Below are positions 1 to 64,000 of a stretch of DNA of 64,000 nucleotides, piece after piece (the stretch's first letter is position 1; each line of letters starts with the position of its first letter). Made by a program: the position numbers and the translations under genes. The notes under the pieces are model-generated. The model was not told the origin of the DNA, did no database searches, and worked only from the letters and a program-made list of their open reading frames with translations. This DNA is from Podarcis muralis (Eukaryota), in NCBI RefSeq assembly GCF_964188315.1, contig NC_135659.1, forward strand, positions 98,518,001 through 98,582,000. Direction: 5' to 3'.

Positions 1-66
1 GGATTTGAACCGTCGACCTTCTGATAGTCAATCCCAAGAGGCTCGGTGGTTTAGACCACAGTGCCA
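1..66 (-). mobile_element. Sauria SINE tRNA-derived head (partial, at window edge)
   Basis: Reverse complement reads tggcactgtggtctaaaccaccgagcctc...gaaggtcgacggttcaaatcc, matching the heads of the full copies at 7197 and 25784. Confidence 0.75.
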
Positions 67-590
67 TATGCTGGATGGGGAGCAGAGAGATCTGTGTATG
101 TGGGCAGAACAGAGAGAAACCTCTGGCTTGGTGTGACAGGATTGTATCCTACTGTACAGAGGTTAAGAGCCACATCTGTTGCTGTGCTCACCTTTGGCAT
201 TTGGTCCTCGGAAAGTTGCAAAGGAAATGTGGCCCTCAGGCTGGAGAAATGGGAACACCTACAACCCTTCCCTAAAGTGGATGAGGAAAACAAGAAGCTG
301 CCCTAAGCAAGGTCAAAGGAAATGGGGCTTTGTGAGATCATCCCACTCCTATACCACCCTCTGAAAGAGCTCTTTTTCATTGCAGAAGAACTTGTCCCAG
401 GCACTTCTGGGCAACCATGTGATTTAACTGGACCACTGAGAGTGATTGGAGTTTAGAACTCACTCTCAGTTCCTGTTAATGCCACATGAAGCCATCACTT
501 CCAGGGTGATTCAGCACATGAAGTCATCCTCAGCACACAGAACACTGGTTGGGAAGAAGAGGGGCTTCCCCTCCTCAAGTACATACAAGG

Positions 591-592
<2 letters not shown>

Positions 593-620
<28 letters not shown>
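593..620. repeat. (GT)n microsatellite
   Basis: Direct inspection. Confidence 0.95.
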
Positions 621-622
<2 letters not shown>

Positions 623-1820
623 TTCCTCTGCTATGTGTGGCTCACAGATATCTTGGCTGTTCCTTAATATATTCTCCATCACAATCTACTAGGTCAACCA
701 AGAGCGATCACAAGTCTGGAGAGGATGTCTTAATGACTGCTCCACCTGCCCAAAAAACTGGGGAGCACCCTTCCAACAGAGGCTTGCTAAAGCCTAGGCC
801 TGAGACTTAGCTGAACTCTCTGCATCCCAAGGTTTGGGCTGGGAAACCTGTTAAAAACTGCAAGATAAAATGCCTCATTGCCTTACCACACCTGCTTAAT
901 CCAGGCCCATAAAATGAACAGATCTGGGTTTATAAGAGATGTGCACAAAGTGCAATCCTATTCTTGCTTACTCAGAAGTAAGCCCTGCTGTGCTCAAGCA
1001 GGATGATTATCAGGTAAGTGAGCATACAATCACAGCATTAAGCTCTTAGGGCAGCCTTTGCCAACCTGGAGCCCTCCAATTTTGTTGGACTACAGCTCCC
1101 AGCATCACAAAGCTGTTCCGGCCGTGGCTGCTGGGAACTGCAGTCCAAAAGAACTGGAGTGGCAACTGTCTTTAGGGACAAGGCAAGATTAAATACTCAG
1201 AACTGCGCTGTATGTTTAAATTGCTATCGACAAGGACCCCGGTTGGTGGACCAGATTCAGAATGGAAATAAAGACACATACAAGGAACTGGCTTTTGCTT
1301 GTGGTCCACGATAAGCCGTGCCTGCTGCAGAAGGGATCCAGGCTTGCAACGGTTAAAGCCAGAGCCAGCTGACACTGAGTCCACAGGGTGCAAAGTGCCA
1401 CTGAATCCGAGCCACCGCTGCAATTCCCTGCATGCCTCAGAAGGGAAAAACACTGCACTGAACACCCCCCACACCTCCAGGGATCCTTGCGCTGCAGCCT
1501 GGTTAACTCCCCTCTGCATCTCATCTGCTTTTCCACACACACACACACACACACCCCTTTCTCCGGAGAGGCTGCAGCAGAGAGTGGCTCCAGCTCCCCA
1601 TTACGGGAATCCTAAGAGATGGTGCTGGCGGAGTCCACGTGAGCCGGCTCCCGGGAGCAAGCACGTGTATCTGCACGGATGAGCAGGCAGCGCGCAAGAG
1701 CGGCGCTGGGTGTTCCTACCCGGAGGCTGTCCTCCCTTTCCCTAGCCTGCTCTTCTGCTCAGTCTAGTTAAAATAAAAAGCAGGGGATAAAAATAAGTCA
1801 AACGCCTAAAAATACAAATA

Positions 1821-1823
<3 letters not shown>

Positions 1824-1877
<54 letters not shown>
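1824..1877. repeat. (CA)n microsatellite, about 27 units
   Basis: Direct inspection; a shorter (CA)n lies near 1534-1554. Confidence 0.95.
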
Positions 1878-1883
<6 letters not shown>

Positions 1884-3183
1884 CACTTCGCTTTCCGCGC
1901 AATAACTGGGTCAAGCCAGCTTTGCGGCGTCGCGGGTGAGCAACCCAGCAAGCCTCGTGGGGTTGAGGAGTCACTTCGGTGCTCCCTCCTGAACCACACA
2001 CCTGCTCCCTATAACCCCCAGCTGGAACCATCTGTCAGCTAACAGCCCTGCCCCGCAGCCATCCCCTTTGCGCTTCTTCTCCCCCCCCCCCAGCTGTTTT
2101 GCTTGTGCGGCAAAGTGTAACTTTAACGCAAACACACATCCCACCGGCCGGCCCCCTGCTCCAAACCCAAGCAGCACAACAACAAGAAGCACCCAAGAGG
2201 GCAAAACCCCAAGGCAGTTCTGCCTGGCGAAGAAGAGCCCCACTCACTGCCTCTTTTTCGGAGAAGGCAGCTATTGCTGGGGAGGTGCAAGAGAGAGCAG
2301 GCTGAGAAAGGGTTTGCACCAAACAGCATTACTACCAGGCACAACGTGAGCGGTACAAGACCAAAGGTCCATCAGGAGACCAGACTTGCTTCCGAGACAA
2401 CCTACAGCATTAAACACCAACCCCAGCAGGAAATTGATACAGAAAGAGCTGCAGAGCTTATGTTCCATCCATCCCTCAGCTGACCCACGTGACTATTGCC
2501 AGTCAGATGAGATAGGGATCTTTTAAACATGAGGATTGCTTGTGTGAACACGAGTCTAGTCAAAAACACTGCTGAGCGTCTCAGACTTCTCTGACAGCTG
2601 ATGGAAGGAGCTGCAATAGCAGTGAGGAACATGATCTGAGGAGTCTCTGGCTCAAGTCTAGCATCAGCCGCAAACTCCTACAGTGGCTATAGGAAAGCCA
2701 CTCCTTTTCAGTTTCAGCCCCACCGGATTTATAATATGGGGACAGTGCTCATCTTGGCTTTCCTTACACCAGCCGTCTCCAACCTGGTGCCTGATGGAAA
2801 GCTTGGACTGCAACTCTCTGCAGCCTTGCCCAGCCTTGCATGGTTCTTGTAAGGATTACTGTGATAATTCTGTACTGTTTTAATGGCCTGTTAAAAATGG
2901 GATTTATATTGCTGCACACCAACCTCGTATTCTATGAGAGGATGGTATACAACAAAGAAGACGAGGGCTTCGAGCGCACTCTATAAATGCTGTTATTCGG
3001 GACCAATGGTGATTCATTGTGAAGAACTGAGGGTAGCCATTCTGCAAGGAAGGGCACTGACCTTAGCTAGGAACCGTGCTGCAATGGTTTACTCATTTAT
3101 TTGAGGCATTTCTACCCTGCTTTCCAATGTTCAAGGTGGCTCTGCACGCCTGATGGCTTAGAATGCTCTACTCTCTGTAGAGA

Positions 3184-3366
3184 GTAAACGGTGTTTCCGT
3201 GCGCTGCTCTGGTTCGCCAGAAGCGGCTTAGTCATGCTGGCCACATGACCCGGAAGCTGTCTGCGGACAAACGCTGGCTCCCTCAGCCCATAGAGCGAGA
3301 TGAGCACCGCAACCCCAGAGTCGGTCACGACTGGACCTAATGGTCAGGGGTCCCTTTACCTTTACC
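3184..3366 (+). mobile_element. Sauria SINE, 5'-truncated
   Basis: gtaaacggtgtttccgtgcgc...ggacctaatggtcaggggtccctttacctttacc, same body and tail as the copy at 25784. Confidence 0.9.
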
Positions 3367-6300
3367 CTCTGTAGAGCAGGAAGAGATCAGCCAGGTTAAG
3401 TAGGGAAAGGGGCAGAGGCAATGGTTCAGTGAGAGCATACACTTTGCATGACTTAGAAGGTCCCAAGCACAGTCCCTTCAGTTAAAAAAGATCTTGGGGA
3501 TAGCAGGGCTGGGAGAAACCCCTTCTAAAGGCCCTGAAGAGCAGCTGGAAGTGAGACTGGACACTACTGGGCAAGAGTGGTCAATGGCTTGACTCAGGAT
3601 ATGAAGGCTTCATATTCAGGAAGAGAAGCAAAACACTGGGAGCTGCCTTAAAAAGAGTGTGGCCACTAGTCCATCAAACTCAGGCGTGTCTTCACTGGCT
3701 GGCAGCTGCTCTCTAGGGTTCCAGACAGGGGTCTCTCCTGGCCTTACCTGAAAAATCATAGAACAGAACTGTAGAGTTGGAAGGGACCCTGAGGGTCATC
3801 TAGCCCAACCCCCAGCAATGTAGGAATCTGGCCACAAGATGTTGTGGATTGAACCTGCGACCTCCTCCATGAGGAACAGATACTCCACCACTGTGCTACG
3901 GCCTTCCCCAAACTGTTTGTCAGGATCCGAAGTCACTTAACCAATTTTGGCCAATGGCTACTATAGAAATGCTGGAATCCACCCTTGAGCCACACCTATG
4001 AGGTTCTCTTCAGCTGTGGAAAGCTCAGAGCCACACACAGAAAGGCTGAGCGCCAGTCGCTCTCCACTCCCAAGTCTAGCAAGGCCCTATGGATGCTAGG
4101 TGACCCTCTGCTTCCTGCTGCTGCAGCAATCTCAGGAGCAGCACGCTCACATTTCACTGTTCTCCTGCGTGTTTGCTAAGATTTTTAACCAAATTTGCCC
4201 ACCCCCATGTAAAAACTCCAGAGCAGTGATCTCAGCGTCTTAGAGAAAAGGTTCTGCTCTAGCAGCTTTCCAGATTTTACTCAATAATTTAGGGCAATGG
4301 AGTGGAGAAGAAAAAAGGACAGGGAAAAGAGTGAATCGGCTGCCTCCCACCCCCAGCGTGTGCCCCCGGGGCTCACAGAGCATGTTCGCATCCTTGTTAT
4401 ATAACGGTGGGTTACGTCACTTTCTGAGGCACAGCCTGGCGTGCCAGGCACACAGAGCTTCCTGCTCTCTGAATGAAAACCCGGCGCCTGCACACATCAG
4501 CCACCCTGTCTCAGCAGCCAAGACAAGATGCAGCTCCCCGTTCAGGGGCCCGGATTCTGGGTCCAGGGTCAGCATCATCAGGATGAAGAGGGTCTGTGGG
4601 TGCCGAGGGCAGTCAGAAGATGGTGCCCGAAATCCATCTTTAGTCAGGGGTCTCTGGCAGCAGCAATTCTACTCTGCACTGAACACTTGAGAGACTACCT
4701 TATCCCATTAGTCACTGTCTTCTGCGTATTTCCTCCTTAAAGTCCCCAAAATGTCAGAAGCCCACTCCACAGTGACTTGGAGCAAGCCTTTCAGGGTGGC
4801 TGCTGCTCTTGTTCTATGGATCAGTATTCCTGTCAAGATAAGATAGGCACCCACTATCTGTATTTTCCGGAAACTACTGAAGACATTCTGTTTCAACAAG
4901 TTTTTCCAGCTAGATGAAAGGTCTTTGCCTTAGGTGTTGATTTTGTGTTGCTTTTAAATCTATACTCTGCTGTTCTTGTGCTGTTTTTTAAAAAACGTTT
5001 TAGCTGTTTTTAAGGATATGTCTGTAAACTGCCTTGGGACATATATGTGGAAACCAATTCAGAAATTAATAAATAATATAATAGCAGTGGTTTCCCCCCA
5101 CACACAGACAGACAACACACACAGGGAGAGAGACAGAGAGAGGCCTTCGCAAGGCTCACAGAACTAAATGCATTCTCGTTCACCGAACCCTCCTCTCTGT
5201 CCACACAGAAAATAAATTAATTTGTGCAAAAATTCAACAACCTAGCCCAGGAAAATCAGGGGCCCCAAACCAAGGCTAAGAACCAAAGTGAGGGGTTGAA
5301 AAGTTAAGGTCTGTAAATGTTCTTTTCCATCCTTCACATTTTCTGAGGCAGGAATGCTATTTGGGAAAGGAAATGGTTGGGGGAAGTCATTCCATTGGCA
5401 TTTCCTGAAGAGCTCGACAGAAAACCCTCCCACTTCCGAAATCAACTTGGGTGGCTGCCAAACCTGGGAAGAGAGCAGAGACTGAACAATCCCATCTTTC
5501 TGCCTGCAATTATCTGCGGCTGGCGACTAAGGCTTCCCACTGTCTCGGCCAGCGGCAAATGGGTTTTCCTGGGAAACCAAACTCAGACTTCCCAAAGAGG
5601 CAAAAGAAAATAATTGCACAGAATTCTGGGGTTCAGTCTCAGTCTACAGAAGAGCTATAGCAAGGGGTGACTTGGTATGTTCTAAATTTAGACGCACTGC
5701 ATGAAAACAGCACTGTCGTCCAGGCACATAATGATCATCAATCAGGACAATTCTGAGTTTGCAGAGAGACCAAAGCTCTGAGCTGCTACTCAGCACCAAA
5801 GGTCCATGGGACTGAGGGAAGACTTGCAAGAACAGAGCAGATAGCAGTAACAACCTTGCGCAGATGGTTAATAGAAGCTTGGACAAACAGTCAGTAAGAA
5901 TGGTTGCAATTGATAGGAGGTTTGCTTCCAAGTCACCTCCTAGTGAGACTATCGGCTCTTGCAAAATCAGACATGTCAGCTGTAAGATGATGCTATTACT
6001 GTCCAGGGGTTGGCCTGACATCAACAGCAATGTCAGCCCCCACCCATTGTGCCTACCCCTGGTACCAGTTTCCAAGCCTTTGCGGAAACAAAATAGTTAA
6101 CCTTCCCAAATCGCTGATGAGGTGAACAAAGAAGAAACCGGTAACAGTAAAACTAGGATTCTTTTGCTGCCACGAAGACTACCAAACTGCTGGCTTCTCA
6201 GGTAATGAATGTCCAGGATCTTTTCTAGCTAAGACCTGAAAGGAGGAATTGGAAGGGAGAACCTACTGGACAGGATGCAAAACCCACCTCCAGGAATCTG

Positions 6301-7196
6301 CACCAAGGCACCACCTTGCAGGAGTGCCAGCAACTCTGCCTGGGTTAACAAGCTGATCCCAGTAACATCCAAGTGGTGATTTCTCAACCCCATAGCATGA
6401 CCGTTGCTGCACATGATGTGTGCAGTTGCCATGTGCCAGAATAGAAGTGGCTGCATTTTATTGGCAAATGAGTCAGCTCTTTGACTTGCAAAATTGCGAT
6501 GTAAATTGGTGAGTCTTAACGCTACATGTGTGCCCCGTCAAACAAGTTGCATTCATGCTCCAAACATCCGTGCCAGGCAGACCATGGCTGACAAGAGAGA
6601 CATAAAGGCAAGCAGGCATGCGGATTCTCCCCAAATCGGCATGCCAGGATTAAATGAACTGGTTCTGGTGACAACTTTAAACAAACTGGACGTTCCCGAC
6701 AGAACAGTCTGAGTTGTGCAGAATATGGTTAGAAGGTGTGAACGTTGGGAGTTCATCTTGCTACAGTGCCTGAAATCACAGACACACCTTGTGCATACCT
6801 TCCCACATACCAATGTAAAGGAAACAGAAAAATCACCTATGCACCAAAAAAAAAGACACTCTGCCCACACACCAGTTGCCTTAGAGGACTGAGCTTACAA
6901 TAGGCAACTGAGTTTTACCTGCACAGATTTAATTATGCATTTTACATTTATATCTTGACTTTCCTCCAAGCAACTTAAGGCAGCAAACGTGGTTCTCTTC
7001 CTATTTCATCTTCATAATGAATGGTGTGTTTGGAACCCACTGCATGAAAAATGCACCATCAAGACCATGGGTGCCAATTTGTCTTGCATTCCTATTCCAA
7101 TCCTCTAAACCCAGCCTTTCCTCCACATGACAGCTCCCATTATAGATACAGGGGTGGGGTTACTGTTTTTATTTGCTACTATGTAATGTATCTTTA

Positions 7197-7559
7197 GGGA
7201 CGCGGGTGGCGCTGTGGGTTAAACCTCAGTGCCTAGGTCTTGCCGATCACATGGTCGGCGGTTCAAATCCCCGCGGCGGGGTGCGCTCCCGTTGCTCGGT
7301 CCCGGCGCCTGCCAACCTAGCAGTTCGAAAGCACTCCCGGGTGCAAGTAGATAAATAGGTACCGCTTACTGGCGGGAAGGTAAACGCCGTTTCCGTGTGC
7401 GGCTCTGGCTCGCCAGATGCAGCTTGTCACGCTGGCCACGTGACCCGGAAGTGTCTGCGGACAGCGCTGGCCCCCGGCCTATAGAGTGAGATGGGCGCAC
7501 AACCCTAGAGTCTGTCAAGACTGGCCCGTACGGGCAGGGGTACCTTTACCTTTACCTTT
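7197..7559 (+). mobile_element. Full-length Sauria SINE with 11-bp TSD
   Basis: tRNA-like head gggacgcgggtggcgctgtgggttaaa, (ACCTTT)n tail; TSD aatgtatcttt at 7185-7195 and 7560-7570. Confidence 0.95.
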
Positions 7560-9175
7560 AATGTATCTTTGTGTTTTTATACTGTAAACTGCCCTGTGGT
7601 CTTTGGATGAAGGGCAGTGTGGAAATTTAATTAAAAATTCCTGACCACTGATTGGTCTTGCTGACTGAGGCTGTTGGGAGCTGTGGTCCAAAGGTTGTTC
7701 TAACCCCTACACCACACCGGTAGTGGCCATGGGCACACTGTTAACACCAGAACTGACCACTCTTCCCTCACCTTCACTTTCCAGTTGCTAGATCTAGGCT
7801 TGATCCATCCTCTCAGGCTTTTTAAGGCTGCCAGATAGCTTGCTTTACTGCTCCAATGCCCATGTACTCCTGCTACAGCCCATGCATGACAACAGACCAT
7901 TTCCTGTTACATACCAAAATCCAGCCTTGGGCACCAAAGGGATCCCACCTCCCTCACCTTACTAAGAAGGCCAAAAATGCTGCATGCGAGGTCTGCAAAG
8001 GCAAGGGAGGAGAAAGACCAGGAGAGCGCTGGAGACCCCTTGCTGGCTACCTTACACACACACCCCTCCCAATGTGCCTCTGTTTATCTACAAAATTTCC
8101 AGAGCAACTTTCATCTCCTATGAAGAGTGATCAAATAAAGGCATTGTCCCACCCGCTTTGAAGTGTGCTGCTCCCCAAGCCCTCTCCAAAGATACTTTCC
8201 AAGACATAAAATGCTGAGCGACTCTGGGGAATGCGCACGAACACACGGAGCCTGCTCCCTGCCAGGGGCAGGCCTGCCAGAACATGCAAGCCTCTCTGTG
8301 GGTCTTTCTCGCAAGCTACGCCCTTTCCACAACAGCATTGTTTGAAAGGGCCAGGCAGAGGCTGCTCCCCAGGCCCCAAGAGAGCGCTAATCCCATGCTA
8401 ACAAGGCTACAGCAAGAGCAGGGAGAGACGTGCACATTGGCTGAAGGCTTACAACAGGGCAGCCTGTTCAGGGCCAGTGTGAAGGGGGAGAGAGACAGAG
8501 CTCACCTCTCGAGCCCAGAGATTTTCCAGGCTGCAAGCACAGTCAGGAAGTTAGCACAAGGCCAATCCAGCCACTTCTATTACTGTTAGCAAAACGCCCC
8601 TCATTCAGACAGGAGGCTTGTGGGTAGGAAAGGGGCTTGTCTACTGCAAAGAAATGAGCAAGTGAGGAAAGCGCACCTGTGTGCAATCTGCACGGAGACA
8701 CTACTGACCCTTCTGTGAGATCACTGTCAGGGAAAGAATCACAGAATTGTAGAGCTGGAAGGCACCCCAATGGCCATCTAGGCCAACCCCCTGCAAATGC
8801 ACCCCTCAATAATTAAGACTCAAATCTTCGAACTGCACAGTCTTGCCATCTGTTTCTCGGTCACTCTAGAGCATGACAACTTATTTCTACTGATTGCTAC
8901 CAGAAAAATGCCTGTCGTGATGACTGGAGGACTGTGTACTTGGCTGCTTACTGGAAGCTCCCAGTCATCACACAGGCCAGCCCACTCAGGGCCAGGGGGG
9001 ACGAATGCATTGCTCTCCCTTCAACAGTCTTATTGACTTGACTTTTTCCCAGGGCAAGCAGCCATTTATAAAATTAAGGGGTATATGCTAAGACAACATG
9101 AAGTAGGGGACCAAACCTGCTCCCCAGCACAGGTGAACGGAGTTCCTGGCAACCAAGCCCACTACTATCAATATA

Positions 9176-9535
9176 CCGTATTTTTCACCCCATAGGGCGC
9201 ACCTAGTTTTTTGGGGGGGGAATAAAGGGGAAAAAAATTATTTCCCCCCCCCCCAGGCACGGGGCTGGGGCAGTGGAAGCCCAAGCTTCCCCCGACCCCA
9301 GTCCCCAGAACAGGCTGCTATCCGCAAGCCTTGGGAGCCTGGCGGGAACTCCCGCGGGCTCCCAAGGCTTGCGGATAGCTTCCTGAAGCCTGGAGAGTGA
9401 GAGGGGTCATTGTGCACCGACCCCTCTCGCTCTCCAGGCTTCAGCGAAAGCCTGCATTCACCCCATAGGACGCACACACACTTCTCCTTCATTTTTGGAG
9501 GGGGAAAGGTGCGTCCTATGGGGCGAAAAATACGG
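9176..9535. mobile_element. Tc1/mariner-type MITE
   Basis: TIRs ccgtatttttcaccccatagggcgcacc / ggtgcgtcctatggggcgaaaaatacgg flanked by TA on both sides; a relative lies at 42115-42410. Confidence 0.9.
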
Positions 9536-11678
9536 TAATCCACCCTGAGTTTGGGTTCCTGGTCACATTGGAGAGCAACAGCAAGTGGAATAAAATGCTG
9601 GGAAATAGGTGCATTTGCATCCTTCCAGGAGTGCCAAGAATAATGCATGGACTTCATAACAAACTCATCAGGGAGAAAAAGAGAGAGACACCAGCCACAT
9701 TTCCAGAGATCTGAACCCAGCTCTTCCTGCTCCAAGTCAACCCTCTGCCCACAACATTCACCAGTTCTTAATTTGCCAAATGCCTTCTAGTCACGGCAGC
9801 CTCACTTGCAATAATTCTGTGAGGTAGGTAATGAATATTATTCCATTTTTACAGATGAGGAACAGAGGCCAAGAGCGACATGCCCAAGACCACACATGCT
9901 ATTTTACTTTTCATTTAGTACTTTTCCATCAAAGCCATCTCCAGTTGGTTCATGTTAGGGGTGGGGACTAGAGCTGTCTGTTCTGGATCCAGGTGCAATT
10001 ATATGATCCACTGGATCTCAGTAATTCCATGATATGTGATGGGAGTCTGACCTTCTTAGCGGTTAGTATGTTAGAGAAACTGGGTAACTCACTGGATGAC
10101 TCTCTCTCTCTCTCAACTTGACCTACCTCACAGGGTGCTTGAGGGGGTAAAATAGGAGGGGACGACATACTGCAACTTAAGCTCCTTGGAGGAAGCATGG
10201 AACAAACATCAAAGAAAGAAAGAAAACTATTCTGCAGTACTGAAAAAGTTATCCCCATGGACATGGTGGTCCATAACCTTTCTGTGGCCACCATTATCTA
10301 CTTCCCCACCTTGCACCATTCATTTCCACCAGCAGAACTATGTAACAATACCAGAATAGTGAAGGAGAACCTAGGAGACAACAATGTTGAGATCTGAGCA
10401 GCAGGAACCAGTGGGTGTGCCCCCCAGAGCAATTCTGCCCCTCCCACAAATGCTGAACAAATATTTGCCCAAACAATGCATTTGTCCTTAGACATAAAAA
10501 GGGAAGACTCCCAGCAGGCGGTATTAGCTGAGTTGGGGGGGAGGGGAAGGGGGATCTCAGACTCCCAGCAAGCTGGGGCCAGTGACTTTCCATCAGCGAT
10601 TTAATCTAAATCCCTCCGGGGAGTTCGTTTACAAAATCAGATTACATTATCGCCTCGGTCTCCAGGATACAGCCCAATCGTCACCAGAGCGACAGGGATA
10701 TGGAAATCTCCATTGGACCAAGGACTAATCTCGGGAGCTGGAGGGAACCAGGAGAAGAGGAGAGAAGAGAACAAGAGATGGGGCCAGCCACCAAGATGGA
10801 AGGAAGAGGAAGAGGAACCAGTCGGGTCAGTTGGGGCAGACACACCCCAGGTTGTGCCCCCAGGACGACTGCATTCCCAGCATTCCTGAGTAATACCCCC
10901 CTCCCCATGCTCTCTCTAGCTCTCTCTCAGTTTTCTCAACACTCACTCTATCCAGCCTGCATCCAATACTGGACTTCACTCCATGCGCCCATTAGGTTTT
11001 ATCCCTTGCTTGCTGCATTTACATCTGGGCAGCTGAGAGCTGCCACACAGAGCCTTGAGTGGTACTTAAAAGTAAATTCCCAAGAAGTGAGCATTAACCC
11101 ACCAGGAGCTTTGTTTAGGTTCAAACCCAAGGATGTAGACAATGCAGCAGGTGGGACCTTGAGTGAAACAGCCAGCAGCTGATTTTTAACAAGGATGCAT
11201 TTTCAACTGAGCCAGCAACACCGCCAGATGCAGGGAAAGGGCTCCATGGCCCCCTTGGTGTGAGCAGCCGCGGGGACTGGGTCAAGGGTCTCCCGTTATT
11301 CTGCATCACAGCTACTGGGAGTGAGCAGCTGAGAGACGTCACTGGAGGATTCTGCCAACGCGTCTGCTGCTGATCACTCTCCGAGGGGAAGAGGGCATTA
11401 AAGTCTCCTTAGCAGATGAGACACAAATAAAGAGGGCTGGGGGAGGGTATGCAAGGGGTCCAGATGGGGAGTCTGACTGAGCCTCCAGTGACCCACCCCT
11501 ACTTTAACATAATGCAACCGCCCTGGAGTTAAAAGCAGCCTTGCTATTAGCCACTTGCCCATATGCCCAGGCTCCAACTTGGTCACTAATTGCTAGGCCC
11601 ATTGTTCAGACCGCCCTACTCTGCACAGGTACATGGAGGCAGCCTGGCTAGTAAAAGTTTTGGGGGGAACTAGGAAAT

Positions 11679-11792
11679 ATGACCCAGAAGCTGTACGCCG
11701 GCTCCCTCGGCCAATAAAGCGAGATGAGTGCCGCAACCCCAGAGTCGGCAACGACTGGACCTAATGGTCAGGGGTCCCTTTACCTTTACCTT
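11679..11792 (+). mobile_element. Sauria SINE 3' fragment
   Basis: gaagctgtacgccggctccctcggccaataaagcg...tacctttacctt. Confidence 0.9.
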
Positions 11793-13033
11793 AGGAAATA
11801 AGGCTGGCCTGTTTACAAGGAAAGATAAAACTAATTTTCCACCCGTGATGAATGTCAGGAATTTGTTTTGAGTGTTCCAACAAAGCACGAGCTTCTGAGT
11901 GGTATGAGAGCTCCCTATGCCAGCACTGATTTGCAGCAGTTAACCCATGTCTCTCTACCAATTGCACATTCTGGGTGTCACAATCACTGTACAGGGTCTT
12001 CCTGTCAAGCAAAGGAAAAACACTAGGGAGTTGCCAGACACTTATGCAAGGCCACACCCAGAGCCACACTAGCTGCTGGCAAATCCCATGACCTAACCTT
12101 TTCCATAGCACATTCATGCTTGGGGCAAGCACATTGGCCATGCACCAAACTGCACTCCCTGGGAAGGTGATTATGTGTGGCAACACAAACAGTCTATTTA
12201 TCCACAGTTGGGGTTAAGGGACAGAGGAAAAATACAGGTTTGAGTCTAGTCATGACCAGCAGTTGTCTCATCACCCCTTCACTGGGTACCTGTGCCCTGG
12301 AAATGCACCTCAATCATGCCAGACAGCAGGATAGGCAAGATGTCAACCAACCTCTTCCTTAACCTCAAGGCTTACCCCAGGTTCCAAAGATTAACTTTGA
12401 CCCCTAAAGATGAAGAAGACCGAGGGTGGTACATTTTATCTGAAAGCAGCCTTCAGCCCCTGTCAGGGTACAGGTGGGATATAAATAGATAAGGGGATAA
12501 TAAACTAGAAAAGAAATGGAAAGTACCTTTGAGGCTTTGATTAGTGGGCTATGAAATGCTCTAGTGAACAACAGGATTCAGAGGCAGGCCTGTGGGTGAC
12601 CTGAACCAAGCCAGCCTGAACGAGAAAAGGAAAGACAGTGGCTAGTACCTACCCAACTACACAGCTGAGGAAAGAGCCCTTGGTACCATGTGTGTCTACA
12701 TACTTGGCATTGCAGGGGAGAAAGAACAGGAAACCTAATATCCATCAGGAAGTGTGAAATGGAACAAAGATACAATATTTCAGCCCTTGGTGGCCATTTC
12801 CAGCATCTGGTTATCCAATGTTGCATTGGCACCTTGCCGGAGAAGACACTTGGCACCTTTCCTCTACTGGTGCCCTCCACATGTTTTGAACTACAGCTTC
12901 GATTAGCTCCAGCCCATCAGCATCCTCAAGTTCTGCCTCTGATGCTGCTAGAAATATAAACTGGCCTGTTTCATACTTAAAACTACGAAGGTGCCCTTCC
13001 CACCACCACCACCACCCTTTGCCAAATGCTTAC

Positions 13034-13579
13034 CCAGCCGCCATTTTCTTGGATCCACGGGTCCAGGTGGTCCGTCAGGTAAGTGGTCATCCAGCTGACA
13101 ATCCGTCCCACCAGCACTCGCATCTCCTTGTCAACGCTCTCCACGCACAGGGCCCCTCCGAAGGAGAAAAATGCCACAATCCTCCCCCAGTTCACCCCGT
13201 CCCGGAAAAGTTCATTCACCACCTGCTCAAAGCTCTGGTATGCTGTGCCAGGGGTGATGTGGAGCTGGGATGTGAGGTCACTGAAAGCTCTCCGGTACCT
13301 CAGTTCAAACTCATCGCCTGCCTCTCTTAGCGTCTGCCTCACGTCCAACCTTGGGCTGTCTTCAAGATCACTGAGGATGCTCGGGTGTCCAGTAGCCCCA
13401 TTTACGACCGGGCTGGTACTTTGATGCCAAGACGGACTCCCATTGGGGACGCTGTCCATCTCGTCTCTCAACTCAGTCCTGTTCTCGCTGTCCTCCTCCA
13501 GCTCATCCCAGCTGTGGCCCCTCTCTGACAGCTTGTAGGAAACAAAGTCTACCACGAGCGCCCTGTTATTGCGTGACAT
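13034..13579 (-). CDS. BCL2L1: Bcl-xL (BCL2-like 1), first coding exon, 182 codons: BH4, loop, BH3, BH1, BH2
   Basis: MSRNNRALVVDFVSYKLS (BH4), LREAGDEFELRYRRAFSDL (BH3), ELFRDGVNWGRIVAFFSFGG (BH1), WIQENGGW (BH2) followed by donor TGG|GTAAGC at the conserved position; last coding exon not found in the window. Confidence 0.98.
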
Positions 13580-13581
13580 CT

Positions 13582-13611
13582 TCACACCTGAAGGTGTCTC
13601 AGTAAGTCCAT
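13582..13611 (-). promoter_or_regulatory. 9-codon uORF (MDLLRHLQV*) ending 2 nt before the BCL2L1 start codon
   Basis: Minus strand ATG GAC TTA CTG AGA CAC CTT CAG GTG TGA AG ATG. Confidence 0.8.
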
Positions 13612-13672
13612 GGTCCAGAATGCTAGCCAACCAGCACGTTTACCGAGCGAGGATGCTGCTCCTTTCCATCTT

Positions 13673-13750
13673 TCTGGCAACCAGAAGAATGCCAAGCAAG
13701 AGAGCTTCAAGGGAGAAAGAGCAGAAGGAGAGAAAGAAGGAGACGAAACT
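13673..13750 (-). promoter_or_regulatory. Splice acceptor region of the BCL2L1 coding exon
   Basis: Long polypyrimidine tract on the minus strand; candidate AGs give exon starts at 13704 (cccttgaag|) or 13673 (ttgccag|). Confidence 0.6.
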
Positions 13751-16700
13751 GTTAAAAGGACCAGGCTTCCACTCTGTTTTCCTGGCATGCACGTAGCAGC
13801 AGTCCCTTACTACTCAGGGAAAGTCAAATATTCATGAGCATCTCTGTGGCTCATCCTCAGACTTAGTCATATGAGCATCTGTATAGACAGCCAACTCCTC
13901 CCCTTCCCCCGGCCACTTCACTTTTCCACTAAAGCTGGTCCCAAATCTCATGCACAGGGTTCACCCCCCCCCAAACAGATGTTTTACCGGGCTCAGGTGC
14001 TGCCTGTGAGGTCCTTTCCCCCAAAATTCTGTGCAGCATGGCCAGGACACTCAGTACCCAGGTGGTCTCTCTGCCACATCTGAGATCAATCTTTGGAAGC
14101 AAAACCAGCTCTGACTGGAGTGATCCTGCAGCCTGCCAGGCTGGGAAGATGCAGGCAAAGAAGGTTCCGAAAACCCAAGAGGGCTCCCCCTGCCACCTTG
14201 ATTGAGTGCTGCGGCTCTCCTGCAGCAGCGAAGCATAGAGATCCCTCCCCCTGCATCTCCACCTCCCACCATCCCCGGGATCTAAGCACTTCCTGGTGCT
14301 ATTTTTAAAGGGACAAGTACTGGATGAAGCTTCTCGGCTGTATTTGCTTGCTCCCCAACACGGACCCAGGAATTAACAATCAGGACGCCACCTTTTGCCC
14401 CTGGTCAGTAATGTCTCTCAATAGCCTAAAACAAAAGCAGAGAGTAAACCGGGGAGAGAAGTTTGGGGCTTTTTTTAATTAAAAAACAACTTCAGGGAAG
14501 GATTAGAAGTTGCTTTCAGGTTGATCACCTTGACTTAGATTTCAAGACCCTGAAAGGTGTGGGGACTTTGATTACACAGCCTCTCCATTTTACACTGGAA
14601 AAGCGGCTCGTTTTTCACCCCCTCCCTGCAGCCTGCTCCGGCAGCAAAGTCAAAGGCAAGAGTTTTCTTCTGCCTTCCTGAAATACTAGCTTAAGTACTC
14701 TGCGCTGGCTTAAACGTTAACTGCAAAGGGTTGCAGCTGACGAGCAGAGAGGCACAGCAGACCTCAGCCGTTAGCGCAGCTCCAAAGCAGAATTCTGAGC
14801 ACAAACTCCCACCACAAACAGACCCACTTATGGGAATGAGTCATGCATGAGACATATCCCCCAAATTGGAAAGCGCAGGCACGCACAAGGCAAATGACTG
14901 CGAAGAACCAGGCAGAGGGGGTGATAGCAGGCGGCAATTGTGCCCGGCATGGCAAAGGAGCCAACTTAATGTTGAATTTGTATGAACAACCGGTCGGTGG
15001 TATTCTCTCTCTCTCTCTCTCCTGCCCACCCCAACCCTATTTCCTCCTTTGCAGGAGCTGGGAGAGGCAGGGCAGTCACAGCAGCATCCCCTTCCTCCTT
15101 CCCAGAAGGCCAGCTGGGCAACAATAGCCAGGCTATCCCCTACTGGGAGATGTGTCAAAAGGAGCTTGTGCAGTACTCACCCCCTGGAGAGGGAGGACGA
15201 GCTCAGTTCTGGGAAGTCTTAGGGGAAGGAGGAACCCAGCCAGCCGCTGTGCAGTGAATGTGGCGGAGGAGGCAGCAGCAGCAGGGATAAGTTCCAGGCA
15301 CTGGCCAACCCGCCTTGACATCACCATCGCCCCGCCTCCTAAGGGCTGGCCAAACATTCGAGCCAGCCAGCCCCCATTCCCAGATTGCAGGAGGCCTGAA
15401 AACATCAAAGCTCAGCAGATTATGAAATCTCCATTCTGTTAATTGAGCCTTCATTCAGGATTTCTTTTTGCATGTGCGTGCGTGGGAGAGCGGATTTTTG
15501 TAGTTAAAATCCCAATTTTTCTACCATTCACTCTAGCAGTATGGCACAAGCCTGTGTCCAGCACACATCTAGACTCCTTCCGCGTCCATCACAAGGAGGT
15601 TATGGGGTCTGAAAACTCCCTCTCCCCAATCTTTTATGTTCTTCTCCCGCAGTGCCATCTGAATAAAGGTTAGTCGGAAGCGAGCCCTTCTGAATCCAGC
15701 AGGAATTTGCTTCCTGGTAACCCTGAAAGTGCTTTCTGTAGGGTTGTACCACATGTGGGGAAGTGCGACAGTGGCTTCTTCAAAGGAGAGGTAACTAAAT
15801 GCCATTTTCACACAAAGACTGAGGAAGAGAAACCTTCATTCTCACCAGGCTAAAGCAAGATTCCCTAACCTGGTGCACTCCAGATGTTTTGGACTACAAT
15901 AAAAACAACTCCTATCAGTCCTTGGTCAACTTCCCCAGCCTCCTGAGCCCTTATTTCCCAGATCCTTACTGCACACAAGCCACTGCTAGGCCCTATGTGG
16001 CCTTTTCCCTGGACAAAGTGGGGTTTTTTATTTCCCTCCCAGCAGCTGTACTCTTTAAGATTTCCGTCTCCCTCTCTCCTTTGCTGGGAAAGCTACACAG
16101 GCAGGCTGAAATAAAAGACTCCTGGAGGGCACTCAGTACCTGTGATGCAATCCTGTCAGAGCACTGTAGAGTGGTCCCATGCCTCAAGGGTGTGGAGGCA
16201 CCTGTGTGCCTGTCTTCCAAGCCTTAGCCAACTGCAAATCATCCTGTCCTCCACAATGAAATCATCGAAAGTTAGAGCTGCTAACTCGAACACACAGAGA
16301 GAGAGACTTCTCTTAAGACCACCCTCTATCATTTTCTCAGGACCTTCAGCTAAACACCCTGCAGGCTACTGGGATTCAGCAATATCCGCATCTTTCTTTT
16401 CTCTCTCCTCCCCAAACATGCACAGAGCAAAGGGTTTGGCTCTGGACACACTCACTTGCAGGATGAACTCCCTGTCTGAGAACTGTCCCATCTTGGGGGA
16501 AAGGGAAAAGAAAACCAGACTCAAAAGTTTACTGCTGGGCCTTAGGTTCCCCTTGTTCTCTGTCAGAGTTCCCCGTGTGCCAGAATGACTTCTTGTCTGC
16601 AGGGGTGTGAGAAGCCAGAACGTGTCTCCCAAAACTCAAATCAAGAGGTCATGGGTATATCACTTTCTCTTTTTCTTCTCTTTTCCCACCTCTTTGCTAG

Positions 16701-16899
16701 TTTCAATTGTGTGCCGTCTCAAAATTAGATTCAGGGTTATTGTTTGGCCTTGGCAACTCTTGCGCTCATGCTGCTTATCTGCACGTGAGATGGATAGAAA
16801 AGTGCTAATTAGAAGCTTCATACTGTACTTTTAACTGAGCTTTGCAAGCAATCTGGACACTGTTTCCTGTACGTACATACCCCACTCTGTGTGAGGCTC

Positions 16900-17125
16900 A
16901 AGAGGGGGATAAGGCTATCAATGGCTACAAGTGAGCTACCTCCAGGATCAGAAACAGCATGACCCTGAATAGCTGTTGCTGGGGAATAACAGCAAAAGAG
17001 AGAGCCATTGCCCTCATGTCTTGCTTGTGGACTTCCCAGAGACATCTGGTGGGCCTCTGTGAGAACAAGGTGTTGCACTAAGTAGGTGTTCAGCCTGATA
17101 CAGCAGTCGGGCCCTTCTTATGGTT
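16900..17125 (-). mobile_element. Old squamate SINE-like repeat (cataagaagagcc family)
   Basis: Ends ...cagcagtcgggcccttcttatgg; related copies near 47285-47520, 57170-57260 and 23985-24050. Confidence 0.6.
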
Positions 17126-17518
17126 TTAAGAGCAAAGAATGTTGCTAGAGTGAAGGCAGAGTGAATTCACTCAAGAATGATGTATAATTTCTTTCTAATG
17201 CCTTTGTCATGGGTTCATCTAGCATCTCTGCTGCATCTATTGTAAAACATGTGTGCCTCACTAGAATTTCCGTGAAAAAAGGAAGAGCAGTCTCACTGAT
17301 CAAACTAGGGCCAACTTTCTGATTCTGTGGGTTTTCTTCTCCTTGCTTTCCTTCAGCTCCATCCTGACTATCCCATCCTCAACCCGCAAATCTCCACATT
17401 CACCATGTGCTTCTTTTACTGCTCTTTTTAATTTTTTACTTAGAAGAGATGCCACATTTCATCAGTTTTTTTTCCTGCCCATCCCAAGCCTAAATGAATT
17501 TAAATTGAAAACACTTTA

Positions 17519-17769
17519 CAGTCATACCTTGGTTCTTGAACGTCTTGGTACTTGGACATTTTGGCTCCCCAACACTGAAAACCCGGAAGTGAGTGTTCTG
17601 GTTTGCGAACGTTTTTTGGAAGCTGAACATCCAGCGCAGCTTCTGCAGCTTCCAACTGAGTGCAGGAAGCTCCTGCAGCCAATTGGAAGCTGCACCCTGG
17701 TTTTCGAACCGTTTCGGGAGTCGAACAGACTCCCTGATCAGATTAAGTTTGACAACCAAGGAATGACTG
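17519..17769. mobile_element. Tigger-like (Tc1/mariner) MITE
   Basis: TIRs cagtcataccttggtt / aaccaaggaatgactg with TA on both sides. Confidence 0.85.
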
Positions 17770-18300
17770 TATTGATTTGGCATATCAGAGTCTTTCAACA
17801 ATATGAAAAGTCCTGTTCCACTACCAAAGACAGCTTTCACCAACCTGGTGACCAACATGCTGATGGGATTTGCAGCCCAAAATACCTGGAAGGCACCAGG
17901 TTGGCAACGGGTGACTTAAAGCATCATCACCCCATTAGATATGGTGGAATTAAAAGCCAAGGGGCACAACAAGAAGTGCTCAGATCCCATGTCTGGAACT
18001 GGCAATTCTCTGTTGTCCCAACTATAGGATGAGCAACCCTGCCAATGATGTCTCCAATCCCAAATTCAAGCAGTTTCTCTCTGGAATTTTGGTTGGAGAA
18101 TTGAAAGCTGGGGAAGGGGCACATGTTCAGTCCCTGGCATCTCCTGAAAATGATCCCAGATCCTAAGGCTGGGAAAGATGTTGAAGAGCCACTGGCATTT
18201 GGAGTAGACATCACAGGGCTGTGTAGTTCCACAGCTAAGCTCAATATAAGGCAGCTTCATAGGTGTACAGGTGCAGATCAGGGAACCTATGCCCTTAGCC

Positions 18301-18430
18301 CAGTGGTGGCCAAACTTGGCCCTCCAGCTGCTTTGGGACTACAACTCCCATCATCCCTAGCTCCCAGTGGCCAGGGATGATGGGAATTGTAGTCCCAAAA
18401 CAGCTGGAGGGCCAAGTTTGGCCACCACTG
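18301..18430. mobile_element. Palindromic MITE, probably hAT-type (gactacaactcccatcatcc family)
   Basis: Near-perfect 57-bp arms cagtggtggccaaacttggccctccagctg...; decayed copies near 1054, 19020, 38720, 44720, 53585, 54700 and 55500. Confidence 0.8.
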
Positions 18431-19599
18431 CGCTAAGAAGACTTCGGCAAACCACACTATAGTTCCATGCACACTAATGGCATAGATCAACAAAATGGGT
18501 ATGACAGTGACCAGCTTTATGGGTTCAAGGTGAAAACCTGCAATAAATGATTATTGAGGGCACTCTGTAGATTACAAACTATGTCACCTGGTCCTTTCTC
18601 ACAGATCACAGCTCCTCACACCTTCTTTTTACACACTGTTCCTCAAACAGAGCTGTCTGTATATGTTGATTCCATTCCGATCAGCTTAACCCCTTAACAA
18701 AGCAGAGAACCAGAGGGAGAGGAAACCAGATAGCTTCCCAAGCCTGCCTTCTGGGAGAGCTGTCCAAGACCAGCTCCCTGACTACTGCACACCATTGAAC
18801 CCTACTGCTGCCTCACATTTACTGAGTTCACATGAGTCAGTATATTGCACTGGCTAAGGCACAGGCAAGCAGCCTGTGGTCCTCAGGCATAATTTCCAAC
18901 ACCCTCTTGCTCAGGTCAGACCTGTGGCCAGAATGATGTGTCGCAACCCGTTCAGCAAGAATGAAAAGGGTAGCAGTCCCACCAGCTATTAGCTTCTGCC
19001 CGGCCAAAGTTAGATGATTTCTGCAGTGTTTCTCAAACTTGGATCCCCAGCTGCGGTTGGACTAAAACGTCCATCATCCCTGGGTCCTGCTAGTTAGGTA
19101 TGGTGGGATTTGTACTCCAACAACTGCTGGGGGACCCAAGTCTGAGAAACACTGTCCGATAAGAACGGAGACCTCGTCATTAATAAAGAAAGAAAAAAGT
19201 CATTTTTAATTTCTTTCTCTCTAAGTTTTATAATTGCTTTCAGTATCAGGAGCATAAATGATGTTAGTTATATTAATTTTGTTGTTTCTTATATTGTGGT
19301 TGTTTGTTTGACTTTTCTATTATTTGTTTGTATGTTTGCTTATTTGTTTGTTTGTCTGCTTTCCCAAAAATGTATTTATTTTAAATCAATAAAGATATAC
19401 TTTAAAACCATATATCTTAAAGGTAAAAAAATAGAATAAAAATAAAAGAAAGAAAAAAGCTGTCCGATCTTGGGTGAGACCATCAGACGACATTCCTGAT
19501 GGGGAGCCATCGTTTCTCATCCTAAAGGACCTCACAGGGTTGTTGTAGTTGGGGTGAATCCTATATGCCCCTTCTCCGCCCCTTGGAGGAAGGTGCAAA

Positions 19600-20430
19600 A
19601 CTCACAGCGCATAAAAGGTCTCGCTTCCCCCTTTTGCAGAGAGCATCGCATCCGCCCTGACCCGTAACCGCATCCACTTCCTTCCCCCGCGCCCCTCCCC
19701 CGCTCCCCATTCATCTTTCTCCGATTCAACTAGGACAAAGCCCAGCCCCGCCCCCCTTCCAGAGCTGAGCCAATCACAAAGAAGGGAAGGCGAAGACGCG
19801 CATGCCCGGCACGCACTGCTTCCCCATTGGACGAGCCTCCTGTCACTCCTCTCCCGCTCGCCGCCCTCACCTCAGAAAATGCCAAGGAGCCCCGCCCCCT
19901 GCCCCGGTTCCCTTTACCGGCCTCCGTCCCCGGTTACCTCAGGGAAGAAGCGGCCGGCAGGAACCGCCGAGAGGAAGGCGCCGAGAGGGCTGGGCCGCTC
20001 CGGCGCCGGCGGAGCTTCCCTGCCACCCGACGAGGCGGCGGCTTTCTCGGCGGTTCTGCCTCGCTCCTTGACCGGCCGGGCGAAAAGAACTGGGCATGCG
20101 CGAGCAACCGCTACTTACTACTCGAAGCCGCCTTGCGCATGCGCGACTCGAAGCCGCGGGAAAAAAAAAAGGAATGGTCTGGAGTGCGCATGCGGAGGAA
20201 TGTGACGCGAGCGGGGAGGGGGGTGCGCTCTCGCGAGGGGTTAATGCGCCTGCGCGAAGAGCGGCGCGCCAGGCAAAGGAAAGGCGTTGGCGCCCTCTCT
20301 CGGCCGAAGACCGGCATCGCGTGGGAAAAGAGGTCGGCGGTGCTGATATTGCAATGACTGCCTCTGCGTGGAGAGACGCGCTTGGCAGAGTGGCGTTGCC
20401 GTGATTTTCTGCGGGGTTTACAGCAAGTAA
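19600..20430. promoter_or_regulatory. CpG-island promoter, probable BCL2L1 5' end, probably bidirectional
   Basis: CpG-dense; NRF1-type GCGCATGCGC sites at 20134-20145, 20185-20195, 20245-20256, 20094 and 19798; TCTCGCGAG at 20229; CCAAT 19770, ATTGG 19826; minus-strand donors GAG|GTAACC (19937) and GAG|GTGAGG (19870); plus-strand donor CAA|GTAAGA (20427). Confidence 0.8.
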
Positions 20431-20450
20431 GATCTAACGTAGTAGCCTAA

Positions 20451-20990
20451 AGGGAAGTTTTCCTTCTGCCCATACCTGCTGCATTTTGGGGAAGCCTTGC
20501 ACCTCTTTTTCTTGCATTCTGGAAAGTCTCGCTTACAATCTGCTTCTGCACAAACTGTACAAAACTGTTCCAAACACCAGGACATTCTTTTCCTTGCTCA
20601 GTCCACCCTAAGTTCATGATGACTTGTTCTTTATGCCTAGCTGACCACATCTACAGAACTTGATTGTTATATTGTTTCATGCTATGATCCATCATTAGTA
20701 ATTGTTTGTGCCATATTAATCTCTAGTTACAATTTAATTAGGAGGCTTCATGCCTGTCTAGTTCTAGCTTCGATTCCCAGCCTTTAATCCATCGATAATA
20801 AATGATCACACGTAATCCCCACCTCTCACATGTAATTCCCGCCTTATGCTTATGTATCAACCAATCAGTGACAAGCACACCTGTGGCAATGTTTGTAATA
20901 TTCAATAAAAGAGGCTCCCAGGGTCCGCCCTGGCCAGACGCCTCATGTTACACCTGCCTCTCTCGTCTCCTGTGATTTTTCATTCCTACA
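20451..20990 (+). mobile_element. ERV 5' LTR (5' boundary uncertain)
   Basis: Ends ...ttcctaCA just before the PBS; CCAAT at 20861, AATAAA at 20904; no clear TG... start found. Confidence 0.7.
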
Positions 20991-20992
20991 TC

Positions 20993-21010
20993 TGGTGACC
21001 CACGACGTGC
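20993..21010 (+). promoter_or_regulatory. Retroviral primer-binding site, tRNA-Trp type
   Basis: TGGTGACCCACGACGTGC versus the ASLV Trp PBS TGGTGACCCCGACGTGAT (one inserted base); major splice donor GTGAGT at 21089 just before the gag ATG. Confidence 0.8.
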
Positions 21011-21094
21011 CAGATCCCTTGCGCAGCCGAGCAGCCAGCCAGCCCTCATACTTCACTTCGACTGGAGAAGTCTCAAGCGCGCTGTTTCGTGAGT

Positions 21095-21820
21095 ATGGGG
21101 GGGGGGGAATTGAGTAAGCTTCAAAAATTGCATGCTAGGGAATTACTGCAGCTGGTTAGGCAAAGAGGGGTGGGTGTACATATTTCTTTAAAAGAGATTG
21201 AACAATTGCTAGGTGAGATCGCATTCCAATGTCCCTGGTACCCTGAGGCAGGCTCCTTGGGGGTAGAGGCTTGGCAAAAGATTGGAAAAACTTTTTTTGC
21301 AGAACCCAGGGCTCCTATTCATTGTCTGCTAACTTGGCAGAAATGTGCAGATGCCGTGGCAAAATTAGGACCTCAGGCGTCCCAGGCGTCTCCCTCGGCC
21401 CCTGCATTTCTGTCTGTTGGAGACAACCCCCCTCCTTATCCTAAGCTTCTGCCTCCCTCACAACCCTGCCTGTCCCCCCCCCCCTTGCCTGTGTCTGCAT
21501 CTCCAGGACCTGTGCCTCAGCTCACATCCACCCCCAACACCCCCCCTTCCCTCCCTCCTGTGTCTCCTTTGCCTGCATCTGCTTCTTCAGAAGCTGTGTC
21601 TCAGCCCACATCCACTTCCCCCCCTTTTTCTTCCCTCCCTCCTTCCACCCCTCCCTTGCCTGCCTCAGCTCCTGCATGTTTTACAGGAGCTGTCCGTGCT
21701 GCACTTTCTCAAGCTAGGCAGAAAGGTCTCCTTTCCTTAGAGGAAGAATCTGAGTGGGCTGGTGAAATGCCATCAGCTTTCCCTGTCTCCAGCTCAACCC
21801 CATCAGCTTTCCCCATTTCC
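21095..21820 (+). pseudogene. gag: ERV gag, 5' part: myristoylated matrix plus proline-rich region with late domains
   Basis: MG start; CPWYPEAGSL...WQKIG resembles betaretroviral MA (CPWFPxxGT...WxRVG); PSAP and PPPY motifs; interrupted at the predicted CA start (SAF|PI) by an L1. Confidence 0.9.
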
Positions 21821-22250
21821 TTTTTTTTTTTTTTAATAATTTTTTATTAGAGGTTTTTCTTATGGTTACAAAGATAAAACAAAACATGACAATACATTAA
21901 AACATAACAAACAAATAATAACAAGTATACTTTCAAATCTTATTTTCTTAGACCTTACTTCCCTGACTTCCTCATGCTTCCCCTTTCTGTGTTCCAATTT
22001 CTAATCAATTACTCAGCAAATCTTCTCGTATTTTAACTTAATTTACTCATTTTTCTCCTTGTCTTAACCATTACCGCTATCAACCATTTATTTCACTAAT
22101 CCGTCATCCTTCTAAACTTCATAAATTTTGCAATATTTCTTTAAATAGTCCTTAAATTTTCTCCACTCCTCCTCCGCTGCTTCTCTTCCCTGGTTTCGGA
22201 TTCTGCTCGTCATCTCTGCTAGGCCCATGTAGTCAATCACCTTCATCTGC
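21821..22250 (-). mobile_element. 5'-truncated L1-clade LINE inserted into gag, 17-bp TSD
   Basis: Poly(T) on plus strand, ORF2 C-terminus WQMKVIDYMGLAEMT...EWRKFKDYLKK; TSD cagctttccc(c/t)atttcc at 21804-21820 and 22251-22267. Confidence 0.9.
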
Positions 22251-22261
22251 CAGCTTTCCCT

Positions 22262-22605
22262 ATTTCCTACACTAACCCAGGCACTGCGCAGCAACAGGTG
22301 TTGTACGAAACCCTTCCCTATTCTGTAATGAGAGAATTGAGAAGGGCCATTGCTGATTCCGGTTTAAAATCTTCCTATGTGACAGGAATGCTGGAGGGAA
22401 TAGCAACTGCTTCAACTGCAATCGCCCAGGTCATTTTGCTAAACAATGCAGAGCCCCTGGCGGGGGTGCAAACAGGAATGGTGATGCCAATAAGGCTAAG
22501 CCTTCCAAGAAATGCCCAAAGTGCGGTAAAGGCTATCATTGGGCAAATCAGTGCAGGAGTTCGGGAAACTCCTTAGGGGCCCCACTCCCGGGCCAGGACA
22601 AATAG
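22262..22605 (+). pseudogene. gag: ERV gag, 3' part: CA N-terminus joined out of frame to NC with two zinc knuckles
   Basis: YETLPYSVMRELRRAIADSGLKSSYVTGMLEGIA, then from 22408 in another frame CFNCNRPGHFAKQC and CPKCGKGYHWANQC (CX2CX4HX4C); stop TAG at 22603-22605. Confidence 0.9.
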
Positions 22606-22609
22606 GGAG
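22563..22609 (+). promoter_or_regulatory. -1 ribosomal frameshift signal: GGGAAAC plus H-type pseudoknot
   Basis: Slippery heptamer 22563-22569; S1 GGCCC(22578-82)/GGGCC(22590-94), S2 CTCCC(22585-89)/GGGAG(22605-09). Confidence 0.85.
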
Positions 22610-22620
22610 CCCCCCCGCCG

Positions 22621-22839
22621 TTAGTCTCCACTATTAAAACCATCTCAAAGGATACACGCTCTGATTTTACCATCGACTTACTTAATCAGGAAACCAAAGA
22701 CACTGTTTTACCTGGTGAAATCGTGCTCATGCCTTCCCAATTGAAAGCCCCCCTACCTCCTAAAGTCGCAGGCTTAATTTTACCCAAATTTTCTGCGGCC
22801 AAAGAAGGGATCCAGGTTATTCCAGGAGTTCTGGATCCT
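22621..22839 (+). pseudogene. ERV degenerate dUTPase (N-terminal part of pro)
   Basis: AGLILPKFSAAKEGIQVIPGVLD resembles the dUTPase GLIxGRSSxxxKGLxVxPGVID motif, in the position betaretroviruses use. Confidence 0.7.
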
Positions 22840-23106
22840 TTATCCCGCTCTCGATATCGCCGCTCTGTGGAATTGACTAATGATTGTGATGCTTTTGTCT
22901 CTCTTCCCAGTAGGTCTGAATATATCTCTTTAGCTGTTTTTCTCTTAGGAGTCCCTGGATTGGCTGTACGGAATCGTATGAACATTTATTCTTTAGCTTG
23001 TTCTGCAGAAAAAGCCCTGAATTTTACTTCAGAAGCTCTTCACCTTTTGAATAAAGAACAGAGTGGACTACATAATGGACTTTTACAAAATTGCGCTATA
23101 GATTAA
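22840..23106 (+). pseudogene. env: ERV env fragment: furin site and TM ectodomain up to the immunosuppressive domain
   Basis: RSRYRR|SV, Cys-bracketed internal hydrophobic segment (C...ISLAVFLLGVPGLAV...LAC), heptad repeat, LLQNCAID (cf. LQNRAAID). Confidence 0.85.
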
Positions 23107-23424
23107 TACAAAATTGGGGAATTCGTGGAAGGGAATTGGGGTCGACCTTAGAAAAAGATTTTAAGATTAAGTATTGATGTACAAAAACTGATGTTTATAA
23201 GTTAAAATTGGTTAACTAAAATGAATTAAATATAATAAGGTAAAATTTGGGGATAAGAACTTGCTGAGCTAATAATTGGAACTGGAATACAAGAAGGGGA
23301 GATGTGGGGAAGTCAGGGAAATATGTTATTGAAAGTAAGGAATGTAAATTCTATGTGTTTTTAATTTTCTTTTGTTTTTTCTGTCTTTTTTGAAAATTTT
23401 AATAAATATATTTTATTTAAAAAA
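23107..23424 (+). mobile_element. L1-clade 3' UTR with A-rich tail
   Basis: ggggaagtcagggaaa motif shared with the 3' UTR of the L1 at 21821-22250; ends aataaatatattttatttaaaaaaa. Confidence 0.7.
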
Positions 23425-23963
23425 AGATGCCTGCTTCTTGAGAGAAAAGTGATGACAAACCTAGACAGCATCTTAAAAAGCAGAGACATCACCTTGCCAA
23501 CAAAGGTCCATATAGTTAAAGCTATGGGTTTCCCAGTAGTGATGTATGGAAATGAGAGCTGGACCATAAAGAAGGCTGATCGCCGAAGAATGGATGCTTT
23601 TGAATCATGGTGCTGGAGGAGACTCTTGAGAGTCCCATGGACTGCAAGAAGATCAAGGCTATCCATTTTTAAGGAAATCAGCCCTGACCGCTCACTGGAA
23701 GGACAGATCCTGAAGCTGAGGCTCCAAGACTTTGGCCACCTCATGAGAAGAGAAGACTCCTTGGAAAAGACCCTGATGTTGGGAAAGATGGAGGGCACAA
23801 GGAGAAGGGGACGACAGAGGATGAGATGGTGGGACAGTGTTCTCGAAGCTACCAGCATGAGTTTGACCAAACTGCGGGAGGCAGTGGAAGACAGGAGTGC
23901 CTGGCGTGCTCTGGTCCAGGGGGTCACGAAGAGGCGGACACGACTAAATGACCAAAAAACAAC
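23425..23963 (+). mobile_element. RTE-BovB LINE 3' fragment
   Basis: MTNLDSILKSRDITLPTKVHIVKAM...WTARRS...LEGQILKLRLQDFGHLMRR...; (CAA)n tail. Confidence 0.97.
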
Positions 23964-24268
23964 AAGATCTAACATAGTAGCGTAAGAGCCAAAGGCCTAT
24001 CTAGCCAAGCCTTCCTGTCTAGAGTGGGCAACCAGATGTCCCAACGGGAAGTTGGCAAACAGGACCTGAATGCTTCAGTGATTTCCCGGCTTGGGAATCT
24101 CAAAACTCTCACCATCTTATTTAGCTGTTTGCAAAAAGCAAAACAAAGCAAAAACAAAAAAAGCTACTACCTAGCTATAATCAGGAATTTTAAAACAATT
24201 AAGGCAGCTCTGCCAGAATAGAAGAAAACAAGCAGAAAGTTTTCTCACCAGCAAAAGCAACAGAAGTA

Positions 24269-25164
24269 CAGTGGTGCCTCGCAAGACGAACCCCTCGCAA
24301 AACGAAAAACTCGCAAGACGAAAGAGTTTTCCGTTTTTGAGTTGTTCCGCAAGACAAATTTCCCTATGGGCTTGCTTCGCAAGAAGAAAGCCCATAGGGA
24401 AATCTCCGGGGACCTCTTTTAAATGCTGGTGGTGGGGAGCAAAGCCTTTTGCCCCCCTCCGGCCTTCAGAAGAGGTCCAGGAAGGCCGGCGGGGGCCGAA
24501 AGGCTTTGCTCCCCACCGCCAGCATTTTAAAAGCGGTCCGGGATAGCACGGAATTGCGCTGCGCTTTCCCGCTATCCCGGACCACTTTTAAAATGCTGGC
24601 CGTCGGGAGCAAAGACTTTCGCCCACCGCCGGCCTTCAGAAGAGGTCCTGGACCTCTTTTGAAGGCCGGCGGGGGGCAAAAGTCTTTGCTCCCCCCCGCC
24701 TGCCTTCCCGGGATAGCGGAGAAGCGCAGCGCGTTTCTCTGCTATCCCGGACGGCTTTTGAAGGCAGGCGGGGGGGAGCAAAGACTTTCGCCCACCGCCT
24801 GCCTTCAGAAGACCTCCGCTGTCCCGGGGGCTTTTAAAATGCTGGCGGTCGGCAGCAAAGCCCTCCTGTCCCCGGAGCTTGCGGGGCGGGAGGTGGGGAG
24901 AAGGGCTTTTCTTCCCACCGCCAGCCTTCAGAACAGCCTTCTGAAGGCTGGCGGTGGGAAGTAAAGCCCTTGCCCCCCCCCCCAGCCTTCAGAAGAGGTC
25001 GGGGGACAGACTGTCCCCGGACCTGGTCTGAAGGCGATTTCCATAGGGACGCATTGATTGATTTTCAATGCATTCCTATGGGAAACCGTGCTTCGCAAGA
25101 CGAAAAACTCGCAAGAAGAAAAAACTTGCGGAACGAATTAATTTCGTCTTGCGAGGCACCACTG
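24269..25164. mobile_element. Tigger-like MITE, 896 bp, GC-rich repetitive interior
   Basis: TIRs cagtggtgcctcgcaagacgaa / ttcgtcttgcgaggcaccactg, TA on both sides; internal direct and inverted ccttcagaag / aaagactttcgcccaccgcc subrepeats. Confidence 0.92.
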
Positions 25165-25783
25165 TACTGATGATGAAGATGCAGTTGGAAGAGTATTAAC
25201 ATGCAGCCCAATATCTTTGCAGTTACTCAGCAGTCACACTCTTTGAATTACTTGGGACTTACTCCCAAGTAACTGGATAGGTTTGCATCCATCTATCTCA
25301 AATTATAAGACCACTGATTTGGAGTGCAATCCTAATATACAGACCTGGAGGCAGGAGAGGCCCTCTACTGATGGAGAGAAAATCTGTGTGTGTAAATCAT
25401 CTACCTTCTGTGTTTTTAAAAGCAGCAGGCCCTCAAAAGGCCTGCTTCAGAGCAGGTCACAGGTAGCTTTGGATTCTCTGGATCCAAGGCCCCTTTCTTC
25501 ACCTGAGTGGTTCCAGGACTGGGTCCGTCAAATGTGCCAGCCTTGAGAAGCGATAGAATAGCTCCAGGACGTTTGGTCCAGCTGTTGGTCTGCATAGAGG
25601 ATTCTGATTCTGTGGATCGTTGTTCAGAAGTGAGTCTCACTGGCCACCCAGATTCTGTATGAAGAGCTGCTGATATCACTCATGGTAGAGAGTATAGCCT
25701 GTGGGGGCGGGGGATATTCTGCACATTTTCAAATATTTTGAAAGCCCCCCATTTCAATGCCATTTGAATAAGCACTCTGCTAC

Positions 25784-26129
25784 AGGGTGGCGCTGTGGGT
25801 TAAACCACAGAGCCTAGGACTTGCCGATCAGAAGGTCGACGGTTTGAATGCCCGCGATGACGGGGTGAGCTCCCGTTGCTCGGTTCCTGCTCCTGCCAAC
25901 CTAGCAGTTCAAAAGCACGTCAAAGTGCAAGTAGATAAATAGGTACTGCTCTGGCGGGAAGGTAAACGATGTTTCCGTGCACTGCTCTGGTTTGTCAGAA
26001 GCGGCTTAGTCCTGCTGGCCACATGACCCGGAAGCTGTATGCCGGCTCCCTCGGCCAATAAAGCGAGATGAGCGCCGCAACCCCAGTCACGACTGGACCT
26101 AATGGTCAGGGGTCCCTTTACCTTTACCT
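25784..26129 (+). mobile_element. Near full-length Sauria SINE
   Basis: gggtggcgctgtgggttaaaccacagagcc ... gtccctttacctttacc. Confidence 0.93.
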
Positions 26130-26319
26130 ACCAGGTATCTTTAGGTGTTTTCAGAGATGACAAGTGAACTAGTTTGTGAAAAGAGGAAAATACTGATCCT
26201 GACTTCTCTCTTTGCTTTTTTTGCCAGGATCCAATCTGGCACCAAGTCACACTCTTTTCAATGTTACACAAGCACAATGCTTCCTCCCCGGCTCATGTCC
26301 TGCTCCTTTTTTAAAAAAA

Positions 26320-26960
26320 GATTTTTTATTAAATTTTCACATTTTATCTCCAACCAATTCAACCATTAAAATATTAGGTTCGCTGAAACTTCGGACTTCC
26401 TTCCCTCCCTCCCATGGGTTCTTAAATTAAAATTTTAAGTTTTCCACATCTTTTACTTTATCCAACTATTGTATATCACTAATTATCATAATCAATTTCA
26501 CATTACAAATGTCATTACAATGCTACCAATGATTTTAACTGTTTGCAGTGTTTTTTTAAGTAAACTACAAATTTACTCCAATCTCTAACAAATACTTATC
26601 TTCCCCGTCAGTTTCGCCATTTCTGCATATTCCATCAAATTCGCCTGCCATTCTTCCTTTGTGCTCATGTCATGTTCCTTTCTAGTCTTGGCTACTGTAA
26701 TCTCCTCTTCTGTGACCTCACATTATCTCATTTTTGACACCTTGAATTTATCCAGCACTCTCTGCCCCACACCACTCACCTCTCTTGTTGCTGTTACTCT
26801 GGTTAGAAGGTGCTCCTCCTTAAATACCAGCTCTGGTTTCTTTCCCACAAGCTCCTCATCTAATCCGTGGCCCCTGCCTTACAAAACTGAGCTTGGGCCA
26901 AGGAAACCTGTTTGGAAATGTCGTAAGAAGAAGACTGCTTCCTTTCCCTCATGGGATATC
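26320..26960 (-). mobile_element. L1-clade LINE 3' fragment
   Basis: Minus strand encodes EWQANLMEYAEMAK (ORF2 C-terminus), followed by an AT-rich UTR and tail. Confidence 0.75.
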
Positions 26961-26983
26961 TAAGAGCCCGTATAGAGTCCTTA

Positions 26984-27617
26984 TGTAGGTTCTCAATCCG
27001 TAGGAGAAAATAACAGAGGCCAACCAGAGAATATTGAGATACAAAGCAGCTAGTAAGCCTGATTTTTATTAAACTGTTGCAACACGCAGGGAGGGAGGAA
27101 AGGAGCCCAGAACATTGGTGTGCAAGCTCTTATATAGACTTTTGAAACCCTGTAGCTCAAGACCACCCCCCAAAACATCATACATACATCACAGAAAGAG
27201 GTGGTCCCCAGCAGAAATTTGAGTGTGTTGCTTCTCTCCTGTCTGCCAGGATACCTGATAATGCCTCATCTGAGTGCCTTTTCTGGGTAGGCTGGCCATT
27301 CCTTGGAGATGGTAAATACTTAGTTCCTGGATCTCTTACACATATTGATAGTTTGCTTAGTTTAACAGATACTTGCCAGACTGTATTTGAAAAGCGAGGT
27401 GTAAGCCCCTACAGTCCAAAGAAAATTGGGAAGCTTTCCCCATTTCCTTCCTCCTTTCAGAGAAATATTTGAGGACAATTTGGGAGAGTCAAAATGGCTT
27501 CAGGATTGTTCTCCTGTACTATTTCAGTCGCGTGGTTTATATACTTATGTATGTGTTTGCCTTGTACATTTATGAACATTTATTTTCTATATATAAGACC
27601 TTAGAATTCCTATAACA
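26984..27617 (-). mobile_element. Probable solo LTR
   Basis: Minus strand starts TGTTATAGG and ends CCTACA, with TATA (ctatataag, about 27130) about 65 nt before AATAAA (about 27065); no TSD confirmed. Confidence 0.45.
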
Positions 27618-28435
27618 GAAACAACTAGCCTCTAGCATGTGGAATGAGATTATCTTGATCAAGTGCAAACACCACAGAATGATGGGAGGTTTCACATTTT
27701 TATTTCCTACCATGTTTGCACAGCAAGGTTGCCCTTCTCTAATGGAGGTAATAAAGTCTGTCTTTGATAAACACAGATAAACATGTTTCTCTGTTCCACA
27801 GCCAGGCAGCCAGGATACAACTGTTGATAAGAGTCAGTTGGGGTGAGGGCTTGCCTTTCCCATGCAGGAAGATGAGAGGAACACCTCTGTAACTGCACAA
27901 ATTCTTCACACATGCCTTGGACCTCTTGGGTACAACAAAATGTCTTCATTACGTTAAGAAGTCTGGACTGTTTGCATCTCTTCACACTTCAGTCTTACTG
28001 GCCAGCTGTCCAGCCCTCTTTAGCCTTTGTTGACCTTGGAAAACAGTCCCTCTTGGCCTCATCCACTATGGGCTGCCTGTAATAAAAAACCATCCACATG
28101 CCACACAACCTTGGAGTTTGTTAAGTTAAACTCTAATTATTACTTTTAACAAATGAGAAACCACAGAAATGTTTGGCTACCTTCTTTTATCTACTATATA
28201 AAATAGATTCTATAAAATGCCTTCTTACGTTATGGCTTCATATGTTCAGGCTCAGGAAATGTCTTCCTAATAACGTATCCTGTACCTGAAGGATTCCATA
28301 CAAGGTTACAGTATATGATAAAATTGTTGGTTGCCACAGAATAGTCTTAAGTGGACATGCCAGGACATTTGTGCTTTGATGATGTTCCAAAGATGTTGAT
28401 ACATCGCATTTAGCTAGATGGAACATTGAATCACC

Positions 28436-28769
28436 TTGTTGTTGTTTAGTCGTTTAGTCACGTCCGCCTCTTTGTGACCCCATGGACCAGAGCACGCCAG
28501 GCACTCCTGTCTTCCACTGCCTCCCGGTTTGGCCAAACTCATGCTGGTAGCTTCGAGAACACTCCCTGGAAAAGACCCTGGTGTTGGGAAAGATGGAGGG
28601 CACAAGGAGAAGGGGACGACAGAGGACGAGATGGTTGGATGGTGTTCTCGAAGCTACTAACATGAGTCTGACCAAACTGCGGGAGGCAGTGGAAGACAGG
28701 AGTGCCTGGCATGCTCTGGTCCAGGGGGTCACGAAGAGTCGGACACGACGAAATGACTAAACAACAACA
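28436..28769. mobile_element. Two BovB 3' ends fused head-to-head (inverted duplication)
   Basis: Minus-strand tail 28436-28563 and plus-strand 28561-28769 share about 128 nt in inverted orientation; (CAA)n tails point outward. Confidence 0.9.
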
Positions 28770-28999
28770 GCGTTAAGAATGGAGCCTGCATGTTCAGAGG
28801 CAGTCTACCTGCATCTGCCATGTGCTTGGGGGCCAAAGAGCAAGCTTTCTTTCTGGGCACCTGATTGGCTACTGGGAGGATACAGGATGCAACTGCCAAT
28901 TGTTGGGGATGACTGGGGGTCAAAAACATCTGGAGGGCACCCCAGTCCTTCAGGCCTCTTTTTGAAATCCTTGAGGACTAGCCACCTCCATCTAATTCA

Positions 29000-29935
29000 C
29001 CCTCAGGACCGACCACTTAAAACGCACGGAGGCGCGTTTGCTTTTTATTTATTCCCCCGCGCTACCCTTGCTGGGACTCGTAGTTCATTCGGTGCCCTCC
29101 TCCTCGGCTTGCCTTTAGTCCATGCCCCTCTTGCCGAACTACGTTTCCCAGGAGGCCGCGCGGCCTGGAGCCGCGAAGGACGATGGGGCGAGCGCGCCCT
29201 CGAGGAGGCCGGCGAGAGGGGCGGGGCACCCGAGTCCCAACGCCATCCGGGACTTGTTGTTTTTTCCCCTTCTCCCCGCCCTCCCGCCCGTCAGTTCCGC
29301 CCTCTGCCCCAATCAGCGCGCCACGGGGACCCTGAGGCGGGCGGCGATTGGCCAGTTCGGAAGGGAGGCCGAAGTTTGAAATATTTAAACGGCGGTAACG
29401 GCGGAGGGCGCTGAGGCGACGGCGAGACGAGGCCCCGGCGGTTCCGAGGTACGGGAGGCGAGAACCGGGAGTGGCCAGAGGAAAGAGACGGGAGGGGAAA
29501 AAAAAAAGATTCGGGAGAGCGGCTGCTTTCCCTGCGGTCCGCCCATCCCGCTCACCTGAGGTAAAAACCGCAGGTAGTTCCGTGGGTTCTGAAGGTGCTG
29601 AGTCCGAATTTCAGGGCCCTGAGGGGAAGCCCCTCCCCAGCCCCGACCCCTCCGGTACTGTCCTGGGTCTGTCGGTTTGGTTCCCCCCGCCCGCCCGCCT
29701 TTGTTTCCCTATTTGAATTGGCCTCGGCGGCTCGCTTCCGCGCCAGTCTCCCCCCGCTGGGCTTCCCGGTGGAAGAGGGCGCCGTGTCCGAAGCCCCGGA
29801 GAGCCGCTTCCAGTCGGGGGAGACTCGTTCGAGCTCGCGAGTCTGAGTCTCCCTTGGGCAGCTTCCTATTGTGGGGATTCTGGGGGTGGAAATGGGCCCT
29901 ATAGCCTGGGGAGTGGCTCAGGGCCTCCTCCCTCC
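29000..29935 (+). promoter_or_regulatory. TPX2 CpG-island promoter with CCAAT boxes and CHR
   Basis: CCAAT 29309-29313, ATTGG 29347-29351, GC box 29339-29344, CHR TTTGAA 29375-29380 followed by TTTAAA 29384-29389: the standard G2/M (DREAM, MMB-FOXM1) layout. Confidence 0.88.
29395..29448 (+). other. TPX2: Probable TPX2 non-coding exon 1 (TSS approximate)
   Basis: Donor GAG|GTACGG at 29449 just downstream of the CHR; alternative donors at 29561 and 29574. Confidence 0.6.
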
Positions 29936-30120
29936 NNNNNNNNNNNNNNNNNNNNNNNNNNNNNNNNNNNNNNNNNNNNNNNNNNNNNNNNNNNNNNNNN
30001 NNNNNNNNNNNNNNNNNNNNNNNNNNNNNNNNNNNNNNNNNNNNNNNNNNNNNNNNNNNNNNNNNNNNNNNNNNNNNNNNNNNNNNNNNNNNNNNNNNNN
30101 NNNNNNNNNNNNNNNNNNNN
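29936..30120. other. Assembly gap (185 N)
   Basis: Run of N. Confidence 1.
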
Positions 30121-30296
30121 TGGGTTTCCCCAACCACTCTGGGGTCTTCCAACAAAATATTTAAAAAGATGAAAAATACATTAAAAAGACAAGAGACCAG
30201 AGGGTGGGTTGTTTTGGGGTTTATTTTTTAAAAAAAAATTTTATTAAATTTTTTCTTTTAGGTTGCAAAAAATATGGGCATTCTCTCCTTTTTCAG

Positions 30297-30345
30297 GTTG
30301 TAGAGCCTATTCTACAGATCAGTTACATTTGATGAGAGACATTAC
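30297..30345 (+). other. Candidate TPX2 non-coding exon 2
   Basis: ctctcctttttcag| acceptor and TAC|GTAAGG donor; alternative acceptor at 30261; inferred from splice signals only. Confidence 0.4.
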
Positions 30346-33300
30346 GTAAGGCTGCCATATTTCAAAAACTGAAAATCCGGGCGCAGAAGTTCAGCTTCTT
30401 AAAATCTATATAAAGTTGCTCAGCTTTTTTTGGCAAAATTGCAAAAAACAACAACAACAAAATGGTTTTTGAGCTATTTTTGAGGGAAATAGGCAAAAGT
30501 GACACTGCCGATGGGGGTTGCCATATGTCATGATTTCCCCAGATGTTTTGCCGTTTTCCGACCAGACGCAGCTTCCAACTGCTGTATTCTCTGTATGTCC
30601 GTGAAATTCTGGATGTATGGCAACCACCATTGTATACAGTATAAGGTTGGGGGGCGGAAGAGAGGAAGGGGTGGTGAACAAGAGGCCAGAGTTGAGTGAC
30701 TTGAGCTACTTGCTGGATGCAAAAGCTTAAGGCTGGAAAGTTACGGAGAGAGGCGGACAGACAGGCCTGATTTCCTTTTAGGGTGTTAATGCTGTGAACC
30801 GCTCCATTGTAGGCTCGGGTTGTATATATGTGTAAATAAACCATGTACCATAAAGGCAGCACCGTCTCTGCTGTACAGGCAGCAACCATTTCGTGTGAAA
30901 GTTCTGTTCCCAGCCCCCACATAAGCATGCCCTGTTCTGCCTCCCCCCCCCCCCTTAATGCCCTCTTCCAGGTCTAAAAGGACCTGGATGTCTGCGATTG
31001 CATGTCAATTGAATGCACCTAAAATGTTCACCTGTATCTCGTTCCAAAAAGAAACACAAACCTTGAGTTAGTGCCAGGAACCCCTGCAATCTCACACCGC
31101 TTGCAGATTGGGGGTGGGATACAACACTATGTTCCACCCATCCTTTATCATGTGGTCCAAGTATTATTTACATACAGTTCAGTATAAGTAACTGTTAAAC
31201 AGAATGCATAGTCTCATCTCATCTTTATGTCTTGATCTGGTGGTGTCATGTATGACCCATATATAGGGGCCAACACAAAGAAGGCCCCCTCACACATTCC
31301 TGCTTATAGAGCTTCATAAGGCAGCAAAGCTTCCAGCAGGACCTCCCTTCAGATCATAACATCTAGACAGGTTTATATGGGTTCCTCTCTCTCTTTTAAA
31401 CCCACTCACCCAGCAGGATGGAAAAAGTGCTGGCTGCAAAGCCAAGTGTTGAGACAAGTGGCGTTCTGGGCTTCTTAGAGGAATGTGGCTGACTGTTGAC
31501 TGAAACGGATACTAGTGATTTTGACACTAGATAGATGACCCTTTAATCTGCTAGCAGAGCTGTTCTTGCATTCAGAAGGCAAGTTTGCTTTAGATGAGGT
31601 GAGGTATTCTGCAAGTTCTTTATTTCCAATGGTTCTGATAGAGACAGTGATGGTTTAGTTGCTTTCTGTTTAAGAGAGAAACACCAGGCAGATAATGGAT
31701 TATTAATCATTAGGTTCCCTGTACAACAGCGCCAAAGCAATGAGTAGATACAAATTTTTGGAATGCCACCAATGCCCTGGTGCATGATGCATATTAACAG
31801 AACATTCAAGGCCAATTGCCAGGAGGTTTTGGAATACTTAAAATTCTTGCTCTTTCCAGTGTGCTTTTTTTGCTCAGTTGCAGAGTAAGGCCTGTGTACT
31901 TGCTCTGTGTTACACTCTCCTAGTTTTGTGTTGTGGTGATACAAGTTAGGTATTATAGCCTGCCCTAACTCATAGCTCATAGAGTGGAGAACAAGTTAAA
32001 AATGGAGAGCTTTTTGATCACTAAATAATATGCATCCAGTTAAAAACACGGTTCTAGCCATTTCAGATAATAGGAAGAAAATAAGAGCACACAACTGGAA
32101 GGAATGCTAGGTCTCAAAATAACCAGCCCATTTCCAGCTCCAGCGTGTTGGTTAGGGGGGGATTTCATTGGTCTAACGATTCTCCCCCCACCCATGCCTT
32201 CCTTTCTCAGGCACTATGACAAATCTAAACTTAGGGCGCCTAGGCAAAAGCTGGCCTGGTATTAAGCAGGAGATTTTGGGTGTCTTAAGAGGCTTTCTGG
32301 TTCCCCTTTGCACCAAGTCTAGCACATCAGCCCCAAATCCCCTGCTGTCCCTTTAACACCTATTTTTAACTTGTCCCATCTTGATGTCTCCTAGAGCTTG
32401 TGGGGCCTGAATTACAGGGCATACGATGTCAGGGGCATTTATTTTTGGGTTGCTGGGAAGGGAGACACGGATCTCTAGCTAGGGTGGAGGGGCATAAGAA
32501 GTCTGGGAAATACTGGCACAGCTTTTATCTCTCTCACTTGACTCTCCCTGTTCCACAAATGAGTCTGTTGCAACATCAAGCATGATGGATAAGCAGAATT
32601 AGCATGGGGATAACATTGCAGATCCACCAAGACTTCCTGGCTGGCACATTACGGTTTGCATCTTGGCCTTAAAGTGCAGGGCCTCCCACATGTTTGTTAG
32701 GCCCCAGAGCTCTGTACCAGGAGCTGAGTCAGGTTGTGACCTTGCAGAGCACCCAGAAACAGTTGGAACAACTCTGACACTGGTACCAGCAGGGTACATG
32801 GTCTGCATCCGTAAATTCCACCAGAAATGGTGAAGGATAGTTGGGGGGAAATACTTGTGGGGGAAGAGAATAACAAGGTTTTTTTCTTTACAACATAGAA
32901 ACATTAGAAATGGGCTCATTCTGAGAGAAGATGCTAATTGTATCATAGAATAATAACATAGGGTTGTTCACTTTAAGCTGCTGCTTGACACATTTCCTGC
33001 TTCCACATTAGAATGTTGATTTTTCATACTGTTCCTAATCCCAAATAATATAGTCACCTTTCTTTGTTATCATGGGGTCATTGGCTTCTATTTTCAACTT
33101 ATTTTTTGCTAGCTGAAGGTGGGGTGGGGTGGGAGAAAAAGATAATTAGGGCTCAGCGCTGCAGTTTCCATTTATGGGCAGATTTGAAGTGACCTGAATA
33201 GAAACTGCAGAACCTGTGCCCTATTAATATAACAAACATTACCATTCCATGTGCTGAGATTCCTAATGCATTTTTTGTGTTTGACATATAAGGTCCAGTT

Positions 33301-33421
33301 TAAATGGGCAGTGCATAGAAGTTAAACTCCAAAAATTCCTCAAAGTGTAAAACAGAATTTCTGTGTCTTGCATGTGTGGAGTTGAAAGCATAAAAACAAA
33401 AATGCATTTACAAATGGCATA

Positions 33422-33785
33422 GGTAAAGGTAAAGGTACCCCTGCCTGTACGGGCCAGTCTTGACAGACTCGGGGGTTGTGCGCCCATCTCACTCAAGAGG
33501 CCGGGGGCCAGCGCTATCCGGAGACACTTCCAGGTCACGTGGCCAGCGTGACAAAGCTGCATCTGGCGAGCCAGCGCAGCACACGGAAACACCGTTTACC
33601 TTCCCGCCAGTAAGCGGTCCCTATTTATCTACTTGCACCCGGGGGTGCTTTCGAACTGCTAGGTTGGCAGGCGCTGGGACCGAGCAGCGGGAGTGCACCC
33701 CGCCGCGGGGATTCGAACCGCCGACCTTTCGATCGGCAAGCCCTAGGCGCTGAGGCTTTTACCCACAGCGCCACCCGCGTCCCCC
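33422..33785 (-). mobile_element. Full-length Sauria SINE with 13-bp TSD
   Basis: Same subfamily as 7197; TSD tacaaatggcata at 33409-33421 and 33786-33798. Confidence 0.95.
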
Positions 33786-35124
33786 TACAAATGGCATACT
33801 TACTAGTAAAGACATTACCTGCCCCTCCTGGGTACCTGGGAATTAGTTTTCTAACATGAGGACTGCGCTGTAAGGAAATAGGTACCTATGGCATGAGCAA
33901 CCTTACTTACATGAGTAAGTTTGGGGTGGGACTTACCAGGCAGTCATCCTTTGCTGATGCTGAGACCCTAAAATACTTCAGCTGCTCTGCCTGAAACCTT
34001 GATTTGTCCTGGGATTTCCTTAGTGTAATGGAAGCCTTGAACATCTGTAAGTGTTACTGTAGTGAAGGAATGTGAGCCCTTGGGCACAAGAGGCCTGCAA
34101 GTTAGCTGGGGATATGGTCAATGGGGCAAGTGGTCAGCGCAGCACCTGTGCCAGCTTGTTCTGTTTGTAGCATGAGTTGCTCATGTCCTCCAGCCTGGTC
34201 TTGCACAATAGTTTCTCAGAAGTGCCTGAGCTTGGAAGCAAAAAGATCTGCATGATTAGGTGGCGGCGGTGGAGGAGTGGGCAGAACGTAATGGCTTCTA
34301 TCCTTGGGTGTAATCCACATTTCTCTGTGGCTTCACAGCCTCTGCTTGTCTAGCAGGGATTGTTCTTACTCTCCTGATGAAAAGGCCGAAGCTGTGTAGT
34401 ATCAGTAAAGAATAGATTATGCCCAAGGTTGGATGTGATTAAGTGTGGCTGTTGTGGTGCCTAGCTGGAAAAAGGCATGCTATGCCCTCCATGCTGCTGG
34501 TTGACCTTTTCTGCAGAGGTGCAGAAAGTGACACAGCCCTGCCCTGTGATGAAAGAGTTGAGATAAGTGCTAAAAAAAGCCTGCAATCCATAGCCTTGCT
34601 GAACTTCACTAGTAAAGCCTATTGAGTACCCCTGTACCAAGCAAGTAATGGTGTAAGGTGGCAGAGAGGCAGGCTTATCTGGTAAATTGGCTGTGGGAGG
34701 CACCATCTCCCAGAATATTCTTCCTCACAAGCCCTAATGCAGTGAACAGCAGATGTGCAAAAGCATCTGAATCCTGTGTACTTAGGAGAGGATAATCGGG
34801 TGGGAGCAGTAGGTTTAGTGCCCTACTTGTGTGATTTCTAGAAACATTTAGTCCAGTAGAGCTGCTCCTCTGTTCTGTTGCTGTTCAGGCATCTAAATGG
34901 CTACTTGCTTTCTAACCTGTGCACATGCTTTCCATGCAGAAGGCCCCGGATTAATCTCAAGATATTCCTAGGTGGGGCTTGGAAATTCCTCAGCCTGAAG
35001 AGTTGATGGCAGTCAGTGGACCAATGGTGTAACATGGAATAAGACAGCTTCCTGTGTTCCAGTGAGGCTTCTTCTAATACGAAGGGTTGCTTCTCAGAGG
35101 CCTATTATTACAATAATAAATAAA

Positions 35125-35548
35125 TTGTTGTTGTTGCTGTTTAGTCATGTCCGACTCTTCGTGACCCCATGGATCAGAGCACGCCAGGCACGCCTGTCTT
35201 CACTGTCTCCCGCAGTTTGGTCAAACTCATGCTTGTAGTTTCGAGAACACCATCCAACCATCTCGTCCTCTGTCGTCCCCTTCTCCTTGTGCCCTCCATC
35301 TTTCCCAACATCAAGGTCTTTCCCAGGGAGTCTTCTCTTCTCATGAGGTGGCCAAAGTCTTGGAGCCTCAGCTTCAGGATCTGTCCTTCCAGTGAGCACT
35401 CAGGGCTGATTTCCTTCAGAATGGATAGGTTTGATCTTCTTGCAGTCCATGGGACTCTCAAGAGTCTCCTCCAGCACCAGAATTCAAAAGCATTCATTCT
35501 TCGGCGATCAGCCTTCTTTATGGTCCAGCTCTCACTTCCATACATCAA
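35125..35548 (-). mobile_element. RTE-BovB LINE 3' fragment
   Basis: YGSESWTIKKADRRRMNAFEFWCWRRLLRVPWTARRSN...; (CAA)n tail. Confidence 0.95.
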
Positions 35549-35629
35549 ACCTATATTGTCGCTACACCACCTGTGTGCAGTGAAATTAAACGAGCCCCCC
35601 CCCCCCCCATACACTCAGTCTTGTTCGTG

Positions 35630-35930
35630 CTCTGTGTGCTTGTCATTTAGACCCATTATGGTGGTATCACCTGCAAACTTTATAACTGCAGTGGATGGAT
35701 CAGAGGAAATGTAGTCATATGTACACAACGAGTACAGGTAGGGATTCAGCAGGCATGCCTGTGGGGTGCCAGTGCTGAGCTTCAGAGAGGTAACTGGCCC
35801 AATTCTCACTATTTGTGTGCGATCCCTCAGAAAGTCTTTAATCCAATCGCAGATGGTAGGGGAAAGGTCCAGGTCCATCAGCTTTTTAATAAGAATGCTT
35901 GTGTATTGATGTCTAATGCTAGCAGATCTA
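35630..35930 (-). mobile_element. Rex1/Babar-type LINE reverse transcriptase fragment
   Basis: WIKDFLRDRTQIVRIG...LSTGTPQACLLNPYLYSLCT...IKFAGDTTIMGL (cf. GAPQGCVLSPLLY...KFADDTTVVGL). Confidence 0.8.
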
Positions 35931-38473
35931 TTTGGAAGGGCATATTCAGTTATGGGCTGTTAAAGAAAACAAGGCACACGTGTTCCCTGCAAGATCTGTA
36001 TTTTTCCTTCTTTCCTTAAATGAGGGTGGAGGTCTTTCTACTCAATGCAATCTTTGACAATCTTCTGGCAGCAGATCTTATTAGAGATGAGAATGTACCA
36101 TTGCTTCCAGTTTGGATGGATGGCTTGAGCTGAAAACAGCAGGATGAGTTTTGGGGAAATTGTGTATTGGATCTTTTTTTGTCCTGCAGATTATAACAAT
36201 TCGCTTTGCCTTAGCCACTGTGCAAAGGTGAAAGGCTCGCTTCTCAATAGTGCAGTCCTGTCCACCCAAATTGGTGGCTGTAGTACAACCCAAATTGCAG
36301 CCCACCGCTGATATCCGAGGAGGTTGAGCTTATGGCTTCCTCCAGTGGCCAGACCATTGCTTAACGCTGCCTCGCATGGTCGACCTACCTTTCCCTCCTG
36401 CTCTGGAAATGCCCTGGAAACCGGACCCTTCCAGAGGGGGATTCCCTACAAGGGCCTCAAGCACACCACAGCTCCCCTGTGAATGTGTTTCTCTGGCTCC
36501 AGCTGCCTCCCCAGCTCCTGCTAATGAAATGGCCGTTGTCACTCTTGCAGAATGAGGGGCTGAGGGAGCAGTGGGCTAGCATTGGAGCCAACCATTTCTG
36601 AAATGTGATTCCTGCTCCTCCTGCTTGGCAGCTCAACTTGTTGGGTCGTGTGGGCGAAAAGAACGTCAATGACGCACTTCAATATTTTTTTTAAGTTGTT
36701 AGTGTTGACAGAAACTTGATCCTGATTAAGGGGGCTAAGAAGGGATCTAATTCCAGCCAGGCTTTGGAGCTCTCTCAACTCTCCTTTGGGGCTGTCACTT
36801 TCTTCCCTCCATCCATTCCTCCTCTGGGGCATTTTGATCTCTTGTACCAACTTTTCCCTAATCTTGGAGACCACCTTAGTCTTGTCGCAGGACCCTTTCT
36901 GCCCTGTCTCTCAGCCGGTCCGTGCTTGGAGACCTCTTGTCTACATTTCAATGTGGCAGCTTTCCATGCCTTGGCAAGGGAAGGCCAAGGGTTATAAATT
37001 AGGGTGGCACCTGCTAATGGTGCTGTAATTTATATCTGGGCACCCTTCCCGCATGTGAGTGTAGCCAGCTTTTCTAAAAGCACATAAACCAGCAGTAATC
37101 CTGCCCTAGGCCTCAGCTGACTGAAGAGGCCATGCATGCAAAGTCTTCCTTTGGATAAACTTGAAGCCGTTTGGCTTAGCAAAAGCCAGTTGCTTTTGTG
37201 GAAGGTTGCTAATAAGGTGGGGCAACATGGCACGGATGGATGTACTGGATATGTTAATGCATGTTCGCAAACCTAGGATGCTGCATAAAAATATGCGCCA
37301 GGTTTATGATTCTAGGAAGCCCTGCCCCTTAACATGGAAGTTGCCCTTGTAGTTGTAGAAAGGGTGCTCTGCACAAGCACAACGTTAACCCATTAAACCA
37401 GCCTATCTGCAGCAAGGCCACAACTATGGAGCAATCTGAGTAACTTGAGTTTCAGGGCCCCTTTCTTGGCTTGCTTTGCACCAGGTGTGGTCTGAAAAAC
37501 ATCTCAAGTTCCTAGGCTAGAAAATCCTGTCCTTTTCTTGGCTCCTTGATTCTGTCTCCGCTGACACCTATAATCCCCTTTGCTCCTTCTAACTCAAGCT
37601 GGGTCTCTTCCTGCAGTATCATTCTCTGGGTGATCTTAGTACATTGCAATCAATTAAGCTTTGGGAAGGCCCTCAAAATGTTGCAATGTTGGATGTGAGG
37701 CCAGAAGCAACCATGGCGGCGTCAATTGTGAGGCCAGGCTGGTTCTTTTAAGTCTGTAGAAACAGGTTTTGCGGAATGTGGCTTGCTGAAAGCACAAATG
37801 GCTCCTTAAACCAGGGTTACAGGCGCCAAAATGGAATGTCAATAGTTGCCATTTTGGGGCCAGATGGCTTGAAAGTCATATTTTTCAATACAACACCTGA
37901 AGTTTGTTCTGATTGTGCAGATAAAATATCATGGATAGAATTCTACAGGATCCCCAAGCATTCACCACCAGATGGTAGAGATGTCAGGTGCCATCCTGGC
38001 ACCTGGGCATCTTCACTTGGTCTTAAGTGGCCAATAGCGTGGTGCCAAAATGTGCCTGGTGAATTTTAAACGCTGGCTGAAGGTCAGGGTGAGCACCTGT
38101 GTTTCTTCTCTAAAGTGATGAATTCCTTGTTGTGCAATGTTGAAGTACTTTGAGGCTTAACCTTCTTTCTTGGTCTTCTATCTTGCATTGCTTTGGGTTG
38201 TAGTGTCCTCTAGCTGATAGTCATTGTACCTAGACCTGGGATGGTGGCAAGGTTGCAGTCCCAGTTCAACCTTGGGTCATTGGTTAGATTTAAACATGGG
38301 TGGCTTGTGACTGTAGCTTTCAATCTATAAAAGCAGAAATAGACTGACCATAGCTTTGAGAGGCTGAAAAAGATATCATTTGTAAGTTACTCGCCATGCT
38401 AATAGCGCTGTATATTTCTTGATTCTCAGGGGTTTGCTCCAAGATTGCTGGAAAAAGGCTTTGCTCCAGCAAA

Positions 38474-38570
38474 ATGTCTGAGGAACGGTATTCCTTTGAT
38501 GTCCCCAATGAATACATTGACTTTAAGAACATTAAAGATGGTGAAACAACTGGCATTGATGCCTGGTTTG
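38474..38570 (+). CDS. TPX2: TPX2 coding exon 1 (Aurora-A-binding motif)
   Basis: Acceptor at 38429, ATG 38474, [17 protein letters not shown]...IDAWF, donor G|GTGAGT. Confidence 0.93.
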
Positions 38571-41500
38571 GTGAGTATCTGCATATTCTGCCAAGTTGGG
38601 ATGAAAAACTGGTCCTGGTGAGCAGGGGCTTGTCACTTTTTTGGCTAGGGGATTTCACAGGCTTGAGGAGGTGTTTGTTAGCATAAACTGTGGTGTACAG
38701 CCAGTATAGGATGCTGTAAGACTCCAACCCCCATAATCCACAGACTGCATGGCCCAGAGGTCAAGGATGGCGGGAGCTGTAGTCCAACAACATCTGGAGG
38801 GCTGCAGACATCTTATGCTCATTGTACAGGAAGTGATGAAACAGCACTAGAAAACCAACCCTCTACTCTCTCTGCCACCGTTGTATCAAAAGGAGCATGG
38901 AAGAGGGCTGCCTATATTGTCAACAACTTTCTTCCACGTGCAGGTGTTGGGCAAAGCAACCCACAACTGCTGAGGAGACCCTTGTTGGACTTGGCAATGG
39001 TTAAAGATGCATAGGGTTGTCTGAAAGAGAAGAGGGGCCAGCTAGGGGCTATATGAGCTGAGAGAAGCAACGTAAGAGAGAGGAGAGGCCAACGCAGAAT
39101 ATGCTGTAGGCTACCCCAAGTTGGGATGGCTTAATATTCCAAGAGCCCTTAAATACACCACACTTGTCCTTCTGCTTGGTTGGAAGCAGATTAGAATAAA
39201 AAGAATTGCCTGGCCTTCCTGAATTATTTTAAGGTGGTGAAATACAAGCTTTGGAGAACAGAGATTATTGCCAGTGCTGTCAGCCAAATAGGGTTACCAG
39301 TATTGGCACACTGATTTCTGGACAGATACAGACATAATCAGGGAGTTGCTTGAGTTCATCTTGGAAACTTTTCCACACTGTCATGTTTTTGATGGAAGTG
39401 CTAGGATGCAGACCAGTGTTAAGGATGATGGAGTTTTCATGTGAATAAAGAGAAGACTAGAAATGTGGCTCTAAGAGATTCTCAGGACCGCATGTGATCT
39501 GGCAGATCATCATCTGATCTTTATTAATCTGTATGAGAGCAAGAGCCTTTTCCAAACAAACAGGAACCTACAAATGTTTTCAGAGTGGTGCCAAGGTGGG
39601 TGGGTGTTTAACTGTTTCCCCCCCAGCCTAAGTTTGTCCTGCCTCAGAAGCTATAATTAGCCTTGCAGGGACCCTTTGGAGAGTAAATGAGTTCTCTTCG
39701 CTTGTTTTATGTTTACAAAAACATGTAGAGAGATCCAGTTGTGATCTTCTGCCTCGAATGTGGCTTTTGTGATTCCACACATCTTCCTCTCTGTAGTGGA
39801 AGGATATGACGAACCAAAAACCTCTTGAGAGATCTGCAGTTGCTTCCTTGAACATTCACTTCCCAAATGCTGTGAACCTGCAGTATGTTCTAACAATGTA
39901 CACGGGATCTGCAGGGTCCAAGTTTTTTGTTGTGCTGCGATATGTTTTCAGCCAACTTTAGGAAAGTGGGCAGGGGGCGGGAAACAGTAGCCTCAAGTTT
40001 CTACCACACTACATCGGGTAATTTTGAGCTTTGAGAATTTTGAGTCAAGGTGATAGAAGATTAATCTATCCTCTTGTCAAAAGCTGGACTAGCAAACGCG
40101 ACTGCTCTTGAGTCTAGCTGGCACTTTTTTTCTCTTCTCTAAGCTGTGTTTTGCTCCATTTCCCCCAAATGTGGGAAAGGAACGGGGCACCTGAGGTCTT
40201 CTCTGTGTTTGCCTGGCCCTTGGACTGGGAGAGGAAGGGCCATAACGGCCACAGCTGGCAGTGGAGATGGCAATTAGCCTGCCAAGCAGCATTGGGAGGT
40301 ACATTGAATTTAACCAGGTGGTTGTTGGTTCTTCCAGATCTCAGAGCTGGTCTTCTGAGCACTCCAAGTTCAGATATGCCAGCCAGTCATCTGAGAACTC
40401 CAAGTTCAGACATGCCAGCCGGCATCCTGCAGAAATCCTCAGCATCAAGGGCTAACATTCCACGTGCCATTGTCTCTCCAATGGTGAAATCCAGTAAGTT
40501 GTTCAGCTCAGGACAGCAAGTTCTTGTAAACTTACAATGGTAATAGAAGGGTATATGGACCTAGTCCATTGATGGCCTGTGAACTTGCTCATGTGAGGCT
40601 TGGCTTTCTCTGGCAGTGTCAAGACCTGAATGCCTGACACACAAATGTGCATCTGATTATTCCCGCCTAAGGGTTGAACCTTACACTTGTCCCTATTGAA
40701 ATTCCTTTTGTTGGTTTTGGCCCTGTTCTCCAATCTGTTAGGGCTGCCTTGAATCTTGACTCAATTTTCTGCGGCATTAGCTACCCTTCCAAGTTTGGTG
40801 TCATCTGCAGATTTGATGAGCGTCCCCTCAATTCCTCCATCCAAGTCCTTTATAAAGATGTTGAACAATGCCAGGCTCAGGACAGAATCCTGTGAGTGCA
40901 GTACCCAACGTGTCACTTTTTCCCAGGATGTTGAGGAACCATTAGTGAGCACTCTTTGGGTTCTGTCAGTCAACCAGCAGAATTCATTGCAGTCCACTCG
41001 GCTTTTCACCATTCCGAATAATTTGATACTAGCTACAAACAAGGCTACCGCCTTAACTTGCCACTGACTCGGGATAACTTCTAAGTAAATTAAAAAGCAC
41101 AAGTCCTAATTCAGGTCTCAGTGGGGCTAAGCTAAGGTTTACGTATCCCTCTGAGGGTGCTTTATTGGCCATGCTGGATGCATCAAGCTATGGAGCTGTG
41201 GAAGGATAACGCAGGGTCCCAAATATAGAGTGGAAAGATGAACTACAACCTCAAATACACAGGCAAGCTGTTTACTGCTGAAGCTAGCAAAAGATCTATT
41301 TCCTGCTCATTTGTTTTTCTTCTGTGCTGATAGTTCAAAGCTGTGAAGTTTTTAAAGCTCCTTCCCTCACAACCTCACTTGCCGATGACAGACTCAAGCC
41401 TCTGTGCATCTGGTGGTAGTATCCTATCCTGTAGCAGGCTTTTCCTGGGGAGTGTCGGAAGGGGGCACTGTAAGGGTTTTTATGGATAGCTATTGGGGTC

Positions 41501-44500
41501 TTTTTGTGAATGTTGTATAAGCTATTAGCTGGCTTTGAGCCCTTGGAGAGGAAGAAGGGGCATATAAATTTTGAGGAATATATTTATAGCTCGTGTTTCT
41601 TATTTGCCTTAGCTGAGAATCACAATGAAAATGAGATGGGACTGGCTAACAGGGTGCCACCAAATGTGGTTGGATCCATGGCACAGTGGCGCAGTGCATC
41701 AAATGAGGCAGTAGCTGCCCCTGCAAGGGCCCCAGGAAGGTAAGCATTCTAATCTCCAAGTGGGTCAACTTTCCCCTGGGACTTGGTGTTGACACAGCTT
41801 GTAAGACCATGGTTACCTAACATCTTGATCCTCCCACAAGTGCTTCTCTCTATTTTCTCAAGAAATGGCCTGCTGAGCTTTTCCAGCTGGCCTAGGACTC
41901 TCCTTCTCCTTTCGTTGCTCTTAAGCTAACTTCCGGGTCTGCAGTTATGGGAAGCTGCAAAGTGATCTGAATGTGGGATTAAAGCTGATGCACAACCCTT
42001 CCTGCCACAGTGCCCCTTCAGTGGGCTTCTTCTCAGAGAGGCCAGTATAATGAATTCATAAAATAATAAGTTTCTAGTCCTCATGGCTGCCAAGAATCTC
42101 CAACATGGCTATTACCGCATTTTTCGATCTATAAGGCGCACCAGACCATAAGACGCACCTAGTTTTTGGAAGAGGAAAACAAGGAGAGAAAAAATCTGAA
42201 TCCCATAAGCCAGGACAGCAAGTGGGATTGCAGGGCAGCCCTTCTCCCTCCTCGGGAAAAGCCCCCAAGAGCTGCACGCACGCTCCACGCGGCTCTTTAA
42301 AGGGAGCGCTGAGCAGAGCCTCCCGCCTGCATTCACTCCATAAGATGCGCACACATTTCCCCTTACTATTTAGGAGGGGGAAAGTGCGTCTTATAGAGCG
42401 AAAAATATGGTATATTGTGATCTAATTCTGAAATCAGGTTGTCCTTGAGAACATGACAAACGGCCTCAACATAAACGAGCAAGTGTGTTTTGTGGGCTTG
42501 CATCTTTCCAGGATCTAGTACTAAAAGCTTGAGGAGGGACGCCAGCCAGATTTCCTCCCAATAACTGTCAAAAGTCATCATGGGAGGGAGGATCTGGATC
42601 AGTGGTTGAGGAGGGAAGGCAGATTAGATGCCTTCTTGTGAAAAGATGCTTCAATTTCTCAGCAGATGCTCTACATAAATGAGTCTGTTATCAGCATGAC
42701 CATGTTCGAAATGCTGCATAAAACAATACTTAGAATCATAGAGTTGGAAGAGACCACAAGGGCCATTGAGTCCAACCCCCTGCCAAGCAGGAAACACCAT
42801 CAGAGCACTCCTGACATATGGTTGTCAAGCCTCTGCTTAAAGACCTCCAAAGAAGGAGACTCCACCACACTCCTTGGCAGCAAATTCCACTGTCGAACAG
42901 CTCTTACTGTCAGGAAGTTCTTCCTAATGTTTAGGTGGAATCTTCTTTCTTGTAGTTTGGATCCATTGCTCCGTGTCCGCTTCTCTGGAGCAGCAGAAAA
43001 CAACCTTTCTCCCTCCTCTATATGACATCCTTTTATATATTTGAACATGGCTATCATAAGGGGTGCCTTAATCTCCTCTTCTCCAGGCTAAACATGCCCA
43101 GCTCCCTTAGCCGTTCCTCATAAGGCATCATTTCCAGGCCTTTGACCATTTTGGTTGCCCTCCTCTGGACACGTTCCAGTTTGTCAGTGTCCTTCTTGAA
43201 CTGTGGTGCCCAGAACTGGACACAGTACTCCAGGTGAGGTCTGACCAGAGCAGAATACAGTGGCACTATTACTTCCCTTGATCTAGATGCTATACTCCTA
43301 TTGATGCAGCCCAGAACTGCATTGGCTTTTTTAGCTGCCGCGTCACACTGTTGGCTCATGTCAAGTTTGTGGTCAACCAAGACTCCTAGATCCTTTTCAC
43401 ATGTACTGCTCTCAAGCCAGGTGTCACCCATCTTGTATTTGTGCCTTGTCCAAAGCCAAATGGATAAAATATCGCATGTTGCAAACATTGGGAAATGGGG
43501 GGACCTTGAGCTATTTCCTGGATAACCGCTTCTGGTGCCTCCAACTGCAGCCTCCGTACCCCAAGCAGACTATGTGCTAGGTGCAAGAGCACATGATGCT
43601 CATCCCATGTAAAATATGCAAGAGTCCTAATTTGAATTAATCCCCTCTTTTTTCCTCTTGTTTTGGAATGGCTCCATATTATAGCAGTAGCTGAAACTTG
43701 TAAGCTTTGAGGCTGTGTCTCTTCATCTCATTCCACCCCGTTCCTTTACAGTCATCTGGCTTTTCCCTTTTCCTCCCCTGTAGGGTGTCAAAGCAGCTCT
43801 TGGAACGGCAGAAGAGCGCTCAGCGCAAGTGCGCTGCCAAAATGCATGCCAAGAGATGTGCCGCCTTGGCCACCAATGAACAGCTGCCGCCACCTGTAAA
43901 GAAACAGTAAGTGTAGGCCTGGTGGGTTGAGCAAGGGGAGGCACAAAGGAGTGGCTTGCTATGGTGTTTGAATTGGCTGGTGGACGCTGTGCCATCTTAT
44001 TTCAAGCCCTCTTCAAGTGCCAAGAAAGTTTTATCCAACAAAGTTGTCCGCAATAATTTCCTCCAGTACAATGGGACAGCCTCTCCCTGTGCCCCCCCCA
44101 TCTGTTCCATGGGTTCACCCAACTTTCTGGAACAGATTTGGCAGGCACAAGGAGAGGAAGTCCTGTTGCACAGGTGGAAACTGGTGTAGTAACCAGATGA
44201 CTTCATTGGATACAACCCCAAACTTGGGGTGTTTAAGAGACGTCTGAACTGAGCCCAAATCCACCAGAAACATGCCCTGCACAGGCCTCATTGATGCAAG
44301 GAAAGCTGTACAAAAATGTTGGCTTCATGTTTGGACTTTTATTTTTTATTAAATGTGTATACCATCCTTCATCTATAGATATCTGGGTGGTTCACAACAT
44401 AAAAATACAATATAAAAATACGAAATACAGACAAAAACAAAAAAAATTGCACAAACCAATAATCTTCCCTCCCACAAACACATCTAAAAGGTATAAGATG

Positions 44501-56500: not shown

Positions 56501-58457
56501 CTCTTGGGTGACAGAATATTGTCAGTGCCCTTTGTGGGAATGTTGTAGATACTAGGAGAGGATATATTGATTTAATAGTATCCTTTGTAACTTACGCTTG
56601 TGAGTTGGCAGCAGAGTGACATTCCCCAGTATACAGCAGGAAGCTAGTTGGTAGATTCGTTTGAATCTCTTTACTTAAGCAATCCAATCTGGCTTTGTTC
56701 AGATTGGGGCATATTCCTGGTAGGACCCCTTTTATCCCTCCTAAAAAGAATAAAGACACAAGAAGCTTCTTTTAAAAGTAATGAGAAGTTTACTCACATT
56801 CAGTTCACGGTTGGATCCCTGAAGGCAGACTTTAGCTTGTACTGTAGTTACAGATACAGTGTGGCTTACATCCTTATAAGGATGCGCTCATGTGATGCTG
56901 GCAGAGAGCCAGTCCAAGAGAAGAAAAGGCATCAAAAGAGGAAGGTGATTACATGACTGGACCTATTGTGGGGTCTGCAAGGGTCACGCCCACCTACCTG
57001 GTCACAGCAGGCGGAGGTTGCTCCAGACCAAGTGTAACAGGAAGTTCAACTGGCTGGATCAACATCCCCCTGTCTGTGTCCACTCTAGGCAAACAGGAAG
57101 TGTTGTACTTGACTGCTTATGTTACATCCCACACCCTGAAGCCTTGGTTGCAATACTTGTGAATTGCTGGAGAGGAGAGGCTCTTGTGCTTGAATCCTCC
57201 ATGTGGGCTTTCCACGGGCCTCTGATTGGCCCCTGTGGGAACAGGATGCTGGGCTGGATGGCCCACGGCCTGTCTGAGCAGGGAGCCAGGTGTCTACATA
57301 AAGCCTTGTACCTTTAATCCTAGCAAATGAAGCTTCAAGAGAAAGCATCCAACCAGTTCTGCAAAGCTCAGTTTTGCAGCTGAAATTCTAGTTGGATCCT
57401 GTAGGATGAAGGACTAGCACTAGATGGACCTTTGGTCTGCTCCGGCAGGGCTGCTCTTCCATTTTGAAAAACAAACATGCAATTGGGGTGCTTTGCGTGA
57501 CAGGCACCACCTTCCCGCATAAAGAGTTGTTCCCCCTTCTATTCCGAAACTCAGATGTCCTTTCTGGTTCCGTAGCTCCAAAAAGCTTTGAGCTGGCCAC
57601 AGAGCGGCGCGCCCGAGAGCGGCAGGAATTCGAGAGGCGGATGGCGGAACTTGAAGCTGAGAAAGCGCGGCTGCAGGAGACGGCGAGACGTCATGAGGAA
57701 GAGCAGAGGAAAGCCGAGTTGGCTGAGCTGAGAGAAGAGCTGGTAAATGAGCCTGGGGCTTGAGGGCATGGATCATAGACGCCTAAGCGTCTGGGTCAGG
57801 AATGGATCCCATCTTTTCTTAGCAGTGCAGGCAGCTCATTAAATAAAATAACATAACATATATAATATTTTTACTGGCAGGAGGTCTTACAACTAACCAA
57901 GCCGGCTCTGTAGCTCAGTGGTAGATCTCTTACCTTGTGTGGGGGATTTTCTGGGAAAACAGGCCCAGCCAGATGTCTACTACACTTTGCAGCAGTTAAT
58001 TCTGAGCTGGAAAGATGTTGGAGAGCTGCCTTGGTATAAAGTGGCTTCATCTGTTCCTTTGACTTTTAAGGTACCTGCAACCGTTCCTGCGTCTCGGCGG
58101 GTCAAGATGTCTTGACTCTTGCTTCTACACATACTGGGAGGTGGGAAGGTGCAATCGAAGGCACACTGTAATTGGCTTAACTTGAACTTACAGCTCAATG
58201 TTCTCTTGTATGCCTCCAGCGCTGTCCGCAGTCTCTCAGTGGTTGGCCCTCCTTGGGGGGGGGGGGTGAGCAAGGCTGTTCCCTGACAACAGCACTTTCT
58301 CCTTTGATGACGGTGCTTAGAACCTCCTCCTTCTTTTCCTTCCCAGGTACACAAAGCCAACCCCATCCACAGGTACCAGCCAGTGGAGATCAAGGCCAGC
58401 GACCAACCCCTGACCGTGCCTCACTCTCCAAACTTTTCCAAAAGGTTTCAACGCTAA
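38474..58457 (+). CDS. TPX2: TPX2 microtubule nucleation factor, spliced CDS span: 15 coding exons, 2154 nt (717 aa) or 2160 nt
   Basis: All exons below have AG/GT boundaries and join into one continuous frame; several exon lengths (127, 172, 96, 177, 147, 112, 188, 111) equal recalled human TPX2 exon sizes; synteny with BCL2L1. Confidence 0.97.
40338..40493 (+). CDS. TPX2: TPX2 coding exon 2 (contains a 36-nt tandem duplication)
   Basis: ttcttccag| ... TCCA|GTAAGT, phase 1-1; DLRAGL... and [12 protein letters not shown] match human KANLQQAIVTPL. Confidence 0.88.
40640..40990 (-). mobile_element. CR1 LINE RT fragment
   Basis: [27 protein letters not shown] and FNRDKCKV. Confidence 0.9.
41613..41739 (+). 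CDS. TPX2: TPX2 coding exon 3
   Basis: ttgccttag| ... GAAG|GTAAGC, 127 nt, phase 1-2; VPPNVVGS. Confidence 0.85.
42115..42410. mobile_element. Tc1/mariner-type MITE
   Basis: TIRs ccgcatttttcgatctataaggcgcac / gtgcgtcttatagagcgaaaaatatgg with TA TSD. Confidence 0.88.
42730..43445 (-). mobile_element. CR1 LINE 3' end, young
   Basis: [41 protein letters not shown]...; terminal agaatcatagagttggaag. Confidence 0.97.
43784..43906 (+). CDS. TPX2: TPX2 coding exon 4
   Basis: cccctgtag| ... ACA|GTAAGT; KMHAKRCA...PPVKK (human KMKAKRCA...PSKKMK). Confidence 0.92.
44974..45104 (+). CDS. TPX2: TPX2 coding exon 5
   Basis: ttttccag| ... CGG|GTAAGC; [35 protein letters not shown]. Confidence 0.95.
45313..45740. 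mobile_element. Two adjacent Tigger-like MITE remnants
   Basis: cagtcatac...gaggtatgact and ...cgaggtaccact termini; CpG-rich interiors. Confidence 0.65.
46597..46805 (+). mobile_element. CR1 LINE 3' end, near-identical to 42730-42940 in opposite orientation
   Basis: About 5 mismatches over about 190 nt by manual comparison. Confidence 0.95.
48063..48220 (+). CDS. TPX2: TPX2 coding exon 6
   Basis: [18 protein letters not shown]...LRRHPPSP|GTGAGA. Confidence 0.97.
48968..49139 (+). CDS. TPX2: TPX2 coding exon 7 (importin-alpha NLS KRKF)
   Basis: [16 protein letters not shown]...[10 protein letters not shown]; 172 nt; donor AAG|GTAAGG. Confidence 0.97.
49734..49872 (+). CDS. TPX2: TPX2 coding exon 8
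   Basis: [11 protein letters not shown]...[16 protein letters not shown]; donor ACA|GTAAGT. Confidence 0.96.
50485..51180 (-). mobile_element. Older CR1 3' region with internal 28-bp tandem duplication (51071-51127)
   Basis: atcatagaattgtggagttg...ggtgcccagaactggac...; duplicated cttgttaagcttgtggtctgctaagacc. Confidence 0.85.
51264..51431. repeat. Perfect 82-bp tandem duplication
   Basis: Units start at 51264 and 51346 and are identical. Confidence 0.95.
51563..51782 (+). CDS. TPX2: TPX2 coding exon 9
   Basis: [15 protein letters not shown]...[18 protein letters not shown]...[15 protein letters not shown]. Confidence 0.97.
52744..52839 (+). CDS. TPX2: TPX2 coding exon 10 (alternative end 52845)
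   Basis: [24 protein letters not shown]; tandem in-frame donors at 52840 and 52846. Confidence 0.93.
53223..53399 (+). CDS. TPX2: TPX2 coding exon 11
   Basis: [16 protein letters not shown]...[12 protein letters not shown]; 177 nt. Confidence 0.97.
54430..54597 (-). mobile_element. CR1 3' end fragment
   Basis: atcatagaatcatagagttggaagggacc...agaaagttcttcctgatgtttag. Confidence 0.85.
54992..55138 (+). CDS. TPX2: TPX2 coding exon 12
   Basis: [21 protein letters not shown]...[11 protein letters not shown]; 147 nt. Confidence 0.97.
56075..56186 (+). CDS. TPX2: TPX2 coding exon 13
   Basis: [30 protein letters not shown]; 112 nt. Confidence 0.97.
57555..57742 (+). CDS. TPX2: TPX2 coding exon 14
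   Basis: [26 protein letters not shown]...LREEL; 188 nt. Confidence 0.97.
58347..58457 (+). CDS. TPX2: TPX2 last coding exon (TPX2 C-terminal domain)
   Basis: [36 protein letters not shown]; 111 nt. Confidence 0.97.
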
Positions 58458-58551
58458 TGCATAACCAAGAAAGAAAAGACAAGGGGTGCTTTCCCCCCCC
58501 CTTCTTAGTATAGTGTTTTTTCCCCTTTTGTATTTTATTGACTTGTTTATC

Positions 58552-58557
58552 AATAAA
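58552..58557 (+). terminator. Probable TPX2 polyadenylation signal
   Basis: First AATAAA, 95 nt after the stop codon. Confidence 0.6.
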
Positions 58558-59039
58558 CTATTATACGTAAGCAATATAAAACGTTACTACTGGGAGTGCT
58601 TTTCCCTCTAAGCCTAGGGGGAAAAAGTGTCATTTTTCAATTTCTCTCCGTAACTGAAACCCAGCCCTCAAAACATTTTGCACATACCCTCTAGGACTTG
58701 AGTTGCTGTGCAGAACTTCCTTGTTCTTGTGTGGCCTTGTTTCCTGGACTGGACCCTCCTACCTTAATCGCTGGCTCTGGTTGGGAACCGTGCTTTCAAT
58801 ATACCTGTACCACAGCATGCAGAACTGAGTACAGTCAAGGGGAGGGGGGCAGGCTTTCTTTTTCTCTGAGCTGAGGTGGAGATGGCTGCATGCTCTTTCT
58901 CCTCCCCATCCCCATTTTGTGCTATTATTTTCACATCCCTATACAGGAAGCAACAATCGGCATTCAGCCAGAAGCACCACATTTCTCTTTTAATTACATT
59001 TAACTTTCCAGTGATTTTAGCTTTTAAACAAAGGTTGAC

Positions 59040-59365
59040 ATGTGTACCATGACCATAGAACAATGTTGCTTTGATGTTGTATATGTAATAAATGTAAAAA
59101 AAAAAAACCTTGCCAGGTTGTTTGAAAATGGGTGGTTTTCTTGTCATTTGGCTCCTTTGCACAGGGGTTGTTAGTTTGTCCATTAATTTTAATTCCCAGA
59201 GTTCTGCGATCCAGATCTCAAGCAGGTCTGTGCTGAGAGACTTCCAATGCATTGCAATGGTAAGCCGTGCCGCAGCCATCAGGTGAGTAACGAGATCCTT
59301 GTAGGAAAGCTGTTGAGCGGCTTCTGAGCTGTATGATAGAAGTGCTATTTTAGGATCCAAATTGG
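59040..59365 (-). mobile_element. L1-clade ORF2 C-terminal fragment
   Basis: LMAAARLTIAMHWKS...WIAELWELKLMDKLT, typical of the L1 ORF2 end. Confidence 0.75.
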
Positions 59366-59614
59366 ATGCACGCTGTTGACCACCTTCCCAGACGTTGGGC
59401 TTGCAGCCTCCTTGCAGCTGCCGACAAGGCTGGTTAATGTTGCCTCTGCTCTTTGTCTACTCGGCCAGAGCTCAGGTTTGGATCACTTGAGTTGGGTCGT
59501 GGGGATGCCCCCACATGAGGTTCTGTCAGGGCAGCCCCAGCCTGTCCCTACTTGCCTCCTTTGGGATAATGGTGTAACAAGAATCAGTGCTATCCCTCCC
59601 TGCTTTCACCTATA

Positions 59615-59823
59615 CAGTGGTACCTCAGGTTAAGTACTTAATTTGTTCCGGAGGTCCATTCTTAACCTGAAGCACCACTTTAGCTAATGGGGCCTCCCGC
59701 TGCCACCACGCCGCCGGAGCACGATTTCTGTTCTTATCCTGAAGCAAAGTTCTTAACCCAAAGTACTATTTCTGGGTTAGCGGAGACTGTAACCTGAAGC
59801 ATATGTAACCCAAGGTACCACTG
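59615..59823. mobile_element. Tigger-like MITE
   Basis: TIRs cagtggtacctcaggtta / taacccaaggtaccactg with TA TSD. Confidence 0.9.
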
Positions 59824-60112
59824 TAGTTTCATGGATAAATTCCAACAACTTGGTTTCAGTCGTGAAGAATTGCAACTTTACATTCAGAAGGTCCCAAGTT
59901 CAATGTCCAGCAGTGCCAGGTAAGGCTGGGGAAATCTTCCTGAAAACCTGGAGATCTGCTGCCAGTGCGTGCCAGGAACAATGGGCTAGGTGGGCCCAAT
60001 TGGTCTGGCTTTGCAACACCCATGAGGATCCCAGGACTGGGCTAGTAGTGAAAAGTAGCCTTTTGCTTCTGGTTTGTTGCAGTTGGGAGTAACACTCTGA
60101 ACTTTAGTTTCT

Positions 60113-60392
60113 TAATAATAATAATAATATTTATACCCCGCCCATCTGGCTGGGTTTCCCCAGCCACTCTGGGCGGCTTCCAACAAAACACTAAAATACA
60201 ATAGTCTGTTAAACATTAAAAGCTTCCCTAAACAGGGCTGCCTTCAGATGTCTTCTAAAAGTCTGGTAGTTGTTTTTCTCTTTGACATCTGGTGGGAGGG
60301 TGCCACCACCGAGAAGGCCCTCTGCCTGGTTCCCTGTAACTTGGCTTCTTGCAGGGAGGGAACCGCCAGAAGGCCTTTGGCACTGGACCTCA
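60113..60392 (-). mobile_element. L2-clade LINE 3' end
   Basis: RSSAKGLLAVPSLQEAKLQGTRQRAFSVVAP; (TAA)n tail; near-copy of 61546-61983. Confidence 0.9.
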
Positions 60393-61545
60393 AATTTAAA
60401 GCTAGATTTGTGTTGTCACTTAAGAATGCTTCTGGCACTGCTCACTTGCCTAGCAGAAGCCCCCATGTTCTGCATACCAGCTGACTTTCAGTAAAGACCA
60501 TCATGCACAGTAAGAGACTACAGGCAGATTCAGGGCAAATAGCTGCCAGGGTGTGGTAGACATCTAGCATCTTTTTCCGAGAGCTGGAATGCGCAAACAT
60601 ATGAAGCTAAGTTAGCCCTTGTAATCCACTTGTGGCAGCTCTCAAAGGTGGAGGCAGGAATCTTTCTAGCTACTATCAGCAGCCCCTTTTTTAAAAAAGG
60701 GAATTTGCAACTGGGGTGCCCTGCATGCAAAGCATTTAGCCTATTGTTCAAATTTGGGCCCTTCTACACTACACCCAAGCAAGCAGTTGCCTGTTTTTTG
60801 TCCATCGTCTAAATATGGTTGCATGGGTAAAATACTGTTCCGTTTGGGCAGGAGCTATTGTTAAAAGAAATAGAATTATGTAATTTTCATCACTGATATT
60901 AGTGTGGAAGAAAAACAGCTTTCACAACGTGGTTGGAATAAAGTCTGTTCAAGACTCTTTGTTTATTAAGACAAGGCAATTGCATTGCAGAAGACTCATG
61001 AACCAGACTTCTCATCTGTACGTCTCATCTCATCTGTACGTAAGCAAAACACCCTAACAGTTTTTAAAGTTATCACAATGTGGTTAATAAGAATCCAGAA
61101 GAAACTACTGTAGTTTGCAGGGGGGGGGGGGGAATATGCAAACATTTCTGGTCCAAATCCTTCAAACATTCCATACTTCACTTTTCCTCCCACCTTCGTG
61201 TTGATCCTGTTACACTCTTAAGAGAGACGTTTCCTTAAGACAGAAGCAAGCTCATGTCTCCTGTGTCAGGCCCAGATCCCTGCAGGCCACAGAAGCATAC
61301 ATTCTGCTTCCACATTAGGAAAAACAGGCAGGTGCATTCCTTCTCCAGCCTCTGTCTGCTTATAAGTGGGTGCCCCCTGCACTTAATATTTGGGGAAGGA
61401 CCATGGTGTGTTGCATTATTAATTGAATTTATATACCGCCCTTTACCCGCAGGTAAAGGATTAAAACGACAAGAAAGGAGATTCCAACTAAACTAGGAAG
61501 AACTTGCACTAAGAGCTGTTTGACCGTGGAATAGGCTCCTTTGGA

Positions 61546-61983
61546 ATAATAATAATAATAATAGTAATAATAATAATTTTTATTTATACCCTGCCCACTC
61601 TGGGCAGCTTCCAGCAAAATATTAAAATACAATAGTCTGTCAAACACTGAAAGCTTCCCTAAACAGGGCTGCCTTCAGGTGTCTTCTAAAAGTCTGGTAG
61701 TTGTTGTTCTCTTTGACATCTGGTGGGAGGGCGTTCCACAGGGCGGGCCCCACCACCGAGAAGGCTCTCTGCCTGGTTCCCTGTAACTTGGCTTCTCGCA
61801 GTGAGGGAACCACCAGAAGGCCCTCGGCGCTGGACCTCAGTGTCCGGGCAGAACGATGGCGATGGAGGCGCTCCTTTAGGTATACTGGACCTTTGAGGCC
61901 GTTTAGGGCTTTCAAGGTCAGCACCAACACTTTGAATTGTGCCCAGAAACGTACCGGGAGCCAATGTAGGTCTTTCAAGACCG
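61546..61983 (-). mobile_element. L2-clade LINE 3' end with (TAA)n tail
   Basis: LHWLPVRFWAQFKVLVLTLKALNGL.GPVYL...AFSVVGPALWNALP...FRRHLKAALF. Confidence 0.93.
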
Positions 61984-63000
61984 GTGAAAGGACTCACCTT
62001 CACTGGAGATTTTTGCACAGATGTCGGATGACCCCCAATCATGGATGCTTTAGGCACAATTCCTGCATTGCAGGGAGTCAGACTAGATGACCCTAGGTGT
62101 CCCTTCCAGCTATGATTCTGTAACCCATGATTGCGTTGGCTGCAATTGGCATTTTCTCTGGTACCCCTTCAAAGGGGCAATATGAGTGTCGTTGCTCAGG
62201 CCCAGGGTTATAGACTTGTCCCCCCACCCTCTTTAAGAGTTGTCAAAGTGTGTTCCTGATGTTTCCCAATCACCCCACCCCACCCCCCCAGCAGGAAGTT
62301 CCCAGTGCTGATGGAAGGCTTTGAGAAGCTGTTGACTACATCACAGACTTGTTCTCCCCGGATTTTCCGGGCTCTCCAGTTACGGAGCAGGGGCTGGGAT
62401 ATTCAGGTAAGGGTTCTCCATCCTGTTCCAACTCTTGTAAGCCAGCTGCCCTGCTGAGTGGCTCGAATTAGCCTGGGGATTGAGTTTCCCTGAGAAGGGG
62501 ACGGGCCTGACTGCCCGACCAACTTTCTCAGACCCATGGAAAGAGCAGAAAGGTTAAAGTGTCTCCTGCTTGAAGCTGTGACGGCACTGTAGCCAGGGGA
62601 ACAGGCATGCTTGACCGCTGGCCAACTCTCCCAGGACACTGTGCACTGGCTGGAGCCTCTGGGCTGTGTCCACAGAGCCAAAAACTACCCGGTGGGTGTG
62701 CTTGTTTTCTCCAGCCTGGAACAGAACAAACACACACACACACACACATTGACCCCAGCCATGCTCCAAAAGTCAGCCCGGGTGTGTGTGTGTGCCTTTT
62801 GGATCCGTCTTCTATATCAAAACATCTTTTAAGTGCTGCAAGCCTCGCAGGGCACTTCCAGGCTGTTTTCGGCTGATATTCAATCACATCCCAGCAAATT
62901 CAAGTCGCGTAGTTCCAGCTGATGGCCAGGTCTTGCTCAACAGACCTGCTTTACCCAAAGAGCAGATTTTTATATTCTATTTCTGTCGTGCAGGGATTAA

Positions 63001-63603
63001 TCAGCGATATCTAAAGCAACAAGATGGCCAGAAACAATTACAGTGTGAAAAGCTTTATGGAAGAATTCGAAACATAAAAACTAACAAACTGAAATCTCTG
63101 AAAGTCTCTGAAAGTCCTTAAATGAATCACGGTGCCAGACAGAACTCTGCTGAACAGTGTTTCTGGATAGCAACTACTTCCGGATAGATATACATATAGT
63201 CACTACATAATTGCATGAACACTGTTCCAGAGTATTTTTAATTCTCATGTATATTATATCTATTCGGGGGGTGGGGGAGATTGGTTAATGAATAAATTAC
63301 ATATCTTTCTACTTACGAGTGTTGAACTAATTGGCTGATGAAGAATTCAACAAAACAGTAGTTGTTATCCGGAAACACTGTTCAGCAGAGTTCAGAGTTG
63401 CACGTCAGAATTGGACATTTGCTGATTATACAAAGCCTCACAGCTTGCTCTCCGTCGGGTAAAGTCTGGCACCGTGATTCATTTATGGACTTCTAGAGAC
63501 TTTCAGAGACTTCAGTTTGTTAGTTTTGATGTTTTGAATTATTCCATAACGTTTTTCACATTGTCATTGTTTCTGGCCATCGTGTTGCTTTTGATATTGC
63601 TGA
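63001..63603. mobile_element. Foldback element with long inverted repeats (unclassified)
   Basis: 63001-63140 versus 63464-63603 about 90% inverted identity; 63142-63177 versus 63358-63393 34/36; flanking 13-bp direct repeats. Confidence 0.75.
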
Positions 63604-64000
63604 CTCATATTTTGCAACACAGGGGTTTATTTGTTTACTCATTGCTGTGCAGGGATTAACGGCAGGACAACGAAAGTGGGCTTTGCAAGCCCTCGTGGTT
63701 CCTAAGAGATTGAGGCCCTGATCTGCACTATGCATTTAAAGCAGAATCATGCCACTTTAAGCAGGTTTAAAGAATTCAAAGCAGAACAAAGCTGCTCTGA
63801 GCAACCCCTCCAGCTTTGCGTGCAGAAGCTCCTCTCCTCTCCCTTGTCCCTCCTGCGGCTGGATCTGGGCCTAGGCGTGGAGCTCTGTCACACAAGGAGC
63901 CCCCAGCCCATCCTCCTGTCTGGCCTTGCCTGGTGCGACTTGGGGAGGGGACTGTCAGGAGTTCAGCCTATACTCGAGTAGGACTCTGGCAGCGACACAT

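Follow-up and report, generated by a model that had tools for sequence, protein, structure and literature searches.

A beta-like reptile retrovirus lineage with a probably chimeric envelope, traced from a dead copy at a Podarcis muralis promoter

The window copy and its locus

The window (the whole 64,000-nt stretch of Podarcis muralis DNA analysed, numbered from its first letter) contains a 3.5-kb insert bracketed by a 19-bp direct repeat of the LINE target-duplication type (20429..20447 and 23964..23982, both +). The two copies of the repeat are identical at 17 of 19 positions, and the + strand of the window holds no further match within four mismatches. In a DNA contig of run X1, 20439 is followed directly by 23975, which gives the empty site, and the insert at 20448 is apparently polymorphic in the host. 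Within it lies a 3'-truncated, non-autonomous retroviral copy, in which a 5' LTR, a tRNA-Trp primer-binding site (PBS), matrix, nucleocapsid and half a dUTPase fused to half a TM are accompanied by three LINE pieces. Protease, pol and env leader are missing.

The 5' LTR (20448..20990, +; 543 bp, ends TA...CA) is identical at 541 of 543 positions to both LTRs of the sister copy L023, its termini being set by the 6-bp duplications seen in other copies. The PBS (20993..21011, +) matches the 3' end of the genome's tRNA-Trp genes, with a one-base insertion in this copy. A candidate major splice donor (21089..21094, +) adjoins the gag ATG. The 5' part of gag (21095..21821, +) encodes a Gly2 myristoylation-like start, a beta-type matrix (Pfam Gag_p10, E 5.6e-11) and a proline-rich region with the late-domain motifs PSAP (21392), PPPY (21428) and YPKL (21437). 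It is interrupted by an antisense LINE 3' end (21822..22250, -) with its own ~18-bp duplication, visible as an 18-bp overlap against L023. This piece, labelled a LINE from its poly(A) end, is absent from all aligned family copies and was inserted after integration. The capsid start (22251..22412, +; a Pfam Gag_p24 fragment) then runs into a ~550-bp deletion with its junction at 22403-22412, common to several autosomal copies (aligned to L031, L033, L034 and L023). The nucleocapsid (22408..22605, +; Pfam zf-CCHC and zf-CCHC_5) has two CCHC knuckles (22408 and 22513), and a motif scan places the gag-pro slippery site GGGAAAC at 22563-22569 (+).

The N-terminal half of a degenerate dUTPase (22606..22839, +; Pfam dUTPase, E 7.8e-5, at the cut-off) is in frame with TM, owing to a deletion of ~3.8 kb at junction 22835-22839 that took away the remainder of the dUTPase, protease, pol, env leader and SU. 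There follow (22840..23105, +) the end of SU, a furin site RYRR (22852) and an alpha-type TM cut to its N-terminal half, which contains a Cys-bracketed internal fusion peptide, a glycan site and the start of the immunosuppressive domain. TM stops at 23105, where the 3' end of a second LINE (23106..23421, +), a high-copy repeat with 732 candidates, takes the place of the remaining TM sequence and of the 3' LTR. A 5'-truncated LINE with a CAA tail, which we take to be RTE/BovB-like, completes the insert (23422..23965, +); it has repeats 91-93% identical at other loci, as well as CAA-tailed loose ends. LINE-mediated transduction of the whole insert from a source locus would predict a second copy of the TM/LINE junction at 23106, and none was found among the 40 scored of the 732 candidates. 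An Rfam scan of 15000-30000 gave no match.

Thus the original prediction of a tRNA-Trp PBS, a beta-like matrix with PSAP and PPPY, a two-knuckle nucleocapsid and GGGAAAC holds for this copy, and its TM reads as quoted there. The predicted dUTPase before pro is found in the long copies of the family and not in the window copy, because the ~3.8-kb deletion removed the protease. The 5' LTR, the antisense LINE in gag, the capsid deletion, the ~3.8-kb deletion, the loss of the 3' half and YPKL were additional to that prediction.

Strand-biased RNA depth (runs X23, X24 and X21) identifies the first exon of a transcribed host gene at a CpG island (19892..20219, -), ~250 bp upstream of the insert and directed away from it. 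A donor-like sequence at 20426 suggested a host gene on the + strand whose first intron would hold the insert; this reading was dropped, because RNA depth at 20220-20383 is zero in three runs, each sampled to ~6-12%. RNA reads cover the LTR at 1-16x and gag, NC, dUTPase and most of TM at ~0-4x; those over the insert are mostly 90-95% alike and not assignable to this copy. Collectively, the window copy is a dead, non-autonomous member of a class II retrovirus family of lacertids, ordinary except for its position at a host promoter and its apparent polymorphism.

The lacertid family

This young family accounts for 108 TM matches in the genome. Long copies carry gag, dUTPase-pro, pol and env between paired LTRs that differ by 0-1.4%, and LTR ends are TA...CA with perfect 6-bp duplications. 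The LTR end was undetected at 14 of 30 LTR loci, and a retry on 10 of those gave no duplication. A non-CA U3 end is tolerated by RSV according to a review (PMC12789967). The TA ends are a natural counterpart of RSV mutant results.

The primer call is tRNA-Trp in all three genomic loci compared with the PBS. The perfect 18-mer occurs 11 times in the genome, adjoins an LTR of the family in six of six cases checked, and is identical to that of the alpharetrovirus record L053. The PBS differs in a second lizard class II family (L038) whose Env is of the same kind; the label tRNA-Met was not adopted for that family, as none of four pattern loci contained a tRNA gene.

Coding regions, including pol, are under purifying selection. 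Comparison of L030 with other copies gives figures of 0.04-0.09 for RT, 0.07-0.21 for RNase H-IN and 0.10-0.26 for env, with dS up to 0.7 against the 0-1.4% between paired LTRs. Deletion junctions are common to copies at independent sites. The long copies have a separate pro frame reached by a -1 shift, and the G-patch is absent. Three dUTPase motifs, presumably those numbered 2, 4 and 5, are degenerate in all three long lizard copies and better kept in two sea-turtle relatives.

The pro-pol junction

In nine of nine family copies, pol lies in the +1 frame relative to protease, behind an overlapping start-stop ATG-nn-TAA. Among eight betaretrovirus records scored the frame is -1 in six and +1 in two, both of the latter mammalian betaretroviruses (L047 and L048). 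The junction ATG may be incidental, because it occurs at the same place in three of four copies of the second lizard family, which has a normal -1 junction. The TURBS-like bases that precede the start-stop also encode LWGRD of the protease and so are no evidence of stop-restart. An acceptor-like site lies ~100 nt ahead of the pol ATG. Pol might come from a spliced pol RNA or from stop-restart, to which we give a nearly even chance; a +1/-2 slip is a serious candidate at somewhat below even odds, and some other route is improbable. With the +1 junction under purifying selection, the question is how an orthoretrovirus makes and packages Pol without a second -1 shift.

Relationships of Pol, Gag and integrase

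In pol trees the family is part of a class II clade made up of reptile rows only, with SH-aLRT 100 in a quick RT tree of 67 rows and 100/100 in an 846-column tree of 32 rows; ERV-AB-Mun, the python ERV, EAV and LPDV were left out of the pol and env trees. Alpharetroviruses sit among avian class II rows, apart from the reptile clade. The best tree groups the reptile clade with the avian/alpha rows at 62/93, and a forced union of reptile rows with ALV is not rejected (p 0.25). Monophyly with mammalian betaretroviruses is absent from the best tree but not rejected (p 0.23). The family RT is ~50% identical to alpharetrovirus RT.

Against solved structures, the best integrase scores are 225 versus 150 bits, for entries that we take to be MMTV and RSV, respectively. 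The closest Gag entries are presumably those of HERV-K and MPMV. For TM, the scores of 42 versus 20.6 bits belong, on the same assumption, to ASLV and syncytin-2. The alpharetrovirus record L053 has its protease in the gag frame and a Retro_M matrix, whereas the family has Gag_p10 and a dUTPase.

An alpha-type envelope behind a probable beta-type leader

The fusion-loop cysteines of TM lie at 8 and 46 (9-10 and 45-46 in alpharetrovirus records), a spacing found in five of six env frames with a furin match; no Cys pair brackets the fusion peptide in four type-D records. CX6CC is present in 10 of 11 env frames, and CXXC is absent from SU in all 11. The family belongs to an 11-row clade with Mabuya Env4 and turtle and squamate envelopes (87/91), while ALV groups with amphibian envelopes (88/92), in an SU+TM tree whose groupings are unstarred, with long branches flagged and type-D envelopes as the only outgroups. 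In the TM tree, lizard, turtle and Sceloporus sequences unite at 95/93. An avian env used as query against viral contigs found no match. The Env structure model is poor (pLDDT 55.7) and its filovirus GP1 matches are weak (best E 1.2e-3); both were kept out of the evidence.

In the long copies, Env starts with a leader of ~97 residues, beyond the pol overlap and ahead of the alpha-type SU/TM. Pfam HERV-K_REC matches it in three of three copies with E 9e-4 to 5e-3, below the cut-off (19.7 versus 27.5 bits). A profile built from the N-termini of six reptile envelopes matches L049, whose Env is beta-type, at E 9.5e-9, compared with 0.03 for the next real row and 0.94 for the best of 420 shuffles; it has no match in ALV env and no significant one in MMTV-like (E 0.78) or JSRV-like envelopes. 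These similarities suggest that the leader is Rec/Rem-like and betaretroviral in type. A beta-type envelope with a Rec/Rem-type regulator has been reported only from mammals.

The leader search returned 31 matches among 1.84e9 proteins, and 19 of 30 leader relatives scanned match Rec at E<=0.05. Nine of ten relatives looked up could be named, namely eight reptile clusters and one caecilian. The leader is joined to alpha-type SU/TM in Anolis P0155, Caretta P0169 and Mauremys P0172; the caecilian protein P0156 has no match to the family SU/TM. A word-based search found two Podarcis proteins only, and no leader is present in P0122, the closest unnamed env. Replacement of Env is proposed because a beta-type leader precedes an alpha-type SU/TM. 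Long leaders might date back to the ancestor of class II viruses, and the direction of this replacement is the part that we infer.

Interpretation

The original prediction of a squamate class II ERV with beta-like Gag, dUTPase-pro and a Trp primer is supported by long-copy anatomy, domain matches and pol trees. Separate phylogenies place pol in the reptile-only clade and TM, alpha-type with a Cys-bracketed internal fusion peptide as foreseen, among reptile envelopes. TM does not fall with ordinary gamma Env bearing an N-terminal fusion peptide, and the family was not found catalogued as a standard betaretrovirus. We consider it likely that the family is part of a reptile-wide lineage whose backbone is beta-like and whose Env is chimeric, a recombinant and not an alpha/beta intermediate, of which the window copy is a dead derivative.

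Recombination past the long signal peptide would have given an ancestor with a beta-type env its alpha-type SU/TM and left the Rec/Rem-like leader in place. Judging from the PBS, tRNA-Trp would prime reverse transcription. Myristoylated Gag would use its three late-domain motifs, Gag-Pro would arise by a -1 shift at GGGAAAC, in keeping with the frames, and Pol by a non-standard route, as its +1 arrangement behind ATG-nn-TAA indicates. Env would be translated from spliced RNA, its leader serving as signal peptide and probably also as an RNA-export or translation helper. Furin cleavage, covalent SU-TM linkage via CX6CC and an internal fusion loop as in ALV are predicted. Integration would yield the 6-bp duplication even with a U3 starting TA, as the copies display. 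The family probably invaded the germline repeatedly as infectious virus, with deleted derivatives then copied in trans. The window copy, presumably one of these, would have integrated at the CpG-island promoter and later been inactivated as LINEs inserted into it and its 3' half was lost.

A conceivable though rather improbable alternative is that the family is the reptile branch of the caecilian ERV-AB-Mun lineage, its features being covered there. The comparison is by description, none of the search matches being identified as ERV-AB-Mun: as far as the account in PMC12690878 goes, gross layout, size and youth are similar (ERV-AB-Mun has 7295 nt, 202 copies and identical LTRs), and caecilian P0156 carries the same leader. 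That account places ERV-AB-Mun pol next to alpharetroviruses, whereas the family pol is in the reptile clade, and the SU/TM mismatch of P0156 also speaks against this view. Less probable still, and unlikely, is a true alpha/beta intermediate, with the reptile clade sister to avian class II viruses and alpharetroviruses, and with Trp primer and alpha-type Env held by descent, showing the ALV ancestor. The best pol tree, the unrejected union with ALV, the identical PBS, the missing G-patch, the 6-bp duplication and the tolerance of a non-CA U3 end (reported for RSV; PMC12789967) all fit this idea. Yet the pol support is weak, ALV env is nearer to amphibian envelopes, the Env leader is beta-type, the second lizard family combines the same kind of Env with a different PBS, and PBS type is a poor taxonomic marker (PMC8922424). 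The predicted intermediate status is not supported as stated, nor is relevance to the origin of alpharetroviral Env, and the premise that alpha-type envelopes are avian is outdated (PMC13568524, PMC12690878). A local accident, by post-insertion rearrangement or assembly join, might be imagined from the direct dUTPase-TM fusion in a locus full of LINE pieces, but is ruled out for practical purposes by the long copies, with gag, pro, pol and the same env between paired LTRs, and by the identical fusion junction in L023 on another contig.

For the recombinant lineage, it is tempting to go further, speculatively, and propose a genus-level complex reptile retrovirus lineage with lizard-turtle transfer, ongoing lacertid germline invasion, and a kept Rec/Rem-type regulator beside an alpha-type fusion machine. 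Its lacertid branch would start free Pol at an AUG of its own, through spliced RNA or stop-restart, in the manner of foamy viruses and with no Gag-Pro-Pol fusion, and would integrate normally with a TA U3 end.

Two elements have been published before, namely the pairing of class II pol with an alpha-type env in caecilian ERV-AB-Mun, and alpha-type envelopes in reptiles. The literature searched contains no report of the chimeric leader, the degenerate dUTPase, TA...CA LTR ends with perfect 6-bp duplications, or a +1 pol behind an overlapping start-stop. We here assign reptile beta-like pol and reptile alpha-type envelopes, separate in print, to a single virus lineage, in which the retained leader would mark the point of envelope exchange. 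This bears on how alpha-type (and filovirus-like) fusion proteins passed from one retroviral backbone to another, as well as on the existence of beta-type Env and Rev-like regulation outside mammals.

Comparison with known systems

ERV-AB-Mun is known from Microcaecilia, a caecilian (Chen, Guo and Zhang 2021, as quoted in PMC12690878 and bioRxiv 2024.07.05.601823). In the outline given by these citing sources, it resembles the lacertid family in a class II pol with YMDD, a separate pro frame, an alpharetrovirus-like env, youth and high copy number, and differs in a pol reported near alpharetroviruses and not in a reptile-only clade. Mabuya Env4 has 49% TM identity to the lacertid family and shares its SU+TM clade, but is without the long leader, and Mabuya Env3 and Env4 are described as envelope loci (PMC13568524). 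That study also treats Mabuya-like reptile alpha-type envelopes; its Table J lists 14 Podarcis loci, and its bat lineage is on gammaretroviral pol (PMC13568524).

Betaretroviruses (MMTV, MPMV/SRV, JSRV and HERV-K HML-2) share the Gag_p10 matrix, two knuckles, GGGAAAC and dUTPase before protease, and provide the closest solved RT, IN and Gag. Their long Rec/Rem-type Env signal peptide (PMC2649029) has a possible counterpart in the lacertid leader, whose Pfam match is sub-threshold. The family differs from them in a Trp and not a Lys primer, no G-patch, a degenerate dUTPase, alpha-type SU/TM and pol +1 to pro.

ALV/RSV and avian alpha-beta ERVs (PMC3482500, PMC1224870) have in common with the family the Trp PBS, SU without CXXC, the 6-bp duplication, and a TM with Cys-flanked internal fusion peptide, ISD and CX6CC. 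Unlike in alpharetroviruses, the lacertid protease is outside the gag frame, the matrix is of another family, dUTPase is present and pol forms a separate clade. Finally, the Python molurus ERV (PyERV) and other squamate and turtle beta-like ERVs (PMC3758190, PMC6001957) offer the same reptile class II backbone and probably share the pol clade, whereas PyERV reportedly combines a murine gamma-type env with -1/-1 frameshifts and lacks a dUTPase (PMC3758190, PMC6001957).

The window element and its locus

All the motifs listed in the original prediction are present in the window element, a 3′-truncated copy of a lacertid class II ERV family (here the lizard ERV family); the actual element proves longer and more disrupted than that prediction described. 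Sequence alignment delimits a 5′ LTR of 543 bp (20448-20990), followed by the Trp primer site, matrix, a proline-rich region, an antisense LINE piece, a capsid stub, nucleocapsid and halves of the dUTPase and TM, which are joined in frame. The 3′ half is replaced by two further LINE pieces. A 19-bp direct repeat flanks the whole element on both sides, and the first base of the LTR, a normal LTR start, lies inside this repeat. That position makes LINE before provirus the simplest order of events: an RTE-type LINE would have inserted and created the duplication, a provirus would have integrated into it, by coincidence of sites, and two LINE insertions plus one deletion would have followed. An empty site is found in DNA sequencing run X1, which may be from another species: one contig links 20439 to 23975 with ∼2% differing letters, and a second spans the filled 3′ junction at a similar depth.

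A host transcript on the minus strand begins ∼250 bp from the element. It is driven by the first of two CpG-island-like regions (19600-20400 and 29000-30000), both with repeated GCGCATGCGC-type motifs. The window also holds a MITE-like GC-rich element of ∼950 bp (24222-25170), whose ends form inverted arms and whose interior contains inverted repeats, and an exact 82-bp tandem duplication (51264-51427).

Copies, deletion series and age

The TM stretch of the window has 108 matches in the genome (134 candidates scored), 58 of them, by count of rows, on contig C20. Twenty stretches were fetched for copy anatomy; in four (L024, L027, L030 and L031), paired LTRs enclose ∼7.7 kb containing gag, dUTPase-protease, pol and env. 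A deletion series comprises copies without pol and SU (e.g. L022, L025 and L026), copies additionally without capsid (L033, L034, L036 and L040) and copies without protease too (the window copy and L023). The last two are 96-99.6% identical and share one junction at separate sites. Such junctions, common to copies at independent sites, mean that the deleted derivatives were copied in trans. LINE-like frames lie inside or adjoin L028, L029 and L031, and LINE insertions are found in or beside several long copies. A purine run lies upstream of the 5′ LTR of L031, which lacks a target duplication; this suggests recombination between copies.

Divergence within nine LTR pairs is 0-1.4%, which with the rates assumed corresponds to about 0-7 million years. 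Between copies it is far higher (dS up to 0.7-0.8), and purifying selection acts on every gene (L030 against up to six copies). This pattern agrees with a replicating virus having entered the germline repeatedly. Among named proteins, those of Podarcis lilfordi are nearest (RT part 91%, TM 92%), and a lacertid host is assumed on this basis.

Contig C20 makes up 2% of the genome, yet holds 37 of the 62 exact LTR starts and 52 of the 59 RT matches (150 of 2447 candidates scored). The excess stems partly from an amplified block with identical flanks; with the block set aside, 18 of the 43 remaining LTR starts are still on C20. This block (C20, ∼0.9-4.4 Mb) repeats proviral copies whose flanks and RT are identical, which inflates copy counts. 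We infer that C20 is the W chromosome.

Many LTRs of the family start with TA instead of TG, while other copies start with TG. Thirty loci were chosen by the TA-starting pattern and the LTR end was located in 16. Exact 6-bp duplications flank all eight solo LTRs among these and four of six TA-type proviruses; one other provirus has a single mismatch and one has no duplication. In RSV, CA at the U3 end is reported to be dispensable (PMC12789967).

A betaretrovirus-like backbone

Matrix is Gag_p10 in the lizard ERV family versus Retro_M in the alpharetrovirus record L053. Integrase scores 225 bits against an MMTV-type entry versus 150 against an RSV-type entry, and the entries nearest to RT and Gag are HERV-K and MPMV. 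A G-patch is absent. The dUTPase motifs 2, 4 and 5 are partly lost in all three long copies aligned, and two sea-turtle relatives retain more of them; dN/dS of the region is 0.15-0.29 despite this loss.

Separate phylogenies, as suggested for RT and TM by the original prediction, were computed; those of RT (67 rows, quick method) and pol (32 rows, 846 columns) leave aside most near-duplicate rodent matches and about half of 120 listed proteins. The lizard copies fall within a clade whose named members are exclusively non-avian reptiles (SH-aLRT 100 for RT; 100/100 for pol), and sit beside a Gopherus tortoise sequence (93/86). Alpharetroviruses are placed among avian class II rows (95/99). The best tree tentatively joins the reptile clade to the avian/alpha group at 62/93; neither forcing the reptile clade together with the core mammalian betaretroviruses (p 0.23) nor pairing it with only ALV (p 0.25) was rejected.

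An alpha-type envelope behind a beta-like leader

In TM, cysteines 8 and 46 bracket an internal hydrophobic stretch, accompanied by an ISD and CX6CC. The alpha-type, Cys-bracketed internal fusion peptide that had been predicted is thus borne out: it matches alpharetrovirus records and differs from four type-D records. The best solved structure match is ASLV TM. CXXC is absent from SU in the env frames of the family. In the SU+TM tree, envelopes of turtles and iguanians and Mabuya Env4 form a group with the family (87/91); ALV is placed elsewhere, with avian and amphibian envelopes (88/92).

Env begins with ∼97 residues that are similar to the long signal peptide found in beta-type Env. Pfam Rec matches this leader in three of three copies, always below cut-off. 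A profile of six reptile Env N-termini matches the beta-type Env of record L049 (E 9.5e-9, against 0.94 or worse in 420 shuffles) and no ALV, MMTV-like, JSRV-like or amphibian env. An exhaustive protein search found 31 leader relatives; 10 were looked up and nine named (Anolis, Phrynocephalus, Hemicordylus, two from Caretta, Lepidochelys, Mauremys, Gopherus and one caecilian). In Caretta, a single gene model (P0169) combines dUTPase, protease, leader and alpha-type SU/TM. Mainly because the leader is beta-like ahead of an alpha-type SU/TM, the virus reads as a recombinant, whose breakpoint would lie behind the leader and which would have spread over lizards and turtles. Of the alpha/beta-intermediate lineage originally proposed, the beta-like backbone and alpha-type Env stand, and the proposal is supported in part; given the beta-like leader, a recombinant is the better reading than an intermediate.

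Leader and SU/TM are also found apart: P0156 (Rhinatrema) and P0191 (Hemicordylus), the latter a cluster-mate of a leader match, occupy long branches among the envelopes, and in P0122 the SU/TM is close and the leader absent. Gene models P0182 and P0171, in which a Rec-like leader is joined to a periphilin C-terminal domain or a sugar transporter, are probably annotation chimeras. Another class II family in the same genome (L038:2246-9401, L037 and L039, on contigs C15, C11 and C20) is more distant, ∼35% identical in Gag and ∼42% in env; its Env is likewise alpha-type, its LTRs measure 701 bp and its primer site differs.

The pro-pol junction

In nine of nine copies pol is +1 relative to protease, and the −1 frame is shut by two stops. 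The protease stop and an ATG in frame with RT overlap as ATG-nn-TAA; an acceptor-like site lies 104 nt upstream of this ATG, with no other ATG in between. Since RT is under strong purifying selection (dN/dS 0.04-0.09, L030 against other copies), Pol was made despite the +1 junction. Beta- and deltaretroviruses are described as using two −1 shifts as a rule, and for caliciviruses AUGnnUGA is given as a pattern of stop-restart (PMC3542737). The unusual character of the +1/ATG arrangement is tempered because two mammalian betaretrovirus records (L047:4490-4590 and L048:3626-3726) also have pol in +1, without ATG, and because three of four copies of a second lizard family, whose junction is a normal −1 one, carry an ATG equally far away. 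L047 and L048 are +1 even though their pro frame contains an A AAT TTA run. Class II copies L101-L104 (contigs C2 and C7), which may belong to the L038 family, have RT 57-60% identical to the lizard ERV family, a normal −1 junction and an A AAT TTA site.

Relation to known systems

In a 2013 view, avian gamma-type Env was confined to alpharetroviruses (PMC3758190), and the original prediction likewise took alpha-type Env as avian. This premise has fallen: such envelopes have since been reported in amphibians, reptiles, monotremes and bats, are called ‘ubiquitous’ in reptiles, and include 14 Podarcis loci in Table J (PMC13568524). Reports also cover beta-like ERVs in squamates and turtles (PMC6001957), avian alpha-beta forms (PMC3482500, PMC1224870) and long signal peptides of betaretroviral Env (PMC2649029). 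The literature covered, partly targeted and with few subscription journals, gave no account of the lizard ERV family, which may be in repeat databases, of a chimeric leader in reptiles, or of the family's pro-pol junction or TA ends.

In how it works, the lizard ERV family resembles a betaretrovirus fitted with entry machinery of the ALV type, and it belongs to neither Alpharetrovirus nor Betaretrovirus. It is best filed among viruses with class II pol and alpha-type env, as exemplified by caecilian ERV-AB-Mun, which, according to papers citing its description, combines these with a separate pro (PMC12690878; bioRxiv 2024.07.05.601823).
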